Shown here: piece by piece, positions 1-64,000 of the stretch | Numbering within the stretch: the first letter of the stretch is position 1 | Layout: each line of letters opens with the position of its first letter | Assembly: GCA_963696275.1 (NCBI GenBank) | Contig: CAVOJQ010000012.1 | Coordinates: 1,001,173-1,065,172, forward strand | Direction of reading: 5' to 3' | Source of the DNA: an uncultured Acidobacteriaceae bacterium | GTDB lineage: Bacteria > Acidobacteriota > Terriglobia > Terriglobales > Acidobacteriaceae | Length of the DNA stretch: 64,000 nucleotides | Notes under the pieces: model-generated | Seen by the model: only the letters and a program-made list of their open reading frames with translations | Databases searched by the model: none | Told to the model about the DNA's origin: nothing | Translations under genes and position numbers: made by a program

Positions 1-597
1 GACTTCGAGGTCTCCGCCGTCGCGCTCGAAACCTCCGCCGTGCACAAGTTGATGCAATCCGATCCCGTCGACGTCGTCCTGCTCGCCGGCAATCATTTGC
101 CGGATCTAGGCTTGCTGCGCTGGTTGCGCGTGTCTTATCCCCGCGTCGCTCCCGTCCTCCTCGCCGAAAATGACAGCCGCGAGCTGGTCGTCAATGCCTT
201 TCGCGCCGGCGCCAAAGGTATCTTCCTCTTTGCCGAAACTCCCTTCCCCATGCTCTGCAAGTGCATCCATTGCGTCGCCCTGGGTGAGGTCTGGATCAAC
301 CGCCAGCAGACGACCTTCCTCCTCGATGCCTTATCCGCCGTCCCCACCCTCCGCGTCGTGAATTCCAACGGCAGGTTCTTACTGACTCCGCGCGAGGAGC
401 AGGTCGTCGCCCTCGTTGCCGACGGTTTGACCAATCGCGGCGTCGCCCTCGAATTAGGGCTCAGCGAACACACCATCAAGAAATACCTCCTCCGCATCTT
501 CGATAAGGTCGGCATCTCTAGCCGTGTCGAACTCGTCCTCTACGCCATGTCGCACAGCGAACATCGTCCCTCCGAATGGATGCCCAGCACCGCCTGA
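1..597 (+). CDS. LuxR/FixJ-type response regulator, 5' end outside window
   Basis: Frame 1 is open from base 1, so the listed ORF 40..597 is only the first in-window Met. C-terminal LuxR HTH 'TPREEQVVALVADGLTNRGVALELGLSEHTIKKYLLRIFDKVGISSRVELV'. The upstream part looks like a receiver domain. Confidence 0.8.
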   Translation, partial: DFEVSAVALETSAVHKLMQSDPVDVVLLAGNHLPDLGLLRWLRVSYPRVAPVLLAENDSRELVVNAFRAGAKGIFLFAETPFPMLCKCIHCVALGEVWINRQQTTFLLDALSAVPTLRVVNSNGRFLLTPREEQVVALVADGLTNRGVALELGLSEHTIKKYLLRIFDKVGISSRVELVLYAMSHSEHRPSEWMPSTA

Positions 598-657
598 CGC
601 CAGAATCAATCCCTGCGGATACAATGGCGATATGCCCACGCACGGGGAGATCCGCCA

Positions 658-1107
658 GTGACCGAACCCGGGTTGTCGTCCGTCCCCTCGTCCGTCCCCT
701 CGGCCGAGTCCACCCCGCCCTCCCGACTCGCGCGCCGCTGGACCGTGATCGCTTCCGGCCTCTTGTTACTGGCGCTGGCGCTGGTGGTCATCTATACCAG
801 GCCCAATGCTTTCTTCAGTCCCGTAGCCCTGGTCGTGGTCACCGCCATCGGTCTGGCCGCATTGCTCCTCCAGGTCCTGTTTCGCCGCGATCTTCCCCTC
901 ATCCAGACTCGTTCTCCTCTTTGGCTCAACATCTTCGGCACGCTCTTCGCTCTGTTGTCGCTCTTCGCCGATTACCTTCGGATGACCCGCCGCACCCTCG
1001 AAGTAATGGCATTCGCCGCCGTCCTCTGCTTCGGCATCAGCGGATCACTCATCCTGCGCGCCCTGCGCCGCGCCGTGAGAACACCCGCGGAAACCGGCTC
1101 CGAATAA
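658..1107 (+). CDS. hypothetical integral membrane protein (about 4 TM helices)
   Basis: GTG start. Hydrophobic segments 'WTVIASGLLLLALALVVIY', 'VALVVVTAIGLAALLLQVLF', 'LWLNIFGTLFALLSLF', 'MAFAAVLCFGISGSLIL'. No family recognised. Confidence 0.5.
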   Translation: MTEPGLSSVPSSVPSAESTPPSRLARRWTVIASGLLLLALALVVIYTRPNAFFSPVALVVVTAIGLAALLLQVLFRRDLPLIQTRSPLWLNIFGTLFALLSLFADYLRMTRRTLEVMAFAAVLCFGISGSLILRALRRAVRTPAETGSE

Positions 1108-1275
1108 CCGCCGCTGATATTCCTCTGTTCTTTCCTCCTATTCCCCGCGTCCCAATATCTCTGTGCCCCCCGTGGATCTCCTTGCTCCCCGCAGTTAAGA
1201 TTTTGCTTTTCCCCACCCGCGGAATAATCCCCCGCGTGTATGCCATCTTTCCCGCGTCCACACTACAATGCCGCT

Positions 1276-2151
1276 ATGCGCGTAACCTTATTCGGCGCCA
1301 CCGGGTTGCTCGGCCAGGAAATAGTTCGTGAGTTCCGATCCAACCGCCCCGCCCGTGCCGAAGATGAACTGATCGCCCTGTCATCCAAAGATGCCGACCT
1401 CCGCGATCGCTCTCGCATTCACGATGTCATCCTTGCCTCCCGCCCCGATTGCATCCTCTTATCCGCCGCCTACACCGACGTCGACGGCTGCGAGTCCAAT
1501 CCCGGCCTCGCCTTCGCCGTGAATTGCCAGGGTGCCGTCAACGTCGCGCTCGCCGCCCGCCAGGTTGGATCGCGATTACTCTTTCTCAGTTCCGATTACG
1601 TTTTTGATGGCGCCAGCCGCTCTCCCTATCAAACCGCCGATACCAGAAATCCCACCAGCGTCTATGGCCAGAGCAAAGCTCAGGCCGAAGAGCGCCTGCT
1701 CGAAATTCTCCCCGACGTCTGTATCGCCAGAACCTCATGGCTCTTCGGCCACGCCGGCAAGTGTTTCCCCGCAACCATCCTGAAGCTTGCCTCCACCCGT
1801 CCGGAAATTTCCGTGGTCAACGATCAGCGCGGCAGTCCGACTTTCACCCCTGATCTGGCGTCAGCCCTGGTGCAACTGTGCCGCGCTTCCGCACGCGGAA
1901 TCGTTCACGTCACCAACTCCGGCAACTGCACATGGTATGAATTTGCGGTTGAAATCTTGCGCATGTCAGCGTCGCCAACTCTGGTCAAGCCCGTCACCAC
2001 GGCCGAATTTCCGCGCCCCGCGCGGCGCCCCGCCTACTCCGTTCTGTCGCCAGAGAGCCTGCACGCCTATAACATCCGCTTGCCGGATTGGCAGGATGCA
2101 TTGCGCCGCTATCTCGAAAACCGCCCCTCTGCCTCTCCCCGCTCGTCCTAG
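1276..2151 (+). CDS. rfbD: dTDP-4-dehydrorhamnose reductase
   Basis: Rossmann start 'MRVTLFGATGLLGQ', 'SSDYVFDG', 'YGQSKAQAE' (YxxxK), 'RPAYSVL', all typical of RmlD. I prefer ATG 1276 over the listed 1240 because the nucleotide-binding motif should be N-terminal. Confidence 0.85.
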   Translation: MRVTLFGATGLLGQEIVREFRSNRPARAEDELIALSSKDADLRDRSRIHDVILASRPDCILLSAAYTDVDGCESNPGLAFAVNCQGAVNVALAARQVGSRLLFLSSDYVFDGASRSPYQTADTRNPTSVYGQSKAQAEERLLEILPDVCIARTSWLFGHAGKCFPATILKLASTRPEISVVNDQRGSPTFTPDLASALVQLCRASARGIVHVTNSGNCTWYEFAVEILRMSASPTLVKPVTTAEFPRPARRPAYSVLSPESLHAYNIRLPDWQDALRRYLENRPSASPRSS

Positions 2152-2342
2152 GTGGTCCGTCCTAATTAGCTCTCGCAGAGGTCGCAAATCGCCTCGCGCT
2201 TCCCTTCACATACTTTTTCAAGAACTCGACAAATCTCTACGTCCATACATTGCCAATGGGTTTACGCTGCGCTTAGCTGGTCCTGCGCCGCGGACTTCGC
2301 ACGGGTTCCTGCAGCTACGCAGTCCCCAGCCGGAGCAACCCC

Positions 2343-2867
2343 ATGAGAGCCGTTCTCGTCTTCGTCCTCTTCACCGCCTCTACTCTCGCCTTGAGTCAAG
2401 ATAAAGCTGCCATCGCCGCCTCCCAAGCGGCCTGCGGTCCCATCAATGTAAAGTTTGACGCCGAGCCGGACGAAACCCATCATCCCGTTCCCGAGCCTGA
2501 TCCTGCCAAAGCTCTGGTCTTTGTCATTCAAGACCTCGACCAGGAGCAATGCTTTAACTGCGCTCTCACCAAGGTTGCATTGGATGGCGCGTGGTTGGGT
2601 GCCAACCAGGGCAGTTCCTATTTGTTTTTCAACGCTGAGCCGGGCGAGCGCCATCTCTGCGTCAACTGGCAATCGCGCCTCAAAATGCGTTCGCGAATCT
2701 TTGGACTCGCGAACTTCAACGCCGAAGCTGGCCACGTCTACTATTTTCGCGTGCGCCTCTTGGGCGCTCGCGGAATCTTCTCTTTCGATCTCGACCCCAT
2801 CAACAGCGACCAGGGGAAATTTCTCGTTGCCTCGTCCCCCGTCAGTGTTTCGCATGTGAAGCAATAA
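2343..2867 (+). CDS. secreted hypothetical protein
   Basis: Signal peptide 'MRAVLVFVLFTASTLALSQ' and coding-type third-position GC. Family not recognised with certainty (only a DUF2846-like impression). Confidence 0.55.
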   Translation: MRAVLVFVLFTASTLALSQDKAAIAASQAACGPINVKFDAEPDETHHPVPEPDPAKALVFVIQDLDQEQCFNCALTKVALDGAWLGANQGSSYLFFNAEPGERHLCVNWQSRLKMRSRIFGLANFNAEAGHVYYFRVRLLGARGIFSFDLDPINSDQGKFLVASSPVSVSHVKQ

Positions 2868-2930
2868 AGGTTCGTTTCCGCGACGCGCACCCGAGTTCCC
2901 CGAATCCCCGCGCGGGCCTTTTTTTACTTT

Positions 2931-2971
2931 GTGGAGAGACGGGCGTCCTCGCCCGCCCACCACAACCCAAA
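2931..2971 (+). repeat. REP-like GC-hairpin element, copy 1
   Basis: 'GTGGAGAGACGGGCGTCCTCGCCCGCCCACCACAACCCAAA'. Nearly identical to 7580-7620. Confidence 0.8.
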
Positions 2972-3146
2972 GGGCCCGAAGACGGGGGCCGAGTTCTTAC
3001 CCGCCGGGTGCCCAATCCTAACGTCGTGCCCTAACCTCTACCCCCCCGCCCCGCCTTGCAAAAATCCGACCTCGCGTTACAATTGGCCCGCTCGCACAAT
3101 CCAGAAAGAAAATCCGTGCCATCTGTTTGCCCCAAGGAGGTCAACT

Positions 3147-4025
3147 ATGAAAAGAATCGCAGAGGCGGTGCTCGCCTCATTTGTTCTGCTGGCTCTCGGA
3201 ATCTCAGCCATCGCCTTCGCACAGGACAAGCCCGTGATGCCACCCAAAGTCCTGGTCGCGTCCCGCGAATACACCAAGCCCGGCAAGTCGGGTACTCCGC
3301 ACGAAAAAACCGAAAGCGCCTTTGTCAAAGCCGTCACCGATGCCAAATGGCCGACTCACTACCTGGCCATGGAATCCCTCTCCGGCAAGAACCGCGCCCT
3401 GTTCTTTACCGGCTATGAGTCCTTTGCCGCGTGGGAAAAAGACACGCTTGCCACCCAGAAAAATTCCACTCTGTCATCCGCCCTCGACCACGCCTGGGCG
3501 ATGGATGGCGACCTGCTCAGCGAGACCGACGGCTCCGTGCTCGTCTTGCACGAGGAGTTCAGCCTGCGACCCGAGACTGACATGGCCCACACTCGGTTTT
3601 TTGAAATCACCGGAATTCAAGTCAAACAAGGTCACGACCAGGACTGGGCAGAGCTCGTGAAGATCGTAACTGCCGCGTATGAGAAAATTCCCGGCGCACA
3701 CTGGGCAACCTACGCCGCCGTCTACGGATTCCCCGACACCACCTACATCATCTTTAACCCCATGCAGTCCCTCGCCGAAGTCGATAAGAACTTCGCCGCC
3801 GGCAAGGACTTTGAAGCCGCCATGGGCCCCGCTGGCATGAAGAAGCTGGCCGAACTCTCCGCCGCTGCCATCGAAACCAGCGGAACCAACCTCTTCGCCA
3901 TCAATCCGCACATGAGCTATCCCCTCGACGAATGGGTGAAGGGCGATCCCGCATTCTGGAAAGCGAAGTCCCCGCCCGCTCCCATGGCGAAGAAGCCTAT
4001 GGAAAAGCCCGCCGACAGCCACTAA
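3147..4025 (+). CDS. secreted hypothetical protein
   Basis: ATG 3147 is preceded by AAGGAGG (3134-3140). Signal peptide 'MKRIAEAVLASFVLLALGISAIAFAQ'. The listed ORF start at 2931 lies inside a REP-like repeat. Confidence 0.65.
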   Translation: MKRIAEAVLASFVLLALGISAIAFAQDKPVMPPKVLVASREYTKPGKSGTPHEKTESAFVKAVTDAKWPTHYLAMESLSGKNRALFFTGYESFAAWEKDTLATQKNSTLSSALDHAWAMDGDLLSETDGSVLVLHEEFSLRPETDMAHTRFFEITGIQVKQGHDQDWAELVKIVTAAYEKIPGAHWATYAAVYGFPDTTYIIFNPMQSLAEVDKNFAAGKDFEAAMGPAGMKKLAELSAAAIETSGTNLFAINPHMSYPLDEWVKGDPAFWKAKSPPAPMAKKPMEKPADSH

Positions 4026-4032
4026 ACCGCGT

Positions 4033-4071
4033 GACCCAGGTTCGCGCCTGTCTTTGGGCGCCAACCTGGGT
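4033..4071 (+). terminator. long hairpin downstream of the 3147..4025 gene
   Basis: 'GACCCAGGTTCGCGCC' pairs with 'GGCGCCAACCTGGGTC' (15/16), loop about 7 nt. No T-tract follows. Confidence 0.35.
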
Positions 4072-4127
4072 CATTGCCGAAACGACCGTAGTCGGCCCTT
4101 TTGAATTTGCTTTGCAAGACTTTAGAA

Positions 4128-4150
4128 GCTGCGGAAAAACTCCGCTCCGC
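4128..4150 (+). repeat. dispersed 19-23 nt motif GCTGCGGAAAAACTCCGCT (hairpin GCGGA-AAAAC-TCCGC), copy 1
   Basis: Identical 19-mer at 27677-27695. Confidence 0.7.
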
Positions 4151-4205
4151 TCCACCGCCCGCTCTGTCCAACTCCCGCCTCCGTGATTTATCCTAAGCTC
4201 TCCCC

Positions 4206-7200
4206 ATGCGACCCACTGTGAACCAAAAAAAGTTGTGGATTCTCCTCGCCGCGCTCTGCCTTCTGCCCGTGGCGCTCCCTGCCCAGCCCTACGACCCGTC
4301 TCTATTCCAGGACTTGCGCTGGCGCCTCATCGGCCCCTTTCGCGCCGGACGCACCGTTGCCATCTCCGGCGTCCCCGCACAACCCAACGTCTTCTACATG
4401 GCCCCCAACAACGGCGGCGTCTGGAAGACAACCGATTACGGCCGCACCTGGAACCCCATCTTCGACGATCAGCCGGATGACCCCCAGCATTCCGGATCCA
4501 TCGGCGCTCTCGCCGTTGCGCCCTCCAATCCCGCCATCGTCTACGTCGGCAGCGGAGAAGGCCTCCGCCGTCCCGACCTCTCGGTCGGCGACGGGATGTA
4601 CAAATCCACCGATGCCGGCCTCACCTGGCAGCACCTCGGCCTCCGCGATGCCCAGCAGATCGCCTCCATCATCGTCGATCCCAAAGATCCCAACCGCCTC
4701 TTCGTCGCCGTCCAGGGTCATCCTTACGGACCGAGCTCCGAGCGCGGCGTCTACCGCTCCCTCGACGGCGGTCAGACTTTCCAGAAAGTTCTCTACCACG
4801 ACGAAAACGCCGGCGGCATGGATCTCGTCTTCGATCCCCGCAACTCCCAAATCATCTTCGCCAGCCTCTGGTCCTCGCGCCGTCCCCCCTGGACCGCCGG
4901 TCTCGGCCTCTATGGCCCCGGCAGCGGTCTCTATAAATCCACCGATGGCGGCAATACCTGGCACCAGCTCACTAAAGGCTTGCCCGGCGAATCCGACGGA
5001 ATCGGCCGCATCGGACCCGCTGTTTCCCCGAGCGATCCCGATCGCATGTATGCCTGGGTTAACTCGAAAAAAGGCAGCGGCATCTACCGCTCCGACGATG
5101 CCGGCGAAAGCTGGCAGATAGTCAATAACGAAGAACGCATCTACGGTCGCGGCGATGACTTCGGCTGCGTCCGCGTCGATCCCGGAAACAAAGATGTGAT
5201 CTACGTCGCCAACACTTCCACCTACAAGTCCACCGACGCCGGCAAGAACTTTACCGCCATCAAAGGCGCCCCCGGAGGCGATGACTACCACACCATCTGG
5301 ATCAATCCCGAAAACCCCGACATCATCGCCCTCGCCGTCGATCAGGGAGCCACCATCACCGTCAACGGCGGCCAGACCTGGAGCTCCTGGTACAACCAGC
5401 CCACCGCCCAGTTCTATCACGTCATCACCGACAACCAGTTTCCCTACTGGGTCTACGGCGGCCAGCAGGAGAGCGGTTCCATCGGCACCGCCAGCCGCAG
5501 CGACTTCGGCGAAATCACCTTTCGCGACTGGACCACCGTTGGCGTCGAGGAATACGGCTACGTCGCCCCCGATCCTTTGCATCCCAATCTGATCTACGGC
5601 GGCAAAGCGACCGTGTTCGATCGCAATACCGGACAGACCCGCGACGTCTCTCCCGTCGTCCTCCGCACCGGACAGTATCGCTTCAATCGCACTGCGCCCC
5701 TCATCTTCTCCCCCGCCGATGCCCACGTCCTCTTCCTCGCGTCGAACGTCCTCTTCAAAACCACCGACGGCGGCAACAGTTGGCAGGTCATCAGCCCCGA
5801 CCTCACCCGCGAAGATCCCGGCGTTCCCCCGACTCTCGGCCCGTTCGTCGCCGCCGACCCGGCGAAAGGCAAGCATCGCGGCGTGATCTATTCGCTCGCT
5901 CCCTCGCCCAGAGACGCCAACCTGATCTGGGCCGGAACCGACGATGGCCTCATCCAGGTCACCCGCGACGGCGGCAAAAATTGGGAGAACGTGACTCCGC
6001 CAGAACTGACTCCCTGGAGCAAACTCGCCCAGATGGACGCGTCCCACTTCGATACCGCAACTGTCTACGCCGCCGTCAATCGTTTCCGCCTCGACGACCT
6101 GCATCCTTATATCTACCGCACCCACGATGGCGGCAAAACCTGGCAGAAGATCGTCACCGGCCTGCCCGAGAACGAACCCGTCAACGCCGTTCGCGAAGAT
6201 CCCGGCCGCCCAAAAATGCTCTTCGCCGGAACCGAACGCACCGTCTACGTTTCCTGGGACGACGGCGACCACTGGCAATCCCTGCAGCAGAACCTCCCGC
6301 CCACCTCGATCCGCGACCTCGTCATTCATAAAGACGACATCGTCGTCGGCACCCACGGTCGTTCCTTCTGGATCCTCGACAACATCAGCCCGCTCCGCCA
6401 ACTCCGGCCTGAGGTCGCAGCCCGTCCGGCGTTTCTCTTCGCTCCCGCATCGGCCTATCGCATCCGCCGCAACAACAACACCGATACCCCTCTTCCTCCC
6501 GAAGAGCCCGCCGGACAGAATCCTCCTGACGGCGCCATGATCGATTACTGGATCAGCCCCAACATCATTGACACGCCCGTCACTCTCGAAATCTTCGATA
6601 GCACCGGCAACCACCTCATCCGCCACTTTTCGACCCTTGACCAACCCGAGCCCGTGAATCCAAAACAGCTCAACGTCCCGATGTATTGGGTGCGTCCCTC
6701 GCGAACCTTGTCGGCCGCCCCGGGTATGCATCGCTTCGTTTGGGATATGACTTATCCCCCGCCCGATGTTCTCGAGCACGAATACCCCATCTCAGCCATC
6801 TACCTCGACACGCCGCGCTATCCGCTCGGAGCCACCGTCGTCCCTGGGACCTACAAGCTGGTTCTCACCGCCGGACGCCAGAACTATATCCAAACCCTCG
6901 CCATCCGAATGGATCCGCGTGTCAAGGTTTCTTCCAGTGACTTGGACCGTCATCTCGACCTCGACCGCAAAATCGCCGACGCTCTCCATCGCGACTACGA
7001 AGCCCTGCAACAGGTCCGCAGCCTGCGCGCCCAATTGAAGTCCCTCAAGACCGACGCGCACGCCAGCAGCGCCGCCAGCCACTCGGCGATGGCCGCGATC
7101 GCCAAAGCAGCCGCCGTCCTCGACGCGAAAGCCGCCGCCATCGAAGGCGAAGAAGGCGGATACGGCGCCAGCTACCTGAGCACTCCCGCCGGCCGCACCC

Positions 7201-7472
7201 TGGCGAAGCTGAACAGCGGACTCGGCACCGTCCTCACCGCTCTCGACAGCGCCGACGCCGCCCCCACCACGCAGCAATCCGCCATGTTCGCGGAACTCGA
7301 CCAGGCGCTCACCGAGCAATTGTCCGCATGGGCCGAGCTCAAATCGAAGGACGTCCCGGAGCTGAACGAGCGACTAAAAAAAGCAGCCATGCCCGAAATC
7401 GACCTGCAAAAACCGGCCCCCGCAGACGCACCCGAAACCACTTCGCAAGATCGTGACAAAAACGAAGAATAA
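4206..7472 (+). CDS. large secreted BNR/Asp-box repeat beta-propeller protein (sortilin/VPS10- or GH74-like)
   Basis: Signal peptide 'KKLWILLAALCLLPVALPAQ'. Many SxDxGxTW Asp-boxes: KTTDYGRTW, KSTDAGLTW, RSLDGGQTF, KSTDGGNTW, RSDDAGESW, KTTDGGNSW, VTRDGGKNW, RTHDGGKTW. Confidence 0.8.
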   Translation: MRPTVNQKKLWILLAALCLLPVALPAQPYDPSLFQDLRWRLIGPFRAGRTVAISGVPAQPNVFYMAPNNGGVWKTTDYGRTWNPIFDDQPDDPQHSGSIGALAVAPSNPAIVYVGSGEGLRRPDLSVGDGMYKSTDAGLTWQHLGLRDAQQIASIIVDPKDPNRLFVAVQGHPYGPSSERGVYRSLDGGQTFQKVLYHDENAGGMDLVFDPRNSQIIFASLWSSRRPPWTAGLGLYGPGSGLYKSTDGGNTWHQLTKGLPGESDGIGRIGPAVSPSDPDRMYAWVNSKKGSGIYRSDDAGESWQIVNNEERIYGRGDDFGCVRVDPGNKDVIYVANTSTYKSTDAGKNFTAIKGAPGGDDYHTIWINPENPDIIALAVDQGATITVNGGQTWSSWYNQPTAQFYHVITDNQFPYWVYGGQQESGSIGTASRSDFGEITFRDWTTVGVEEYGYVAPDPLHPNLIYGGKATVFDRNTGQTRDVSPVVLRTGQYRFNRTAPLIFSPADAHVLFLASNVLFKTTDGGNSWQVISPDLTREDPGVPPTLGPFVAADPAKGKHRGVIYSLAPSPRDANLIWAGTDDGLIQVTRDGGKNWENVTPPELTPWSKLAQMDASHFDTATVYAAVNRFRLDDLHPYIYRTHDGGKTWQKIVTGLPENEPVNAVREDPGRPKMLFAGTERTVYVSWDDGDHWQSLQQNLPPTSIRDLVIHKDDIVVGTHGRSFWILDNISPLRQLRPEVAARPAFLFAPASAYRIRRNNNTDTPLPPEEPAGQNPPDGAMIDYWISPNIIDTPVTLEIFDSTGNHLIRHFSTLDQPEPVNPKQLNVPMYWVRPSRTLSAAPGMHRFVWDMTYPPPDVLEHEYPISAIYLDTPRYPLGATVVPGTYKLVLTAGRQNYIQTLAIRMDPRVKVSSSDLDRHLDLDRKIADALHRDYEALQQVRSLRAQLKSLKTDAHASSAASHSAMAAIAKAAAVLDAKAAAIEGEEGGYGASYLSTPAGRTLAKLNSGLGTVLTALDSADAAPTTQQSAMFAELDQALTEQLSAWAELKSKDVPELNERLKKAAMPEIDLQKPAPADAPETTSQDRDKNEE

Positions 7473-7486
7473 AAATCTGCATGAAA

Positions 7487-7512
7487 TGTGTGGCGCGGGC
7501 GCCCCCGCCCGC
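7487..7512 (+). repeat. REP-like element, variant type (GCGGGCG-CCCC-CGCCCGC hairpin)
   Basis: 'TGTGTGGCGCGGGCGCCCCCGCCCGC'. The same approximately 24-mer recurs at 52567-52590. Confidence 0.75.
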
Positions 7513-7516
7513 AAGA

Positions 7517-7545
7517 GTGGAGAGACGGGCGTCCCCGCCCGTCCA
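7517..7545 (+). repeat. REP-like GC-hairpin element, copy 2
   Basis: 'GTGGAGAGACGGGCGTCCCCGCCCGTCCA'. Stem GACGGGCG/CGCCCGTC. Confidence 0.8.
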
Positions 7546-7576
7546 GTAGTTTTGTGGAGAGGCAAGCTTTTTTAGT

Positions 7577-7620
7577 TTTGTGGAGAGACGGGCGTCCTCG
7601 CCCGTCCACCCCAACCCAAA
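7577..7620 (+). repeat. REP-like GC-hairpin element, copy 3 (full length)
   Basis: 'TTTGTGGAGAGACGGGCGTCCTCGCCCGTCCACCCCAACCCAAA'. A truncated 'TTTGTGGAGAGG' lies at 7551-7562. Confidence 0.8.
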
Positions 7621-7681
7621 CCGCCCCAACAAACAACATGTAATCTGAACCGCACCGGCGGAAGCGCCCGCGCCACACTGG

Positions 7682-9145
7682 CTACTCCAGATACTCGCGC
7701 CGCACGAACTCCATCGCCGCCTCGCGTGACGTGAGTCGTCCCTCCAGTTGTGCGTCTTCGACCGCGCACAGAATTTCCCTGAAGCGCGGACCCGGCTCAT
7801 AACCCGCTTCGATCAGGTCTTCGCCGGTGATCAGCGGAGCCGGGCGAATGGCTTCGGGCGGCATCGAACGCAACTGTTCTTGCGAGTATTCGTAGGCGTC
7901 GAGCTGCCCGTGGCTGGAGAGGCAGTCGATCCGGTGCAGCTCCAGATGCTCGTCGAAAGCGGGCAGGCGAAGAAATTTTTTCAGCGTGGATTGCTTCATC
8001 TGCTGCACCTGGCCGAAGCGCATGTGATGGTCAACCAGAGCAAGAATCTGATCGGTTTCGTCGTTCGAGAAGCGCAGACGTCGGCAGATTTCGGCCGCGA
8101 TTCTGACTCCCACTTCCACGTGGCCATCGAAGCGGATGCGGTCGGGAGCGACGCGGAACGTCGCCGGCTTGCCTACGTCGTGGAGCAGCGCTCCCCAGGC
8201 CAGCGTCTTCGACACTCCGGCGGGAAGTTTTTCCAGCAGCAGCAGGGTGTGCACGAAGACGTCGCCTTCAGGATGATATTGCGGCGGCTGCTCGACTCCC
8301 TTCATCGCGGCGACTTCCGGCAGAACTTCGGGCAGCAGTCTCGTCATGTCAAGCAGTTGGAAGGCGCGACGCGCTTGGCCTTCGGTGAGCATCCTGGTGA
8401 GTTCGTCGCGGACGCGCTCCGCCGACACCTGGCGAATCTCGGGCGCCAGCTTTTGCATCGCCTCGAGGGTTGCGGCATCGATCTGGTAATGGAAGCGGGC
8501 GGCGAAGCGCACCCCTCGCAACATGCGGAGTTTGTCTTCGGCGAACCGGCGGAACGGGTCTCCGATGGCGCGGATGACTTTGGCCTCCAGATCGGCTCGC
8601 CCTCCAACGAAATCGAGGACCTCGCCGGTCTCGGGATCGAGCATCATGCCGTTGATGGTGAAGTCGCGGCGCTCGACGTCTTCTTTCGGATCGTGGCTGA
8701 AGCGGACCTCGTCCGGATGACGCCCATCGGAGTACCCGACGTCGGAGCGGAAGGTCGCCACTTCGACTGTCGACTTGCCGCGCTCGGATTGTCTGCGCTC
8801 GGATTGGCTGCTCTCGGATTGTCTGCTCTCGGGTCGGCCGCTCTCGGATGGAAGCGCCGGAACCTGCCCCGGGCTCGTCGAAGGTTCGCTCGTCTCCACC
8901 CTGGATTCTGGAATCAGCACGACTCCAAACTGCTCGCCGACAGCGAAGCTTTGCGGAAAGATTTGCATGACCTGTCGCGGCGTGGCATCGGTGGCCACGT
9001 CGTAGTCGGCGGGTTCGCGGCCTAGCAACAGGTCGCGAACGCAGCCTCCGGCGAAGTACGCCTGATGCCCGTGCCGGCGCAGCGTGCGGACGATTTCGGC
9101 GGCGTGTTGTTGGGCGTTCGACAAGAAGCACTCAGCATTCAGCAT
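7682..9145 (-). CDS. cca: CCA-adding tRNA nucleotidyltransferase / poly(A) polymerase family enzyme with HD domain
   Basis: 'YFAGGCVRDLLLGREPADYDVAT' nucleotidyltransferase head, 'RDFTINGM', HD motif 'ALLHDVGKP'. It carries a low-complexity insert encoded by a 15-bp tandem repeat. Confidence 0.8.
   Translation of the reverse strand: MLNAECFLSNAQQHAAEIVRTLRRHGHQAYFAGGCVRDLLLGREPADYDVATDATPRQVMQIFPQSFAVGEQFGVVLIPESRVETSEPSTSPGQVPALPSESGRPESRQSESSQSERRQSERGKSTVEVATFRSDVGYSDGRHPDEVRFSHDPKEDVERRDFTINGMMLDPETGEVLDFVGGRADLEAKVIRAIGDPFRRFAEDKLRMLRGVRFAARFHYQIDAATLEAMQKLAPEIRQVSAERVRDELTRMLTEGQARRAFQLLDMTRLLPEVLPEVAAMKGVEQPPQYHPEGDVFVHTLLLLEKLPAGVSKTLAWGALLHDVGKPATFRVAPDRIRFDGHVEVGVRIAAEICRRLRFSNDETDQILALVDHHMRFGQVQQMKQSTLKKFLRLPAFDEHLELHRIDCLSSHGQLDAYEYSQEQLRSMPPEAIRPAPLITGEDLIEAGYEPGPRFREILCAVEDAQLEGRLTSREAAMEFVRREYLE
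8780..8854 (-). repeat. 15-bp x5 in-frame tandem repeat inside cca
   Basis: Plus-strand units GCGCTCGGATTGTCT / GCGCTCGGATTGGCT / GCTCTCGGATTGTCT / GCTCTCGGGTCGGCC / GCTCTCGGATGGAAG. They encode 'SESGRPESRQSESSQSERRQSERGK'. Confidence 0.85.
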
Positions 9146-9202
9146 TCAGTCATAGCAACCGCGAATGCTGGAGGTCGAATCAGATCGTCTAAACTGGAAC
9201 AT

Positions 9203-9260
9203 CAGAGCTAGAAGCCAACAGCTAAGAGCGAAGAGCTAATAGCTAACAGCCAAGAGCCAA
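9203..9260. repeat. degenerate approximately 14-bp x4 repeat in the cca/tsaD divergent intergenic region
   Basis: 'CAGAGCTAGAAGCCAA / CAGCTAAGAGCGAA / GAGCTAATAGCTAA / CAGCCAAGAGCCAA'. Confidence 0.6.
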
Positions 9261-9262
9261 TT

Positions 9263-10441
9263 ATGCCTGACGCTACCATCCTCGGCATTGAAACCTCCTG
9301 TGATGAGACGGGCGCGGCGGTCGTGCGCTCGGGGGAGCAAATCCTGTCGAACGTCGTGGCCTCGCAGATTGCCACTCATCGGCCGTATGGCGGAGTGGTT
9401 CCGGAGCTCGCTTCACGCGAGCATCTGCGGGCGATCGTCCCCGTCGTGCGCCAGGCTCTGGCCGAAGCGGGTCAGAGTTATCAGTCGGTCGATGCCATTG
9501 CCGTGACGCAAGGGCCGGGCTTGGCGGGAGCTCTCCTCGTGGGCATCAGTTTCGCCAAGGCATTGGCATTCGCACTCGATAAGCCGCTGCTGGCGGTGAA
9601 CCATCTCGAGGGACACATTCACGCCGTGCTGCTGCAGCAGCGGCAAAGCGAGAACCGCGAGCTGCAGTTCCCGGTGCTGGCGCTGGTAGTGTCGGGCGGG
9701 CATACGCATCTTTATCTTGCGCAGCAGCACGATCATCTCTGGACTTACCGCAATATCGGGCACACTCGCGATGACGCGGCGGGAGAGGCATTCGATAAAG
9801 TCGCCAAGCTGCTGGGACTCGGCTATCCGGGAGGACCAATCCTTGATCGATTGGCGCCGCATGGAGATGCGAGCGCCGTGAAGTTTCAAGCTTCGCAGAT
9901 CAAGCATCGCGACCGCCGCGATTCTAAGCTCGGCCAGTCTCAACCGCAGCCTGGGGACGATCATCCTCTGGACGATCGCCCGCAGTTTGATTTTTCCTAC
10001 AGCGGAATCAAGACCGCGGTTTTGCGCTATGTCGAGACGCACAACCTCAAACCTGCAATCGAAGCTCGCCGGCTTGCGCTTGCCGCGGTTGCGCAACCGT
10101 CCCTCGAGGAGGTTCGCCGGCTGTGCGACCGGCAGACGCTCGATCTGGTGGCCTCTTTTCAACGCTCGATGGTGAACGATCTGGTGACCAAGACCCTGGC
10201 GGCGGCGCGGGAGTACGAGGTTCAGACCCTGTTTGTCAGCGGCGGCGTGGCGGCCAACCACGAGTTGCGGAGCACCTTTGAACGCGAGGCGGGAATGCAG
10301 GGACTGCCCGTATTCTTTCCATCGCGCGCGCTTTCCACGGACAACGCGGCGATGATTGCGGCGGCGGCGTTTCCGAAATTTCTGCGAGGCGAATTTGTGG
10401 GCATGGATTTTTCGGCCGAGGCCGGTATGGCCCTGCGCTGA
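9263..10441 (+). CDS. tsaD: tRNA N6-adenosine threonylcarbamoyltransferase
   Basis: 'ILGIETSCDETGAAVV', 'NHLEGHIH', 'VVSGGHTHLY', 'GEAFDKVAKLLGLGYPGGP', 'FVSGGVAAN'. It has a roughly 30-aa hydrophilic insert before 'FDFSYSGIKTAV'. Confidence 0.9.
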   Translation: MPDATILGIETSCDETGAAVVRSGEQILSNVVASQIATHRPYGGVVPELASREHLRAIVPVVRQALAEAGQSYQSVDAIAVTQGPGLAGALLVGISFAKALAFALDKPLLAVNHLEGHIHAVLLQQRQSENRELQFPVLALVVSGGHTHLYLAQQHDHLWTYRNIGHTRDDAAGEAFDKVAKLLGLGYPGGPILDRLAPHGDASAVKFQASQIKHRDRRDSKLGQSQPQPGDDHPLDDRPQFDFSYSGIKTAVLRYVETHNLKPAIEARRLALAAVAQPSLEEVRRLCDRQTLDLVASFQRSMVNDLVTKTLAAAREYEVQTLFVSGGVAANHELRSTFEREAGMQGLPVFFPSRALSTDNAAMIAAAAFPKFLRGEFVGMDFSAEAGMALR

Positions 10442-10499
10442 CAACAAGGCAAAGGCTTTAACACGGATGCAGGGCGACACGGGATAGACGCACCTTGGC

Positions 10500-10529
10500 G
10501 ACGCATATCTTAGAGACGCATATCTTAGC
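10500..10529. repeat. 15-bp x2 tandem duplication upstream of the response-regulator gene
   Basis: 'GACGCATATCTTAG A GACGCATATCTTAG C', then 'GATGCA'. Confidence 0.85.
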
Positions 10530-10590
10530 GATGCACCAAGCGGCTCTTCCCTCCGACACGTTTATCGAATCTACACACTTCCCAGCTACA

Positions 10591-11292
10591 ATGGTTCGCG
10601 TGAAACCGACTATCTACGTAGTGGAAGACGACCCGGATATTTCGCGACTGGTGCGCCATCACCTGGAAGGCGCCAGCTTCAACGTGCGCCTCTATTCCAC
10701 CGGGAATCTGGTGGTTGTGGACGCCGAAAGGCAGCGTCCGGCGCTGTTTCTGCTCGACATCATGGTTCCGGGAAAAGATGGACTCGAACTTTGCCGCCAA
10801 ATCCGGCAATCGGTGGCGCTGGCCTCGGTGCCGGTAATTTTTTTGACCGCGAAGAGCGGTGAAGCGGATCGCGTGCTGGGGCTGGAGTTGGGAGCCGACG
10901 ATTACATTCCCAAGCCTTTCAGCCCACGCGAACTGGTGGCGCGCGTGAAAGCGGTGCTGCGCCGGTTTGAGCGTCCGCTGCCGCCAGTGCCGACCAGGAT
11001 TGAAGAGATTCATATCGATCCCAGTGCGATGACTCTGACCGTCCGGGGGAAACAGGTCCCGACAACCGCGACGGAATTCCGGTTGCTCGATTACTTCATG
11101 CGGCATGCCGGACGTGTCTTCACCCGCGACCAGTTGCTCGATTCGGTGTGGCGCGATACGGCGTACGTCACGCCGCGCTCGGTGGATGTTTACGTGCGGC
11201 GCATCCGGGAGAAGATTGAGCCCGATCCCGAGAACCCGCGCTACCTCAAGACGGTGCGCGGCGCGGGCTACCGTTTCGAGGTCGCGCGTTGA
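10591..11292 (+). CDS. OmpR/PhoB-family response regulator
   Basis: Receiver 'IYVVEDDPDISRL ... LLDIMVPGKDGLELC ... DDYIPKPFSPRELVARV' and winged helix 'TATEFRLLDYFMRHAGRVFTRDQLL ... YLKTVRGAGYRF'. Start chosen at the Met just before the receiver domain. Confidence 0.85.
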   Translation: MVRVKPTIYVVEDDPDISRLVRHHLEGASFNVRLYSTGNLVVVDAERQRPALFLLDIMVPGKDGLELCRQIRQSVALASVPVIFLTAKSGEADRVLGLELGADDYIPKPFSPRELVARVKAVLRRFERPLPPVPTRIEEIHIDPSAMTLTVRGKQVPTTATEFRLLDYFMRHAGRVFTRDQLLDSVWRDTAYVTPRSVDVYVRRIREKIEPDPENPRYLKTVRGAGYRFEVAR

Positions 11293-13016
11293 GAAGCCGC
11301 ATCTTCGTTAAATTGATGTTTGTGTTTCTGCTCGTGATCGGGGTCACGGCGATCACGTTGCAGTGGACCGTCCACCGCGTCTGGGAGCGCACCCTGCGGG
11401 AGCAGATCGAGCGCAATCTCAAGCAGAAAACCCTGCTGTTCGCCAACCGGGTGGAGAGCGACCGGCAGCATTCCCTGGCCGACATCGTCTCGCAGGAAGG
11501 CCAGGCGGCGGGCGCGCGCGCCACCGTCATCGATCCCACGGGCAAGGTGCTGGCCGATTCCGAAGCCGATCCCGGCTCGATGGAGAATCAAGCGCAGCGC
11601 AAGGAGTTTGCCGCCGCTCTCGCCGGCCGCGCCGGCATCGACGAACGCAAGAGTCTAACCGTCGGCATTCCTTTTGTGTACGTCGCGGCTCCGATTTCGG
11701 GAGGTGCGGTACGACTCGCGTACCCGCTGCCCGAGATCGAAACCACCGATCGCCCGCTGTCCGTGGCCCTGTTCTGGGGGTCGCTCGCCGCATTTGTTTT
11801 CTCGATGGTGGTCGCGGCAATTGCTTCGCAATATGTCGGACGGCGCTTGCAGCGCATCGTGCGTTTTGCCGAACGCGTGGCCAGTGGAGACCTGACGGCG
11901 AGAATCGCCTCCACTTCGACCGACGAGATTGGGCAGGTGGCGGCAGCCCTGGATAAAACCACGCGCCGGGTGGAAGAGAGTTATGCCCGGGTGCAAACCA
12001 GCCAGCACGAGCTGGAAACCCTGCTCAACAGCATGCAGGACGCGGTGGTTGCGGTCGATGCCGACGGGCGCATCCTGTGGGCCAACCGCAGCATGGATCG
12101 CCTGCTGCTGCGCGCGCCGCGCTTGAATGCGCCTTTGATCGACAGCGTGCGCGACCCGGAGTTTCTCGCGGCAATCCAGGAAGCCGCGCGCGAGCAGGTG
12201 GTCCGATCGGCGCGCTCCAGCACCATTATTTCCGGCCGCACGTTCGATGTAACCGCCGCGCCCATGCCGGGCCGCGGTGCGGTCGCCGTGCTCCGCGACC
12301 TCACCGAGACCGAGCGCATGGAAAAGAGTCGCCGCGATTTCATCGCCAACGTCTCCCACGAACTGCGTACGCCGCTGACCTCCATTCAGGGATATACGGA
12401 AACCCTGCTCGACAGTCCCATCGCCGACAATCACGTGCGCGAGTTCCTGGAAATCATCCGCAAAAATTCGTCTCGCATGTCGCGGCTCACGGAAGACCTG
12501 CTGACCCTGGCCCGGGTCGAATCAGGGGAGCAGCGTTTCAGCATGCAACCCGTCCATGTCGAAGAGCTTCTCGAAGACGCGCTGGAAAGTTTTCGCGAAA
12601 TGGCGCGTTCCTATGGAGTCGAGCTGGTGGTGGAGAACTCGGCGGCGAACGCCAGTGTGAATGCGGATCGCGAAGCCATCCATCAGATTTTTTCCAATCT
12701 CATCGAAAATGCGATGAAATATGCCGCTTCAGGCAAGAAACTCATTCTGGGCGCGCGGGCTTTGGAAGGCGGCGTGGAATTTTATGTTCGGGATTTTGGC
12801 CCGGGCATTTCTTCCGAGCATTTGCCCAGGCTGTTCGAACGTTTCTATCGTGTCGACAAGGCCCGCTCGCGCGAGTCGGGCGGGACGGGGCTGGGGCTCG
12901 CCATCGCCAAGCATATCGTTTTCGCCCACGGCGGAACGATCCGGGCGGAGAGTGAGCTGAATCATGGCTCAACCTTCTTGTTCATTCTGCGGGCTTCCGA
13001 GCCGGACGCTGCGTAG
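11289..13016 (+). CDS. sensor histidine kinase (TM-HAMP-PAS-HisKA-HATPase, PhoR-like)
   Basis: TTG start overlaps the regulator stop by 4 nt. H-box 'FIANVSHELRTPLTSIQGY', N-box 'NLIENAMKYA', 'VRDFGPGI', 'GGTGLGLAIAKHIV'. Confidence 0.85.
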   Translation: MRSRIFVKLMFVFLLVIGVTAITLQWTVHRVWERTLREQIERNLKQKTLLFANRVESDRQHSLADIVSQEGQAAGARATVIDPTGKVLADSEADPGSMENQAQRKEFAAALAGRAGIDERKSLTVGIPFVYVAAPISGGAVRLAYPLPEIETTDRPLSVALFWGSLAAFVFSMVVAAIASQYVGRRLQRIVRFAERVASGDLTARIASTSTDEIGQVAAALDKTTRRVEESYARVQTSQHELETLLNSMQDAVVAVDADGRILWANRSMDRLLLRAPRLNAPLIDSVRDPEFLAAIQEAAREQVVRSARSSTIISGRTFDVTAAPMPGRGAVAVLRDLTETERMEKSRRDFIANVSHELRTPLTSIQGYTETLLDSPIADNHVREFLEIIRKNSSRMSRLTEDLLTLARVESGEQRFSMQPVHVEELLEDALESFREMARSYGVELVVENSAANASVNADREAIHQIFSNLIENAMKYAASGKKLILGARALEGGVEFYVRDFGPGISSEHLPRLFERFYRVDKARSRESGGTGLGLAIAKHIVFAHGGTIRAESELNHGSTFLFILRASEPDAA

Positions 13017-13019
13017 AGC

Positions 13020-13412
13020 TCACACCGTGGCCGCATCAGCCCGGCGCCCGGCAAGCAGCAGGCCGATCCAGCAGCTCACCGGCCAGGTGAGCAGCCAGGA
13101 CAACCAGTACCAGTGCGGCCAGCCCTTATTCCAGTTGGGAATCGTCGCGGCGATGCCCATCGCTTCCCCCACGATAAAGAACCAGAGCACATGGCGCCCG
13201 GCGCGGCCGGGAGCAAAGCGCCCGCAGAGCCAGGCACAGAGAATCGAGACGATGACAAAGAGCGCCGTGCTCGTCATGAGAGCCGCGTCAGAAGGCACAC
13301 GGCCTTTGTCGAAATCGCCGGGGAATAGATGCGAAAGCAACGGGTCCGTTGCCAGGACAAGAACGATCGAGAGCAGGTAGCTGCCGACGACGACGGCGAT
13401 GGATTTGAGCAT
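13020..13412 (-). CDS. hypothetical membrane protein
   Basis: ATG 13412 is preceded by GGAGG (reverse complement of 13421-13430). Four hydrophobic helices. No family recognised. Confidence 0.5.
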   Translation of the reverse strand: MLKSIAVVVGSYLLSIVLVLATDPLLSHLFPGDFDKGRVPSDAALMTSTALFVIVSILCAWLCGRFAPGRAGRHVLWFFIVGEAMGIAATIPNWNKGWPHWYWLSWLLTWPVSCWIGLLLAGRRADAATV

Positions 13413-13665
13413 CGGTGAATACCTCCTGGCAGGACATAAAATGTACAACATAAAACCTACGACAGGAAACCCATTTTCTGAATTCTAGGACCCCGGGGCA
13501 GATGAAGTAGATGAATCTGACCCGCCGGAACCCGGCGGCAGGGACTAGCATTTTTGCCAGTTGCCGGGCTGTCGTGACGCTCTTAGTTTCGACTATTAAC
13601 CCGAGTGTGTCATTTTCAATCTTCACCCGAAAGCAGCTCGCGAGGGCGTGCCCGGCAATGGAAAA

Positions 13666-14607
13666 ATGCGCCTTTTCTGCAAGATCGCGCTGTCGTTTGC
13701 CCTCGCAATAGTTGCGCTGCGGGTGGCTGGCGGACAGGACCTGGCTCCCCGCGCCTATGTCATCACGCCTCTGCATGCCAATGCCGTTACTCTGACCTGG
13801 TCTTTCTACGACGGCAGCATTGACTATAACGGCGTTCTGCCGGCGACGGGCGCAACCGGAACGTACAGCGTATCGGTCATCAGCTACTACCACTCGTTTA
13901 ACTTTTTTGGGCGCTCGGCCAATGTCGTGGCCGCATTGCCTTATGCCGACGGAACCTTCCAGGGGACGGTCGCGGGGGCAGAGCAGCATCTCTACCGCTC
14001 CGGTCTGTTGGATTCGTCGTTTCGTGTTTCGGTTAACCTGCACGGCGGTCCGGCGATGCCGGCTAAAGAGTTCACAAAATGGAAGCAGAAAGTATTGCTC
14101 GGCGCGAGTCTCAAGGTGGCGGCTCCTACCGGCCAGTACGATCCGACGAAGTTGATTAATTGGGGGACGAACCGCTGGTCGTTCAAACCGGAATTCGGCT
14201 ATTCCGAACGCTGGAAGAATTGGGTGGTCGATGGCTACGCCGGAGTCTGGTTCTTCACCACGAATCAGGATTTCTGGTCGCGGAACATGTACTATCCGGG
14301 CACGAGGTCGCAAACCCAAAATCCGATCGGGTCGCTGGAAGCGCATCTGAGCTACGACTTCAAGCCTCGGTTGTGGGTTTCGCTCGACGGTAATTACTGG
14401 TTCGGTGGCTCCACCAGCATCGATGGCGTGGGAAATCCATTGACACGCGAGGTGAACTCCCGGCTGGGAGGCACGGCCGCCATCCCCATCACCAGGCACC
14501 AGTCTCTGAAATTCAGCTATAACAATGGAATTCACATCCAGTTTGGAGGAAATTACCAGAACGTTTCGGTCGCATGGCAATATTCGTGGTCGGGAAAGCC
14601 GAAATAG
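13666..14607 (+). CDS. outer-membrane beta-barrel transporter-like protein (MetA-pathway/phenol-degradation-like family impression)
   Basis: Signal peptide 'MRLFCKIALSFALAIVALRVAGGQD', alternating beta-strand-like pattern, aromatic-rich C-terminus 'VSVAWQYSWSGKPK'. Family assignment is from memory only. Confidence 0.6.
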   Translation: MRLFCKIALSFALAIVALRVAGGQDLAPRAYVITPLHANAVTLTWSFYDGSIDYNGVLPATGATGTYSVSVISYYHSFNFFGRSANVVAALPYADGTFQGTVAGAEQHLYRSGLLDSSFRVSVNLHGGPAMPAKEFTKWKQKVLLGASLKVAAPTGQYDPTKLINWGTNRWSFKPEFGYSERWKNWVVDGYAGVWFFTTNQDFWSRNMYYPGTRSQTQNPIGSLEAHLSYDFKPRLWVSLDGNYWFGGSTSIDGVGNPLTREVNSRLGGTAAIPITRHQSLKFSYNNGIHIQFGGNYQNVSVAWQYSWSGKPK

Positions 14608-14686
14608 GGAGTCAGGTTCGCGGAACCGTCCTGCCGGGGAATACAGGTATTACATTCAAGGAATTCAGGTTTTGCGATAGGATTAG

Positions 14687-14712
14687 TCCGCATCCGTAAT
14701 CCGCATCCGTAA
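14687..14712. repeat. perfect 13-bp x2 tandem duplication abutting the hdeD SD
   Basis: 'TCCGCATCCGTAA TCCGCATCCGTAA', followed directly by GAGGAGG. Confidence 0.9.
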
Positions 14713-14723
14713 GAGGAGGTCTC

Positions 14724-15281
14724 ATGGCACCGAGTAGTCCGGCCGAGGTTGTGCGTAAAGCTTCGACGTTGTCGATCGTCTGGGGCGTTTTGCTGATTAT
14801 CTTTGGCATGGTCGCGGTGGGTTCGCCGTTCCTGACCGCGGTTGCGGTGAGCGTGGTCGTGGCATGGCTCATCATTCTGGCGGGCGTGGTGCATGTGATG
14901 CTCGCCTTTCGCGCGCATGAAGCGGGCAGCAAGATCTGGAAGCTGCTGGTCGGGCTCGCTTACGTCTGCTTCGGCGGATACATGATCTGGCATCCAGTGC
15001 TGGGCGTGGCCTCGCTTACCCTGTTGCTGGCGGGACTCTTTCTGATCGAAGGCATCCTGGATATTATTCTATTTTTCAAGATGCGTTCCGGCGGAGGGTC
15101 CAGCTGGGTGCTGCTCGACGGGATCGTCACCCTGCTGCTGGGACTGATGATCTACCTGCAATGGCCTTCGAGTACCCTCTGGGCTATCGGCGTTCTGGTG
15201 GGCGTGAGCATGATCTTCAGCGGCATCAGCCGGGTGATGCTGTCGTTGACCTTGCGCAAGACTGCGGTTGCGGCCGCATGA
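14724..15281 (+). CDS. HdeD/DUF308-family membrane protein
   Basis: GAGGAGG SD at 14713-14719. Repeated DUF308-type TM pairs: 'WGVLLIIFGMVAVGSP', 'WLIILAGVVHVMLAF', 'GLFLIEGILDIILFF', 'IGVLVGVSMIFSGISRV'. Confidence 0.75.
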   Translation: MAPSSPAEVVRKASTLSIVWGVLLIIFGMVAVGSPFLTAVAVSVVVAWLIILAGVVHVMLAFRAHEAGSKIWKLLVGLAYVCFGGYMIWHPVLGVASLTLLLAGLFLIEGILDIILFFKMRSGGGSSWVLLDGIVTLLLGLMIYLQWPSSTLWAIGVLVGVSMIFSGISRVMLSLTLRKTAVAAA

Positions 15282-15617
15282 TTACTTCCTGAGTTCGCTT
15301 TCCCAGTTCGCGTAAAGGGTGATCGGTTCGAGGCTCTGCTCGGGGCGGGTGTTGATGATGAACCGCTGACCGTCCGCGGTCGCATCGAACTGCCGGTAGG
15401 AGTGATGGGGCCGCGTAATGGAAGAGATGGTGCGGGCTTCGCGCTCGAAGCGCTGAATGGCGTCGGGATTGGAAGAAAGATGGTCGGGGAGAATCTTGAC
15501 AGCGACGGTGCGGTCGAGCCGGGTGTCCTTTGCGCGATAGACTTCGCCCATGCCGCCGGCTCCGAGCGGCGATTGAATTTCATAGGGACCGAGTTTCGTG
15601 CCCGCAGTGAGTGCCAT
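15282..15617 (-). pseudogene. remnant of a Ser/Thr protein kinase gene (N-lobe fused in frame to a C-terminal tail)
   Basis: 'YEIQSPLGAGGMGEVYRAKDTRLDRTVAVKIL' (Gly-loop plus VAVK lysine) and 'RFEREARTIS' are followed directly by 'DGQRFIINTRPEQS..PITLYANWESELRK'. That tail resembles the extreme C-terminus of kinase/beta-propeller proteins. The catalytic loop, DFG and APE motifs are absent. Confidence 0.6.
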
Positions 15618-15774
15618 AGTTGCGCCCGATTCAGGCGCGCGCGATTATAGCTTGCGGCGGGCAGTGGGAGGGATGGCAATTTCACTGGATATGGCCTAAC
15701 CCGGCTGCTGCGCGCTATGCGGTTTTTGTTTCGCGACAGCAAATTCACCGGGATGTAACCTGCATGCCATCCCC

Positions 15775-16629
15775 GTGAATTATGATTTTATGGGGACGAT
15801 GGAACACCCTTTGGAGTACCCAGCTGCATCCACTTTAGGCGGAAAGCATCCAAACCATCAGCCTTCAAAACGAGCCGAGGCAGGCAGGGCAGAATCAGTT
15901 ATGGGCACAGCTAGCGCCAAGACATTTCCGCCGGAACCTTCCCATCACGAACTGGTGCGGCGCACGATTGAAGCGTGCGAACTGGCGCGCCAGGCCGCGG
16001 CGATTGCGGCGGAGGGTGTGGCCACCGGTTCGATGTCGCGCTTGAAAGATATTCAGCAATGCGAAAAAGAACTTGACGCCATCGATCTGGAAGTGGACTC
16101 GGGTGTGACTTCGACCATCACGCGTGTGCCGGAGGGCGAGACCCGCCTTCTGCTCGCCTGCATGAAGCTGATGATCGGACTGGAGCGCATCGGCGACCTG
16201 CTGTTAAGCTTTGCCACCAGCGCGCAGGCTGCCAGCGGGCACCTCGATTCCCAGGATGCGCGCGACCTGACGCAGATGGCTACGGTGCTGGAAAAAATGC
16301 TGGCCGACGTCGGGCAGTCTTTTTCCCAGCACGATGTCAAGAAAGCGATCGAAGTGCTGCGTGCCGACGCCGAGATGGACCGGCTTCGCAATCTTATTTT
16401 CCTGCGACATATCGAGAATCCGGAGAATGTCGCGCACCACTCCAGCCTGCAAGTGATCTTCATGACCCAATCGCTGGAGCGCGCCGGCGATCATGCCAAG
16501 AATCTGGCGGAAGAGGTTTGCCACTTCGTCAGCGGACGCAGCATCCGGCATTTGCTCATGGCCTATGACAAGCCTAAAGAGCAGATGTTTATCGAGTGGC
16601 TGCGGCATAAAGAAGAAAAAGACCATTAA
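15775..16629 (+). CDS. phoU: PhoU-family phosphate signalling protein (start uncertain; ATG 15901 is an alternative)
   Basis: Two PhoU repeats: 'ELDAIDLEVDS ... LMIGLERIGDLLLSF' and 'DAEMDRLRNLIF ... QSLERAGDHAKNLAEEVCHFVSG'. Confidence 0.7.
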   Translation: MNYDFMGTMEHPLEYPAASTLGGKHPNHQPSKRAEAGRAESVMGTASAKTFPPEPSHHELVRRTIEACELARQAAAIAAEGVATGSMSRLKDIQQCEKELDAIDLEVDSGVTSTITRVPEGETRLLLACMKLMIGLERIGDLLLSFATSAQAASGHLDSQDARDLTQMATVLEKMLADVGQSFSQHDVKKAIEVLRADAEMDRLRNLIFLRHIENPENVAHHSSLQVIFMTQSLERAGDHAKNLAEEVCHFVSGRSIRHLLMAYDKPKEQMFIEWLRHKEEKDH

Positions 16630-16645
16630 GCCCGTTTTGCCACCA

Positions 16646-16675
16646 CCCTCATCTCTACATCCCTCATCTCCACAT
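16646..16675. repeat. 15-bp x2 tandem duplication downstream of phoU
   Basis: 'CCCTCATCTCTACAT CCCTCATCTCCACAT' (1 mismatch). Confidence 0.85.
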
Positions 16676-16833
16676 CGCCGAGGTTGTATTTCCCGTGAAC
16701 CCTCGTGTGCCCCCGTGTCCTCTGGCGACAAGTTCTCCTCGACCAGAGCAAACGACGGGACTTCCGGCTCTTGACAGCGGCGGTATCCAAGGCGAGACTC
16801 GGTTCAGCCCTTGAGTGGCTGGACAGTAATCTC

Positions 16834-18027
16834 ATGTACGGATCCGCCGAGCCCGAACCACGCACGACTCCAACCGGCGACAGCAGCGACCCGATCGCGG
16901 CTCGAAAGCGACCGGTCGGGCTTGAGGGCGCGGACGCGGCTGGCGCTTCCTCGCTTGGAAACAGCGTTCTCGAAGAAACGGAACTCGACTCCGCGCTGCA
17001 GTTGCTGGTGGAACGCGCCCAGTACATCACGGGCGCCACTGGAACCGCTCTGGCCCTTCCTCATGGCGACGAAATGGTGTGCCGCGCCAGTGCCGGTTCT
17101 TCGGCGCCGGCGGTGGGCGCACGGCTGCAGGTGCGATCCGGATTGACCGGAGAAAGCATCTCGCGGCGGCAGTTGCTGCGCTGTGACAATGCGGAATCCG
17201 ATCCCCGGGTCAATCTGGAAGCGTGCCGCGCGCTGGGGATCTGTTCGGTCGTGGTCTTGCCCTTGTTGCGCCGTAATGGCGAGGTGCGCGGGCTGTTTGA
17301 GCTTTTCTCCGATCATCCTTATGCGTTTGAAGAGCGCGATCTGGTTGCGCTCGAACGCATGGCCGACCTGACGTTGACTGCGCTCGATCTCGCGGAGCAG
17401 CGCCCGGCGGCACCGGCAAAGCCGAAGCCCGAAGCGGGCAAGGCCGCGGAGAGGATCACGGCCAGTCCTGCTGCCGGTCCGGCTGCGAGCCTGGCTGCGA
17501 GCGCCGAACTTAGTAGAGAAGTTCGCAGAGAGGTGAGTCGAGAAGCTAGTAAAGAAGTTGGCAGCAAGAAGCCTGCCCCCCAGCGTCCCGCACCAGCGGA
17601 AATTTCCGAAGCGCGCGCGGCTCTGCCGTCAGCCGCTTTGTCGCCCTCTTCTTTATCTTCCTCTTTGCCGGTCACTGCGTTACCCGTCACCACTCCGCCC
17701 GAGCAGCCAGCCTCCGTGCCTGAGGCCATGCTGCGCGTGCAGAAATGCGCCTCCTGCGGATTCCCCGTCTCCGAAGGCAGAACGCTGTGCCTTGACTGCG
17801 AGAAGAAAGATCTGGAAAAGAAGGACGCAACCAAACTTCGCCGGCAAGAGACAACTGCAACCCTGGCGGTGGCCGAACCGGGCGTGGCGGCACCCGAGGA
17901 ATTCGTGCCCGCGTTTCTTGCCAACGCCGCTCCCCTTCAGGAATCGTGGCTGGCGAATCACGTCAATCTGCTGGCGATTGTCGTGCTGATTCTGGCAATC
18001 CTCGTCGCGGTCGTCGTCTTTCGCTAG
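16834..18027 (+). CDS. GAF-domain protein with CxxC..CxxC zinc-ribbon-like motif and C-terminal TM anchor (start uncertain)
   Basis: GAF-like 'LLVERAQYITGATGTALALPHGDEMVCRASAG ... GICSVVVLPLLRRNGEVRGLFELFSD', 'CASCGFPVSEGRTLCLDCEKK', terminal 'LLAIVVLILAILVAVVVF'. The listed start 16705 adds an implausible N-terminus. Confidence 0.6.
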   Translation: MYGSAEPEPRTTPTGDSSDPIAARKRPVGLEGADAAGASSLGNSVLEETELDSALQLLVERAQYITGATGTALALPHGDEMVCRASAGSSAPAVGARLQVRSGLTGESISRRQLLRCDNAESDPRVNLEACRALGICSVVVLPLLRRNGEVRGLFELFSDHPYAFEERDLVALERMADLTLTALDLAEQRPAAPAKPKPEAGKAAERITASPAAGPAASLAASAELSREVRREVSREASKEVGSKKPAPQRPAPAEISEARAALPSAALSPSSLSSSLPVTALPVTTPPEQPASVPEAMLRVQKCASCGFPVSEGRTLCLDCEKKDLEKKDATKLRRQETTATLAVAEPGVAAPEEFVPAFLANAAPLQESWLANHVNLLAIVVLILAILVAVVVFR

Positions 18028-18069
18028 TCGATGCGATAACCACCTGTGCACTGGCTAGTGCGCTCATCC

Positions 18070-18097
18070 TTGACAAATTGCCGGGAGAGCCCATACT
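18070..18097 (+). promoter_or_regulatory. sigma70-like promoter candidate for the small coiled-coil ORF
   Basis: TTGACA (18070-18075), 16-nt spacer, CATACT (18092-18097). Confidence 0.3.
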
Positions 18098-18150
18098 CTG
18101 CGCTAGATTGATTTGTTCGTCCGTTTTTCGTCAGGAGACAGGTGCTGAGC

Positions 18151-18405
18151 ATGAAAAATGTGTACGAAGTTTTGCGCCAGAAAGAACTTGAACTGACAAG
18201 GCTGGAAAAAGAAGTGGAGGCCTTGCGAATCGCCGCCCCGCTGCTTACCGAAGACAACAAAGAGCAGGTGGTGGAAGTGCCCAAGCCGACCTTGACCGCC
18301 GCTCCGCAGCCGCAACCGGTTCGGATGGCCGCCTCGGTTGCCGCCCAGGCTGCACCCGCGGCGCGCGCCGCGGGCTGGGAAGATGCGGCCAAGCGCTGGC
18401 CCTAA
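18151..18405 (+). CDS. small coiled-coil hypothetical protein
   Basis: AGGAG at 18133-18137. 'MKNVYEVLRQKELELTRLEKEVEALRIAAPLL', followed by a terminator-like hairpin. Confidence 0.4.
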   Translation: MKNVYEVLRQKELELTRLEKEVEALRIAAPLLTEDNKEQVVEVPKPTLTAAPQPQPVRMAASVAAQAAPAARAAGWEDAAKRWP

Positions 18406-18467
18406 ACCAATCGCGCAGTAGAAACAGGACTTCCCGTCCAAATTGTTTGTGATCATCACTCAGCTCA

Positions 18468-18506
18468 GGATCGACGGCTGCCGTCGCTCCCGAGCTTTTA
18501 TTCTTT
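18468..18506 (+). terminator. intrinsic terminator candidate after the small coiled-coil ORF
   Basis: 'GGATCGACGG CTG CCGTCGCTCC' (10-bp stem, 1 mismatch) followed by 'CGAGCTTTTATTCTTT'. Confidence 0.5.
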
Positions 18507-18512
18507 GGATGT

Positions 18513-21005
18513 CTAATCCTGTGTGGTGAATGCCAGCGCCAGCAGCGTCTTCTGCTCCACCTCATGGGCCTTCGCCGAACCCGTAGCCGGGCTGGCGCTT
18601 CCCGAACGCTTTACGGAGTGCACCGGCCGGTCATCCGTAATGTGTTTCAACCGCGGCAGCATGTAGCTGAGCGCGCCCATGTTGGCGGGCTCTTCCTGCA
18701 CCCAGACAATGTCCCGCGCCGTGGCATGGCGCTCCAGTTCAGCCGTGAGTTCGGTCTCGGGGAACGGGTACATCTGCTCGAGGAAGACGATCGCGGTGCT
18801 TGAATCTTTGCGCTTCTGCCGCTCTGTACGCAGTTCGTGGCCGATTTTTCCGGTGCAGAGCAGAATGCGTTTCGCGTTCTGCGCCTCGGTGTCCGGAATG
18901 ACCGGCAGAAATTTCTGCTGCGTGAGATCGTCGAGCGGAGACAAGGCATCAGGATGCCGGAGCATGCTCTTCGGGGTAAAGACGATCAGCGGTTTTCTCC
19001 ACTTGCGCAGCGCCTGCCGCCGGAGCAGGTGGAAATACTGCGCCGCATTCGAAGGCTGGCAGATCTGAATGTTATCCCGCGCGGCGAGTTGCAGAAAGCG
19101 CTCGATGCGCGCGCTCGAGTGCTCCGGGCCCTGGCCCTCGTAGCCATGCGGCAGCAGGAGCACCAGGCCCGAGAGCAGATTCCATTTGTCTTCGCCGGCG
19201 CAGACAAATTGATCGATCACCGCCTGGGCAACGTTGGCGAAGTCCCCGAACTGCGCCTCCCACAGCACCAGCGCCTCCGGATAATCGCGGCTGTAGCCGT
19301 ATTCAAATCCCATGACGCCGGCTTCGGAGAGAGGTGAGTTGTAGATATCGCAGGGTGCCTGGCCGTGCGAAATGTGGCGCAGGGGAACGTATTCGCTCTC
19401 ATCCTGAATGTCGAAAAGAACCGAGTGGCGCTGATTGAAGGTGGCCCGGCGCGAGTCCTGTCCGCTGAGGCGCACGGGAATTCCCTGTTTCACCAGGCTG
19501 GCGAAGGCAAGCGCCTCGGACATGCCGTAATCGAGTGGCTTCTTGCCCGTGCCCATTTCCTGGCGCTGCTCCAGCAACTTCTTCACTTTCGCATGAATGT
19601 GGAAACCCTCGGGATAGGTGGTGAGGCGCTCGGTGAGTTCCTCGAGTTCTTCACGGGGAATGCCCGTCGGCTGCTCATAGGTCGCCTTGTAACGCCCGCC
19701 GAAGTATGCGTCCCAATAGTTGGGCAGATCGCGCATCAGCGGCTTTTTGGTAAATGTGGTCGCGGCTTTCTGTGCGGCTTCGTATTCACTCTTTACCGCC
19801 TGCGCCTGCTCAGCAATATTCTGGATGCCGAGTTCCTTCGCATAAATCTGATAGAGCGGCGGATGTTCCTTGATGGCCTTGTACATCAGCGGCTGCGTCA
19901 CGGTCGGGTCGTCCACTTCGCTGTGGCCATGCCGGCGGTAGCCGATCAGGTCGACGATGACGTCGGTCGCGAACTTGTAGCGATACTCGGTGGCGATGCG
20001 GGCGATGCGCATGACGGCATCCACGTCTTCGCCGTTGACGTGAAAGATGGGAATTGCCTGCCGCCGTCCGAGCTGCGCCGAGAAGCGTGAGGAGTGCTCG
20101 TCGCGGGCGTTAGTGGTGAATCCGACCAAATTGTTGACGAGCACGTGGATGGTGCCGCCCACGGTGTATCCGGCGAGGTCGGCATAGTTCAGAGTTTCAG
20201 CGGTGATGCCCTGGCCCGCGAACGCGGCGTCACCGTGGACCAGCAGCGGCAGATACTTTGCCTTGCCGCCTTCTCCGGCGCGATCTTGCTTCGCGCGCGT
20301 GCGCCCGATCGTTACCGGGTCGACGGCTTCGAGGTGGCTGGGATTCGAGGCGAGGTGGATATGGATTTTCTTTCCGCTCCTGGTCACGTAATCGCCTGTG
20401 GCTCCCATGTGATACTTCACATCGCCGGAACCCAATACACTGCGCGGATCGACATCCTCAAACTCGGCAAAGACCTGCTCCGGCGGGCGGTTCGCGACGT
20501 GGATGACTACGTTGAGGCGTCCGCGATGGCTCATGCCCATGACCAGTTCCACCGCGCCGTGTTCGCCGGCGACGTCGAGAACCTGATCGACGGCGGGCAG
20601 CAACGATGTGTTGCCTTCGAGCGAAAACCGCTTGTTGCCCAGGTAGCGCTGCTGCAGCGTTTGTTCGAAGAGGTCGGCACGGACCAGCAGATCGAGCGCG
20701 CGTTCGCGGTCGACCGCTAGCGGCTTGCCTTCGATGCGCTCCTGAATCCAGCGCCGCTTTTCCGGGTCGGCAATATGCATGAACTCGACGCCCACGGAGC
20801 CGCAATAGATGCGGCGGGCTTCCCGCGCCCATTCGTTATCGATCGCCAGATCCGGATGCGGTTGCGGAGGCAGAAGCCCGAGCGGGTTGAGTTCGGCCTC
20901 CAGGTATCCGAATTGCCGGAACAGGCTGAAAACATGCTCCCGTTCGTAATCTTCGATGGTGGGAGGGGTCGCGCCTCCGCTGCTGGTGCGAATTGAAGTT
21001 GCCAT
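18513..21005 (-). CDS. sucA: 2-oxoglutarate dehydrogenase E1 component
   Basis: 'GSVGVEFMHI', 'RFSLEG', 'MGMSHRGRLNVV', 'VHGDAAFAGQG', 'HVNGEDVDAV', 'GYRRHGHSE', 'WEAQFGDFAN', 'LLPHGYEGQGPEHSSARIERFLQL'. Start taken at 'MATSIRT' (21005). Confidence 0.9.
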   Translation of the reverse strand: MATSIRTSSGGATPPTIEDYEREHVFSLFRQFGYLEAELNPLGLLPPQPHPDLAIDNEWAREARRIYCGSVGVEFMHIADPEKRRWIQERIEGKPLAVDRERALDLLVRADLFEQTLQQRYLGNKRFSLEGNTSLLPAVDQVLDVAGEHGAVELVMGMSHRGRLNVVIHVANRPPEQVFAEFEDVDPRSVLGSGDVKYHMGATGDYVTRSGKKIHIHLASNPSHLEAVDPVTIGRTRAKQDRAGEGGKAKYLPLLVHGDAAFAGQGITAETLNYADLAGYTVGGTIHVLVNNLVGFTTNARDEHSSRFSAQLGRRQAIPIFHVNGEDVDAVMRIARIATEYRYKFATDVIVDLIGYRRHGHSEVDDPTVTQPLMYKAIKEHPPLYQIYAKELGIQNIAEQAQAVKSEYEAAQKAATTFTKKPLMRDLPNYWDAYFGGRYKATYEQPTGIPREELEELTERLTTYPEGFHIHAKVKKLLEQRQEMGTGKKPLDYGMSEALAFASLVKQGIPVRLSGQDSRRATFNQRHSVLFDIQDESEYVPLRHISHGQAPCDIYNSPLSEAGVMGFEYGYSRDYPEALVLWEAQFGDFANVAQAVIDQFVCAGEDKWNLLSGLVLLLPHGYEGQGPEHSSARIERFLQLAARDNIQICQPSNAAQYFHLLRRQALRKWRKPLIVFTPKSMLRHPDALSPLDDLTQQKFLPVIPDTEAQNAKRILLCTGKIGHELRTERQKRKDSSTAIVFLEQMYPFPETELTAELERHATARDIVWVQEEPANMGALSYMLPRLKHITDDRPVHSVKRSGSASPATGSAKAHEVEQKTLLALAFTTQD

Positions 21006-21166
21006 AAGGACTCTATATAGAATAACGGATGATTCAAATTGCGTGGCCGATTCAGCGGGTGAAATTGGACAAGGGTCACGGGCCATGGCTTGCACGACGG
21101 GGCATGGCCCGTCACCATACCTGCTAGGTTTATAAAAGATAAAAATCAAAACCTGAGGTGGCATCC

Positions 21167-21550
21167 ATGTCCGACGGAATTGTTGATGTGCCTAGCCCCT
21201 ACTCCGTGCCCGAAACTCTGGCGCGGCTGCAGTCGATTCTCCAGGAAAAAGCGATCACCGTGTTTGCCCTGATTGACCACAGCGGCGAGGCGGAGAAGGT
21301 TGGCCTTTCGATGCGGCCGACGCAGTTGCTCATCTTTGGCAGCCCCAAGGCTGGAACTCCGCTGATGGTGGCGGCGCCGCGCCTGGCCATCGATCTTCCC
21401 CTGAAGGCGCTCGCCTGGCAGGACGAGCTTGGTAAGGTCTGGCTGTCGTACAATTCGCCGGAATATCTGCGCCAGCGCCATGGCTTTCCCGCGGATCTCA
21501 TGAACAACATCGCAGGAATTGCCGCGCTCGTGCGGAAGGCTGTGGAATAA
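21167..21550 (+). CDS. DUF302-domain protein
   Basis: 'VPSPYSVPETLARLQSILQEKAITVFALIDHSGEA ... LLIFGSPKAGTPLM ... IDLPLKALAWQDE' matches my memory of DUF302. ATG 21167 follows GAGG. Confidence 0.7.
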   Translation: MSDGIVDVPSPYSVPETLARLQSILQEKAITVFALIDHSGEAEKVGLSMRPTQLLIFGSPKAGTPLMVAAPRLAIDLPLKALAWQDELGKVWLSYNSPEYLRQRHGFPADLMNNIAGIAALVRKAVE

Positions 21551-21592
21551 TAGCGGCGGGCGCGACCTACCTGCTCACAATTATTATTATCC

Positions 21593-21979
21593 ATGCCCGA
21601 AAACTCCAACCCTAACCGCGCCCGCGATCACCTGGCGAACGAACGCACGTTTCTCGCTTGGGTGCGGACCGGTGTGGCGACGATCGTGTTTGGATTCGCC
21701 ATCGGACGATTCTCGTTCGCCCTGCGCGAATTCATGAAACTTCAGGGATACAAAACCGTTACCCCGGGCTTCACCACGTGGCTGGGAATCATTTCCACCA
21801 TCGGCGGGGTCCTTCTGATCTTTGCCGGTCTCCATCGCTACCGGGCGGCGAAGGTTCAAATCGACACCGACACATTTGAGCCGGCGGAGTTCGTGATCGA
21901 CCTTGTGTCTTACTTGCTGGGTACTTTCGGGTTAGTGCTGGCGGGATATCTGGTGTACATCGAACTTGCGAACCGGTGA
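21593..21979 (+). CDS. DUF202/YidH-family membrane protein
   Basis: 'RDHLANERTFLAWVRTGVA' signature plus three TM helices. Confidence 0.7.
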   Translation: MPENSNPNRARDHLANERTFLAWVRTGVATIVFGFAIGRFSFALREFMKLQGYKTVTPGFTTWLGIISTIGGVLLIFAGLHRYRAAKVQIDTDTFEPAEFVIDLVSYLLGTFGLVLAGYLVYIELANR

Positions 21980-21981
21980 GC

Positions 21982-22020
21982 GAATCCTGCGCATGAATCC
22001 TGGGCTTGAATCATCCGATC
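21982..22020. repeat. degenerate 13-bp x3 tandem repeat just after the DUF202 gene stop
   Basis: 'GAATCCTGCGCAT GAATCCTGGGCTT GAATCATCCGATC'. Confidence 0.6.
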
Positions 22021-22069
22021 CATGAGGAGTGGATGCTCCGGCCAAATGCGTGACTCAAAACGGGTGAAT

Positions 22070-22747
22070 ATGGCGCACGAAGGCGAAAAAGAAGCTGCCG
22101 GACGAGCCGCCGCCGAGCTCGTCTGCGACGGGGATGTGGTCGGCCTGGGCACGGGTTCGACGGCTTACTTCGCGGTCGTCGCTCTCGGCGAGCGCGTGCA
22201 CGCCGGACTGAAGATGGTAGGAATACCGACGTCCATCGCCACCGGCGACCTGGCGCGCTCGGCCGGTATCCCGCTGACCACGCTCGACGAACATCCGGAG
22301 ATCGATATCACCATTGATGGAGCTGACGAACTCGACCCTCGGCTCAACCTGATCAAAGGCGGAGGCGGCGCGCTGTTGCGCGAAAAGGTGATCGCGTCCG
22401 CGAGTAAGAAGATGGTCGTGGTCGCGGACTCTGGAAAATTGGTTCCCGTGCTGGGGAAATTTCCTTTGCCCGTCGAAATCATTTCGTTCGCCCGGACGGT
22501 GGTTGAGAAGAAGATCATTGCGCTGGGCGCGTCGCCGAAGTTGCGCACCCAGCGTGACGGCAGTCCTTATGTTACGGACAACGGAAATCCGATTCTCGAT
22601 TGCAGTTTTGGCGAGATTCGCGATCCGGCGGCACTGGCGCTGGCGCTGAGCCAGATACCGGGCATTGTCGAGCACGGCCTGTTTATCGGGCTGGCGGAGT
22701 TGGCGCTGGTGGGACGCGGGAATGCAGTGGAAGAATATCGCCGTTAG
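22070..22747 (+). CDS. rpiA: ribose-5-phosphate isomerase A
   Basis: 'VVGLGTGSTAYF', 'GIPTS', 'IDITIDGADELD', 'LIKGGGGALLREKV', 'GIVEHGLF'. Confidence 0.85.
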   Translation: MAHEGEKEAAGRAAAELVCDGDVVGLGTGSTAYFAVVALGERVHAGLKMVGIPTSIATGDLARSAGIPLTTLDEHPEIDITIDGADELDPRLNLIKGGGGALLREKVIASASKKMVVVADSGKLVPVLGKFPLPVEIISFARTVVEKKIIALGASPKLRTQRDGSPYVTDNGNPILDCSFGEIRDPAALALALSQIPGIVEHGLFIGLAELALVGRGNAVEEYRR

Positions 22748-22770
22748 CGGCAGCTAAAAGGCGCGTTCCT

Positions 22771-22838
22771 GGAAACTTTCCCGGTGCATCTGAAGCCGCA
22801 CCTCTTCAAACCATGCGGAAAGTTCCCGGATGTATCTG
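22771..22838. repeat. two approximately 22-bp direct repeats between convergent rpiA and the desulfurase-like gene
   Basis: 'GGAAACTTTCCCGGTGCATCTG' (22771-22792) and 'GGAAAGTTCCCGGATGTATCTG' (22817-22838). Each begins with a GGAAA..TTCC palindrome. Confidence 0.65.
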
Positions 22839-22851
22839 CATGGTTCCTGCT

Positions 22852-24126
22852 CTATTGCACAATCTCCCTCAGCGCTGCCAGCAGCCGATCCACTTCTTCG
22901 TGAGTGTTATAGTGCACCAATCCGATGCGCAGGAATCCTCCCAGGCGCTCAACGTCCAACTGCTCGGTCAAGTTCAGCGCGTAGTAATTTCCATCCCAGG
23001 TAAAGAAGCCGCGCTCGCCTAACTCGGTTGCCAGCTCGAGCGGAGTGTGGCCTTCGATGCGGACTACGAAGGTCGCGCATCGCTCGTTGCAGCGGCACGG
23101 GTCGGTGATGCCGTAGAGCTTCAGCCCCGGAATCGCGGTCAAGCCCGCGATCATCTTCTCCATCATCTTGCGTTCGTGCCCATGGATCGCCTCGTGCGCT
23201 GCCAGGATCGCCGCGCGGCGGGACTGGATCGCCGGCTCCGCGCGCCGTCCAAGCTCTTCCCAATAATCGACGCAGGCTTTGACACCCGCGATGCATTCGT
23301 GGTTCAGCGTGCCCCACTCCCAGCAATTGGGGATACTGTCAGTGTTGGGGCGCAGTTTATACGGGCGAAATCTTTGCAGGTGCTCGCGCTTGCCGTAGAG
23401 CACGCCCATATGCGGTCCGAAAAATTTGTAAGTCGAGCAGGCAAGGAAATCGCAGTCGAGAGCGCGCACATCGATCGGGCCATGCGGAGCGTAGTGGACG
23501 GCATCGATGTAACTCAGGGCGCCCGCTTGCCGCGCCAGGCGCACCACTTCGGCTACGTTGTTGATGGTGCCGACGGCGTTTGAGGCGTAACCGACCGCCA
23601 CCAGCCGGGTGCGCTTTCCCAGGCTCGCTGCCAGGTCCCGCAGGTCGAGCGTGCAATCGGCTTCGTTGAACTTTACCGTGCGGATGACCACGCCTTTTTC
23701 CTCGAGTGCCTTCCATGGGGAAAAGTTGGCATCGTGGTCGAGCAGCGTGAGTACGATTTCGTCACCGGGGCCCAGCTCGCGTCCAATGGCGCGGCTCATG
23801 GCGTAGGTCAGGGTCGTCATGTTCTGGCCGAAGACGATTTCCTGGGCATCGCAGTTGAGGAAATCGGCCATCGCCTGGCGCGCTTCCGCGATCATCAGGT
23901 CGGTGTTGCGACTGGTGGAGTAGGCGCCGCCGGTGTTCGCATTGTCCCGCGCTAGATAGCCGGAAATGGCATCAATCACCCGCTGCGGAACCTGCGTGCC
24001 CCCGGGGCCGTCGAGAAACACAGCGGGATGTCCATTGACAGTTCGCTTCAGCGCGGGAAATTGCGCCCGCACCCAGTCTTGGTCCAGCGGCGTAGCGCAC
24101 GACGAAATCTGATCCGCGATCGGCAT
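22852..24126 (-). CDS. class-V aminotransferase-fold PLP enzyme, cysteine desulfurase-like
   Basis: 'FLDGPGGTQVP', 'GYASNAVGTINNV', 'YIDAVHYAPHGPIDV', PLP-lysine context 'CSTYKFFGPHMGVLYGK'. Confidence 0.8.
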   Translation of the reverse strand: MPIADQISSCATPLDQDWVRAQFPALKRTVNGHPAVFLDGPGGTQVPQRVIDAISGYLARDNANTGGAYSTSRNTDLMIAEARQAMADFLNCDAQEIVFGQNMTTLTYAMSRAIGRELGPGDEIVLTLLDHDANFSPWKALEEKGVVIRTVKFNEADCTLDLRDLAASLGKRTRLVAVGYASNAVGTINNVAEVVRLARQAGALSYIDAVHYAPHGPIDVRALDCDFLACSTYKFFGPHMGVLYGKREHLQRFRPYKLRPNTDSIPNCWEWGTLNHECIAGVKACVDYWEELGRRAEPAIQSRRAAILAAHEAIHGHERKMMEKMIAGLTAIPGLKLYGITDPCRCNERCATFVVRIEGHTPLELATELGERGFFTWDGNYYALNLTEQLDVERLGGFLRIGLVHYNTHEEVDRLLAALREIVQ

Positions 24127-24312
24127 AGGCTACATTCTAATTCCAGGACCCCACGTCCAGTTGTGTCGTAAGCGTCGTATTTTCATTGCGGCTTTAGCCG
24201 CCGAGGGACCGCAATTCTCAAACCGCGCCACCACCTTTTCCCGGGACTTTTTCCCATTGGCTCGCATCTAACGATAGAATTGAGTGAGTTACTCTCCGGG
24301 CGTGAACATCGA

Positions 24313-24621
24313 ATGAGGGCATGGGCAAATCGGGGCGGGTTGGTCAGAGCTGTGTGTGTGCTCTCGATCGCCTTGGTGTGCCTGATGGGGACGGTGCAGG
24401 CAACGCACTCGCATCCCGATGACTCGGCCACCTCCCACCATACATGCACGATTTGCGCTACGGCTCATGCCGGAGTCAATACCCAGACGGTTGCGGCGGC
24501 GCCGGTTTTGCTCACCGCCGCCCTGATCATTGTTGCCGCCGAAATTTCTGTTATCTTCCGCCCCGTCACCACGCAGTTGATTCGTCCTCCACCAGCGCTC
24601 CCGAAACTATCCCAGGTGTAA
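24313..24621 (+). CDS. small membrane-anchored His/Cys-rich protein
   Basis: TM 'AVCVLSIALVCLMGTV', then 'THSHPDDSATSHHTCTICATAHAG', then a second TM. It lies directly upstream of a TonB-dependent receptor. No confident family. Confidence 0.45.
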   Translation: MRAWANRGGLVRAVCVLSIALVCLMGTVQATHSHPDDSATSHHTCTICATAHAGVNTQTVAAAPVLLTAALIIVAAEISVIFRPVTTQLIRPPPALPKLSQV

Positions 24622-24642
24622 TTGACCCCAGGTGTAATCGAC
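24611..24642. repeat. 16-bp x2 tandem duplication spanning a stop codon
   Basis: 'CCCAGGTGTAATTGAC CCCAGGTGTAATCGAC'. The TAA at 24619-24621 is the stop of the His/Cys-rich gene. Confidence 0.85.
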
Positions 24643-24742
24643 CGGGTATTTTCCGGGGGACCGCGAGTCTTCGATTCTCATCGCTTCTCAATGTGAGCTC
24701 GTATCGAGCCCGACTCGCTCGCGAATTTTCTATTGGAGGAAT

Positions 24743-27608
24743 CATGGATTTGTCTTATAAAAGCTGGCTGCCTGCAGCTATTTTGGCGGTTGCGGGAATA
24801 CTGAGTGCGGGGATGGCGAAGGCGCAGTCGGGTGGAGGTTCGGGATCGATTAACGGTTCGGTGCTCGATCCCTCGGGCGCGGTGATTCCCGATGCAACGG
24901 TGGAAATTCATAACCCGGTCAGCGGCTTTGACCGGAAGACGACCAGCGACAGCAAAGGGAACTTTTCTTTCTTGAACGTGCCCTTTAATCCCTACCACAT
25001 GACGGTGACGGCCGCGGGCTTTGCATCCTACGCGGAGGATGTTCCGGTGCGCTCGACGGTTCCCGTCAACGCTCAGGTCACGCTTCAGGTGTCGAGCAGT
25101 TCGACTACGGTTACGGTCGAGGATAAGGGAGATCTGGTGGAAAACGATCCCACCTTTCACTCGGATGTGGACAAGGATCTGATCGATAAACTGCCGATGG
25201 GGACGGGATCATCGGCGCTCAGTCAAATCGTGAGTGAAGCGACGCCGGGCATCGCTTCTGACTCGAACGGGCAGATGCACGGATACGGCGATCACGCGGA
25301 GAATTCCTTTAACATCGACGACCAGCCGGATACGGACCAGCATAGCAAGGTTTTTTCCAACCAACTTTCGGTCGACTCGATCCAGTCCATGGAAGTGATC
25401 GCGGGCGCGCCGCCGGCGGAATACGGCGGGAAGACGAGCGTGGTGATTGTCGCGACCACGCGCTCCGGCCTGGGTGTCAATCCACCGCACGGAAGTGTGA
25501 CCACTTCCTATGGATCGTTTGGCTCATCCACTGTGAGCGCCGATGTCGCGTATGGCGGCAAGAAATGGGGAAACTTCGTCTCCCTCGGCGGGTTGAACAG
25601 CGGTCGGTTTCTGGATGCGCCGGAGTTCGCCGTCATCCATGACAAGGGAAACGAGCAGAGCTTTTTCGACCGGGTGGATTTTCAAGCGACTTCGGCCGAT
25701 TCCATACGCCTGAACTTCAGTTACAGCCGAAGCTGGTTCCAGACTCCGAATTCCCTCGACGCCCAGAATGCCACCGCGTGGAGCGGGCTCAACGGAGTTC
25801 TGCCTGCGGTGCAAAACTATGGCGGGACGGTTCCGGGGACGAATATCGTCGTGGGAGAAACCGATCAACGCTCGAAAATCGGCACCTTTAACGTCGCGCC
25901 CTCGTGGACCCGTCTGCTCAGCAATACATCGGTTTTCACCTTGGGCGCCTTTGTCCGGCGCGATGATTACAACTACTACCCGAGCAACGATCCATTCGCG
26001 GACCTCGGTCCGCCCAGTCTGCAGAGACAAACCGTGGGTCAGAATCGCACCCTCACGAATGCCGGCCTTCGCTCCGATATTTCTTACGTCAAGGGGATTA
26101 ATAACATCAAGGCCGGCGTTGTCTACCAGCAGACGTTTCTCGATGAGAACGACGCGATTGGGATTGTCGATCCAGCCTACAATGCGCCTTGCCTGACGCT
26201 CGCGAGCTCGGCCTCCAGCCCCAACGTTCCAGTTGCGGGTTATAGGGATCCGTCGCAGTGTGCGGCCGCCGACTTAGCGGCGAATGTGGTCAATCCCGCC
26301 AGCCCGTACTTTAATCCCAATGCACCGAATACCGCGTTTTACCCGGCATTCAATCCAATTCTGTTGCCTTACGACTTCACTCGCGGAGGCGGCGCATACG
26401 CGTTTCACGGTCACACCGATGTAAAGGAGTTGGCTCTTTACATTCAGGACGCGATCACCAAAGGAAACTGGTCGATGAATCTGGGCTTGCGCGGCGATTT
26501 CTACAACGGTCTGACGACGGCGAACCAGGCCGAGCCGCGGATTGGCATCTCTTACAACGTCAAGAAGACCAGCACGATTCTTCGCGTCTCCTATGCGCGT
26601 ACGCTGGAGTCGCCGTTTAATGAAAATTTGATTCTTTCCAGTATCGGATGCACCAACCCGGTCTTGGCTCCCCTGCTCGCCTGTTCGCCGCCGGTGCCCG
26701 GAACTTTTGAAGCCAACCCTCTGAGCCCCGGCTTCCGCAACGAGTTCCACGCCGGGCTGGAGCAGGCTCTCGGCAAATACCTGGTTTTTTCCGGCGAGTG
26801 GATCACCAAGTACACGCATAATGGCTTCGATTTCAGCGTGCTGGGCAACACGCCGATCACGTTCCCCATCGAATGGCACAACGCCAAGATTCCCGGATAC
26901 GCCGGCCGCGTGAGCGTCCCGAATGTGCACGGTTTTTCGGCACAGATGGTGTTCTCGAGTGTGGCCGCGCGCTTCTTCCATCCTCAGATCGGCGGAGCAG
27001 GCGCGACGGTTTCCACCACCAACCTCCCCTTCCGCATCGATCACGACGAAAAGTTCAACCAGACAACCCACTTGCAATATCAGCCCTGGAAGCGTGGCCC
27101 GTGGGCTGGTTTCAACTGGCGGTATGACAGCGGTCTGGTCGCCGGCAACGCGCCCTGTTATGGAATTTATGGTTTCAATAACTGTCCGCAGTCGACGACC
27201 ATCGGCGGCCAACCGGCCGTGTTTTTGCAAGACTCTTTCGGCAACCCCTTGAGCGCAGATCAGGAGTACGAAGCCGGCTTCACTTGCAGTGGCGTCCACG
27301 CCACGCCAACCACTCCGCTGCCTTCGCCATGCCTGGCTTCGCAGTTCGGGTCCAATCTGATCAGGGTGCCGGCAATCAACACGGAGAACGACGACCACAA
27401 CCCTCCGCGCATCGCGTCGCGCAGCCTGTTTGACGTGTCGCTAGGCGACGATAACCTGTTCAAAGGCGACCATTACAAATGGAGCGCGACTTTGACCGCC
27501 ATCAACGTGGCAAACAAGGTGGCTTTATATAACTTCCTGTCAACCTTCAGCGGCACCCACTACGTAACGCCGCGAGCCTTGTCGGCGGAGATCGGTTTTC
27601 ACTTCTAA
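24743..27608 (+). CDS. TonB-dependent receptor-like outer-membrane protein with carboxypeptidase-regulatory-like N-terminal domain
   Basis: GGAGGA SD at 24734-24739. Signal peptide, 'GSINGSVLDPSGAVIPDATVEIHNPVSGFDRKTTSDSKGNFSFLNVPFNPYHMTVTAAGF', plug-like 'IQSMEVIAGAPPAEYGGKTSVVI', C-terminal 'RALSAEIGFHF'. Confidence 0.8.
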
Positions 27609-27625
27609 GGCGATTGGCTTCCAGG

Positions 27626-27680
27626 CACGACTACCGGGAAGGCCCACGACTGCCGGGAGGAGCACGACCTTACCGGCTGC
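27626..27680 (+). repeat. 18-19 bp x3 tandem repeat (CACGAC-N2-3-CCGG units)
   Basis: 'CACGACTACCGGGAAGGCC / CACGACTGCCGGGAGGAG / CACGACCTTACCGGCTGC'. Confidence 0.65.
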
Positions 27681-27700
27681 GGAAAAACTCCGCTTCGCGC
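27675..27700 (+). repeat. dispersed motif GCTGCGGAAAAACTCCGCT, copy 2
   Basis: Identical 19-mer to 4128-4146. Embedded in a composite repeat region. Confidence 0.7.
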
Positions 27701-28045
27701 CGGCTTGGGGAAGGGCATGGCCGGGGCCCCCGGCAAGCCCGCTTTTGGCTTGCTGGGGTGGACGGCTTCAGCCGTGCCGTAACTGCCGAAATTGCCTCGC
27801 GCTTGAGCTCCTCGGTCAGGCTACTTGAATCGCTGCATTATCAGCAGGATGGCGGGGAACAACCTCCTGAAGTCATCGCTCCCGTATTACGTAAGTTTGT
27901 CCCCGATTGACCCAACTCTTTCCTGCCCGTCCGCCGCCTGCTATCAATAGTTGTTCCCACATTATTGCTCCCCTGGGAATCGCCCCCCGGCCTTCCGGGC
28001 AGGAGTCTGCCAGAAGTGAAAACCCGCCCTCAATCCTGGAGGGAA

Positions 28046-30799
28046 ATGAGCCTCGTGCCACGGCTTTTTATTGCCGTAGTCGTGCTCTGTGGGATGACCG
28101 TGCTGACCTATTCCGTCACGCACGGCAACAGTGCGAATCCAATCAAGTTTTTCTGCTATGTCGTAATCGCTCTGGCGGCTTCACGGCTGAAGGTAAACCT
28201 TCCCGCCATTACCGGCACCATGTCGGTGAATTTTCTGTTTCTGCTGCTGGCCGTGCTGGAACTGAGCCTGCCCGAGGCGATGGCGATGGGCTGCGCCGCG
28301 GTGGTCGTGCAGTGTCTGGGCCACGAGCGCATCAATCCCATCCAGGTTTCGTTTAACGTTTGCTCGACGGCCTTGGCCATTGCGGCAACCTTTGCCACCT
28401 ACCAGTATTCCCTGTTGCATCGCGGTGCTAGTAATCACACCACGCTCCTCTTTCTGGCGGCATCCGTCTACTTCGTCGCCAATACCCTGCCGGTGGCCGC
28501 TGTCATCTCGCTGACCGAGCGCCGGTCGCTGCGGAAGATCTGGTCAGAATGCTACTTCTGGAGCTTCCCTTACTACCTGGTGGGCGCCGCTGTAGCCGGC
28601 ACCATGAACTGGCTGCATGGATTCACCGACTGGCAGACGTCATTGCTGATGCTTCCCGTGGTGTATCTGGTGTACCGCTCGTATCGCCTGTATCTCGGCA
28701 AACTCGAGGACGAAAAGCGGCACGTCGAAGAGATGGCCGACTTGCATATGCGGACCATTGAGGCGCTCGCGCTCGCCATTGAGGCCAAGGATCAGACGAC
28801 CCACGATCACCTGCAACGCGTTCGCGTCTATGCCATCGAGGTCGCCAAGGATCTGAAGGTTGAGTTCGACGAAATGGAGGCCCTGCAGGCCGCGGCGTTG
28901 CTGCATGACATCGGCAAGCTCGCGATTCCCGAGCACATCATCTCCAAGCCGGGGCGCCTCACGCCCGAAGAGTTCGAGAAGATGAAGATCCATCCGGTGG
29001 TCGGAGCGGAGATTCTGGAGCGCGTTCGATTTCCCTACCCGGTGGTGCCGATCGTGCGCGCTCATCATGAAAAATTTGACGGCACGGGCTATCCGCTGGG
29101 ATTGAAGGGGACGCAAATTCCGATCGGCGCTCGCATTCTGGCGGCCGTCGATTTTCTGGACGCAATGGCTTCCGACCGGCAATACCGGCGCGCCCTGCCC
29201 CTGCATGAAGCCATGGCGCGGCTGGTGGAAGAATCGGGAAAGTCGTTTGATCCGGACGTGGTCAGGGTGCTGCAACGGCGGTATGTCGAGCTCGAGCAAC
29301 TGGTTCATCAACGCACCGACAATCTGGCCAAACAAAAACTGTCGACCGAGGTCGAGGTCAGGGACCCGCTGAAGGACGCGAGGCCGGCGATTCAGCCGGC
29401 AGCGGGCTTCGAAATGCAGGGACGGCGGCAATCGCCGGAGCGCAGCTTCCTCAGTTCGATCGCGGCGGCGCGCCAGGAAGCGCAGACTCTTTTCGAACTC
29501 AGCCAGGATCTCGGAGCGTCCCTCAGCCTGGGCGAGACCCTCTCCGTGTTCGCGGTGAAGTTGCGGCGCGCCATGCCTTACGATGCCATTGCCATCTACG
29601 TCCGTCATGGCGATGAACTGGTGCCGGAATATGTGAACGGAGATAACTTCCGCCTTTTCGCCTCACTGCGCATCCCCGTCGGGCAGGGATTGTCGGGGTG
29701 GGTGGCGCAAAACCTGAAGCCGATCCTGAACGGAAATCCTTCCGTCGAGCCCGGCTACCTGAACGACACTTCGAAGTACAGCACGCTGAACTCGGCGCTC
29801 GCCGTTCCCCTCGAGGGTCTGCAGGGCGTGGTCGGGGTGGTTGCTTTGTATCACGCGGAGAAAGACTTCTTCACCTCCGACCACCTGCGGATTCTCCAGG
29901 CAGTCAGTTCGAAGATGGCGCTCGCCATCGATAACGCCAAGAAGTACGAGCAGGCGGAGAGTTCGGCGGTCACCGATTATCTCACCGGCCTTCCCAATGC
30001 GCGGTCGCTCTTCCTGCAACTCGACCGCGAAATGGCGCGCTGCAAGCGCGATAACGCGACCCTCACCGTGATGGTCGCGGACCTCGATGGCTTCAAACAG
30101 ATCAATGACCGCTTCGGGCACCTGGAAGGGAATCGCGTGCTGCGGTTGTTTGCCCACTCGCTGAAGGAAACGAGCCGCGAGTACGATTATGTCGCCCGCA
30201 TGGGCGGCGACGAATTTGTCGTCATCGCTCCCGGACTTACGGCGGAGGCTTGCACGCGCAAGGCAGAGCAGATGCGGGCGCTCGCGCAACAGGCGGGAAA
30301 GGATGTCTGCAACGAAGACATTCTGTCGCTGAGCGTGGGCAAGGCCATTTATCCGGAAGACGGCATGGATGCGGAAAAGATTTTGTCGGAGGCCGACAAG
30401 CGCATGTATCTGCAAAAGCGCAGCCAGTCCTCGCCCAAAAACCGGCGTCTGTACCCGCGGGTACGAGGCCGCCTCACCACCGAAATTTCCGCCAGCGGCC
30501 AACCCAAGCCCTTGCTCGGTATTGTTACCAACCTCAGCCTCGGCGGTTGCTATGTTGAAACCAGCGGCCTGCTGATGCCCGGCTCACAACTGGAGCTGGC
30601 TCTTTCCCACGAACAGACCCATGTTTCGATTGCCGGCGAAATCGTCCGCCTCGACCTGGGAGTGGGCGCCGCGATGAAGTTCAACGAAGCGACCCATGAG
30701 GTACGCGCCGCCTTGCAGCGCATTCTGGAACAACTCGGCAAGGCGGAGAGTGTGATCGATTTAAAACGCAGCCAGGCTGCGGCTGGCCACACCCTGTAA
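28046..30799 (+). CDS. multi-TM / HD-GYP / GAF / GGDEF / PilZ c-di-GMP signalling protein
   Basis: GGAGGG SD. About 7 N-terminal TM helices. HD-GYP 'HDHLQRV ... LLHDIGKLAIP ... HHEKFDGTGYP'. A GAF segment. GGDEF 'SREYDYVARMGGDEFVV' with RxxD five residues upstream. PilZ 'RRLYPR' (RxxxR) and 'NLSLGG' (D/NxSxxG). Confidence 0.85.
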   Translation: MSLVPRLFIAVVVLCGMTVLTYSVTHGNSANPIKFFCYVVIALAASRLKVNLPAITGTMSVNFLFLLLAVLELSLPEAMAMGCAAVVVQCLGHERINPIQVSFNVCSTALAIAATFATYQYSLLHRGASNHTTLLFLAASVYFVANTLPVAAVISLTERRSLRKIWSECYFWSFPYYLVGAAVAGTMNWLHGFTDWQTSLLMLPVVYLVYRSYRLYLGKLEDEKRHVEEMADLHMRTIEALALAIEAKDQTTHDHLQRVRVYAIEVAKDLKVEFDEMEALQAAALLHDIGKLAIPEHIISKPGRLTPEEFEKMKIHPVVGAEILERVRFPYPVVPIVRAHHEKFDGTGYPLGLKGTQIPIGARILAAVDFLDAMASDRQYRRALPLHEAMARLVEESGKSFDPDVVRVLQRRYVELEQLVHQRTDNLAKQKLSTEVEVRDPLKDARPAIQPAAGFEMQGRRQSPERSFLSSIAAARQEAQTLFELSQDLGASLSLGETLSVFAVKLRRAMPYDAIAIYVRHGDELVPEYVNGDNFRLFASLRIPVGQGLSGWVAQNLKPILNGNPSVEPGYLNDTSKYSTLNSALAVPLEGLQGVVGVVALYHAEKDFFTSDHLRILQAVSSKMALAIDNAKKYEQAESSAVTDYLTGLPNARSLFLQLDREMARCKRDNATLTVMVADLDGFKQINDRFGHLEGNRVLRLFAHSLKETSREYDYVARMGGDEFVVIAPGLTAEACTRKAEQMRALAQQAGKDVCNEDILSLSVGKAIYPEDGMDAEKILSEADKRMYLQKRSQSSPKNRRLYPRVRGRLTTEISASGQPKPLLGIVTNLSLGGCYVETSGLLMPGSQLELALSHEQTHVSIAGEIVRLDLGVGAAMKFNEATHEVRAALQRILEQLGKAESVIDLKRSQAAAGHTL

Positions 30800-30811
30800 C
30801 GTCGTTTCACA

Positions 30812-31927
30812 TCAGGCGGGTACGGCGATCGGGCGAATCTGAATCAAGGGGACATTGCCTGAGGTACTGCGGGGTTTCGAGAGCCCCTGCTGCAGCATAT
30901 TCGCCGTCGGAATTCCCGTCCGGTAGAAGGATTTTTCGCAATCCGCGGAGGACGGGCCGCGCATGCTTCCTTCCATGTACGCCAATCCAGGGCAGCGCGA
31001 GCAACTGCTGACATGCGAGCAGGACGAACAGACGGTCAGATCTTTGGCCTGGATAGAGCGCACTTCCTTGAACTGCGGCGAATAATTCCAGATATCCAGG
31101 AACTTCTGCTGACGAATGTTTCCCGTGGGAAGCGGGAACTGCACGCAGGGAAAAACATCGCCGTAGGGCGATATGTAGCAGAAGGAATGGCCCGCGCTGC
31201 ACGAATAACCTTCGAGATCCTCTTCCGAGACCGGCTTGGGAGGCGCGCAGAACTCCTCCTGATTGCCGACCAGCGCCGGATTATGAAAAATCTCCGTCAG
31301 TTCCTCGCCCGGAATCCGCAGGGAGAGGATCGACGTGTCGCCATCCATCATCGGTGTGATGGTCGGATCGAGCGTGTAATGCGCGTCGAGCTCGGCGGCC
31401 AGTTTTTGCACGCCGGCATGGTCGGAGGAATTCCCGGTCATCAGCACGTTGGCGATGGTGACGCGAACCCCCCGCTCCCGCAGGAAACGGATGGCCTTGA
31501 CCGTGCGCTCGAAGGAGTGCGGCAGCTTGGTGATCGCGTCATGCACTTCGGGACGATGCGAGTAGACGCTGATCTGGATGGTGTCGACGGAGAGGTCGCG
31601 AATTCTTCGCGCCTCTTCTTCGTGGATCATCACCGCGTTGGTCTTGATCTTGACGTTGAACATCAGGCGGCGGGCGTGTTCGACAATCTCAAAAAAATCG
31701 CGACGCAGAAAAACCTCGCCGCCGCTGAGCGTAAGAAAAAAGACGCCGGCATCGGCCAGTTGATCGAGCACATCCTTGATCTCGGCGGTGGTCATTTCGC
31801 CGTGATCGTCATGATCGAGATAGCAATGAATGCAGCGCTCGTTGCAGCGAAACGTGACATCCATGTGGACGGCGAGCGGCACTCCCAGGTTGAATGCCTT
31901 CTGCCCAATGTCGGTCATCAGGCTCAT
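30812..31927 (-). CDS. radical SAM / SPASM-domain peptide-modifying enzyme
   Basis: 'VTFRCNERCIHCY' (CX3CX2C), 'LTLSGGEVFLR', C-terminal Cys clusters 'CSAGHSFCYISPYGDVFPCVQ' and 'CSSCSHVSSCSRCPG'. ATGA overlap with the upstream PqqD-like gene. Confidence 0.85.
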   Translation of the reverse strand: MSLMTDIGQKAFNLGVPLAVHMDVTFRCNERCIHCYLDHDDHGEMTTAEIKDVLDQLADAGVFFLTLSGGEVFLRRDFFEIVEHARRLMFNVKIKTNAVMIHEEEARRIRDLSVDTIQISVYSHRPEVHDAITKLPHSFERTVKAIRFLRERGVRVTIANVLMTGNSSDHAGVQKLAAELDAHYTLDPTITPMMDGDTSILSLRIPGEELTEIFHNPALVGNQEEFCAPPKPVSEEDLEGYSCSAGHSFCYISPYGDVFPCVQFPLPTGNIRQQKFLDIWNYSPQFKEVRSIQAKDLTVCSSCSHVSSCSRCPGLAYMEGSMRGPSSADCEKSFYRTGIPTANMLQQGLSKPRSTSGNVPLIQIRPIAVPA

Positions 31928-32244
31928 CGGGACGCCTGCTGAGAAGTCTCTGCTGGCAGCGGCCGATCGGAAACGCGAAGAATTCCGTGGGCCGAGAGTT
32001 CGGTGACAAATTGCTCGGCATCGGCCTGAGCCTGTTCGGGATCGACCTCAAATTGTTCGCAAATACGGTCGCGAACTATGTCCCGCAGCGGAGTGCAGCC
32101 GTCGGCCGCCTGAAAAATCGCGGTTGCGACTTCGTTCAGGGTGAAGAAGGTCGAATCGGCGGAATTCATTACCATCATCTCGCCCGCCAGCGCCCGCGCC
32201 GCAATGGCCGAACTGCGCGCGATGTAAATGCTATTTTCAGGCAT
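31924..32244 (-). CDS. PqqD-family protein (RiPP recognition element-like)
   Basis: 'FFTLNEVATAIFQAADGCTPLRDIVRDRICEQFEVDPEQAQADAEQFVTELSAHGILRV'. The start at 32244 overlaps the upstream stop (ATGCCTGA). Confidence 0.75.
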   Translation of the reverse strand: MPENSIYIARSSAIAARALAGEMMVMNSADSTFFTLNEVATAIFQAADGCTPLRDIVRDRICEQFEVDPEQAQADAEQFVTELSAHGILRVSDRPLPAETSQQASR

Positions 32245-33130
32245 GCTCCGGCACCCCCTCGACGTTGCTGAAGGAATTGCGGTTCGAGTTCGGTTCGAAA
32301 TGACCGTCGAATTTACGCACTTCGTCCCACACCCTGGCATCAGGATAGAACGTCAGGCGGCGAATGGGAACCGTGTCCACAAAATCGCACGCAACCGCAA
32401 ATAGTTTTTCCACCAGGCCGGGGTCCTCGGCGAAGAACAGAATATTGCGCATGAGGCGGCGGACAGCCTCCGTGGAGGACAATTCGTCAACCTGGTTTGC
32501 CGGACCTTTTTCCAGAAAGAAAAGAGCTGCGACCGGAGCGCTGCAGTTTTCCCCGGGGCGGGCGAGCTCTCCCGCAAAGGGAGTGCCGAACGCGGAATAG
32601 CCGCCGGCTTTCGGCCGGAGGTAGGAAATTTCGTCGGTCAGCAGGGTGATGTCGGGCGGCGCGAGTCTCGTCATGGTGGTTTTTCCGGCGCCCGATACTC
32701 CAGAGAATAAATAAGCGCGCCCGTCGCAAATCGCGCTCGCCGCGTGCAGCAGAAAGCCGCCGCGTTCGGCAAGTATGAGGCTGTGAAGAATCCGCATCAC
32801 GGAATCAAGAGAATAGGGATTGGAATTCTGCCGCACCTGCCCTCGTCCGGTATGCGGATCCCAGCGGGCGTGGAAGTCGCCGCGCTCCAGGATCCACGCC
32901 CCCACATCATTCTTATCATTGTCATTCTTGTTGTGGTGGACGCGAACGTCGTCATCCGAACCCGGGCCCGGCGCCGTGAGATCGAATTCGAGTTCAAATT
33001 CCGGGCGTGAAGAACTGAGGAATCCGTCGTAACGCTGCCGCAGTAGCTCAAGAAAGCTGTCGCTCGTGGTGGAGAGCGCGATCGGAATGCCTCCGATCTC
33101 GACACAAGCGGTTTTTTGCGGCGCCGTCAT
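32237..33130 (-). CDS. HPr-kinase-related P-loop protein (putative peptide kinase)
   Basis: 'LHAASAICDGRAYLFSGVSGAGKTTMTRL' resembles the HprK/P C-terminal P-loop region and the HprK-like kinases of RiPP clusters. The start could instead be 33175. Confidence 0.65.
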   Translation of the reverse strand: MTAPQKTACVEIGGIPIALSTTSDSFLELLRQRYDGFLSSSRPEFELEFDLTAPGPGSDDDVRVHHNKNDNDKNDVGAWILERGDFHARWDPHTGRGQVRQNSNPYSLDSVMRILHSLILAERGGFLLHAASAICDGRAYLFSGVSGAGKTTMTRLAPPDITLLTDEISYLRPKAGGYSAFGTPFAGELARPGENCSAPVAALFFLEKGPANQVDELSSTEAVRRLMRNILFFAEDPGLVEKLFAVACDFVDTVPIRRLTFYPDARVWDEVRKFDGHFEPNSNRNSFSNVEGVPEHA

Positions 33131-33144
33131 GGTGAGAATTCCAC

Positions 33145-33663
33145 CTACCAGGATTCCAGACTTCGAAATTCGCACGCCGATGAGCTACGGCGGTTATGAA
33201 GTTTCAGCGCGAGCCGCCGCGCCAGGCTCCAGTGGCAGAGCAGTGCACCCACCGCTCGAAACCATAGCGAGGCCGTGAAGGCTCGGCGCCGGCGCGCATT
33301 CGGAACCAGGCGGCCGAGCAACGCCTCGGTAGGGTACTCAGGGTCGGCTGAACGGACGCAATCGCCACGCAGTAGAAATCCGCCGGGTGCGCAGGTTCCG
33401 ACCAGTCGATGCAGCACGAGGCGGTCGTCGCGAAGCGCCAACACGATCTCGCCCGGACGGATTTCATCGACCGGGCAGCTTTCGATTTCGACTTCATCGC
33501 CCGGCCAGAGAGCGGGCAGCATACTTTCCCCGTGAATTTGCCCGCGCACGCGCAAGGACTTTCCCGAAGGCGGGTGAACCGCGCCGCGCAAAACGTCCGC
33601 CACCAGGGCGGCACGAACTGCGCTCCAACGCGAATTCTGCGGGGGCGCTGTGTCGAGCGGCAT
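33145..33663 (-). CDS. S24/S26-fold serine peptidase, Sec11/SipW-like (Ser/His) type, with C-terminal TM
   Basis: 'GESMLPALWPGDEVEIES', 'IRPGEIVLAL', 'LVLHRLVG', 'LLRGDCVRSADPEY'. I place the start at ATG 33663 because third-position GC drops sharply upstream in this frame. Confidence 0.65.
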   Translation of the reverse strand: MPLDTAPPQNSRWSAVRAALVADVLRGAVHPPSGKSLRVRGQIHGESMLPALWPGDEVEIESCPVDEIRPGEIVLALRDDRLVLHRLVGTCAPGGFLLRGDCVRSADPEYPTEALLGRLVPNARRRRAFTASLWFRAVGALLCHWSLARRLALKLHNRRSSSACEFRSLESW

Positions 33664-33842
33664 TAGGAAGTTTTTCCCGAGAACTGGCAATTCCCGATCG
33701 TGCTGGCGATCTTGCCGCACGATAGAGCCATCGTCTCGAAGACTCGTTCGTGACGGAAGGACGGTTTCTGGTATGGCTTCTTTCCCTTTACTGAAGTTCC
33801 GGGCTGGAGCTGCTTCTCGCTTGCGGTCCGATGATCCTTCAT
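33663..33842 (-). CDS. candidate RiPP precursor peptide (59 aa, not in ORF track)
   Basis: Hand translation gives MKDHRTASEKQLQPGTSVKGKKPYQKPSFRHERVFETMALSCGKIASTIGNCQFSGKTS. Its stop overlaps the peptidase start (TAATG). Third-position GC is about 67% in this frame versus about 48% in the frame of the listed 235-aa ORF. No clear SD. Confidence 0.4.
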   Translation of the reverse strand: MKDHRTASEKQLQPGTSVKGKKPYQKPSFRHERVFETMALSCGKIASTIGNCQFSGKTS

Positions 33843-33948
33843 AAGTGGTCAAGCCGTGTTAGATCGAGAACCGGCCTATTCCCCCAGTTTCGATAGAGAG
33901 TAACGGCAGTGTACTACAAGGCTTTCGCCCATGCCAGTAATGACCCGG

Positions 33949-33973
33949 CTGCAAACGCGGGCGGATTTTGCAG
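33949..33973 (-). other. hairpin between the ABC-2 permease gene and the candidate precursor ORF
   Basis: Minus strand 'CTGCAAA ATCCGCCCGCG TTTGCAG', a perfect 7-bp stem with no T-tract. Confidence 0.4.
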
Positions 33974-33984
33974 CGCAATAATCT

Positions 33985-34010
33985 GATGCGTTAATAAGAT
34001 GCGTTAATAA
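33985..34010. repeat. perfect 13-bp x2 tandem duplication spanning the ABC-2 permease stop codon
   Basis: Plus strand 'GATGCGTTAATAA GATGCGTTAATAA'. The stop (TTA on plus) is at 34004-34006. Confidence 0.9.
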
Positions 34011-34813
34011 GAAGAGAGGGTTCCATCCTGGCGGGCACGGCGAAGGCTGAGCGATAGGGCGGCGAGCGCCAGCGGCAACAGAACCACCGCAAACCCGGCC
34101 AGAGCCATGAGGGTTGGAAGCATCATCATCACCGATTGACCCTCCAGGAGCGCCCGGCGCATCCCATCAATCGAGTACGTGAGTGGAACGGCGCGCGCCA
34201 GAAGTTGCAGAGGGCGCGGTAAAGTCTGAATCGGAAACATCGTCCCACTGAGAAACCAGAGACCGGAACCGAGCAGCCAGAGCAACGCCGAGCCTTTCTG
34301 GAAGGCAACCTGAAGCGTGGCGGCCGCGATGCCCAGGGCGAGGGCGATGGCGAGAGAAAAGATCAATACAGCGAGGCAAGAGAATACATTGGCATGTACC
34401 GACGCCCGGAAGACGGCCACTCCCGCAAAAAGATAGATCAGGAGATTGACCAGGTTCCCCGCGAAGGCGGAAATAGAGCTGAGGATGATGAGTTCGGCCG
34501 GGGCGGTCGAGGTCGTCATGAGCACCTCCAGCGTCCCCGTCTGTTGCGCCTCCTGCACCGCGCTCAGGAAAGACTGGGCGCTCATGACGAAAAAGGTGTA
34601 CACCCCGGTGCCCACCAGAAGAAAAGGAAAATACTCGATGCCTCCCGGTCGAAAACCGGGACCGATGGCGCGGGAGAGGAAATAGAAAGCCGCCAATTCG
34701 GTGAACACTCCAACCAGGGTTACGACGAAGCCGCTGCGGTGGCGGATTGCCGTCAGCAGGTCGCGTCGCACGATGGCGCGGAGCTTGTCCAGGGTGGAAG
34801 TCACGCCTTCCAT
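34004..34813 (-). CDS. ABC-2 type transporter permease (no adjacent ATPase gene)
   Basis: Six TM helices. 'RRDLLTAIRHRSGFVVTLVGVFTELAAFYFL' is a typical ABC-2 N-terminus. Same strand as the RiPP-like operon. Confidence 0.75.
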   Translation of the reverse strand: MEGVTSTLDKLRAIVRRDLLTAIRHRSGFVVTLVGVFTELAAFYFLSRAIGPGFRPGGIEYFPFLLVGTGVYTFFVMSAQSFLSAVQEAQQTGTLEVLMTTSTAPAELIILSSISAFAGNLVNLLIYLFAGVAVFRASVHANVFSCLAVLIFSLAIALALGIAAATLQVAFQKGSALLWLLGSGLWFLSGTMFPIQTLPRPLQLLARAVPLTYSIDGMRRALLEGQSVMMMLPTLMALAGFAVVLLPLALAALSLSLRRARQDGTLSSY

Positions 34814-34893
34814 TTATAGTCTTCCGATCGTCAGGATGGCTCGGTCTTCGCGCAGCTTCCTTGACCACGACACTCTAACAGCATGTCTCAGAC

Positions 34894-34942
34894 TGAAGAC
34901 TCAAGATTGAAGATTGAAGATTGAAGACCGAAGACCGAAGAC
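34894..34942. repeat. heptamer x7 tandem array upstream of the ABC-2 permease gene
   Basis: 'TGAAGAC TCAAGAT TGAAGAT TGAAGAT TGAAGAC CGAAGAC CGAAGAC'. Confidence 0.85.
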
Positions 34943-35301
34943 ATTTGTGTGAGGCCCGTCGCAAATCAGCGCTGTTGCATTCTTCCGCTTACCCTGTTGT
35001 AAATTTCATCTCCGCCTCTTCGACCGCTAAGAGAATGATTCTAAGCCCTGACCGGCCGTGCGATTCTCTAAACCTGGCCAAAATGAGCCTTGCCCTGTTG
35101 CGAATTCTATCAACCCCAGCTTGACAACTTCCTCAGACCAGCCAGCCTCCTAACCGGGCCCATCGTCTAACTACACTGTTTCAAGGGACATTGCGCGCTG
35201 GTTCCGCGCAAGAAAACTTTGCGCCACTTTGGCCCGGCGATTGCCTTTAGTAAAAGTGTTGAGTGGCTCAGAAAGAAACGGCCCTCACCCCGAGGTGACT
35301 T

Positions 35302-35985
35302 ATGACAGTCCTGCTGGTTCTCTTCACTTTCACCGCCTTCTTACTCATCGATTATTTTCGCAGCCGCCGCGCCGCCGAACGAACCTTGCAGGTTAGCCCG
35401 GCTGCAACCCGGCATGAAGAGGTTGTCCCACGTCTTCAGCCCGCGCTGGTCGCCGGATTCGCGCTACCGGAAAATCTCCGCTATCACCCCGGCCATACCT
35501 GGGCATTGAGCGAGAGCACGAACCTGGTGCGCGTCGGCATGGATGACTTCGCCTCCAAGCTCACCGGCACCATCGAAAACATTAAGCTGCCCCAACGCGG
35601 CCAGTGGATCCGCCAGGGCCAGAAGCTATGCACCGTTTATCACGACGACATTGCCGTCGATATGGTCTCCCCGATCGAAGGCACCGTGTCGGATATCAAC
35701 GAAGCTGTGGCCAGGAATGCCAAGCTGGCGCTGGCTGACCCTTACGGAGAAGGCTGGCTTTTAACGGTCAACGCTCCCGACGCGAAGACGAGCTTTAAGA
35801 ATCTGCTGGGTGGCCCGCTGGCCCGCTGGTGGACAGAAGAGTCGGCCGGCCGCCTGCAACGCCGTATGCCGATGGCCTTCGCCGGAGCGCTGGCGCAGGA
35901 CGGTGGTCAAGCGATCTGCAACCTGGCCAGCCAGATTCCAGACAAGGAATGGCTGCCCCTGGCGAAAGAGTTCTTCCTCTCATAA
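35302..35985 (+). CDS. membrane-anchored glycine-cleavage H-protein-like (GcvH-fold) protein
   Basis: N-terminal TM 'TVLLVLFTFTAFLLIDYF'. 'YHPGHTWALSESTNLVRVGMDDFASKLTG ... DMVSPIEGTVSDINEAV ... DPYGEGWLLTV'. I could not see a lipoyl-Lys motif (ESVK-like). Confidence 0.65.
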   Translation: MTVLLVLFTFTAFLLIDYFRSRRAAERTLQVSPAATRHEEVVPRLQPALVAGFALPENLRYHPGHTWALSESTNLVRVGMDDFASKLTGTIENIKLPQRGQWIRQGQKLCTVYHDDIAVDMVSPIEGTVSDINEAVARNAKLALADPYGEGWLLTVNAPDAKTSFKNLLGGPLARWWTEESAGRLQRRMPMAFAGALAQDGGQAICNLASQIPDKEWLPLAKEFFLS

Positions 35986-36088
35986 ATCGGAGGCACGGCC
36001 CGCAGAACGAGCCACCTCGATCAACACCAGCCGCCTGGATACCAACTCCGGGCGGCTGCTGTTTTTGCGCAAGGCATCTCCGCTCGAT

Positions 36089-37183
36089 TCAGGCTTTCTG
36101 CTCGCTCAGCAGATCGAACAACGGCGCCTCGGGGCCTGGGTGCTCCGCCGCCGGCGCCGCCGCGGGAGCGCTCGAGTCTTCCGTGGCCGGAGCAGGTTTG
36201 GCTGCGGTCACCTTCTCGCCCTGCAGGAATTTTCGCGAGTCAAGCAGCGGGCGGCCGAGCGAAGCGTTATAACCGGTCCACGGTCCGTCCAGTTCCGCCT
36301 CGCGCTGGAAGTGAGCTCGCATCGCTTCCATTTTCGAATCCAGGTCGTCCAGATAGTGCAGCATCAGCGCTTCCGGGAACATCGGCAGCTTCGGCGATCC
36401 AAAATCGTATTGCCCATGATGGCTGATGATCAGATGTTCGAGCAGCGTTTTCAGTTCCGCTGGAAAGCCCGGCAACTGGGCCAGCTTCGCCTGCAGCATC
36501 TCCAACTCGATAATCATGTGCCCCAGCAGTTGGCCGCGCGTCGTGTAGGAAAATGCCCGGTTGTACGTCAGTTCCTGAATCTTGCCGATGTCATGCAGGA
36601 AGGCTCCGGTCAGCAACAGATCGCGATTGACTTGCGGATAGTTGCGGCACATCAGATCGCAGGCGGTAAACAGCGAGACCACGTGATCGAGCAGTCCGCC
36701 GATATAGGCGTGATGCAGCGTCTTGGCCGCGGGAGCGTTGCGATAGCGCTCGGCAATCTCCGCATCCGCCATGAACAGCTCGACCAGCGCCTTCAGGTGC
36801 GGATTCTCGAAGCTCGACACAAACTCGGTCAGCGTCCGCCAGAGTTCGCCAATATCCTTGCTGGTTTTCGGAAGGTAATCGGTGTAGTCGATTTCAGCTT
36901 CTTCCATGCGACGCAGTTTATGAATGGTGAGCTGAAAACGGTTCTTGTACTTGTTGATCAGGCCCTTGATTTTGAGAAAGTCGTCCTGTTCGAAAACCGC
37001 AATGAACTCCTCGACGTTATCCCACATCTTGGCTTCGAGCTGGCCGGTGCGGTCGGCCAGCACCAGCGCCAGATAGGGCTCGCCGTTTTTCTTGGCCTTG
37101 ACCTGCTTCGATGCGACCACGAAGCTGGTGGTGACGATCTTGTTTTCGTGCTGCGAACATCCGGAGATAAAAAACTCTTTCAT
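36089..37183 (-). CDS. OB-fold + HD-domain 3'-5' exoribonuclease, YhaM-like
   Basis: OB 'VVASKQVKAKKNGEPYLALVLADRTGQLEAKMWD'. HD 'LHHAYIGGLLDHVVSL ... GAFLHDIGK ... ISHHGQYDFGSPKLP'. Confidence 0.75.
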   Translation of the reverse strand: MKEFFISGCSQHENKIVTTSFVVASKQVKAKKNGEPYLALVLADRTGQLEAKMWDNVEEFIAVFEQDDFLKIKGLINKYKNRFQLTIHKLRRMEEAEIDYTDYLPKTSKDIGELWRTLTEFVSSFENPHLKALVELFMADAEIAERYRNAPAAKTLHHAYIGGLLDHVVSLFTACDLMCRNYPQVNRDLLLTGAFLHDIGKIQELTYNRAFSYTTRGQLLGHMIIELEMLQAKLAQLPGFPAELKTLLEHLIISHHGQYDFGSPKLPMFPEALMLHYLDDLDSKMEAMRAHFQREAELDGPWTGYNASLGRPLLDSRKFLQGEKVTAAKPAPATEDSSAPAAAPAAEHPGPEAPLFDLLSEQKA

Positions 37184-37199
37184 GAGCCCCCGAGATAGC

Positions 37200-38333
37200 C
37201 TAAAACACGCCCAGCTTCTTCTTTTTCAGTTTCTTTGCCTTATCTTCCTTCTCCGTGGTTTCGATAGGCTTGGTTTGCTTGGCGCTGGCGCCCGCGTCCA
37301 CATAACCGGTTTTGACGTCGATGAAGGCATCTTCCCGCAAGGTCGTCAGATAGGCCCGTAAGGCGGGCTGCAACTTCTGCATGTAGAGCGCGTCCTGGAT
37401 GCGCGGCTCCACTTCCTTCAGGGTGGGAATGCCCGCCATCTGATGCTCGGTCACCAGCAGGATCACGTAACCCTGTTTGGTGCGGATCACGTCCGTCGTC
37501 TCACCGGCTTTCAGCGCGAACACCTTGTCTTCGAGTTCTTGCGCAAGTGTGCCGCGCTTGAAATAACTGAGATCGCCGCCCGTCTTGGCCGATGGTCCAT
37601 CGGAATATTTCTTGGCCAAGTCTTCAAACTTTGCACCCTTCTGAAGTTGCTGCAGCACGTCCTGCGCTGTGGCCTGGGCAGCGGCCAACGCGGCATCCGT
37701 CTCGGCCTGGGATGGCGGTTCCGGCTTTGCGCCCGCGGCGGCCGGTTTTTCGGGCGGCGTCTTCGGGGCGATCAGAATTTCGCTCAGCCGAACCTGTTCC
37801 GGATGCTCCAGCTCGGCTCGATGCTGCTCATAGAACTTCTTTTCGTCTTCCTTGTTGAGGGCGAGGTGCGAGCCCACTTCCTGGCCGATCACGCGCTGCG
37901 TGATGATCTGGTTGCGCAGGTTCTGCTTGAACTCTTCATACGACGCGCCCTGCGCTTCCGCCGCCTTCTCCAGGTCTTCCATGGTTTCGAGCTTCATTTC
38001 CTTGCGCATTTCATCGAGGCGCTTGACCAGTTCCGTGTCGCCGGTGATGCCCAGATCCTTGCCTTTTTGCAGGAGAAGCTGCTGGTCAATCAGGTCGCGG
38101 AGAACGTCCTTCTGCTTCTCCGAAAAATCGCTGTCCGCGTTCGAGGGATCCTGTTGCTGAACTTCCTGTTTAAGCTGATCGCGGCTGCGGACATATTCCG
38201 AGCGCGTGATGATCTCATTGTTGACCCGGGCGATGATCTCTTCCACCACCGTATCGGCCCGTGACAGCAATGGAAGCAACAGCCCAACTCCTACCGCGAG
38301 CAGCAGCGCAAGTCTGGTCGTCTTCATGAACAC
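37200..38333 (-). CDS. SurA-like periplasmic peptidyl-prolyl isomerase (parvulin type)
   Basis: Signal peptide. SurA_N-like 'EEIIARVNNEIITRSEY'. PpiC 'VRLSEILI ... GGDLSYFKRGTLAQELEDKVFALKAGETTDVIRTKQGYVILLV'. Confidence 0.75.
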   Translation of the reverse strand: MFMKTTRLALLLAVGVGLLLPLLSRADTVVEEIIARVNNEIITRSEYVRSRDQLKQEVQQQDPSNADSDFSEKQKDVLRDLIDQQLLLQKGKDLGITGDTELVKRLDEMRKEMKLETMEDLEKAAEAQGASYEEFKQNLRNQIITQRVIGQEVGSHLALNKEDEKKFYEQHRAELEHPEQVRLSEILIAPKTPPEKPAAAGAKPEPPSQAETDAALAAAQATAQDVLQQLQKGAKFEDLAKKYSDGPSAKTGGDLSYFKRGTLAQELEDKVFALKAGETTDVIRTKQGYVILLVTEHQMAGIPTLKEVEPRIQDALYMQKLQPALRAYLTTLREDAFIDVKTGYVDAGASAKQTKPIETTEKEDKAKKLKKKKLGVF

Positions 38334-38455
38334 TCTCTTAAAACCTGGGTAAAACCCGAGGGGAAATTGTGTTTACATTTTACGCTGACGGCGTCCTGGA
38401 GGCCAATGCAATCGGGAATCAGCGACGAGGAGCGATTTAACTCCGAGCGTCTTAT

Positions 38456-38483
38456 CTTCTCGCCTTTAACTTCTCGCCTTTAA
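38456..38483. repeat. perfect 14-bp x2 (+ partial third) tandem duplication spanning the PP2C gene stop codon
   Basis: 'CTTCTCGCCTTTAA CTTCTCGCCTTTAA CTTCTTCGG'. The stop (TTA on plus) is at 38480-38482. Confidence 0.9.
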
Positions 38484-39253
38484 CTTCTTCGGATCAGCGT
38501 GAGGGCAGTCACATCATTATGCTTGGGCGCCATGTGCATAAATTCCTGCACGCTGACGAGGATGCGCTGAGAAAGTTCCTGCGCCGAAGAAGGCTGGGCC
38601 TGCATCACCATCCTGACGCCGTCCAGACCAAACTCCGCCTTCTTGGATTCGGCCTCCACCACGCCCCGCGAAACCACCGCCAGCGAACCGTTGGGCGCGA
38701 GGCCGACAATGCGCGCGTCCGTGGGCGCCAGCGAAAACAAGCCGAGCGGCAGGCCCGTGGCCGGCAATTCGACGACGCTCGTGTCATCGCGCAGCAGGCC
38801 GGGTGTGTGACCTGCGTTGACGTAGCAAACCGTCCCCAGTTCTTCGTTGTAGCAACCGGCGAAGGCGGGACAACTGCGAACCCCTCCTGCCGCGCGCATG
38901 ATCTCCAGATTCAGCCGGCGCGACAACTCGATCATGGCCTCGGACTCGTTCAGCTCGGTGGCGTTGAAGATTTCCTCGCCGCAGGCGCGGAAACAGGCCT
39001 GCGCCGCCTGCAGAACCGGAGCACAGGTTTCGCGTTTGCCCGCCACGTCGAGCAATCCGAAGAGCAGGCGTTGCGGGCCCACCCGCCGGAAATCATGCAA
39101 ATCTCCGCCCGCGCGCGTCGAGAAAAAAGCTACCGCCATGTCAGCGCCCTGGAGTGGGGGGCTCTCCCCCTGCACGATCCGCGGCGCCTCTTCCGCTGTC
39201 GAGCCGAAACCGAGTTTTGAAAGCAGCCCCGACATGAGCGGCGAAAGTACCAT
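38480..39253 (-). CDS. PP2C/SpoIIE-family protein phosphatase (start uncertain)
   Basis: 'GGDLHDF ... LLDVAGK ... YVNAGHTPGLL ... GLPLGLF ... NDVTALTLIR'. Confidence 0.65.
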   Translation of the reverse strand: MVLSPLMSGLLSKLGFGSTAEEAPRIVQGESPPLQGADMAVAFFSTRAGGDLHDFRRVGPQRLLFGLLDVAGKRETCAPVLQAAQACFRACGEEIFNATELNESEAMIELSRRLNLEIMRAAGGVRSCPAFAGCYNEELGTVCYVNAGHTPGLLRDDTSVVELPATGLPLGLFSLAPTDARIVGLAPNGSLAVVSRGVVEAESKKAEFGLDGVRMVMQAQPSSAQELSQRILVSVQEFMHMAPKHNDVTALTLIRRS

Positions 39254-39558
39254 AAACTTTGCGGCGGAGCAATGAGCAGAAAGTGGTAGATCAGCACCCC
39301 GTTCTCGCGTCTGCTGCAGGCATTCCACAGTTGCGGAAAAACTCGACGCACGGCGGCTTTGGGAAGGGCACGAGTTCCACTTGTGCCGTAACTCCCGCGC
39401 AATCAACCGCGGCTTCCAGCCGCTGATGGAATGTCTCTTTCAAACTGATCCTCTACCCCGGCCCAAGGGGACTTGACATCCACCGCCAACCGCCGCAAAA
39501 TATCGGAAAATTTGGCACGGGCTCCGTTTCCTCGCAAGAGTTGAGCAGTTTAAAGCCT

Positions 39559-39768
39559 ATGATCCAAGGCCAGCCGTCGCAAGCCACCCCCAAGAAAGTC
39601 AATCCCGAGCAGTGTAAACATCCACGAGTGCAGATCGTGTCGCGCGACGAAGACTCCGAATATGTGGAATGCCAGGAATGCGGCGACGTGTTCGAGTCCA
39701 GCGAATTAAAGGATATGGCGATCGAGGAAAAGAAAGACCCGGACGAAGAAGACCCGGACGAAGAATGA
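39559..39768 (+). CDS. small hypothetical protein with CxH..CxxC motif and acidic tail
   Basis: 'CKHPRVQIVSRDEDSEYVECQECGDVF'. Ends 'DPDEEDPDEE', encoded by a perfect 15-bp tandem duplication. Start uncertain. Confidence 0.35.
   Translation: MIQGQPSQATPKKVNPEQCKHPRVQIVSRDEDSEYVECQECGDVFESSELKDMAIEEKKDPDEEDPDEE
39736..39765 (+). repeat. perfect 15-bp x2 in-frame tandem duplication immediately before a stop codon
   Basis: 'GACCCGGACGAAGAA GACCCGGACGAAGAA TGA' encodes DPDEE DPDEE. Confidence 0.9.
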
Positions 39769-39771
39769 GCG

Positions 39772-41943
39772 TCAGCGGGGCACCGGTCTGTGCGCCCGCC
39801 CGATCTTGATCACCAGATTGTTCCCTTCATCCACGCAAAATCTATTTCCTGGCGGAATCACCGTGGTAGCGCTGTATTCCGTGACCACAGCCGGCCCCAG
39901 CATCGGGCGTCCCGCCAAAAGAGTCTCCCGCTCAAATACCGGCGTGTTCACTGCTCTGTCTTGAAACCATACCGGCACGCGCTCCACCGGCAGCGCGCCC
40001 GAAGCCGGGTGCCCGCGATCCGCTTTCCTGCGCGCTGGGCGAGGCTGCGGTATACGCAAACCAGCCCGCAGACGCAGCGTAACCAGTTCAATCTCTCGTC
40101 CGGCATGGTGATATCCGTAACGCCGCTGGTGTTCACGATGAAATTGCGCGGCGAGAACGCGAGCGCTGGCGTTCGGCGCGGCCAGCACGTTGAGTTCATA
40201 GCCCTGACCTCGGTACCGCAGATCGAGACTTCTTTCCCTGAGCGGCTCACCTCGCCATCCCTCGGCGCGAAACTCCTTCTGCGCCGCCTCCTCCAGCTTA
40301 CGGAATTCTTTTTGCAGCTTGGCGTGCGCAAAGCCATCGCCTAATCGCCACAGAAGTGTGCGCGAATAATCCTTGACCACATCGCTGATCAGGATTCCGA
40401 ATGCTGAAAGCGCTCCCGGCCGCGCCGGAATCATTACCATCGGGATGGCCAGCGCCTCCGCCAGTTCGCAGGCGTGCAAGCCGCCCGCGCCGCCAAAAGC
40501 CACCAAAGCAAATTCCCGCGGATCATATCCCCGCTCGATCGAAACCACGCGCAGAGCGCGCTCCATATTCGCGTTCACCACCCGTACGATACCTGCGGAG
40601 AATTGCTGAACACTTAAGCGCGAGCCATGTCTCTTGAGCCATTCGAGCGTGATTCGCCGTGCTCGCTCGCTATCGAGCTTGAATTCACCGCCGAGAAAAC
40701 GCTCGGCGCGAAGCCGGCCCATCAGCAAGTTGGCATCGGTCACCGTCGGCTCGGTTCCGCGTCCATAGCAGATCGGGCCAGGATCCGCGCCCGCCGATTC
40801 GGGCCCTACCCGCAGCGAGCCGCCGGCATCGAAGCGAGCGAGCGATCCGCCGCCCGCGCCCACTGTGTGAATCTCCAGCATGGGAACGCCCACCGGAAGC
40901 CCGGCTACCTCCGCCTGGCCCCCGGTTCGAATCGCGCCCTGGATCGCTGCCACATCGGTCGATGTTCCGCCCATATCGAAGGAAAGGATCTTCCGGAATC
41001 CGCTGCGCGCAGCCATCGCTGCCGCGCCCACCAATCCACCCGCCGGACCGGAGAGCACTGTGCGCACCGGCTCGCGCGCCGCCGACTCGAGCGCGGTAAT
41101 GCCGCCGCTCGATTGCATTACAAAGATGCGCGGCTCGCTCCCTTTCTTGGCCGCGCCGGAGTCCGATCCCCGAGTGTACTGCGCGACCCGCCGGGCCAGT
41201 CGTTCCATATAGCTCTGCATCAGGGGTTGCAGGTAGGCGTTCACCACGACCGTGCTGGTGCGCTCGTATTCTCTGAATTCCGGCAGGATTCGATGAGACA
41301 GCGAGAAAGGCTTGCCCACGCCAGCCAGGGCTGCGGCCACGGTGACTTCATTTTCCGGATTTGCGAAGGAGAACAACAACGAAACGGCGATGGCTTCCGG
41401 TGCGGCCTTCTGCACCGCTTCCCTCAGCCGATGCAATTCTGCTTCGGATGGGCGCTCCAGAATATTGCCTTCAGAATCAGTCCTCTCCCTGACGCCAAAG
41501 CGCAGTTCGCGTTCGACCAGCGGCGCCACTCGATCGAAAAAGAAGTCGTACAGGCGGGGACGCGCCTGCCGCCCGATCTCAATGACATCTTCAAATCCCG
41601 CAGTCGTGATCAAAGCAACGCGAGCGCCCTCTCTCTGCAGCAAAGCATTGGTGCCCACCGTCGTGCCATGCAGCAGAGTCAGGATGCGACCTGCGACGAG
41701 CTTCTTTTTTGCCGTCTTTGCCGTCGCAACACCTTTTCCGGCAGCTTCGCTGATTTTCTGAAGACCTTCAGCAATGGCGCGCGAGGGATCGTCAGGCGTC
41801 GAGAACACCTTCAGAGTCCTCAGTTCGCCGTCTTCCCACCACACACAATCGGTGAACGTGCCCCCGGTATCGATGGCAATGCGAAGGCCGGGATACAGCC
41901 TGCGATTCTGGGCGCGACGCGTGAATAGGGAAGCCATGAACAT
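39772..41943 (-). CDS. hydantoinase/oxoprolinase A-type (HyuA family) protein
   Basis: 'RIAIDTGGTFTDCV', 'HGTTVGTNALLQREGA', 'SFDMGGTSTDV', 'HTVGAGGGS', 'AFGGAGGLHACELA'. Confidence 0.85.
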   Translation of the reverse strand: MFMASLFTRRAQNRRLYPGLRIAIDTGGTFTDCVWWEDGELRTLKVFSTPDDPSRAIAEGLQKISEAAGKGVATAKTAKKKLVAGRILTLLHGTTVGTNALLQREGARVALITTAGFEDVIEIGRQARPRLYDFFFDRVAPLVERELRFGVRERTDSEGNILERPSEAELHRLREAVQKAAPEAIAVSLLFSFANPENEVTVAAALAGVGKPFSLSHRILPEFREYERTSTVVVNAYLQPLMQSYMERLARRVAQYTRGSDSGAAKKGSEPRIFVMQSSGGITALESAAREPVRTVLSGPAGGLVGAAAMAARSGFRKILSFDMGGTSTDVAAIQGAIRTGGQAEVAGLPVGVPMLEIHTVGAGGGSLARFDAGGSLRVGPESAGADPGPICYGRGTEPTVTDANLLMGRLRAERFLGGEFKLDSERARRITLEWLKRHGSRLSVQQFSAGIVRVVNANMERALRVVSIERGYDPREFALVAFGGAGGLHACELAEALAIPMVMIPARPGALSAFGILISDVVKDYSRTLLWRLGDGFAHAKLQKEFRKLEEAAQKEFRAEGWRGEPLRERSLDLRYRGQGYELNVLAAPNASARVLAAQFHREHQRRYGYHHAGREIELVTLRLRAGLRIPQPRPARRKADRGHPASGALPVERVPVWFQDRAVNTPVFERETLLAGRPMLGPAVVTEYSATTVIPPGNRFCVDEGNNLVIKIGRAHRPVPR

Positions 41944-41981
41944 GGAAGACTACCACCCGTCGAGGCCGGTGCAGTAGCGGC

Positions 41982-43388
41982 ATGGCGGTTCCCGAAAACA
42001 TAATCGCCTGGCAACACTGCCTGCCGTATGCTGAAGATGTGAACGCGCGGACCTGGAAGGCGTGGCTGGTTCCCGGCGGCTTGCTGCTGGCCCTGGCGGC
42101 CACGCTCATCAACAGTTCTTTGTTTCTCCAGGTCGCGCCCTCGCTCTCCTTCTATTACGTTGGTGCGTTTACTGCCGGACTGCTTCTCGCGTGGCGTTTC
42201 AACTCCAGCCGTGTCCTGTTCTCGCTGCTGGCTGTGCTGCTCGCGCACCGCGCGGTGGATTTCTTTGCCCGCGGTCAGGTCCGCTACGGACCCGGCCGCA
42301 TGGCGGTCGCGCTCGCCGCCCTGCTGCTTCCGCTGAACTTCATCGCCTTCGCCTCCATGCGCGAGCGCGGACTGATCTTCGCCGGAATCGCGCCGCGCTT
42401 CTCATTGCTCTTCCTCGAATCGGTGGCCTTCGCCGTTCTCTGCCGCCCGGAAAATAGTCCGGCCAACGCTCACCCCACCGGGACGGCGGCCATCCCGCTG
42501 TGGATTTTCTTGAGCTTCGCGGCCGCCATCGCCGTCTTAGTCCGCCGTTTTTTTCTGACGCGCAAGCCCATCGAGCCCGGATTTGTCTGGGCCGTCGCCG
42601 CCGTTTTCCTGTGGCTGCAATTCGCTCCCGTCGGCAGAATGTCCGACGCCTATGTCGCCACCGCCGCCCTCATCCTGGCCGCGTCGATGATCGAAACTTC
42701 CTATGTGCTCGCCTACCACGATGAACTCACCGGCATCCGCGGTCGCCGCGCCTTCAACGAGTCCCTGCTTTCGCTCGATCAGCAATACGCCATCGGCATC
42801 GTCGATATCGATCATTTCAAGAAATTCAATGACACCTACGGACACGACGTCGGCGATCAGGTGCTGTGCATGGTGGCGAAGCGCTTGTCGGAAGTCGGCG
42901 GCAACGGCCAGGCCTTCCGCTGCGGAGGCGAAGAGTTTGCCATCGTCTTTCCTGGAACCTCGGCCAAAGAGGCCTATGAGCATCTGGACGCGCTACGCCA
43001 ACTGATTGAACAATCCACCTTCCATGTACGGGGCGCCGACCGCCGCGCCGAGAAGAGTGCCGAGCAACGTGGCGGGAAAAGTGCCGATAAAAGTGGCGAC
43101 CCGAATCAAGAACTGCGCAGCGGCCAGTCCGATCGCCGGAGGTCAACCAGGAAAAAATCCGCACCCGAAACGTCGCATCACGGCCCTGACCGTTTATCCG
43201 TAACCGTCAGCATAGGCGCAGCCGAACCCAGCACCCGCTACCGCCAGCCCGAGCAAGTGATCCAGGCGGCCGATCAGGCTCTCTACCGTGCCAAGCACAG
43301 AGGCCGCAACCGCGTGGAACTCGCATCCACAGCGCCGCTTCGGCTCACAGAACGCAAACGAGCCAAAGCGTCGCAGTCGCAACGATAA
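41982..43388 (+). CDS. membrane-bound diguanylate cyclase (GGDEF, GGEEF variant)
   Basis: N-terminal multi-TM region. 'HDELTGIRGRRAFNE ... IVDIDHFKKFNDTYGHDVGDQVL ... FRCGGEEFAIVF'. A charged low-complexity insert precedes 'VTVSIGAAE'. Confidence 0.8.
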   Translation: MAVPENIIAWQHCLPYAEDVNARTWKAWLVPGGLLLALAATLINSSLFLQVAPSLSFYYVGAFTAGLLLAWRFNSSRVLFSLLAVLLAHRAVDFFARGQVRYGPGRMAVALAALLLPLNFIAFASMRERGLIFAGIAPRFSLLFLESVAFAVLCRPENSPANAHPTGTAAIPLWIFLSFAAAIAVLVRRFFLTRKPIEPGFVWAVAAVFLWLQFAPVGRMSDAYVATAALILAASMIETSYVLAYHDELTGIRGRRAFNESLLSLDQQYAIGIVDIDHFKKFNDTYGHDVGDQVLCMVAKRLSEVGGNGQAFRCGGEEFAIVFPGTSAKEAYEHLDALRQLIEQSTFHVRGADRRAEKSAEQRGGKSADKSGDPNQELRSGQSDRRRSTRKKSAPETSHHGPDRLSVTVSIGAAEPSTRYRQPEQVIQAADQALYRAKHRGRNRVELASTAPLRLTERKRAKASQSQR

Positions 43389-43427
43389 GCCTCGCCACCG
43401 CCGCTCCCGTCTGGGAAACCTCCGGCG

Positions 43428-44612
43428 TCACCACTCGAAAAGATGGATAACAAAGAGAATGACGGTAGCCCCAAGCGGTACCACCATGGCCGCGCGCAGA
43501 CTGCCGGTGGCATGAGATATTACGCCGACCATCCACGGAAGCACCGCCGGACCGACCGACGCCAGCGAAAACATGACCGCGCCAATGCTGCGCGCGGCAA
43601 CGCCGAACCGCTCCGAGAGCCGTGCCACGGTGATGGGATACAAAGTTGCGAAACTAAGTCCCGTTATCATGGCGCCAACAATAACGCCCGCCAGTGATGG
43701 AGCCCAGATCATCAGTCCGATGCCCGCTGCTCCGCCCGCATAACCCGCGCGCAACACACGGCGTTCCGAAACGCCGCGCAACAAAACGCTACCCAGTGCC
43801 CGGCCGACGGTGAGCGCCGACCAGAAAAATGCAGGCATCATCGAGGCCATCGCCGCGCCCCGCGCCCCCAGCCGCGATACATACGAGCCGACCCATCCCC
43901 CCACCGCCGTTTCCGCTCCGGGATAGAGAAAGAAGACGGCCGCGAAAATCCAAATCGCGGGACTCTTCGCCATATCGATCCATGCAGCCGACGATTTTGC
44001 CGAAGTTTCCGCGGGGGGAAAATGCAGATTGCGCGTGGCCCACACCAGCGCCAGAAGGAACAACGCCACCCCGCCGAGAAAAACCGGCAATAGCTTGTGC
44101 GCTGCCGACCACGCCACCATCAGCGAGCAAAACACCGCGCCCACGCCCCAGAAGAAGTTCAACAGGCTCACCGCGCCTGCTCGTGAAGCCTCCGGTGTAG
44201 CCGGGTCCGCTCCGCCGCTGAGTTCCGCCACCAGCAGATTGTCGGAAGGAATGATCAGTCCCAACCCCAAACCGTACACCGCAACCGAGAACATCCCCAG
44301 CCAAAACCCGCCCAGATACAGGGTGGCCACTCCGCTAGCCATTAAAAGCAACCCCGATAGAAACGCCGGACGAAACCCCCACCGCGAGAGCAAGACGCCG
44401 GAGAGTTGTACCCCCACCAGCGACGCCAGAAATTGCACCAGAAAAAGATCCCCCGCGCGGGCGTCATCCATCGCCCAGTGCACCATCAGGATCGGCAGCA
44501 TCGGCCCGAGCAACGTGGTGAGAACGCCGGTCGGTAGAAAGGCTATCTGACCCGCCAGAATCAGCTTCCGCTTCGACGATGCCGGCAGGATGTCAACCGC
44601 AGAGTTGGCCAT
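43428..44612 (-). CDS. MFS transporter
   Basis: About 12 TM helices and an MFS-like loop pattern. Confidence 0.8.
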   Translation of the reverse strand: MANSAVDILPASSKRKLILAGQIAFLPTGVLTTLLGPMLPILMVHWAMDDARAGDLFLVQFLASLVGVQLSGVLLSRWGFRPAFLSGLLLMASGVATLYLGGFWLGMFSVAVYGLGLGLIIPSDNLLVAELSGGADPATPEASRAGAVSLLNFFWGVGAVFCSLMVAWSAAHKLLPVFLGGVALFLLALVWATRNLHFPPAETSAKSSAAWIDMAKSPAIWIFAAVFFLYPGAETAVGGWVGSYVSRLGARGAAMASMMPAFFWSALTVGRALGSVLLRGVSERRVLRAGYAGGAAGIGLMIWAPSLAGVIVGAMITGLSFATLYPITVARLSERFGVAARSIGAVMFSLASVGPAVLPWMVGVISHATGSLRAAMVVPLGATVILFVIHLFEW

Positions 44613-44701
44613 GCGTATCAGAGTGCGCCACTTTGGAGCCCGGAGTCTTTAGCATAGCGCAACCTCGCATTTCCACCGGATGCAAAGCGCAAGCAGCGGA
44701 G

Positions 44702-44727
44702 GGTTGGCGGAGATGGTTGGCGGATTG
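44702..44727. repeat. imperfect 13-bp x2 tandem repeat downstream of recG
   Basis: 'GGTTGGCGGAGAT GGTTGGCGGATTG' (10/13 identical). Confidence 0.5.
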
Positions 44728-44753
44728 GAATTTTTTGGGGCGGGACAAAAAAC

Positions 44754-46907
44754 CTAGCCAACCTCAACCAACCCATAGCTAAGCGCCCAGCGCGACCGCA
44801 TCTCTCGCAGCGCCCGGTCAATTTCTTCTTTCGATGTCTCGGCATTCGGCCCGCAGATCACCAACGCAGCCTCGCGTTTTGCTGCTTCCAGCAGTTCGCG
44901 ATCGCGAAGGAGATCGGCCACGCGAAAGCTCGGAATGCCCGCCTGCTTCGTCCCGAAAAATTCCCCCGGCCCGCGCAGCTCGAGATCCAGTTCCGCGATC
45001 TGGAAGCCATCATGCCAGCGCACCATGGCTTCCAGGCGCCTTTCGCCTTCTTCCGATACCTTGCCGCCGCGCATCAGTACGCAGTAAGACTTCGCCGCGC
45101 CGCGGCCGATGCGCCCGCGTAATTGATGGAGTTGCGCCAGCCCAAAGCGGTCGGCGTGTTCGATCACCATCACGGTTGCGTTCGGAACATCGACTCCCAC
45201 TTCGATCACCGTCGTCGCCACCAGAATTTCGATCTTGCCCTGTTGAAACTCGCGCATCACATGCTCTTTTTTGTCGGCATCGAGACGGCCATGCAGCAAT
45301 CCGACATGCAGTTCGGGAAAGATCTTTTCCCGCAACTGCCGGTACATCTGCTCGGCCGCCTTCAGTTCGCGCTCTTCGTTCTCTTCGATCACCGGATAAA
45401 CCACGTAGGCTTGATGTCCAGCCGCGACCTGCTTGCGGACGAAATCCCACACTTCGGGCGCGCGCTCGTCCGGCACCGAGCGAGTGATGACAGGTGTTCG
45501 CCCCGGAGGAAGTTCATCGAGTACCGAAACGTCAAGATCGCCGTAAAGCGTGAGCGCGAGGGTGCGAGGTATCGGCGTAGCCGTCATCACCAGCACATCC
45601 GGCTCGGGGTCGCTGGCTTCGTCCGCTTTCTTCATCAGCTTCAGCCGTTGCATCACCCCGAAGCGATGCTGCTCGTCCACCACCACCAGTCCAAGCTTTT
45701 CAAATTCGACGCGGTTCTGAATCAGCGCGTGCGTTCCGATTACAAGATTGGCGTTGCCTTGCGCGATGTGGCGCCGCACATCGCGCTTGCGCTCCTGTTC
45801 CAGCGATCCGGTCAGCAGCACGATGCGGCATCCCGCTCGTTCGAGAATCTGCCGCGCGGAAAAATAATGCTGCTGCGCCAGAATTTCCGTCGGAGCCATC
45901 AACGCTACCTGATAGCCATTTTCAATGGCGATAATCGCCGCCTGAAATGCCACAATCGTTTTGCCCGAGCCCACATCTCCCTGCAGCAGGCGCCGCATGG
46001 GATGCCTCTGCTGCATATCGGTCGCAATCTCCTTCAGCACTCGCTTCTGCGCCGCCGTCGGATGAAACGGAAGTATCTTTTTGATGGCCTCGCGAACCTT
46101 CGTATCCAGTTGAAATGCGATTCCGGTCTGCGCCTTCTGCTCGCGCCGCTTGAGTTCCAGTCCCAGTTCAATAAAGAACAGCTCATCGAAGATCATCCGA
46201 ATATGCGCCGCCGTCCGCGACGATTGCAGATCCGAAAAACTCTCTCCCGCATCCGGCCAGTGCACCTTCCACAGTCCCTCGCGCACCGAGACCAGGCCAA
46301 GATGCTCGCGCACCGCAGTCGGAATCGGATCCGCAAGATCGGGGTTCAGATTGTCCAGCGCCCAGCGAATAATCCGCCGAAACCAGCGCGGCGTCAGTTT
46401 GCCCTGGCCGGTCGATTCGTAGATCGGAACAATCCGTCCAATTTCCAGCGAAGCCGCCGCCCTTTTTTCAGCCTCATCCGCTCCGCCCTCTTCGTTCATG
46501 TCCCCAAGAATCTCGAATTGCGGCTGCATGATCTGCAGGTGCCCGTCGCGGTCTGCTTCCACCTTGCCGTAAAGCGCGACCATTTGTCCCGCTTGAAAGC
46601 GATCCTGCAGATAGGCGGCATTGAACCAGAGGCACTTCAACTTGGTGCGGCCCTGGCCTACCGTGAGCTGGAAGATCGGCGCGCGCCGGGTACGAAAGAG
46701 TCCCGAGTTGCGGACTTCAGCAATCACCGTCGCCATCTCTCCCGCCCGCAACTCGGCCACCGAACGCGGGTTCAGCCGGTCTTCGTAACGGAAAGGAAGG
46801 TAATGCAGAAGATCATCGACAGTGGCAATTCCTTTGGCAGCAAGCACTTCGGCCAGCCGCGGGCCGATTCCTTTTACGTACTGCACTGCCGTCGATGGTT
46901 CCAGCAT
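44754..46907 (-). CDS. recG: ATP-dependent DNA helicase RecG
   Basis: Wedge/OB N-terminus. 'LLQGDVGSGKT', 'VVDEQHRFGV', 'LVMTATPIPRTL', 'ATTVIEVGVDVPNATVMVIE', 'LHQLRGRIGRG'. Confidence 0.9.
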   Translation of the reverse strand: MLEPSTAVQYVKGIGPRLAEVLAAKGIATVDDLLHYLPFRYEDRLNPRSVAELRAGEMATVIAEVRNSGLFRTRRAPIFQLTVGQGRTKLKCLWFNAAYLQDRFQAGQMVALYGKVEADRDGHLQIMQPQFEILGDMNEEGGADEAEKRAAASLEIGRIVPIYESTGQGKLTPRWFRRIIRWALDNLNPDLADPIPTAVREHLGLVSVREGLWKVHWPDAGESFSDLQSSRTAAHIRMIFDELFFIELGLELKRREQKAQTGIAFQLDTKVREAIKKILPFHPTAAQKRVLKEIATDMQQRHPMRRLLQGDVGSGKTIVAFQAAIIAIENGYQVALMAPTEILAQQHYFSARQILERAGCRIVLLTGSLEQERKRDVRRHIAQGNANLVIGTHALIQNRVEFEKLGLVVVDEQHRFGVMQRLKLMKKADEASDPEPDVLVMTATPIPRTLALTLYGDLDVSVLDELPPGRTPVITRSVPDERAPEVWDFVRKQVAAGHQAYVVYPVIEENEERELKAAEQMYRQLREKIFPELHVGLLHGRLDADKKEHVMREFQQGKIEILVATTVIEVGVDVPNATVMVIEHADRFGLAQLHQLRGRIGRGAAKSYCVLMRGGKVSEEGERRLEAMVRWHDGFQIAELDLELRGPGEFFGTKQAGIPSFRVADLLRDRELLEAAKREAALVICGPNAETSKEEIDRALREMRSRWALSYGLVEVG

Positions 46908-46992
46908 CTTATGCGATGTTAGCAGGAGATTTTAGAACCGGCGGAGGCCAGCAGTGGCGACGGATCAGCAAAGGCGGCGGACACGGACGACG

Positions 46993-47181
46993 ATGAAGAA
47001 TTTTCTCGACGCTCTCGTGGCCGTCCTGGCCGGCAACGTCATCTACTTCGTCCTCATGCCGCACCTGCCTCGTGTGGCAAGACATGCGCTCTTCCAGGAG
47101 GACTGGGGCTTGCTCTTGGATTTCCTCATCTGCACCGTCATTTTTGCGGCCGTCAAGTTCGCGCGGCGCGACGAAGCATGA
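46993..47181 (+). CDS. small two-TM hypothetical protein
   Basis: 'MKNFLDALVAVLAGNVIYFVLMPHL ... LLLDFLICTVIFAAVKF'. Weak. Confidence 0.35.
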   Translation: MKNFLDALVAVLAGNVIYFVLMPHLPRVARHALFQEDWGLLLDFLICTVIFAAVKFARRDEA

Positions 47182-47357
47182 CGACGGATCAGACGACGAC
47201 GGACAAACGATCATTGATCCTGGCCTGGACAGACCCGGCCTGGGCAGATTCTGGCCCGGTCGGATCCTGGCCCGGACGCGCCAAGCCTCGTCTCTACGAG
47301 CGCGATCCAGTAAACTCATCGCGTAATGTTCACCCTCATTCCCTTGAGTCCCATCCC

Positions 47358-48422
47358 ATGCTGAAGCCACGAGCATTGGTCGCCAGCCTCAGCCCCTATC
47401 ATTCGCCCATCGGAAGCCGCGCCGGGCTGAGCCTCGATCTCAATGAGAGTATGGCGGGATGCTCGCCCCGAGTCCTGGGCCGCCTGCATTCACTCTCGGC
47501 GTCGGACGTATCGCTCTATCCGCAGCGTGAACTGGGCGAGCAGCTGATCGCGAACTTCCTCGGCCTCGCGCCCGATCAGGTCTTGCTCACCAATGGAATG
47601 GACGAGGCCTTGTCCCTCCTGTTTACCGCGTACCTCAGCCCCGGCGATGAGTTGCTGTTTGCCGATCCGACTTTCGTACTCTATCCGGTGCTCGGCCACG
47701 CCCTCGGCGCACAAGTCGTCCGCCTGCATTCGGCCGGAGATCTGGCCCTTCCCATCGCTGCTTTGCTGGCTCACATCACGCCGCGCACTCGGGTAATCGT
47801 TATCGCGAATCCCAATAACCCCACCGGGCTGATGGCAGCACGCGCCGATCTGCTGCGCATTGTGGAAGCGGCGCCTGACGCCGCGGTGATCATCGACGAA
47901 GCCTACTTCGAGTTCTCCGATGGCGAAACCCTGCTCCCTGATTTGGCCGGCCACTCCAACCTCTTCGTGGCGCGGACTTTGTCCAAGGCCTACGGGCTTG
48001 CCGGGATTCGCATCGGCGTGCTCACCGGCGCCGCGCAGCAAATCGGCTACCTGCGCGGATTGAGCTTGCCCTTCAATGTAAATTCCGTGGCGCTCGCTTG
48101 TCTCGAAGAGGCGCTAGCCGATCAGCCCTTCGTTCGTGAGCATGTCGCGGACGTGAAGCAGAGCCGCCAGCGGTTGTCACATCTGCTCCTGGAGATGGGT
48201 TTGCGCTTCTGGCCCAGCCAGACCAACTTCGTTCTGGTCCGAATCGGTCCGAAGGTGAAAGCCTTCGTGGAATCGATCGAGCGCCGCGGCTTTCAGCTCC
48301 GCGATTCCTCCGCCAACCCAGGCTGCGAGGGATGTGTTCGAATCACCGTTGGAACACCCGCCCAGATGGATGGATTGCTGCAAGCAATCCGCGAGGCCGT
48401 CGCCGAAATAAAGCTCGTTTAA
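47358..48422 (+). CDS. hisC: histidinol-phosphate aminotransferase
   Basis: 'LDLNESMAGCSP', 'YPQRE', 'IANPNNPTG', 'IDEAYFEF', PLP-Lys context 'RTLSKAYGLAGIRIG', 'VRITVGTP'. Start at ATG 47358. Confidence 0.85.
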   Translation: MLKPRALVASLSPYHSPIGSRAGLSLDLNESMAGCSPRVLGRLHSLSASDVSLYPQRELGEQLIANFLGLAPDQVLLTNGMDEALSLLFTAYLSPGDELLFADPTFVLYPVLGHALGAQVVRLHSAGDLALPIAALLAHITPRTRVIVIANPNNPTGLMAARADLLRIVEAAPDAAVIIDEAYFEFSDGETLLPDLAGHSNLFVARTLSKAYGLAGIRIGVLTGAAQQIGYLRGLSLPFNVNSVALACLEEALADQPFVREHVADVKQSRQRLSHLLLEMGLRFWPSQTNFVLVRIGPKVKAFVESIERRGFQLRDSSANPGCEGCVRITVGTPAQMDGLLQAIREAVAEIKLV

Positions 48423-48497
48423 TGGTGGACAGCCGCGCGTCCGCGGGCCCGCCCTCCGGGTTGCAACCGCGCTCGAAAATCCGGCAACATATCCGTC

Positions 48498-48827
48498 ATG
48501 AAGACGATTCTCCTCCTTACTTGCTCCAACATTTTCATGACCTTTGCCTGGTATGGCCACTTGAAATATCGCCAAGCTCCGCTCCTAAAGGTTATTGTCA
48601 TCAGCTGGATCATCGCTTTTGCGGAATACTGTTTCCAGGTTCCGGCCAACCGCATCGGCTCCTACGAGTTCACTCTGGCGCAGTTGAAGACCATCCAGGA
48701 GGTGATCACGCTGACCGTGTTTTCGGTCTTCTCGGTCCTTTACTTCCACCAGTCGCTGAAGTGGAACTACTATGCCGGATTTGCCTTGATGGTGTGCGCC
48801 GTCGCTGTCATCTTCAAGAAATGGTGA
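48498..48827 (+). CDS. DMT-superfamily small membrane protein (DUF486)
   Basis: 'MKTILLLTCSNIFMTFAWYGHLKY ... IQEVITLTVFSVFSVLYF'. Confidence 0.7.
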   Translation: MKTILLLTCSNIFMTFAWYGHLKYRQAPLLKVIVISWIIAFAEYCFQVPANRIGSYEFTLAQLKTIQEVITLTVFSVFSVLYFHQSLKWNYYAGFALMVCAVAVIFKKW

Positions 48828-48986
48828 GGCAGCATGTTGGAGCGCACTGCGCCGCTGGCTCCCATTTACGCGTATCATAGAGGGTTTTCGGAGAGCGTTT
48901 TCCATCGTGCGCCCGATCGGCATGGGTCCGCAAAAGAAACTCTGTGCTCATATCAGGAGCTGAAAATCCAAAGGCTGGTTTCCCAT

Positions 48987-50711
48987 ATGCTGATCTTCCG
49001 CAAACCTCTTCCCAACATCGAGCATCCCGAAATGCCGGCCGACGTCGTCATCGTCGGCGGCGGACCCGCGGGCATGGCCTGCGCCCTGCGCCTTTCGCAA
49101 TTGATCGACGATCATAATGCCCATCATCCTGGCGCCCAGCTGAGCAAGGAAAATATCTACCTGCTCGAAAAAGCGCGCGAAGCCGGGCAGCATTGTCTTT
49201 CCGGCGCTCTCCTAGACCCGCGATCCATGAAAGAGCTGCTTCCCGGATTCGAGCGCGAAGCGCCACTCGACGCCGAGGTCCACAAAGAAGCGGTTTACTT
49301 CCTCACCCGCAAGGATCATCACCAGCTCCCGATCACGCCTCCGCCGCTGCAGGATCATGGCAACTATGTCATCTCCATCAACCGTTTCGTGAAGTGGCTC
49401 GCAAGCAAGGTAGAAGAGGCGGGAATCACGATTTTCACCTCTTTTGCCGGATCGGAACTGCTCTACGAACAAGCCCCCGATGGCGATCGCGTCATTGGCG
49501 TCCGCACCGACGACAAGGGCGTCGACAAACAGAACCAGCCCAAATCAAATTTCGAGCCGGGCTATGACCTGAAGGCCAAGGTCGTGGTCCTCGCCGAAGG
49601 CACTCGCGGATCGCTCACCAAGCAACTCATCCAGAAATTTGACCTGATGAAAGATCGCAATCCGCAGACCTACGGCTGCGGCGTGAAAGAACTCTGGGAG
49701 CTCCCATCCGGCCGAATCGCGCCCGGTGAAGTGATCTACACCATGGGCTATCCTCTTTCCACCAAGGATTACGGTGGCGCGTGGATTTATGGCTCCAAAG
49801 ACAACATCGTCTCGCTCGGCTTCGTCACCGGCCTTGATTACCAGGACCCGCGGCTCGATCCGCAGCATGTGTTGCAGACCTTCAAGCAGCACCCTTTCAT
49901 CTCCAAATTGCTCGCCGGTGGCAAGATGATCCGCTACGGCGCCAAGTCGCTTCCCTATGGTGGATGGTGGTCGCTGCCGCCGCTCGGTGGAGACGGCTGG
50001 ATGATCATCGGAGACTCCGCCGGCTTCCTGAATTCCGCTCGCCTGAAAGGCATTCATCTCGCCATCAAGAGCGGAATGCTGGCCGCCGAAACCGCGTTCG
50101 AAGCGCTGGTGAAGTCCGACACCTCGGCCGCTAGGCTCGGTACATTCCAGCGGCGCGTCGAAACCAGTTGGATTCAGGATGAATTGTGGCCCGTGCGCAA
50201 CTTCCACCAGGGATTCGAAAACGGCATGGTCGCCGGCATGATCAACACCGTGCTGCAGGATATCTTCCCCGGCGGCTTGCGGAATCGCGTACCGTCACAC
50301 GCGGGCTATGAAAACCTGCAACCCGTGGCTAAACTGCCTGCCGACGGCGGAGCGGAAGCGCCTCTCCTCGGTCCCGCCAGGGGCGATGGCAAACTCACCT
50401 TCGACAAACTCACCGACCTCTATCACTCCGGCACCAAACACGAAGAGGATCAGCCGGCCCATCTGATCATTCACGACACCAACATCTGCAACGACCGTTG
50501 CGTCAAAGAATTTGGCAGCCCCTGCCAGAACTTCTGTCCCGCAAACGTCTACGAAATGGTCGACGATAGCACTGCGCCCAACGGCAAGCGCATAAGTTTG
50601 AATCCCGCCAATTGCGTGCACTGCAAGACCTGCGACATTCAGGATCCCTACCAGATCATTACCTGGGTCCCACCCGAGGGTGGCGGCGGCCCGAACTATG
50701 ACGGGATGTGA
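48987..50711 (+). CDS. electron-transfer flavoprotein:ubiquinone oxidoreductase
   Basis: 'DVVIVGGGPAGMACA' FAD fold, 'LAEGTRGSL', 'GGWWSLP', 'GDSAGFLN', C-terminal 4Fe-4S 'CPANVYE ... NCVHCKTCDIQDP ... WVPPEGGGGPNY'. Confidence 0.9.
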   Translation: MLIFRKPLPNIEHPEMPADVVIVGGGPAGMACALRLSQLIDDHNAHHPGAQLSKENIYLLEKAREAGQHCLSGALLDPRSMKELLPGFEREAPLDAEVHKEAVYFLTRKDHHQLPITPPPLQDHGNYVISINRFVKWLASKVEEAGITIFTSFAGSELLYEQAPDGDRVIGVRTDDKGVDKQNQPKSNFEPGYDLKAKVVVLAEGTRGSLTKQLIQKFDLMKDRNPQTYGCGVKELWELPSGRIAPGEVIYTMGYPLSTKDYGGAWIYGSKDNIVSLGFVTGLDYQDPRLDPQHVLQTFKQHPFISKLLAGGKMIRYGAKSLPYGGWWSLPPLGGDGWMIIGDSAGFLNSARLKGIHLAIKSGMLAAETAFEALVKSDTSAARLGTFQRRVETSWIQDELWPVRNFHQGFENGMVAGMINTVLQDIFPGGLRNRVPSHAGYENLQPVAKLPADGGAEAPLLGPARGDGKLTFDKLTDLYHSGTKHEEDQPAHLIIHDTNICNDRCVKEFGSPCQNFCPANVYEMVDDSTAPNGKRISLNPANCVHCKTCDIQDPYQIITWVPPEGGGGPNYDGM

Positions 50712-50727
50712 CGCTTCACGTTGCTGG

Positions 50728-52536
50728 CTAGTTGCTGTCTTCGCCCACTTTCAGCACCGCCAGGAAGGCCTCCTGCGGAATATCCACGCGCCCGATGCGC
50801 TTCATCCGCTTCTTGCCCTCTTTCTGTTTCTCGAGCAGCTTGCGTTTGCGTGAAATGTCGCCCCCGTAGCACTTGGCGATCACGTTTTTGCGGATGGCCG
50901 GCACCGTTTCCCGCGCAATGACCTTCGCTCCAATCGCCGCCTGAATCGCCACTTCAAACATCTGCCGCGGGATTAACTGCTTCATCTTTGCCGCCAGCGC
51001 CCGCCCGCGATCATAGGCAAAATCACGATGGATGATCGTCGAGAGCGCATCGACCGGCTCGCCCGCCACCATAATGTCAAGCTTTGCCATCGGCGATACC
51101 CAGTTGCCCGAGAGGTGATAGTCCAGCGAAGCATATCCTCGCGATACCGACTTCAGCCGATCGTAAAAATCGAGCACAATTTCATTCAGCGGCAGTTCAT
51201 ATTGCAGCATCACCCGCGAAGAGCTGACGTATTCGAAGCTCTTCTGCTTCCCGCGCTTTTCTTCGACCAGCTTCAGAATGCCACCCACATATTCTTCATT
51301 GGTCAAAATCACCGCCAGAATCACCGGCTCTTCCACCTTCGCGATCTCGCTGACGTCCGGCCATCGCGACGGATTATCCACTTCGATCAACTGTCCATCG
51401 GTCTTCGTGATCTGGTAACGCACTCCCGGAGCCGTCGTAATCAGCTCGAGATTGTATTCGCGCTCCAGCCGCTCCTGAATGATCTCCATGTGCAACAACC
51501 CCAGAAAGCCGCAGCGAAACCCAAATCCCAGCGCCACCGAACTTTCCGGCTCAAAGAAGAATGACGAATCGTTGAGCTTTAACTTCTCCAGCGCCTCGCG
51601 CAGTTGCGTGTGTTCGTGCGCGTCCACCGTGTACAGGCCCGCGAAAACCATGGGCTTGATTTCTTCAAACCCCGGCAATGCCTGGATCGCCGGCCGGTCG
51701 TCATCCGTAATCGTGTCGCCAATCTTCGTGTCGGCTACATTTTTTATATTCGCGATGATGAATCCCACTTCCCCCGCCACTAACTCGTCGATCTCCGCCG
51801 GCTTGGGCGTGAGCACGCCCAGGGTTTCCACTTGAAAAACATGTCCGTTCGACCACAGCCGGATCTTCTGGCCCTTGCGCAGCGTGCCTTCAAACACCCT
51901 CGCCAGCACCACCACGCCGCGATACGGATCGAACCACGAATCAAACAGCAACGCCTGCAGATGCCGCTCCGGTGACCCCTTCGGCGGTGGCACCCGCTTC
52001 ACGATCGCTTCGAGAACGTCGGGCACGCCCTGCCCCGTCTTCGCGCTGATCAGCAACGCATCGGATGCATCCAGCCCGACCGCGCTCTCGATCATCTCCT
52101 TGGTGCGCTCAACATCGGCGCTCTGCAAGTCGATCTTGTTGATCACCGGAATAATTTCCAGCCCATGATTGATCGCCAGATACGAGTTCGCCAGCGTCTG
52201 CGCTTCCACCCCCTGCGAGGCATCCACCACCAGCAGCGCCCCTTCGCAGGCGGCCAGCGAGCGCGATACTTCGTAGGAAAAATCGACGTGCCCCGGAGTG
52301 TCGATCAAATTGAGTTGGTAAATTTGCCCATCCTGCGCCGGATACAGCATGCGGACGGCGTGCGCCTTGATGGTGATCCCGCGCTCGCGCTCCAGATCCA
52401 TCGAATCCAGGACCTGCTCCTGCATTTCGCGCATCGCCAGCGACCCGGTCAGCTCCAGCAGCCGGTCGGCCAGCGTGGATTTTCCGTGATCAATATGCGC
52501 AATAATCGCAAAATTGCGGATGTGAGAGGCTTCCAT
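50728..52536 (-). CDS. lepA: translation elongation factor 4
   Basis: '[22 protein letters not shown]', '[12 protein letters not shown]', 'NKIDL', LepA C-terminal '[19 protein letters not shown]', '[26 protein letters not shown]'. Confidence 0.95.
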
Positions 52537-52566
52537 GCAGATACCACGATTCTAGCAGCAGCGCTA

Positions 52567-52590
52567 GTGTGGCGCGGGCGCCCCGCCCGC
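52567..52590 (+). repeat. REP-like element, variant type
   Basis: 'GTGTGGCGCGGGCGCCCCGCCCGC', between lepA and the upstream membrane-protein gene. Confidence 0.75.
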
Positions 52591-52708
52591 GATCCGTCCG
52601 CGCAATCTCAAACCACGTAGGGACTCGCTACTCGTCCCTCCCTGAACGCGGAGCGCGACGGTCTTATCGAAAAGCCGAAGTCCACCGGCAGCGCAGGCCA
52701 ACCCTCTC

Positions 52709-53233
52709 CTACCCGCGGTGCGCCCTCCCGGAGAAAAACAATAGAGCGACCACCAGCGCAATGTTCCCAGCCTCGACCAGCAACGCGCTCGAGGTCCACC
52801 GTTTCGCTGGCTTGAATCGCGCCAGCAATCGGCTCACACCGAGCCACGTCATCACCATGGGCGCGCCGAACAGACGATACATACAAAAATTGCCTAGGAC
52901 CGTGTCCGACTGGCTGATTGCCGGCACCAGTATCAGCCCCAAACTAATCGGCGCCGTCAGGCTGAAGCCGAAAAGGACCTTCGAGAATGCCGTATAGATA
53001 GCCTCGCGTTTGCGGATCACGAAGGCCAGAAGAAACGTTGGAATCAGGAGGAGGCCCCCGATAAAAATCTCAAGCATCCAGTCGCCCGCCGCCGCCATGC
53101 CTCCGTTGAAGTCGCCCGGATTACGCAGGGCCAGCATATGGCGTACCGTAATCGCCACCGCCGCAAACGCCAGAACCGCCGCGTAACACGCCGCCACAAA
53201 ACCGAGCTGCACGCGCCAAGGAATCTTGTCCAT
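52709..53233 (-). CDS. hypothetical membrane protein
   Basis: Five hydrophobic helices. No family recognised. Confidence 0.5.
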   Translation of the reverse strand: MDKIPWRVQLGFVAACYAAVLAFAAVAITVRHMLALRNPGDFNGGMAAAGDWMLEIFIGGLLLIPTFLLAFVIRKREAIYTAFSKVLFGFSLTAPISLGLILVPAISQSDTVLGNFCMYRLFGAPMVMTWLGVSRLLARFKPAKRWTSSALLVEAGNIALVVALLFFSGRAHRG

Positions 53234-53372
53234 AAAAAGATTCTAGGGCCGGACGTGCAATCCGCTATGTTACTTCCGTGCGCCGCAGTTATTCCGCCGG
53301 CCCAACCTCCTCCGCCACAAAAAAGGCGCGCGATCCCCCGGCGTGACGTCGCCTCCCCGTCTGGTACAAAGT

Positions 53373-56300
53373 CTAGAACATGAATTTGACCGCCAGTTGC
53401 ACCAGCCGCGGACTCGCCGCACTCACCACCTGCCCGAAACTGCCGCTACTGATGTTGCCATTCACCGACGAGGCTCCATAGAACTGAGCGTGGTTGAAAA
53501 CGTTGAAGCCTTCTGCCCGGAACTGCACTGCTTTGCCTTCAGTGATGGCCAGTTCCTTCTGCAGGGCCATATCGAAGTTGACCAGACCCGGGCCATAAAA
53601 GAATCTCCGCCGAGCATTCCCCAGTTGTCCGAGGTAGGGTGTGACATTCGAAGGGAACAGAGATGTGTTGAAGGCGGCTCGCCCATTCCGCGGATCGTGG
53701 TTGATTTCGAGTTTGCCCGGCAGGTAGTAAGGAGTGTCCACTCCGTTGTTGTTAATGCCGTTCGGCATGCTCCCGAGCAGCGAACTGTCGGTGTTGTTGT
53801 AGAGCGTCACGGGCAGTCCCGTGGCAAATCGCGTAATGCCCGAAAGCGCCCAGCCCGTCGTCCAGCCGTTCTGCGCGTGTAGCAGCGCGGCGACTGGCAG
53901 TTTGTAGTGATAGCTGGCGACGAAATTTTGGCGCATGTCATACGCCGAGATGGCCTTGGTCAGCGCCGCCCCCATCGGATACACCGGCTCCGCCAGGCTC
54001 GAGGAATCATCCAGCGACTTCCCGTACGTGTATCCCGCCATCACTTCGAGCGACCTGCTGTTGTGCCGAAGGGAGACTTCAAGTGCGTTGTAGTTGGAGA
54101 AGCCGATCGTTTTCTGATACGTGATTCCATCAAACGCGGAACTGAACGGTCCTCTGACTTGCACGCTGGTGCCGTCTGCCTTGGTAAAGACCCCGCCTTC
54201 GCTGAAGGGACCGCAAGTGGGGGTTCCCGGCACGACCTGGCTCGGGTTGGCGACGCTCAGGCAGAGCGCCGCATTGCCCGGGTCCGCCGAGGTCAGGACC
54301 AGCAGGTGGTGCGCTTGCGCCCCAACGTAGCTTACCTTCAGTGTCGTGCTGGCGCGGAGTTCACGTTCCCAGGAGAGCGTGTAGCTTTCCGTGTAAGGCG
54401 ATGTGTTGCGATAGTAGAACGCGGGGTCTCCCGTGATCGGAGCGTACTTCGACCAGTCGACCGAAGTGTTCGGGTGGCCGGGCGATGCCCCGAACGCCGG
54501 GATCGGAGAAGGGAACGGCTGCCCGTTGCTCAACCCCGTAGTCGCGGAGACAAACGGCTCGTTGAACATCGGATGTCCGCCGGTGCTGTCATAGTCGTAT
54601 CCGTAGGGAGCGCAGGCGCTCATGATGCCTGCTGACAGTCCTTCAATCGCGGTGTGGAAAATGCCCCAACTGGCTCGGATACTGCTTTGATCGTGACCGC
54701 CGAATACCTTCGCCAGCACTTCGTCGTCAAAATTAGGAGAGTAGGCCAGACCCACGCGGGGAGCAAAGTCATTCCACCGTGTCGGAGCCAGCGACCGCGG
54801 TATGCCGGGGTCGCCTGGGAAAACCATCCCTTGCGGAGCATCGGGATAAACCTCCGACTGCTGCCCCAGTACGAATGTCTGAAGCTGGTTGTATTTCTCG
54901 TGCCAGGGAGGCAGCACATCCCAACGCACTCCATAATTGAGGATGAGGTTCGGCCGTACCCGCCAGCTGTCCTGCGCAAAAGCGCCGATGTATTTGTTGC
55001 GAATGTAAAACGGACCCGCGTCCCCCTGTTCGTAGGTGCTGGCAATGCCCAGCAGATAATCGGCAAAGTCAGAGCCGGTTTCCGTGCCTTGAAAAACGAA
55101 CGAACCATTGTTGATTGAATTGGAGTTGATGTTGATCTGGTCGAAGTGAAAGCTGCCCCCGAGTTTAAGCGTATGCGCGCCCATCACGCGCGACAGATTA
55201 TCGCTCCACTGAAAAGTGTTGTTGACCTGCCGTTCGCCGGTTACATCGACGCCAATGGTGAAGTCGTTGAATGTGACGTTCTCGATACCTTCAATACCCG
55301 GATTCAGCGGGACGATCCCCAGCGTCCCCTTTCCCGCCACAAAACCTTGCGAAGCCAGTGACGGCCCCACCCCGCCAATCGGCTGCCCAATCACGTTGCC
55401 GTAGCGCAGGTAGCTGAAGCGGGTTTCGTTCACCATGCCAGCGCCCCATGCCTTCGTCAGGCCGGCACTGAAGAGTTGCGCGCGGCCTTCGGAAAGCGCG
55501 TTGAATCCTGGCACGTTCGCGCCGCCTTGCTCCGTTGGGTACGGGTTATCCATTGTGTATTGATCGATAAAATAGTAGCCCGTAAAATTTCCGAATCGCG
55601 TGCCGGCGTCAAAGCGCGCCGCACTTTTGTTGTCGCCTAGGGTTTCATTTCCCGATGAGCTCGAGAAAACATTCAACCCAACCGTCGGTTGCGGAATGTA
55701 CTGCATCAGTGACGTCGCCGGGGCCGACCATGCCTTTTGCGGTATCACTGCATTCGGAAACACGGCCGAGTAGGGCTCTCCCGCGGCCACCGCGTAACCA
55801 AGCTTTGCTGAAAGCTGTCCCGCCCAGAAATCTGTGCTGACGTGGCCCGTGAGTTGCGCCCCGAGGTCGGTGATATTCCCCGTTCGGTCCGCCTGACTCG
55901 GCACCACAATGTTTCCCGTCTCCTGTCCCTGCGTCATCTGCGTACCCTGATAATCGACGAAAAAATAAGCTTTCTCTTTTCGGATAGGTCCGCCCACCGT
56001 GCCGCCGTACTGATTACGATCATAGGTCGCTCGCTCGCTGCCGAAATAATTGCGCGAGTCCAAATCCGTATTGCGCAGGAACTCAAAAGCGCTCCCGTGG
56101 ATCTGGTTGCCACCGGATTTGGTTGCCACCAGTACCTGGCCTCCGCTGAAATTCCCGTACTCAGCGTCGAAATTGCTGGTCAGCACTCGGAGTTCCTCGA
56201 TCGAATCCAGGTTGGGCATCACCGCCGTGCCGTTGTTGAAGTCCTCCTCGACCACACTTCCGTTGACCATAAAGCCATTCGCGGTTTCACGCTGGCCGCT

Positions 56301-56930
56301 CACCGACACATCGCCGGGGTTCAGATCTCCCGAAGGGGGCGTACTTGTGCAGCCAGACATCACCACCGCATTCGGTTGTGCCGAACTCGCGGGAATCACG
56401 CCCGGCTGTATCGCCAGCAGATCAGTGAAGCTGCGGCCGTTAAGCGGAACGTTGGTCATTTTGCTCGCGGCGATGGCTTCTCCCATCTGGGTATCAGACA
56501 GGTCCACCTGAAGACCCGCCGCCGAAACTTCGACGATTGTGCTCTCCGAATTCAGCGCCAGCGCGACGTCCAGTTTCAGGGCCGCCGCTGGGTCGAGTGC
56601 GAAATCACCGTGCGCATAAGGCTTGAATCCCGCTGCAGCGACCTCAATCTGGTAACGGCCCGGCACAAGACTGAGAAATGCGTAGGAGCCATCTCCGTTC
56701 GTCGTCGCCGTCAGTTGCGCCCCGTGCTCCAGGTCATCCAGCGTAACCTTGGCGTCGGCCACCACCGCGCCACTCGGGTCCGCAACGATGCCGAAGACGC
56801 TGGCCGCAGGCTCCGCCCACGCCGTCAGGCAGCACGCAAGGAAGATCGCAAAAAAAAACGCCGCTACCCAGCCCACCCGCATGAAGCTGTAAATCCTGCT
56901 TTGTTTTATGAGTTTCTCGCCCGAATCCAT
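53373..56930 (-). CDS. TonB-dependent receptor-like outer-membrane protein with carboxypeptidase-regulatory-like domain (start 56930 or 56882)
   Basis: 'FGIVADPSGAVVADAKVTLDDLEHGAQLTATTNGDGSYAFLSLVPGRYQIEVAAAGF', plug-like 'IEELRVLTSNFDAEYGNFSGGQVLVATKSGGN', C-terminal 'PRLVQLAVKFMF'. Confidence 0.8.
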   Translation of the reverse strand: MDSGEKLIKQSRIYSFMRVGWVAAFFFAIFLACCLTAWAEPAASVFGIVADPSGAVVADAKVTLDDLEHGAQLTATTNGDGSYAFLSLVPGRYQIEVAAAGFKPYAHGDFALDPAAALKLDVALALNSESTIVEVSAAGLQVDLSDTQMGEAIAASKMTNVPLNGRSFTDLLAIQPGVIPASSAQPNAVVMSGCTSTPPSGDLNPGDVSVSGQRETANGFMVNGSVVEEDFNNGTAVMPNLDSIEELRVLTSNFDAEYGNFSGGQVLVATKSGGNQIHGSAFEFLRNTDLDSRNYFGSERATYDRNQYGGTVGGPIRKEKAYFFVDYQGTQMTQGQETGNIVVPSQADRTGNITDLGAQLTGHVSTDFWAGQLSAKLGYAVAAGEPYSAVFPNAVIPQKAWSAPATSLMQYIPQPTVGLNVFSSSSGNETLGDNKSAARFDAGTRFGNFTGYYFIDQYTMDNPYPTEQGGANVPGFNALSEGRAQLFSAGLTKAWGAGMVNETRFSYLRYGNVIGQPIGGVGPSLASQGFVAGKGTLGIVPLNPGIEGIENVTFNDFTIGVDVTGERQVNNTFQWSDNLSRVMGAHTLKLGGSFHFDQININSNSINNGSFVFQGTETGSDFADYLLGIASTYEQGDAGPFYIRNKYIGAFAQDSWRVRPNLILNYGVRWDVLPPWHEKYNQLQTFVLGQQSEVYPDAPQGMVFPGDPGIPRSLAPTRWNDFAPRVGLAYSPNFDDEVLAKVFGGHDQSSIRASWGIFHTAIEGLSAGIMSACAPYGYDYDSTGGHPMFNEPFVSATTGLSNGQPFPSPIPAFGASPGHPNTSVDWSKYAPITGDPAFYYRNTSPYTESYTLSWERELRASTTLKVSYVGAQAHHLLVLTSADPGNAALCLSVANPSQVVPGTPTCGPFSEGGVFTKADGTSVQVRGPFSSAFDGITYQKTIGFSNYNALEVSLRHNSRSLEVMAGYTYGKSLDDSSSLAEPVYPMGAALTKAISAYDMRQNFVASYHYKLPVAALLHAQNGWTTGWALSGITRFATGLPVTLYNNTDSSLLGSMPNGINNNGVDTPYYLPGKLEINHDPRNGRAAFNTSLFPSNVTPYLGQLGNARRRFFYGPGLVNFDMALQKELAITEGKAVQFRAEGFNVFNHAQFYGASSVNGNISSGSFGQVVSAASPRLVQLAVKFMF

Positions 56931-57009
56931 GATGGATGATGCCTTTCCTATATGCGACTCAATCGCAACTAGTAGCACAAAAAAATGAAAACTCAATCAG
57001 CCTGCCAGT

Positions 57010-57035
57010 TGAAATTGAATTTCATTTTCATTATC
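57010..57035 (-). promoter_or_regulatory. AT-rich Fur-box-like sequence upstream of the second TonB-dependent receptor gene
   Basis: 'GAATTTCATTTTCATTATC' matches 13/19 of the GATAATGATAATCATTATC consensus (hand alignment). An adjacent palindrome is GAAATTGAATTTC. Confidence 0.3.
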
Positions 57036-57112
57036 CCGACGCCCGAATCTTGCCGCCGTGACCACAATCACACAGCTATGTTTGCCGTTCAGGCCGCAAG
57101 GCTCGGACAGAG

Positions 57113-57142
57113 CAATAAAAAAAGGCGCGATCGCTCGCGCCC
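57113..57142 (-). terminator. intrinsic terminator of rpoD
   Basis: Minus strand 'GGCGCGA GCGA TCGCGCC' followed by TTTTTTT. Confidence 0.75.
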
Positions 57143-57153
57143 CACTTCTGCAA

Positions 57154-57173
57154 TCTGACCTCTGACCTCGACC
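57154..57173. repeat. heptamer x about 2.9 tandem repeat directly downstream of the rpoD stop
   Basis: 'TCTGACC TCTGACC TCGACC', adjacent to the stop at 57174-57176. Confidence 0.6.
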
Positions 57174-58868
57174 TTAGTCCCTCACCCCATCCATAAACGC
57201 TCGCAGCTTCCGCGACCGCGATGGATGCCGCAGCTTTCTTAGCGCCTTCGCCTCGATCTGCCGGATGCGTTCACGCGTTACCGCGAACGACTGCCCGACT
57301 TCCTCCAGCGTGTGCTCCGAGCCATCTTCCAGCCCGAAACGCATCTTGATAACCTTCTCCTCGCGCGGCGTCAGCGTGCGCAGCACCTGCGAAGTTTGGT
57401 CTTTGAGGTTGACGTTGATGACCGCTTCAGCCGGAGAAACCACCGCCCGGTCTTCAATGAAGTCGCCCAGATGCGAATCTTCCTCTTCCCCAATCGGCGT
57501 TTCGAGAGAGATCGGCTCCTGCGCAATCTTCAGCACCTTGCGGACTTTCGCCACCGGAATATCCATCCGCTTGGCGATTTCTTCCGAGGTCGGTTCGCGT
57601 CCCAGTTCCTGCACCAGCTGACGCGACGTGCGGATCAGCTTGTTGATCGTTTCGATCATGTGCACCGGGATGCGAATCGTACGCGCCTGATCGGCAATCG
57701 CGCGGGTAATCGCCTGCCGAATCCACCACGTCGCATAAGTCGAAAACTTATACCCGCGGCGATATTCGAACTTGTCCACCGCCTTCATCAGGCCGATGTT
57801 GCCCTCCTGAATCAGGTCGAGGAACTGCAATCCCCGATTGGTGTACTTTTTCGCAATCGAAACCACCAGCCGCAAGTTCGCTTCAATCAACTCGCGCTTG
57901 GCGTGCTCGGCGTCCATGTCGCCCTGGATGATCTCGCGCTGTGTACGCTTGAGCTCCTGGAACAACAGGCCCGCTTCCACTTCAAGCTTTTCCAGCTCTC
58001 CGCGGACCGCGCGCGACTGCTTTTTGTATTCCTTTTTTTGCTCTTCGCTGCGCGTCGCGTCGGCCCGCTTTTCCAGGTTCTGGATCTGCCGGTCGAGCGA
58101 CCGCATCCCGTCGACCGTGCGATTGACGCGGTCGATCAGCCGCTTGCGTTCGTTGTTGGTGAAGCCCAGCTTGCGCACCGCAATCGACGTGCGCACAATC
58201 GCGCGCGCCAGGTGAAAACGATACCGGCGATGGTCGCGCGGACGCTTCTTTTGATTCACCGCCGCCAATTTCTCGACGAACGGCATGATCTTCTTGTAAA
58301 GCTTGTCAAGATTGTGGATCTTGCCAAGAAATTCTTTCAGGCGCTTGTCGACGATCTCTTCCGTGATTTCCTCTTCATCGAACGTCACCAGCTCTTTAAT
58401 CGAGCGGACGCCCTTCTCGAGGTCCTCGCCCAGGGCGAGGAGTTCACGAATCACAATCGGCGAGCGCGAAAGCGCCTTCAGAACTCGGTTTTGCCCCCGC
58501 TCGATCCGCTTGGCGATTTCCACTTCGCCTTCGCGCGTGAGCAGCGGCACGGTTCCCATCTCGCGCAGATACATGCGGACGGGATCATTGGTTTTTTCCA
58601 GAGCGCCCGGGGTTAGGTCGAGTTCGACATCCTCGGACGCATCATCCACTTCCTCGAATTTTTTTTCCAGATCGGTCGTCGGCCCTTTCGAGCTTTCGAG
58701 TACATCGATTCCTTGCGTTCCGATCGTGGTCAGCAGATCTTCCAGGTCTTCAGGAGAGTGCACATCGTGCGGGATTAGGTCGTTGACCTGATCATAGGTC
58801 AGATATCCCTTCTCTTTGCCTGCGTCGATCAGCTTTTTTATGTCGTCGTACTTGTCGTCTAGTGCCAA
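57174..58868 (-). CDS. rpoD: primary RNA polymerase sigma factor
   Basis: '[11 protein letters not shown]', '[43 protein letters not shown]', '[27 protein letters not shown]', '[30 protein letters not shown]'. Confidence 0.95.
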
Positions 58869-59064
58869 TGCAGATTATCCTTCAAGGCGTCCGCTGGTGA
58901 GCAAACGCCAAACCATTGAGCGGTGGGAGTTGGAACGGAGTTGTGCGCAGAGGCACAAACCTTAAAAGTATAGCACGCCGACTCCTTTTGCCGCCTGCAT
59001 CTATTTCTCCGCCTGGTCTTTAGATGTCGCCCGGCCACATTTCGTTCCAAGCCCTGTTTTTAAA

Positions 59065-59096
59065 GATGGAGCGACGGGCGTCCTCGCCCGTCCACC
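59065..59096 (+). repeat. REP-like GC-hairpin element, copy 4
   Basis: 'GATGGAGCGACGGGCGTCCTCGCCCGTCCACC', between dnaG and rpoD. Confidence 0.8.
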
Positions 59097-59169
59097 AACA
59101 AGCCTCAGAATTACCCCAGTCCCCGGTGCTACCAGCCGTCCGGCGCAGCCCCAGGTGAGAGCCGGCGCC

Positions 59170-61212
59170 CTACGACGCTTCGCCATCCATCCCCTCGCCC
59201 AGCCCCGGATCCATCAGCGCCCGCTTCAACCGCACTTTTTCCTGCAATAACGCCTGTTTCTCCGCCGCCGACGCTCCCGCACGCTGCAACGCCAGCTGCA
59301 CCTCCTCCAGCCGCCGCCGCAAATAAATCCTCCGCAGCGCCCGCACCGCCCCCTCCACCGTCTCCGGCGTCAGCTCTTCCTCTTCGTGCATCAGGATCGA
59401 CGCCAACAGCCGCCGGTCTTCCTCCGTCTTCGGCAATGTCATGACATCAGCCGTTTCGCTTCCGCCTTCCAGCAGCGCCTCGATCAACGACTGCGACGCC
59501 AATCCCTCATAAAGATGCTCCGATTGCAATGCAAACTGCGCCTGCCGCGCCGGATCAAATTCCTCATCCGTCCCGTCGCGCGCCGAACTCCGCGTCCCGC
59601 TCGCCTGCATCTCCCTCGCCGAAGCCAGCGCCCGGATCAAAACCCGCTCTGCTCCCGTCAATTGCCCTTCCGCCGTCGCTTTCACCTGCGTAGCCGAGCG
59701 GTTGGTGGCCGCGTGCTTCAGTTCCTGCCGCAGCACCGCCGAATCAATCCCCAGCTTCTGCGAAATTTCCAGCGCCAGCTCATCGCGCACAATCCGGCTC
59801 GGCACCCGCTGAATATGCGGCAAGAGATGGTTGACGGCTTTAATCTTGCTGTCCGAGTTACGCCCCGGAAACATCGCCCGCGCCCGGTCAATCAGATAAT
59901 CGAAATATTTCTGCGAGTGCTTCAGCGCCGCGCTATAGGCCACCTTGCCCTTCCGCCGGATGAACAGATCCGGATCGTATCCTGTTTCGAGCGTTAGCAC
60001 CTGAATGTTGAATTCTTCCTCCACCAGCAACCCCAGCGTCCGTTCCGTAGCCCGCGCTCCCGCTGTATCGGGATCGAAATTAACCACCACCCTTTTCGAG
60101 AACCGCCCCAGCAGTTTCGCCTGCAGCTCAGTAAACGCCGTCCCCGAACTGGCAATCACATTATGAAATCCCGCCGCATACACCGAAATACAATCCATCT
60201 GCCCTTCGACCAGGATCGAGTAGTCCAGCTTCCGAATCGCCTCTTTCGCGTTGTCCAGATTGAAAAGCACGCGCGACTTCGAATAAATCGGCGTCTCCGG
60301 AGAATTCAGATACTTCGGCCCCGCCTTCTCATCCGTCGAAAGCGTCCGCCCAGTGAACGCAATCACCTTCCCCTGGTCATTGCAGATCGGAAACATCACC
60401 CGATTACGAAATTTGGAGTAAATAGCCGCCTTTGGCTCCTGGCCCTTGCCTTTTGGCTCGAAGCCCTCACCGTCTGCTGTTCGCGGTTCGTCGTTCGCGT
60501 CAGAAATCTCCACTAAATTGTTGTCCGGAGCGTAACCAGGGTCCCCGGAACGCGCGTCTTTTGCGCGCTCCGGGGTGGCGGAGCGAAAAACCTGCCTTTC
60601 CTGACGACTGCCCACCGACGACGGACGACTGTCTTCCTTCCACGAAAACAGCCCACTCTCCCGCAACAACTCCTCCTCAAACTCCCGCCGCAAAGCGTCC
60701 CGCAACAAGAAGCCGGAATCCGGCGCATACCCAATCCGAAAGCGCGCAATCGTTTCGTCATCCAGCCCGCGGCCCTTCAGATACTGACGCGCATTCGCCC
60801 CCTCCGGGCGCCGCAAACACTCCTGAAAATACGCGGTCGCCCGTACATGCACGTCCAGCAGCGCCATCCGAACCTGCGCGTCGCGCGCCTCCGCCGGACT
60901 CGAAAAGCTCATCTTCGGCATCGCCACGCCCAGCTTCTGCGCCAGCAGCCGGACCGCCTCCAAAAACGAAATGTTCTCCACCTTCTGGACGAAGGTAAAA
61001 ACATCCCCCGATTCTCCGCAGCCAAAGCAATGAAAAAACTGCCGCGTCGCATGCACCGAAAACGAAGGGGTCTTCTCCGCATGAAACGGGCACAGCCCCG
61101 AAAAATTCTGCGCCCCGGCCTTCTTCAGCTTGACGTAGTCCCCCACAATCCGGACGATGTCCGCCTGCTGCTTAAGCGTCTCTTTGAAATTGTCCGACGA
61201 AGGCAGAGTCAT
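59170..61212 (-). CDS. dnaG: DNA primase
   Basis: Zinc finger 'GLCPFHAEKTPSFSV ... FHCFGCGESGDVFTF', 'FRNRVMFPI', TOPRIM 'ILVEGQMDCISV ... NFDPDTAG'. It contains a roughly 70-aa hydrophilic insert. Confidence 0.9.
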   Translation of the reverse strand: MTLPSSDNFKETLKQQADIVRIVGDYVKLKKAGAQNFSGLCPFHAEKTPSFSVHATRQFFHCFGCGESGDVFTFVQKVENISFLEAVRLLAQKLGVAMPKMSFSSPAEARDAQVRMALLDVHVRATAYFQECLRRPEGANARQYLKGRGLDDETIARFRIGYAPDSGFLLRDALRREFEEELLRESGLFSWKEDSRPSSVGSRQERQVFRSATPERAKDARSGDPGYAPDNNLVEISDANDEPRTADGEGFEPKGKGQEPKAAIYSKFRNRVMFPICNDQGKVIAFTGRTLSTDEKAGPKYLNSPETPIYSKSRVLFNLDNAKEAIRKLDYSILVEGQMDCISVYAAGFHNVIASSGTAFTELQAKLLGRFSKRVVVNFDPDTAGARATERTLGLLVEEEFNIQVLTLETGYDPDLFIRRKGKVAYSAALKHSQKYFDYLIDRARAMFPGRNSDSKIKAVNHLLPHIQRVPSRIVRDELALEISQKLGIDSAVLRQELKHAATNRSATQVKATAEGQLTGAERVLIRALASAREMQASGTRSSARDGTDEEFDPARQAQFALQSEHLYEGLASQSLIEALLEGGSETADVMTLPKTEEDRRLLASILMHEEEELTPETVEGAVRALRRIYLRRRLEEVQLALQRAGASAAEKQALLQEKVRLKRALMDPGLGEGMDGEAS

Positions 61213-61343
61213 GGGCGCACTTAAATCCCGTGCTAATAATTATGAGGGCCAAAAGCGCGAAGGGGAACGAAAGACTGCCAGGTGGCTGTGGGAAAAGTGT
61301 GGATTACTGGGTTTGGCACTTGATGCTTTTGGAAAAGGGGACT

Positions 61344-61386
61344 CCAAGAAACAAATGCGGCTCGGGCCAGCCACCCAAGCCGCATT
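61344..61386 (-). terminator. strong terminator/attenuator hairpin about 130 nt upstream of the dnaG start
   Basis: Minus strand 'AATGCGGCTTGGG TGGCTGG CCCGAGCCGCATT' (13-bp stem including one G-U pair) followed by 'TGTTTCTT'. Confidence 0.5.
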
Positions 61387-61518
61387 GTTATCGCGGATAC
61401 TCTGAACTGCGATCTCTCATCGGAGATGAAAGATCATCGCGCCACCGCACTCCGAAAAGTGCCGCGCGCAACGCTCACCCAAAGCTCACGCTCCAGGTTA
61501 CGGTTCGGCATTTTCCAT

Positions 61519-61547
61519 CCTCCTCGAAAGAAGGATTTCTTAGGAGG
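61519..61547 (-). promoter_or_regulatory. hairpin pairing an SD (GAGGAGG) with an upstream CCTCCT anti-SD
   Basis: Minus strand 'CCTCCTAAGAAA TCC TTCTTTCGAGGAGG', then 'ATGGAAAATG'. Confidence 0.4.
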
Positions 61548-61873
61548 CCGCTAAGCCCGGGCACCGGCGCACTGGACATGCGCCGAATTTCCCCCGGTGA
61601 CTCACTCTCAGATCACCGGCAACGCCGAACCCTATCGCAACAGATTCAGAACATCTCACGCTTTGACTGCAAGCACTTTGCGGCAGCCGAAAATTTAACG
61701 CAACCGCAAATTCCATCCTCGTTGTGTAAAAACTGTGGAGCCGCGTAACTTCCTGTGGAAGCGGCAGGAAAAGTGCGGCTTTAATTCGCGCTGCCCATCA
61801 ACCGCATCCCTCGTAGACATCTGCCGCCGCCTCACCGCCGGCGCAATCCCTACTCTGCCGTACAATCATTCCG

Positions 61874-62461
61874 ATGATCGCTCATCTTCGCGGAACTCTG
61901 TTGGCGAAACATCCCAATCAGGCCATCGTCGAAACTCATGGCGTCGGCTATGACGTCGTCATCAGCGTGCCTACGTTCACCGAGATGCCGCCGGCTGGCG
62001 CCGAGGTCGCACTCCACATTCACACCCACGTTCGCGAAGATGCGCTCAGCCTCTACGGATTCCTGCGTCTCTCTGAGAAGCGCCTTTTTGAGAAACTCCT
62101 GACCGTAAGCGGGATCGGTCCCAAGCTCGCCATCACAATTCTCAGCGGCATGCCCGCCGACGAAATGGTGGCCGCGATTCGCGCCGGCGACCTCGCCCGC
62201 CTCACTCGCATCCCGGGAATCGGAAAGAAAACGGCCGAACGCATGGTGCTTGAACTCCGCGACAAGCTGGCCTCCGCCGGACAAACGGAAGTCAGCACCG
62301 CGACGACCAGCCCGGTGGAAGAAGATGTTCTTTCCGCGCTCGTCAATCTCGGTTATCAGCGCGCCTCGGCTGAGAAAGCCCTGCTCGCCGCGCGGAGCGC
62401 AAAAACTCCGCAGACTTTTGACGTGCTGTTTCGAGAGGCATTGGGGTCGCTGTCAAACTGA
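61874..62461 (+). CDS. ruvA: Holliday junction DNA helicase RuvA
   Basis: 'MIAHLRGTL ... VGYDVVIS ... HVREDALSLYGF ... LFEKLLTVSGIGPKLA ... LTRIPGIGKKTAERMVLEL'. Confidence 0.9.
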   Translation: MIAHLRGTLLAKHPNQAIVETHGVGYDVVISVPTFTEMPPAGAEVALHIHTHVREDALSLYGFLRLSEKRLFEKLLTVSGIGPKLAITILSGMPADEMVAAIRAGDLARLTRIPGIGKKTAERMVLELRDKLASAGQTEVSTATTSPVEEDVLSALVNLGYQRASAEKALLAARSAKTPQTFDVLFREALGSLSN

Positions 62462-62553
62462 AGGCGCCGCCCAGAGCATCAGGACTTAGAGCATTAAGAC
62501 ACGGGGCTTTAGCCCCTGAGGGATAGGTCCGCCCTCATCCCTGGAGGTTTTTC

Positions 62554-63720
62554 GTGCGCCGACGGTGGATTCAAATCGCAGTGCTGGTCGTCTGTATCGC
62601 GGCCGCGTTTTTCTTCTCCATCCCGCAGTGGGTCGATGAGGCTCAAAACAAGGTCCTCAAAAAGCCGCCCTACCCCGCCTCCGACCGGGCGCTGACCCTT
62701 CATTCCCAGCTCACCATCGCCGATCTGCACGCCGATTCGCTTCTCTGGGGACGCGATCTGCTCGAGCGCAGCTCCGAAGGCCACGTCGATATTCCCCGCC
62801 TCGCCGATGGCAACGTGGCTCTGCAGATCTTTTCTCTCCCCACCAAAAGTCCGCGCGGATTGAACATCGAAAGCAATGACGACCAGAGCGACAATATTTT
62901 CTGGCTCGCGATTGTAGAGCGATGGCCGCCCCGAACCTGGACCAGCCTGACCGAGCGCGCCTTATACCAGGCGCACCGCCTCCATGCCTTCGCCAATGGC
63001 TCCCAGGGCGGCTTCGTCGTGATCGAAAATTCCTCCGATCTTTCGCGTTACCTCGAACGCCGCCGCCGCCATCCGCGCATCACCGCCGGACTGCTCTCGA
63101 TCGAAGGCGCCCACGCCCTCGATGGCAACCTCGAAAATCTGGACGTCCTGTACCGCGCCGGATACCGCATGATGTCGCCCAGCCATTTCTTCGATAACGA
63201 TATTGCAGGTTCAGCCGCGGGAGTTCATAAAATCGGCCTCACCGCCAAGGGCGGCGAGTGGGTCCGGCAGATGGAAGCGCACAAGATGATCATCGATCTC
63301 GCTCACGCCTCTCCAAAAACCATTGCCGATGTTCTGACGATTGCCACCCGTCCGCTGGTCGTCTCCCACACCGGAGTAAAAGGTACCTGCGACAACAACC
63401 GCAACCTCACCGAGGATCAGATTCGCGCCGTCGCATCGAAGGGTGGCTTGATCGGCATCGGCTATTGGGACACCGCCACCTGCGGCACCGACGCGCGCGC
63501 CATTGTTAGAGCCATGCGCTACGTTTCCGATCGCGTCGGCGCTGACCACGTCGCCCTCGGCTCCGATTTCGATGGCGCCGTCACCGCACCCTTCGACACC
63601 ACCGGCCTGGTCGAGATCACCGACGCCATGCTCGACGCAGGCTATTCCGAGCAGGAGATCCGCATGATCATGGGCGAAAACGTTATGAAATTCCTCCAGG
63701 CAAATCTGCCCGAGAACTAG
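62554..63720 (+). CDS. membrane dipeptidase (peptidase M19 family)
   Basis: GTG start, N-terminal TM. 'ADLHADSLLW', 'SIEGAHAL', 'IIDLAHAS', 'VVSHTGVKG', 'GIGYWD', 'VALGSDFDG'. Confidence 0.85.
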   Translation: MRRRWIQIAVLVVCIAAAFFFSIPQWVDEAQNKVLKKPPYPASDRALTLHSQLTIADLHADSLLWGRDLLERSSEGHVDIPRLADGNVALQIFSLPTKSPRGLNIESNDDQSDNIFWLAIVERWPPRTWTSLTERALYQAHRLHAFANGSQGGFVVIENSSDLSRYLERRRRHPRITAGLLSIEGAHALDGNLENLDVLYRAGYRMMSPSHFFDNDIAGSAAGVHKIGLTAKGGEWVRQMEAHKMIIDLAHASPKTIADVLTIATRPLVVSHTGVKGTCDNNRNLTEDQIRAVASKGGLIGIGYWDTATCGTDARAIVRAMRYVSDRVGADHVALGSDFDGAVTAPFDTTGLVEITDAMLDAGYSEQEIRMIMGENVMKFLQANLPEN

Positions 63721-63768
63721 CTCCACTCCCATAACCCCCGAGCAAAGCACATCCGCAAAAACCTCTAA

Positions 63769-63813
63769 ATGTCATTGCTGCGCAGATATGACATTATGTT
63801 ATGCTGATGTCAT
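63769..63813 (+). promoter_or_regulatory. three ATGTCAT/ATGACAT half-sites at 19-nt spacing upstream of the AbrB-type antitoxin gene
   Basis: ATGTCAT 63769-63775, ATGACAT 63788-63794, ATGTCAT 63807-63813. Sites 2 and 3 extend to ATATGACAT / ATGTCATAT. Confidence 0.5.
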
Positions 63814-63825
63814 ATCGCTAAACCT

Positions 63826-64000
63826 ATGACAATGAATACCGAAACCAGACTCCGCGTCAACGAAAATGGCCGCGTGGTCATCCCCGCTTCTTTTCGCAAG
63901 GTCATGGGCATTAACCCCGGCGATGAGGTCCTACTGCGAATCGAAGACGACGAGCTGCGGATCACCACCCTCAAGCGCCGCCTTGAAGGCGCGCAGCGCC
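63826..64000 (+). CDS. AbrB/SpoVT-type antitoxin (VapB/MazE-like), 3' end outside window
   Basis: Hand translation 'MTMNTETRLRVNENGRVVIPASFRKVMGINPGDEVLLRIEDDELRITTLKRRLEGAQR' shows a swapped-hairpin AbrB motif. Preceded by palindromic operator-like sites. Not in the ORF track because it is truncated. Confidence 0.7.
   Translation, partial: MTMNTETRLRVNENGRVVIPASFRKVMGINPGDEVLLRIEDDELRITTLKRRLEGAQR

Follow-up and report, generated by a model that had tools for sequence, protein, structure and literature searches.

A candidate RiPP cassette with an added radical SAM gene, related to LPP systems, in an uncultured Acidobacteriaceae bacterium

Linear polyphosphorylated peptides (LPP) have been described from Bacillota by Popov et al. 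(May 2026; PMC13381572), where the set comprises a SipW-like leader peptidase, a discrete RiPP recognition element (RRE), a TIGR04249-type kinase, an NTP_transf_5 enzyme and an exporter. The LPP leader was shown experimentally to be cleaved after F-3 E-2 T-1, and the RRE is needed; the catalytic residues of the peptidase, LppS, are S29, H68 and D93 (PMC13381572). The target of the kinase LppK is Ser3 of the core rather than a Ser at the C-terminus, and Thr is not accepted; further, several Bacillota LPP precursors carry two Cys with no radical SAM (rSAM) enzyme at all (Supplementary Data 1, PMC13381572). In lasso systems, it is the C-terminal Ser that is phosphorylated, and an NTP_transf_5 enzyme hexosylates (PMC6993621, PMC8498205). 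LppK and the lasso kinases PadeK and PsmK leave a stable mono- to poly-phosphate on Ser (PMC13381572, PMC6993621, PMC8498205).

In this report, we analyzed a 64,000-nucleotide stretch of DNA (the window) from an uncultured Acidobacteriaceae bacterium. The closest characterized system to the cassette that it contains is the LPP family. Both have the same overall logic and a YxxP...FET leader, but the window cassette goes beyond LPP in having a translationally coupled rSAM/SPASM gene and a short core that contains two Cys and always ends in Ser. With a probability of about 0.7, we read the region as a core RiPP cassette, LPP-like with an added rSAM step. The first-pass annotation had considered a signal-peptidase-fold enzyme in the protease slot to be unlike known clusters; that view does not survive, because the combination of SipW-like peptidase, RRE and ScmC/HprK-like kinase is now known in LPP (PMC13381572). 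Our literature search found no paper describing the rSAM-bearing cassette.

Gene order and distribution of the cassette

The first-pass annotation had described five coupled genes on the minus strand, and every detail of that description, including the position of each ORF, proved correct. In operon order, with the permease upstream, the features are:

34004..34813, minus strand: ABC-2 type permease, with no partner ATPase in this genome (PF01061, 4e-14)
33843..33940, minus strand: conserved non-coding region ahead of the precursor gene (alignment of 16 loci)
33663..33842, minus strand: precursor peptide gene, 59 aa, MKDHRTASEKQLQPGTSVKGKKPYQKPSFRHERVFETMALSCGKIASTIGNCQFSGKTS (ORF call; homologs upstream of the peptidase gene)
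33732..33842, minus strand: predicted leader, residues 1-37, with a variable N-terminus and then conserved KKPYxKPxFRxERVFET (position-specific conservation)
33666..33731, minus strand: predicted 22-residue core, MALSCGKIASTIGNCQFSGKTS (conservation in 120 database homologs)
33145..33663, minus strand: leader peptidase candidate of S24/S26 fold and SipW/Sec11 (ER/archaeal) type, with a C-terminal helix (TIGR02228, PF00717, LppS homology, Foldseek)
32237..33130, minus strand: ScmC-family P-loop kinase candidate, 297 aa (PF27840, TIGR04249, AlphaFold/Foldseek)
31924..32244, minus strand: discrete PqqD-type RRE, 106 aa (PF05402, 3.9e-15)
30812..31927, minus strand: rSAM/SPASM maturase without a fused RRE, 371 aa (PF04055, 4e-27; PF13186, 5e-12)
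30767..30785, minus strand: terminator-like hairpin and T-run

The precursor ORF runs into the peptidase gene through TAATG, 14 nt separate the latter from the P-loop gene, and the P-loop/PqqD junction reads ATGCCTGA. The PqqD gene stop and the rSAM start overlap by 4 nt (ATGA), and 161 nt lie between the permease gene and the precursor ORF. The lack of a lasso cyclase and of a B2 protease, also remarked upon earlier, extends to ±10 kb in the Pfam tables of two related loci (L001 and L002).

The block upstream of the precursor gene is promoter-like: CTGGCA (33937-33932) is followed, after an 18-nt spacer, by TACACT (33913-33908) and then by a conserved 5' leader, CTCTTATC..AAACTGGGGGATAAGCCAG..CTGGCTTGACCAACT-ATG. 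It has no Rfam match and fails a strict sigma-70 scan of the window, and the aligned loci yield only a weak consensus fold for the RNA (-2.6 kcal/mol) that shows hardly any covariation. We infer that it may act as a promoter plus 5' leader. The hairpin, about 30 nt past the rSAM stop, likely marks the end of the operon; it lies between the rSAM gene and a convergent HD-GYP/GAF/GGDEF/PilZ gene (27965-30799, plus strand).

We compared the cassette with some 80 related loci from other genomes, almost all of them Acidobacteriota (denominators range from 77 to 84 by count). The four enzyme genes, earlier taken for one unit, do co-occur in related genomes: they are colinear, and the kinase gene is adjoined by those for PqqD (77/79), rSAM (76/79) and the peptidase (73/77). 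A conserved small ORF likewise precedes the enzymes elsewhere, directly upstream of the peptidase gene in 63 of 77 loci; some relatives (L001, L014, L015-L018) have lost the adjacent precursor. The third-codon-position entropy of the small ORF (1.47 vs 0.84 and 0.78) is a coding signature. This signature and the recurrence of the same order in about 75 independent loci argue that the arrangement is not due to chance.

The precursor peptide and its candidate enzymes

Public protein sets do not list the exact 59-aa peptide of the window, but its homologs (54-62 aa) make up 384 peptide clusters in the databases, none of which has a name. The family is very uniform: KKPYxKPxFRxERVFET-xALxCGK-x3-T-x3-C-x6-S-stop. 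Among 120 database homologs, A2, L3, C5, G6, K7, C15 and the C-terminal Ser of the core are invariant, and T11 is nearly so. The spacing between the Cys residues is 10 in 119 of these homologs, and seven residues follow the second Cys in 116; 63 of 66 unique peptides from the loci also end in Ser. The KKPYxKPxFRxERVFET segment, which makes the leader one of lasso/LPP type, is the predicted recognition and cleavage motif, and the leader is probably cut after FET, a site placed by analogy to the LPP leader with its matching YxxP...FET. Compared with LPP, two residues fewer separate YxxP from FET, and the cleavage site could therefore differ. Cleavage between A and L of TxAL would fit the signal-peptidase -3/-1 rule, and cleavage directly after AL would fit lasso-type spacing.

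The peptidase matches profiles for archaeal-type signal peptidase I (TIGR02228, 9.5e-5) and PF00717 (3e-3), and Foldseek pairs its model (pLDDT 74) with LexA, SpsB and human SEC11A/C. BLASTP aligns it to LppS with 26% identity (E 7e-7) and all motifs matched; Ser47, His85, Asp101 and Asp107 are invariant in alignments of 75 and 25 homologs. At the level of sequence, it is thus shown to be a peptidase of the Ser-His-Asp type that is homologous to LppS.

The best model for the kinase is TIGR04249 (ScmC; 3e-12, below cut-off), the same model by which the LPP kinases are typed, and Pfam records PF27840 “ScmC” for its homologs. The P-loop, GVSGAGKTT, is conserved, and T165-D166-E167 are invariant. 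The top Foldseek matches of its AlphaFold model (pLDDT 91) are ATP-dependent PEPCK (E 1e-9), and a PDB profile search also matches the PEPCK P-loop. The earlier label of HprK-like kinase therefore holds for membership in the PEPCK/HprK superfamily, but not for close homology to HprK; structurally, the protein is of the ScmC type.

In NCBIfam, the PqqD protein scores best against the models for lasso PqqD chaperones, ScmD and HPr-rel-A PqqD, without reaching the cut-off of any. It shares 31% identity (E 5e-11) with an Acidobacterial RRE whose neighbor is an SpI-like peptidase in SSN cluster 3 of Popov et al.; BLAST finds no similarity to LppB. The rSAM protein carries the full CX3CX2C and SPASM Cys sets, with two auxiliary-cluster sets; an alignment of 76 homologs shows conservation of C28, C32 and C35 and of eight Cys in the C-terminal part. 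Its closest solved structures are SkfB (4e-15), a peptide thioether synthase, CteB and PqqE.

Alternative readings of the locus

An important question is whether the rSAM enzyme acts on the peptide at all. It might belong to a heme or cofactor pathway, with the small ORF not its substrate and the genes clustered for a reason unrelated to peptide maturation. NirJ2 and AhbD do give the best E-values in NCBIfam, and JGI labels some members of the family “AdoMet-dependent heme synthase”. However, the scores are flat and reach no curated cut-off (NirJ2 143 bits vs 500, AhbD 140, MftC 134): those for NirJ2 and AhbD are below 30% of the family cut-offs and barely above those for the peptide maturases MftC, WgkB, StsB and PqqE. 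Further, the gene overlaps that of a PqqD peptide chaperone, and at 76/79 loci it remains beside both this gene and the precursor; the Pfam tables of L001 and L002 hold no heme d1 or alternative heme genes nearby. We regard this reading as scarcely credible. Very unlikely, too, is a role for phosphorylation as transient activation, in which Ser/Thr would be eliminated to dehydro-residues and attacked by the two Cys, as in class III/IV lanthipeptides, with the rSAM enzyme an unrelated tailoring activity. Such a scheme would suit a core in which two Cys never vary, Thr11 hardly does and the last residue is Ser, and would employ a kinase with no other obvious role; but NCBIfam and Pfam searches found no lyase or cyclase domain in the cassette, the characterized kinases leave stable phosphates, and LppK refuses Thr.

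Two other readings accept the machinery but question its outcome. The copy in the window may be decaying or incomplete, having lost an ABC ATPase and an NTP_transf_5 gene, and perhaps its mature exported product, by rearrangement. Close relatives (L001, L004-L012, L019, L021, L056) have an ABC ATPase and a divergent NTP_transf_5 gene just upstream of the permease, and the nearest (L001, L004-L008) keep the order NTP_transf_5, ATPase, permease, whereas in the window and in its near-identical copies, L002 and L003, the permease stands alone beside an unrelated GcvH-like gene. No ATPase homolog or remnant was found anywhere in the window. Yet none of the six genes that remain is truncated, their identity among three independent assemblies is 99-100%, and the start/stop coupling and the precursor are intact. 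Moreover, 13 of 77 related loci also lack any gene of the NTP_transf_5 cluster, a cluster that held beta-propeller proteins as well. We consider decay doubtful. Alternatively, the product could be no secreted peptide of the antibiotic kind but a molecule with a conserved role in physiology, such as a redox cofactor, a signal or a small crosslinked subunit that pairs with a secreted protein. Mycofactocin offers a parallel, and so does quinohemoprotein amine dehydrogenase, in whose gamma subunit the rSAM/SPASM enzyme QhpD forms the Cys thioethers. Peptide and core are near-invariant in length and key residues across the class, in contrast to hypervariable antibiotic RiPP cores, and the distribution differs from the patchy, HGT-driven spread reported for LPP. 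The enzymes are highly conserved (75-80% identity for the kinase and 85-90% for rSAM among distinct MAG lineages; 534 members in the 90%-identity rSAM cluster), the transporter is missing at most loci, and an uncharacterized secreted beta-propeller-like protein of about 600-800 aa adjoins 50/84. That last link is one of adjacency, however, and the window has no beta-propeller gene; neither an oxidoreductase nor any known cofactor-dependent enzyme is a regular neighbor, and in the subclade to which the window belongs an ABC-2 exporter accompanies the cassette. Such a product seems unlikely.

Proposed maturation and its implications

In the LPP-like reading with an added rSAM step, the KKPYxKPxF segment would be bound by the PqqD protein, which would present the peptide to its partners. 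The rSAM/SPASM enzyme would modify the core, a thioether crosslink at Cys5 and/or Cys15 being the most likely chemistry. A Cys crosslink in the product is a guess: given the LPP precursors that have two Cys but no rSAM enzyme, the pair could form a disulfide and the enzyme act elsewhere. The ScmC kinase would use ATP to phosphorylate the C-terminal Ser, perhaps more than once, in the manner of PadeK and PsmK on paeninodin-type lasso peptides. Against such a role, the characterized TIGR04249-type kinase, LppK, acts on Ser3, and core position 3 is an invariant Leu in this family. C-terminal phosphorylation gains support from the presence of a terminal Ser in 120/120 homologs. We infer a product with an rSAM-modified core and a phosphorylated terminal Ser. 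The SipW-like peptidase, assisted by the RRE, would cleave after ...VFET, as does LppS. In relatives, an NTP_transf_5 enzyme would then decorate the phosphate and an ABC-2 transporter export the product; NTP_transf_5 occurs at 44/84 loci, and about 17-22 have ABC transporter genes. With the ATPase and the nucleotidyltransferase missing here, these steps are either absent or supplied from elsewhere.

The cassette, which probably yields a small modified peptide, is conserved in Terriglobia and in other Acidobacteriota. It is genuine, uncharacterized and widespread among soil Acidobacteria.

Gene layout and the precursor peptide

The first-pass annotation had described an unclassified RiPP-like operon (30812-34813) of six minus-strand ORFs. 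All six were confirmed, intact, at the following positions:

30812-31927, minus: ORF, radical SAM (rSAM)/SPASM gene
31924-32244, minus: ORF, PqqD gene
32237-33130, minus: ORF, P-loop protein gene
33145-33663, minus: ORF, peptidase gene
33663-33842, minus: ORF of 59 aa (precursor)
34004-34813, minus: ABC-2 permease gene (PF01061)
30767-30785: terminator-like hairpin, ~30 nt past the rSAM stop
27965-30799, plus: HD-GYP/GAF/GGDEF/PilZ gene (944 aa, N-terminal membrane domain), convergent to the rSAM gene

The junctions are also as had been noted: TAATG joins the small ORF to the peptidase gene, a 14-nt gap separates the peptidase and P-loop genes, the P-loop and PqqD genes overlap in ATGCCTGA and the PqqD and rSAM genes in ATGA, with a 161-nt spacer after the permease. 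The terminator-like hairpin is placed ahead of the HD-GYP/GAF/GGDEF/PilZ gene, which holds the same convergent position in 16 related loci; in one close relative, L001, it is split into two genes.

To judge from its sequence conservation, the small ORF is a genuine, strongly constrained precursor. Its homologues follow the consensus KKPYxKPxFRxERVFET-xALxCGK-x3-T-x3-C-x6-S-stop. A C-terminal Ser is present in 120/120 database homologues and in 63 of the 66 distinct peptides from related loci, the three exceptions looking like frameshifts or read-through. The two Cys are spaced by 10 in 119/120 homologues, with seven residues after the second in 116/120, and third codon positions of the ORF are ~1.8 times more variable than first or second positions. 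The peptides are unnamed and fall outside the Pfam and NCBIfam families. A collection of 15 billion proteins lacks the exact peptide of the window, which implies that it has never been called as a gene. A 235-aa TTG-initiated ORF (33145-33852, minus) carries the peptidase frame across the precursor gene. We rejected this longer reading because its N-terminal extension is unconserved, homologous peptidases start downstream of the precursor's stop codon, and it is the other frame that encodes the conserved peptide. Gene callers can favour such long readings: the L001 peptidase is called as 207 aa, and L002, a near-identical copy of the window locus, is without a called peptidase or precursor gene. 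This habit probably accounts for the absence of the window precursor from public protein sets.

Precursor genes are not uniformly retained or placed. Two close relatives (L001:9175-9405 and L014:3543-3702) have lost the gene with their enzymes intact, and the L001 remnant is frameshifted (…FFETSLCLAARK…) after a ~140-nt deletion. Diverged precursors were sought in loci without an adjacent one (L015-L018, L025, L060, L063, L070 and L075), and none was recognisable there. Locus L024 has two identical precursor copies, and in L058 and L069 the precursor lies 3-4 kb away.

A conserved non-coding block (33843-33940, minus) occupies the region from the permease stop to the precursor ATG, and equivalent spacers are found in L004-L013. 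It comprises a promoter-like (C/T)TGGCA-18 nt-TACACT, an invariant TGTAGTACACTG, and then CTCTTATC..AAACTGGGGGATAAGCCAG..CTGGCTTGACCAACT ahead of the ATG. A strict sigma-70 scan of the region returned no promoter, the conserved upstream block being one match short in the window. A structured 5' UTR or riboswitch was considered and rejected: a consensus structure computed from ten leaders reaches just -2.6 kcal/mol and shows no meaningful covariation, and the apparent covarying hairpin falls within the putative promoter spacer. A search of Rfam with 33500-35400 at a permissive E-value gave chance-level matches only.

The enzymes, their distribution and their neighbours

The rSAM protein matches Pfam Radical_SAM (4e-27) and SPASM (5e-12). 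C28, C32 and C35, together with eight C-terminal Cys, are preserved in 76 homologues, which points to a complete SPASM domain carrying two auxiliary clusters. Among solved structures, that of the sactisynthase SkfB comes closest (4e-15). The protein reached no curated NCBIfam cut-off, and its best scores are flat: NirJ2 143 bits (cut-off 500), AhbD 140, MftC 134, WgkB 120, StsB 113, PqqE 107 and ScmE 104. Some JGI records in its 90%-identity cluster call it “AdoMet-dependent heme synthase”. That name looks like an over-annotation, because the AhbD and NirJ scores are below 30% of their cut-offs and the PqqD/precursor context is invariable. The PqqD protein (PF05402, 3.9e-15) has its best NCBIfam matches among lasso PqqD chaperones, ScmD and HPr-rel-A PqqD.

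The P-loop protein had been termed an HprK-like kinase. This holds at the superfamily level, for the fold is PEP carboxykinase-like, but the precise family is ScmC. The distinction follows from its matches: the best model is TIGR04249 (“SynChlorMet cassette protein ScmC”, 3e-12), its homologues carry the newer Pfam PF27840 (“ScmC”), and HprK-related kinases A and B match at only ~1e-3. Further, its AlphaFold model (pLDDT 91) matches ATP-dependent PEP carboxykinases over its full length (Foldseek E 1e-9), and a sequence profile finds the P-loop of those enzymes. Its invariants are a GxSGAGKTT P-loop and a T-D-E motif; to judge from the motifs, the latter is probably the counterpart of the DD metal site that was altered by mutation in the lasso-peptide kinase PsmK.

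The peptidase matches TIGR02228 (archaeal-type signal peptidase I, 9.5e-5) and PF00717 weakly. Alignments of 75 and 25 homologues reveal invariant Ser47 (GESMLP), His85 (LHR), Asp101 (RGD) and Asp107, with the catalytic spacing of the Sec11/SipW Ser-His-Asp enzymes. Its predicted fold (pLDDT 74) is of the S24/S26 type and matches LexA, SpsB and human SEC11A/C.

The cassette is common in its class. At E<=0.001 the kinase matched more than 7,000 protein clusters (90% identity), of which the best 120 are 73-99% identical; the few taxon-named ones among those 120 are Terriglobales or Acidobacteriia MAGs. At 50% identity, 204 clusters have E <1e-30. A locus scan (one genome per species, query from eight closer sequences) gave at least 80 related loci, nearly all from Terriglobales, Bryobacterales, Sulfotelmatobacter or Acidoferrum. 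Counted around the kinase, leaving out the window's near-identical copies, PqqD is in the expected position in 77/79 loci, the rSAM gene in 76/79, the peptidase in 73/77 and a homologue of the 59-aa ORF in 63/77. Related genomes thus keep the enzyme genes together with a conserved small ORF ahead of them, as the first-pass reading required.

Accessory genes vary more. An NTP_transf_5 gene (PF14907) occurs in 44/84 loci, and the pair of ABC ATPase and ABC-2 permease is confined to the subclade around the window. At 50/84 loci (e.g. L061:5083-7284, L048:5163-7283 and L026:10411-12252) the cassette is flanked by an uncharacterised, secreted, beta-propeller-like protein (600-800 aa), which adjoins it in most lineages. 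This protein has no match in Pfam or NCBIfam; it is marked by the motifs PxDWSHxHxxFSxP, DPRY and a C-terminal IYFSTL...GCAVQASQAAL, and a profile search with it matches beta-propellers (designed “Cake” propellers, TolB and BamB). Where ABC transporter genes stand immediately upstream of the cassette, it is absent from every locus examined.

In close relatives (L001 and L004-L008), a divergent NTP_transf_5 gene and an ABC ATPase gene lie upstream of the permease. The window and its near-identical copies, L002 and L003, have the permease alone, adjoining an unrelated GcvH-like gene. The ~490 bp upstream of the window permease (34814-35301) stand where the close relatives have the two genes, and include a short tandem repeat at ~34870-34930 (minus; GTCTTCG GTCTTCG GTCTTCA ATCTTCA ATCTTCA ATCTTGA GTCTTCA). 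An ABC ATPase remnant was sought upstream of the permease and none was found, nor does the whole 64-kb window contain homologues of the ATPase, NTP_transf_5 or beta-propeller proteins. The replacement of both genes by this region has orphaned the permease in the window lineage. Export and phosphate decoration must be missing from this genome or supplied in trans.

Relation to known peptide systems

The first-pass annotation held that this architecture matches no lasso, sacti/ranthipeptide, PQQ or mycofactocin cluster, and our comparisons bear this out for lasso, PQQ and mycofactocin, with curated cut-offs unreached and genes missing. The phosphorylated lasso peptides come close in several respects. 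In paeninodin- and pseudomycoidin-type systems, the HprK-superfamily kinases PadeK and PsmK act on the C-terminal Ser of the precursor, and the NTP_transf_5 enzyme PsmN adds a hexose to the phosphate (PMC6993621, PMC8498205). The cassette resembles these in its YxxP leader and discrete PqqD-type RiPP recognition element (RRE), its kinase superfamily and its accessory NTP_transf_5 gene. The precursor's Tyr, Pro and Phe/Val are invariant at the spacing of the lasso YxxPxL motif, and the best scores of the window PqqD are to lasso PqqD models (NF033530 and NF033536), below cut-off. However, as first claimed, there is neither a lasso cyclase nor a B2 protease: Asn_synthase and Transglut_core3 are absent from the Pfam tables of L001 and L002 (±10 kb) and of the six window proteins. 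Further, a lasso core is expected to have Gly, Ala, Ser or Cys at position 1 and Asp or Glu at 7-9, whereas the window core has neither of these acidic residues at 7-9 for a macrolactam, and no acidic position is conserved elsewhere in it; its protease is signal-peptidase-like, and an rSAM enzyme is present. We rejected lasso membership on the lack of cyclase and B2 protease within ±10 kb and of an acidic ring residue.

The sactipeptide and ranthipeptide systems (SkfB, CteB, AlbA) share with the cassette an rSAM enzyme with a SPASM/twitch domain, a PqqD-type RRE and a Cys-containing core. They differ in that the window RRE is discrete rather than fused, the kinase and SipW-like protease are integral to the cassette, and the window rSAM reaches no curated family cut-off, the thioethers here being putative. 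Mycofactocin (MftA-B-C-E) and PQQ (PqqA-D-E) offer a small conserved precursor, a discrete PqqD-family chaperone, an rSAM/SPASM enzyme and a dedicated peptidase, and their cofactor precursors show similarly strong conservation; MftC is the third-best NCBIfam match of the window rSAM. Yet the scores fall below cut-off (MftC 133.8 vs 265 bits, PqqE 107.3 vs 381, PqqD 22.7 vs 46), MftD/E/F and PqqB/C genes are absent, a kinase is present, and the precursor ends in RKxS, with no C-terminal GVY and no Glu-x3-Tyr. Membership of either system was rejected on the scores and missing genes.

The SynChlorMet (SCM) cassette, defined in silico by TIGR04248-TIGR04251, has the same trio of ScmC-family P-loop protein, PqqD-family protein and rSAM/SPASM enzyme, and all three window proteins match SCM models. 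The scores are nonetheless far below the curated cut-offs (ScmC 46.4 vs 125 bits, ScmD 25.3 vs 100, ScmE 103.6 vs 400, ScmF 62 vs 400), and SCM has two paralogous rSAM/SPASM genes, whereas the window and related loci have one; on these grounds membership was rejected. The cassette also differs in having an identified precursor and leader peptidase; we know of no reported SCM precursor. Searches of a literature collection found nothing on “SynChlorMet”, nothing combining HPr kinase, radical SAM and PqqD in a RiPP, and nothing relevant on Acidobacteria SPASM proteins with a precursor and kinase; a peatland survey of biosynthetic gene clusters gives generic antiSMASH classes only.

The nearest published logic is that of the linear polyphosphorylated peptides (LPP), discovered in Bacillota via an archaeal-type signal peptidase adjoining RREs (Popov et al., Nat Commun, May 2026, PMC13381572). 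Their core genes, as in lppA-K-B-S-D-N of Paenibacillus alginolyticus, encode a SipW-like peptidase (LppS), a discrete RRE (LppB), an HprK-like kinase (LppK), an NTP_transf_5 enzyme (LppN) and an MsbA-like exporter (LppD). The precursor motif is YxxPxVLxHQxIxFETxxS; LppS (S29, H68, D93) cuts after F-3 E-2 T-1 in an LppB-requiring reaction, and LppK places up to four phosphates on core Ser3. According to the authors, RiPP systems had no known SpI-like peptidases before, and LPP is restricted to Bacillota, with a patchy, HGT-driven distribution. Their domain table types the kinases mostly by TIGR04249 (67) or TIGR04352 (65), with TIGR04355 also admitted, and the paper, with those of its supplements available as text, makes no mention of radical SAM enzymes (PMC13381572).

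The cassette shares much with these clusters: a SipW/archaeal-type leader peptidase with a Ser-His-Asp triad, a discrete PqqD RRE, a kinase whose best model is likewise TIGR04249, a YxxP leader with an FET triad before the core, the lack of a lasso cyclase and, in many relatives, an NTP_transf_5 enzyme and ABC exporter. Using sequences from Supplementary Data 1 of PMC13381572, BLASTP aligned the window peptidase with LppS at 26% identity (E 7e-7), including all catalytic motifs (GxSMxP, HR, GD..D) and the C-terminal helix; no alignment was obtained between the window PqqD and LppB. Members of SSN cluster 3 are nearer to the window proteins than LppS and LppB. This cluster, left unstudied by the authors, groups SipW-like peptidases with “other” RREs from Acidobacteriota, Chloroflexota, Myxococcota and candidate phyla (PMC13381572). 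The window peptidase is 33% identical to an Acidobacterial member (9e-10), and the RRE beside that same member is 31% identical to the window PqqD (5e-11).

The differences from LPP are also considerable. NTP_transf_5 belongs to the LPP core but is absent from the window, and the MsbA-like exporter is replaced by an ABC-2 permease without an ATPase. The window leader, YxKPxF...VFET, has two fewer residues from YxxP to FET, and core position 3 is an invariant Leu, the only invariant Ser being C-terminal, whereas the LPP phospho-acceptor is Ser at +3. LPP have polyphosphorylation as their primary modification and no further class-defining enzyme; in the cassette, an rSAM/SPASM gene, overlapping the RRE gene and translationally coupled to it, is part of the core. 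The window core is short (22 aa), of fixed length and has two invariant Cys, in contrast to the long, variable LPP cores. Finally, the cassette is common in its class and its peptide strongly conserved, whereas LPP are patchy and described only from Bacillota. We rate the cassette, whose parts list, coupling, conservation and LppS homology are established at the level of sequence, as an Acidobacterial rSAM-bearing relative of LPP that bridges LPP and SCM. This rating reflects LPP-like logic combined with an rSAM enzyme, a different motif and phospho-site, a non-MsbA transporter and no NTP_transf_5 gene in the window, together with the failure of the SCM, lasso, mycofactocin and PQQ comparisons.

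Proposed maturation and its significance

By analogy with these systems, the RRE would bind the YxKPxF segment of the leader, and the peptidase would cut after ...VFET to give the core MALSCGKIASTIGNCQFSGKTS (33666-33731). Cuts at TxA|L, following the signal-peptidase -3/-1 rule, or at AL|x, following lasso-type spacing, are possible alternatives. The kinase would phosphorylate the invariant Ser at the C-terminus, in the manner of PadeK and PsmK, the kinases of paeninodin-type lasso peptides (PMC6993621, PMC8498205), and the NTP_transf_5 enzyme, where present, may decorate the phosphate, like the hexose added by PsmN. The rSAM/SPASM enzyme would modify the core, most plausibly by forming thioethers at the two invariant Cys. 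Among the LPP of Bacillota, several precursors carry a pair of core Cys (e.g. ...FETKPSKPHPCDNGGHTGSPNCK) with no rSAM enzyme (Supplementary Data 1, PMC13381572); a disulfide from the Cys pair, with a different rSAM reaction, is therefore possible as well. The combination of kinase, rSAM enzyme and SipW-like protease is new; its architectural logic was already published in 2026, and its chemistry here is what we infer.

The core is conserved to an extent seen more often in cofactor or signal precursors than in antibiotics. A bolder reading is that the cassette makes a class-wide, apparently vertically kept physiological peptide of the Terriglobia, crosslinked and phospho-decorated, serving as cofactor or signal, or as a subunit that partners the beta-propeller protein, rather than as a niche antibiotic. 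We give this reading a low probability. It has a parallel in the rSAM-crosslinked gamma subunit of quinohemoprotein amine dehydrogenase. If it is true, the orphan SynChlorMet cassette and the Bacillota LPPs would be linked in a single superfamily of peptides that are processed by SipW-type enzymes and decorated by kinases.

In soil, Acidobacteriota are among the most abundant bacteria, and to our knowledge almost nothing is known of their peptide natural products. Public annotation of the cassette offers only “hypothetical protein”, “radical SAM protein” and “S24/S26 peptidase”, with the small ORF often uncalled. The cassette is abundant, and its precursor is now identified for direct testing. 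It supplies a defined substrate with which to test an uncharacterised rSAM/SPASM family and a ScmC-type kinase, widens the use of signal-peptidase-like leader proteases beyond Bacillota, and suggests where the missing SynChlorMet precursor could be sought. If the product is a conserved cofactor or signal, it would have a bearing on acidobacterial physiology in soils and peatlands.

Follow-up and report, generated by a model that had tools for sequence, protein, structure and literature searches.

The window, by which we mean the whole stretch of 64,000 nucleotides analysed here, contains on its minus strand a short open reading frame (ORF) ending on the start of a peptidase gene, and this raises two questions: whether so short a frame is a gene and, if it is, whether its product is the substrate of the enzymes encoded after it. 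With 59 residues the ORF falls one residue under the 60-aa ORF cutoff, and a lone frame of this size at such a G+C content carries little weight. Position, strand and sequence (MKDHRT...SGKTS on translation) are those given in the preliminary description, including the TAATG overlap, in which the stop codon TAA (33665-33663) and the ATG of the peptidase (33663-33661) have one A in common. The third-position G+C, counted there by hand as about 67% in this frame and about 48% in the frame of a 235-aa ORF, was computed as 0.67 and 0.47, respectively, and as 0.64-0.74 in the neighbouring genes. The features of the locus are collected in Table 1.

Table 1. Features of the peptide locus, with positions in the window and the basis of each assignment.
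Feature	Position	Strand	Basis
Proposed precursor peptide gene, 59 aa, MKDHRTASEKQLQPGTSVKGKKPYQKPSFRHERVFETMALSCGKIASTIGNCQFSGKTS	33663..33842	minus	ORF translation, homologues, in-frame substitution pattern
Conserved putative leader segment K21-A39, KKPYQKPSFRHERVFETMA	33726..33782	minus	Per-column conservation
Putative core L40-S59, LSCGKIASTIGNCQFSGKTS	33666..33725	minus	Per-column conservation, Cys spacing, terminal Ser
S24/S26-fold peptidase, 172 aa, putative leader peptidase	33145..33663	minus	Weak HMM matches, motifs, fold
ScmC-type P-loop protein, 297 aa, putative peptide kinase	32237..33130	minus	Pfam PF27840 on homologues
PqqD-family protein, 106 aa, putative RiPP recognition element (RRE)	31924..32244	minus	Pfam PqqD, E 8e-15
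Radical SAM/SPASM enzyme, 371 aa	30812..31927	minus	Pfam Radical_SAM and SPASM
ABC-2 type transporter permease, 269 aa, probable exporter subunit	34004..34813	minus	Pfam ABC2_membrane
Conserved non-coding block upstream of the ATG	33843..33936	minus	Orthologous upstream alignments

These 59 codons form a genuine gene, which is conserved, under purifying selection and for the most part unnamed. It can be separated from a chance frame because homologues, a profile search and a codon test all speak for it. The peptide has 384 homologues (best E 2e-21), nearly all of 54-62 aa, and 754 peptide clusters at 50% identity emerged when 1.84 billion representatives were searched with a profile. Among 42 distinct orthologous genes the entropy at codon positions 1, 2 and 3 is 0.46, 0.47 and 1.07, and pN/pS, 0.30 in the peptide frame, rises to 1.47 and 1.40 when the genes are read in the remaining frames. 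A separate gene call for the peptide exists in hundreds of assemblies; in three public assemblies (L086-L088) the exact gene is present without a gene call in sequence resembling the window, L086 being 99.7% identical to it over 6.5 kb. Scanned against Pfam and NCBIfam, the peptide matched no family and showed no DNA-binding or other domain, a literature search found no paper describing such peptides, and no second copy was found within the 64-kb window.

Conservation along the peptide resembles that of a leader followed by a core. Residues 2-20 are variable. Beyond them, conservation reaches 100% at Y24, P27, E32, F35, E36, A39, L40, C42, G43, K44 and C52, about 99% at T37 and at S59, the C-terminal Ser, and at least 90% at K21, K22, P23, K26, F29, R33 and V34; the motif Y24-x-x-P27-x-F29 is invariant or nearly so within the putative leader. 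In the core, T48 is conserved at 90% and K57 at 88%, positions 45-51 and 53-58 vary, and the per-column alignment has no conserved acidic residue after A39. The terminal Ser is found in 262 of the 266 family members and the spacing C-x9-C-x7-end in 244 of them. Most of what the preliminary description had read from a single sequence is therefore conserved in the family, namely the YxxP motif, the distance of 10 residues from P27 to T37, the two Cys and the final Ser. The 22-aa product that it had suggested from Met38 was rejected: residues 21-37 are the most conserved part of the peptide, and position 38 is Met in 86% of cases. By analogy with lasso-peptide leaders, the YxxPxF segment may be the docking site of the PqqD protein. 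Signal-peptidase-type enzymes have small residues at positions -3 and -1 of the cleavage site, and the conservation of T37 and A39 would place the boundary between leader and core after A39.

The order of the genes is peptide, S24/S26-fold peptidase, ScmC-type protein, PqqD and radical SAM/SPASM enzyme, with start/stop overlaps of 1, 8 and 4 nt and an exporter usually upstream. Wherever the flank suffices, the gene is conserved ahead of this cassette, which was the kind of linkage that the preliminary description had proposed to look for: of the 57 metagenome loci that could be assessed with the peptide as anchor, 56 have the cassette directly downstream, and with ScmC as anchor, a full-length peptide occurs at the same position and strand in 57 of 79 genome loci. 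The cassette also follows the peptide in L001, L003, L004 and L005, whose flanks are otherwise dissimilar. It is present in at least 391 species-level genomes, and the loci kept all belong to Acidobacteriota (80/80), nearly all of them labelled Terriglobales, Terriglobia or Acidobacteriaceae. In most related loci an ABC-2 permease is directly upstream of the cassette, and in 72 of 80 an ATPase gene precedes the permease; no match to this partner ATPase was found anywhere in the 64-kb window, which counts against the reading of the peptide as a precursor.

The peptide gene has been lost from 17 of 79 related loci, through about seven independent deletions, and the enzymes encoded there are still under purifying selection, so they are independent of a cis-encoded copy of the peptide, which counts against the precursor reading. 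An orphan peptide copy exists at locus L099, and a precursor encoded in trans could therefore account for the cassettes that have no peptide gene.

The radical SAM enzyme carries the motif CxxxCxxC at C28/C32/C35 and a Cys-rich SPASM region visible in its translation, and is devoid of an N-terminal RRE domain. Its nearest solved structures are SkfB (E 4e-15), SuiB, PqqE and CteB (E 9e-5). It scores under the cutoff of every NCBIfam radical SAM family, those of the sactipeptide maturases included, and the best-scoring families include the mycofactocin and PQQ maturases. The boundaries of the adjacent PqqD gene were taken from the calls in L086-L088; a predicted protein (P0378) is a fusion of a PqqD domain (52% identical) with the peptide.

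Every homologue of the P-loop protein carries the precomputed Pfam domain PF27840 (ScmC), and the protein itself has its best NCBIfam match in ScmC (TIGR04249) at E 3e-12, with a score of 46.4 against a cutoff of 125, and HprK_rel_A/B at E of about 1e-3. A Pfam search at E <=10 with 27 ScmC homologues detected PEPCK_ATP weakly in 27/27 and Hpr_kinase_C in 0/27, and the PDB sequence search returned a PEPCK P-loop match alone (E 0.17-0.31). H129, G-x-S-G-A-G-K-T-T and D166-E167 are invariant. Homology to HPr kinase thus appears weak at the sequence level, which counts against the precursor reading. The AF2 model was too poor to be of use (pLDDT 45.6, below 50 in the P-loop domain), the input homologues being 74-85% identical. 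We know of no substrate for the ScmC family of P-loop proteins.

Across hundreds of species, the radical SAM enzyme is 85-90% and the ScmC-type protein 70-80% identical; no gene of the cassette evolves faster than that of the peptidase (45-60% identity, pN/pS of about 0.4). Weak HMM matches connect the peptidase with Pfam Peptidase_S24, with the NCBIfam model of archaeal-type signal peptidase I and with the family of SodX, the protease that matures Ni-SOD; with TIGR02228 it scores 23, the cutoff being 52. The name 'S24/S26 family peptidase [Terriglobales bacterium]' is carried by a protein 99% identical to it. The motifs G-x-S-M-L-P, H-R and G-D-x5-D are invariant, as are S48, H86, D102 and D108 (alignment numbering), and the catalytic residues are probably Ser-His(-Asp). 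Foldseek searches with the core of its AF2 model (pLDDT 75) returned LexA, SpsB, human SEC11 and SipA at weak E values of 1.5e-3 to 2e-2, none of them at E <=0.001, with query TM-scores of about 0.4; a PDB sequence search with the peptidase returned nothing. The sequence has no obvious membrane anchor. The absence of the peptidase from at least two lineages that have the cassette counts against the precursor reading.

On balance, we think it likely that the ORF encodes the substrate peptide of the five-gene cassette that it heads, yielding a ribosomally synthesized and modified peptide (RiPP). This reading is preferred because conservation is leader- and core-like, with the predicted key residues invariant; because the linkage holds from the peptide side and from the enzyme side; because genes overlap in an operon and PqqD and peptide are found fused; and because the enzymes are those of such a pathway, that is, a PqqD protein, a radical SAM/SPASM relative of SkfB, SuiB, PqqE and CteB, and an S24/S26 fold with Ser, His and Asp. 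It is preferred also because homologues of HPr kinase phosphorylate the C-terminal Ser of linear lasso precursors of the paeninodin type (review PMC8498205).

The pathway may then be pictured as follows. The variable N-terminus together with K21-A39 would be the leader, bound by the stand-alone PqqD protein through Y-x-x-P-x-F, and PqqD would hand the C-terminal core on to the radical SAM/SPASM enzyme, by which at least one intramolecular crosslink would be introduced at C42 and C52, with T48 or K44 as a possible partner. The ScmC-type protein would phosphorylate the C-terminal Ser, as HPr-kinase homologues do on lasso precursors, and the soluble Ser-His peptidase would cleave near T37-M38-A39|L40. 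The upstream ABC-2 system, whose ATPase gene is absent from the window, would export the product. Thioether formation and phosphorylation of the terminal Ser are both suggested by analogy with known systems.

Conservation of the core far above that of typical antibiotic RiPPs counts against the precursor reading and would fit a peptide that gives rise to a conserved physiological molecule (a cofactor, a metal-binding peptide or a signal) and not to a variable antibiotic. Once the leader is removed, a Cys-bearing end would be exposed, and a metal could be bound by this end and the second Cys together. In PQQ and mycofactocin formation, a PqqD-type chaperone and a radical SAM/SPASM enzyme process a small conserved peptide. 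In favour of such a molecule are CGK, C52 and the terminal Ser kept over 754 clusters, the high identity of the radical SAM and ScmC-type enzymes, the number of genomes with the cassette and its restriction to Acidobacteriota among the loci kept, the rank of the mycofactocin and PQQ maturases among the radical SAM families, and the weak match of the peptidase to the Ni-SOD maturation family. However, the exporter present in most cassettes suggests an extracellular product, genes similar to PqqB/C or MftD/E/F are absent, all scores against cofactor-family HMMs are far under cutoff, the precursor gene has been lost repeatedly, and much of the core between and after the two Cys varies; we consider this alternative unlikely.

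A wider form of the precursor reading would join three elements, namely a new type of modified peptide with a conserved physiological role (signalling, metal handling or cofactor), a pathway of mosaic composition and a precursor acting in trans; that all three hold together is in our view rather doubtful. If it were true, radical SAM crosslinks on a CGK...T...C core would be combined with a phosphorylated C-terminal Ser, and a leader recognition and a kinase of lasso type would work with a Sec11-like Ser-His peptidase, the radical SAM enzyme replacing the lasso cyclase. With a precursor acting in trans, the enzymes would therefore outlast repeated local loss of the precursor gene.

The purifying selection on enzymes in clades with no adjacent peptide gene is also compatible with the peptide being an accessory protein (a regulator, a chaperone or an immunity factor), the substrate of the enzymes, peptide or non-peptide, being encoded elsewhere. 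The peptide is indeed lysine-rich and hydrophilic, and most of its length is conserved and not hypervariable. A strict C-terminal Ser and a fixed Cys spacing at the extreme end of the protein, a segment like that of lasso leaders beside a PqqD gene, the existence of the PqqD-peptide fusion and the lack of any detectable domain nevertheless make this improbable, and the orphan copy offers a trans-encoded precursor as another explanation of the peptide-less cassettes.

Upstream of the peptide, the conserved non-coding block contains TGGCAT (33936-33931), TGTAGTACACTGCC (33918-33905) and a GGGGG run (33885-33881); a search of the window with the TGTAGTACACTGCC motif gave no further sites beyond chance. 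A sigma-54 reading of TGGCAC-N5-GAAAGC was not adopted, since the spacing from GG to GC is one base longer than the canonical one. A hairpin of 6-7 bp (33877-33872 with 33856-33851) is 94% paired in 62 sequences, with compensatory changes in 4 of 7 pairs, as counted on a hand-drawn stem. Its stability in the window is unremarkable (z -0.5), and RNAalifold did not recover it from the upstream alignment because the loop lengths differ. Scans for sigma-70 promoters and intrinsic terminators (33400-34200) and against Rfam at a permissive threshold (33600-34100) returned nothing. In the 20 nt before the peptide ATG at 33842 there is no GGAGG-like Shine-Dalgarno (SD) sequence, a weakness already pointed out in the preliminary description and common to the orthologues, which counts against the precursor reading. 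That the ORF is untranslated, as a 5' extension of the peptidase (the 235-aa ORF from TTG 33852, and the case that the preliminary description had set against its own) or as a non-coding regulatory element, is hardly credible: the missing SD would fit, as would the fact that in the window and in 69 of 126 loci no stop interrupts the peptidase frame here, but this frame has a pN/pS of 1.4-1.5 and the lower third-position G+C, it contains stops in 57 of 126 loci, the relative frame differs in 17, annotated peptidases start after the peptide stop, and the peptide is called separately in so many assemblies.

Most likely, the ORF encodes the precursor for an uncharacterised peptide-modification cassette of radical SAM type, widespread among the Acidobacteria of soil and peat (Terriglobales). 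In acidic soils and in peat, few bacteria are as abundant or as active in transcription as the Terriglobales. RiPP clusters of this order have so far been counted only in the generic 'RRE-containing' or 'ranthipeptide' classes (PMC13642348). One such cassette can now be tied to a concrete and very widespread precursor family, so that its chemistry becomes directly testable with a 59-aa substrate and four enzymes, and a likely type of substrate is supplied for the ScmC family. That the gene had been overlooked by the annotation of the source genome and, by one residue, by the ORF cutoff is a practical reminder.

Among known systems, lasso peptides of the paeninodin type comprise a precursor A, a PqqD-like protein B1, a protease B2, a cyclase C, an HPr-kinase homologue K and an ABC exporter D. 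The cassette described here shares with them a stand-alone PqqD-family protein, an ABC exporter, a leader with Y-x-x-P-x-hydrophobic followed by a conserved Thr, and a precursor ending in Ser beside a P-loop protein of HprK/PEPCK type, whose kinase homology is only weakly detectable here. In lasso systems, B1 binds the leader at nanomolar affinity (PMC5067487). Unlike those systems, every locus examined is without a lasso cyclase and a B2 transglutaminase-type protease, having instead a radical SAM/SPASM enzyme and an S24/S26-fold peptidase; an Asp or Glu with which to form a macrolactam is not conserved in the core, and the Thr is 10 residues past the Pro instead of the 12 of lasso leaders.

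The SynChlorMet (SCM) cassette (NCBIfam/TIGRFAMs TIGR04248-04251) is composed of ScmC, the PqqD-like ScmD and the radical SAM/SPASM enzymes ScmE and ScmF, and to our knowledge its precursor has not been identified. A ScmC-type P-loop protein, a PqqD-like protein and a radical SAM/SPASM enzyme are likewise found in one operon here, but all scores stay far below the equivalog cutoffs (46.4/125 for ScmC, 24.6/100 for ScmD, 103.6/400 for ScmE and 62/400 for ScmF), there is one radical SAM gene instead of two, genes for an S24/S26 peptidase and an ABC-2 exporter come in addition, the precursor gene is evident, and the taxon is a different one, Terriglobales.

With ER/archaeal-type (S26B) signal peptidases and dedicated S26 maturation proteases (Sec11, SipW, SodX) the peptidase has in common the weakly matched S24/S26 fold, G-x-S-M-x-P, a His replacing the usual Lys, and G-D-x5-D, motifs which we take to match the Ser-His-Asp-Asp arrangement of Sec11. 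It differs in having no obvious membrane anchor, in scoring under the family cutoffs and in sharing its operon with a peptide-modification system of the cytoplasm, from which it is sometimes absent.

PQQ, mycofactocin, sactipeptides (SkfA/SkfB) and ranthipeptides (thermocellin/CteB) offer the same combination of a small precursor, an RRE and a radical SAM/SPASM enzyme with auxiliary clusters, and a core with conserved Cys, here two that are invariant, in addition to T48 at 90%. From PQQ and mycofactocin the cassette is set apart by its scores (PqqE 107 against a cutoff of 381, MftC 134 against 265), by an operon without PqqB/C and MftD/E/F, and by a peptide that matches no precursor family, and from radical SAM/SPASM RiPPs and cofactors by the presence of a P-loop protein and a signal-peptidase-like protease. 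As in RRE-dependent radical SAM/SPASM RiPPs in general, a small co-oriented ORF adjoins the genes for a PqqD-type RRE and a radical SAM/SPASM enzyme, and their linkage is conserved.

The minus-strand ORF at the head of the cassette encodes a peptide of 59 aa (MKDHRT...SGKTS), and its translation is identical to that of the preliminary description, whose observations on this ORF are all correct. The TAA of the peptide gene (33665-33663) overlaps the ATG of the next gene (33663-33661) by one A, third-position GC is 0.67 in the peptide frame against 0.47 when read in frame with the listed 235-aa ORF and 0.64-0.74 in neighbouring genes, and no SD precedes the ATG, either here or in any orthologue. 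A search of 5.8 billion proteins returned 384 homologues with E down to 2e-21, nearly all of 54-62 aa, the few named ones being 'hypothetical protein'; a profile run against 1.84 billion cluster representatives extended the family to 754 clusters at E <= 1e-3 (328 at E <= 1e-10). The peptide has no family match in Pfam or NCBIfam, and no paper describing the family was found within the searchable literature.

The coding nature of the frame was analyzed on 42 distinct orthologous genes over 39 gap-free aligned codons. Entropy at codon positions 1, 2 and 3 was 0.46, 0.47 and 1.07, and pN/pS was 0.30 in the peptide frame versus 1.47 and 1.40 in the remaining frames; the genes were chosen by protein motif, which lowers pN, but the synonymous excess in the peptide frame alone is still clear. 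The alternative that these bases encode an N-terminal extension of the peptidase, as the listed 235-aa ORF implies, was raised in the preliminary description; that frame is not kept as protein: stop codons interrupt it in 57 of 126 loci, in 17 the relative frame is not the same, and gene callers put the peptidase start after the peptide stop. A 22-aa product starting at Met38, also suggested there, is unsupported because this residue is Met in only 86% of the family and comes after the segment under the strongest constraint. In the source genome, annotation did not pick up the peptide gene. Across 6.5 kb the window shares 99.7% identity with a public locus (L086; GCA_052143395.1, contig JBKQTA010000174.1), and two further assemblies (L087, L088) agree in gene order and contain the identical peptide gene; none of the three has a gene call at the position of the peptide.

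That the gene is real and linked to the cassette is established. Cassette genes overlap by 1, 8 and 4 nt, and the gene set following the peptide is kept in long contigs with otherwise different neighbours. In a metagenome scan anchored on the peptide, peptidase or ScmC lies directly downstream in 56 of the 57 loci with enough downstream sequence. A second scan, anchored on ScmC and covering a single genome for each species, detected relatives of this gene in 391 candidate stretches; every one of the best 80 loci comes from an Acidobacteriota MAG, and almost all carry the label Terriglobales, Terriglobia, Acidobacteriaceae or Ca. Sulfotelmatobacter. The peptide is full-length, with position and strand unchanged, in 57 of the 79 assessable loci, atypical or disrupted in 5, and reduced to remnants or nothing in 17. 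In the predicted protein P0378 the peptide is joined to a PqqD domain with 52% identity to the PqqD of the window; this could be either a true fusion or a gene-calling artefact. At one related locus (L084) the precursor gene, though upstream of the peptidase, is on the strand opposite the cassette and thus divergent. Two loci related to each other (L004, L005) have an additional PqqD-family gene, also stand-alone, some 8.5 kb upstream of the cassette.

Features of the window, related loci and one predicted protein
Feature	Position	Strand	Remark
Peptide	33842..33663	-	first gene of operon
S24/S26-fold peptidase	33663..33145	-	second gene
ScmC-type P-loop protein	33130..32237	-	third gene
PqqD	32244..31924	-	fourth gene
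rSAM/SPASM enzyme	31927..30812	-	fifth gene
Conserved non-coding block	33843-33936	-	upstream of peptide ATG
ABC-2 permease	34813..34004	-	upstream of cassette
Gap of 490 nt	34814-35300		tandem repeat at ~34905-34950
P0378 (154 aa)	PqqD domain, residues 22-86; full precursor peptide, residues 111-154		representative library, without genomic context
L084, precursor gene	4683-4913
L004, second PqqD-family gene	1392-1694
L005, second PqqD-family gene	1374-1676
L099, orphan precursor copy	4001-4180
L141, peptidase missing	501-1522
L142, peptidase missing	2638-3659
L159, peptidase missing	102-1236
Precursor-less loci L006, L008, L011, L015, L016, L017, L021, L023, L030, L031, L033, L038, L047, L050, L051, L069, L080	~5150-5450 in most

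The peptide family has a clear anatomy. Residues 2-20 vary in sequence and length, while residues 21-44 are almost fixed (KKPYQKPsFRHERVFETMALsCGK): Y24, P27, E32, F35, E36, A39, L40, C42, G43 and K44 are 100% conserved, and K21, K22, P23, K26, F29, R33, V34 and T37 at least 90%. Seven semi-variable residues follow, including T48 (90%), and then an invariant C52 and an xFNRKxS-type tail. The terminal Ser is present in 262 of 266 members, and the exact spacing C-x9-C-x7-end in 244. One longer member (P0302, 93 aa) has an extra leader-like stretch, KKVYTLPELLIYGNLAQITS (YxxPxL...G...T), before the normal sequence; this stretch recalls lasso-type leaders, and the ORF may join two precursors in tandem.

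The region upstream of the ATG is also strongly conserved, in the order TGGCAC-N5-GAAAGCC, TGTAGTACACTGCC, TTTACTCTTATC, GGGGGATA, a 7-bp hairpin and GACCAACT-ATG; in the window it comprises a TGGCAC-like box, the TGTAGTACA palindrome, a G-run and a hairpin of 6-7 bp. The hairpin is 94% paired with compensatory changes in 4 of 7 pairs, its stability is not unusual, and the block has no Rfam match. It may combine a promoter with an unusual translation-initiation region.

The rSAM enzyme combines CxxxCxxC with a complete SPASM domain, and carries no N-terminal RRE. Its closest solved relatives are peptide-modifying (SkfB, 4e-15; SuiB, PqqE, CteB), and it scores below threshold for all curated NCBIfam rSAM families. 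The PqqD protein has a clear PqqD domain (E 8e-15), and its top NCBIfam matches, all below threshold, are lasso-peptide B1 chaperones. The peptidase, whose public counterpart is named 'S24/S26 family peptidase [Terriglobales bacterium]', keeps G-x-S-M-L-P, H-R and G-D-x5-D invariant; the core of its AF2 model (pLDDT 75) weakly matches LexA, SpsB, human SEC11 and SipA (Foldseek E 1.5e-3 to 2e-2, TM-scores about 0.4 on the query), and no membrane anchor was seen in it. The His in the usual Lys place and the Asp spacing are reminiscent of the Ser-His-Asp-Asp residues of ER/archaeal-type signal peptidases. The P-loop protein carries Pfam PF27840 (ScmC) in precomputed annotation; against NCBIfam it reaches ScmC at 3e-12, below cutoff, and HprK_rel_A/B at about 1e-3, and in Pfam and PDB searches only a PEPCK-type P-loop is matched. 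Its invariant H129, GxSGAGKTT and D166-E167 are arranged in a manner resembling HPr kinase; given this arrangement and the weak matches, it is reasonable to call the protein a putative kinase.

Deletion of the precursor gene has recurred; parsimony on an rSAM+ScmC tree puts the number of independent events at about 7-8. Remnants include 'VFRNLALSCGK' (L006, L023) or the start 'MMKDN' (L050, L080) fused to the peptidase, and 'CQFSHKTS*' (L015); nothing recognisable is left in L008 and L011. The peptidase, ScmC, PqqD, rSAM and ABC-2 genes of these loci are intact and under purifying selection, with pN/pS of 0.06-0.13 for rSAM and 0.16-0.23 for ScmC in the peptide-less clades, the same selection as elsewhere, which argues either for a precursor supplied in trans or for another substrate of the enzymes. 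Supply in trans is plausible because an orphan precursor copy, 64% identical to the window peptide, lies at L099, a locus that contains no cassette. The copy is flanked by a glycosyltransferase-4-like gene and a STAS-like gene, followed by an apparent remnant of the peptidase 5' end; the same metagenome (Ga0074044) is the source of a contig (L089) with an exact copy of the window peptide. In three loci the peptidase gene is missing and ScmC directly follows the peptide. In 72 of 80 related loci the permease is preceded by an ABC ATPase gene; none is matched anywhere in the 64-kb window, and none is called upstream of the permease in L086-L088. The gap beyond the window permease contains a short imperfect tandem repeat of cttcggt / cttcaat units.

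We infer the chemistry of every step as follows. By analogy with lasso-peptide leaders, PqqD would bind the leader through the Y-x-x-P-x-F motif; lasso-peptide B1 proteins have nanomolar affinity for their leader (PMC5067487). The rSAM/SPASM enzyme would crosslink the core at the invariant Cys residues, possibly to T48 or K44, and T48 as partner would parallel the Cys-Thr ranthipeptides. The invariant C-terminal Ser would be phosphorylated by the ScmC-type protein, as HPr-kinase homologues of Firmicutes and Proteobacteria phosphorylate the C-terminal Ser of linear lasso precursors (PMC8498205). The probable Ser-His peptidase would remove the leader, and a cut between A39 and L40 is favoured since T37 (99%) and A39 (100%) agree with the preference for small residues at -3/-1; a cut after residue 41 is disfavoured, as position 41 is Ile, Asn, Arg or Gln in some members. 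The product would be exported by the ABC-2 system.

New rSAM-RiPP families turn up regularly; the present one is very widespread in an ecologically dominant, poorly studied group, and its chemistry is now directly testable. In a peatland study 'RRE-containing' and 'ranthipeptide' clusters were abundant, and most expressed clusters were expressed by Acidobacteriota (PMC13642348). A PQQ or mycofactocin system is ruled out by the NCBIfam scan, an SCM cassette by scores all far below cutoff and by one rSAM gene versus two, and a lasso system by a cassette with no cyclase, B2 protease or conserved acidic core residue. The evidence supports the 59-aa ORF as a precursor peptide and the cassette as an RRE-dependent rSAM RiPP system whose enzyme set is unusual and whose core is conserved to an unusual degree. 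It is most like a hybrid of phosphorylated lasso-peptide systems, with which it shares a PqqD-type RRE, a YxxPx-hydrophobic leader, a C-terminal Ser together with a kinase-like P-loop protein, and an ABC exporter, and of rSAM/SPASM peptide-maturation systems.
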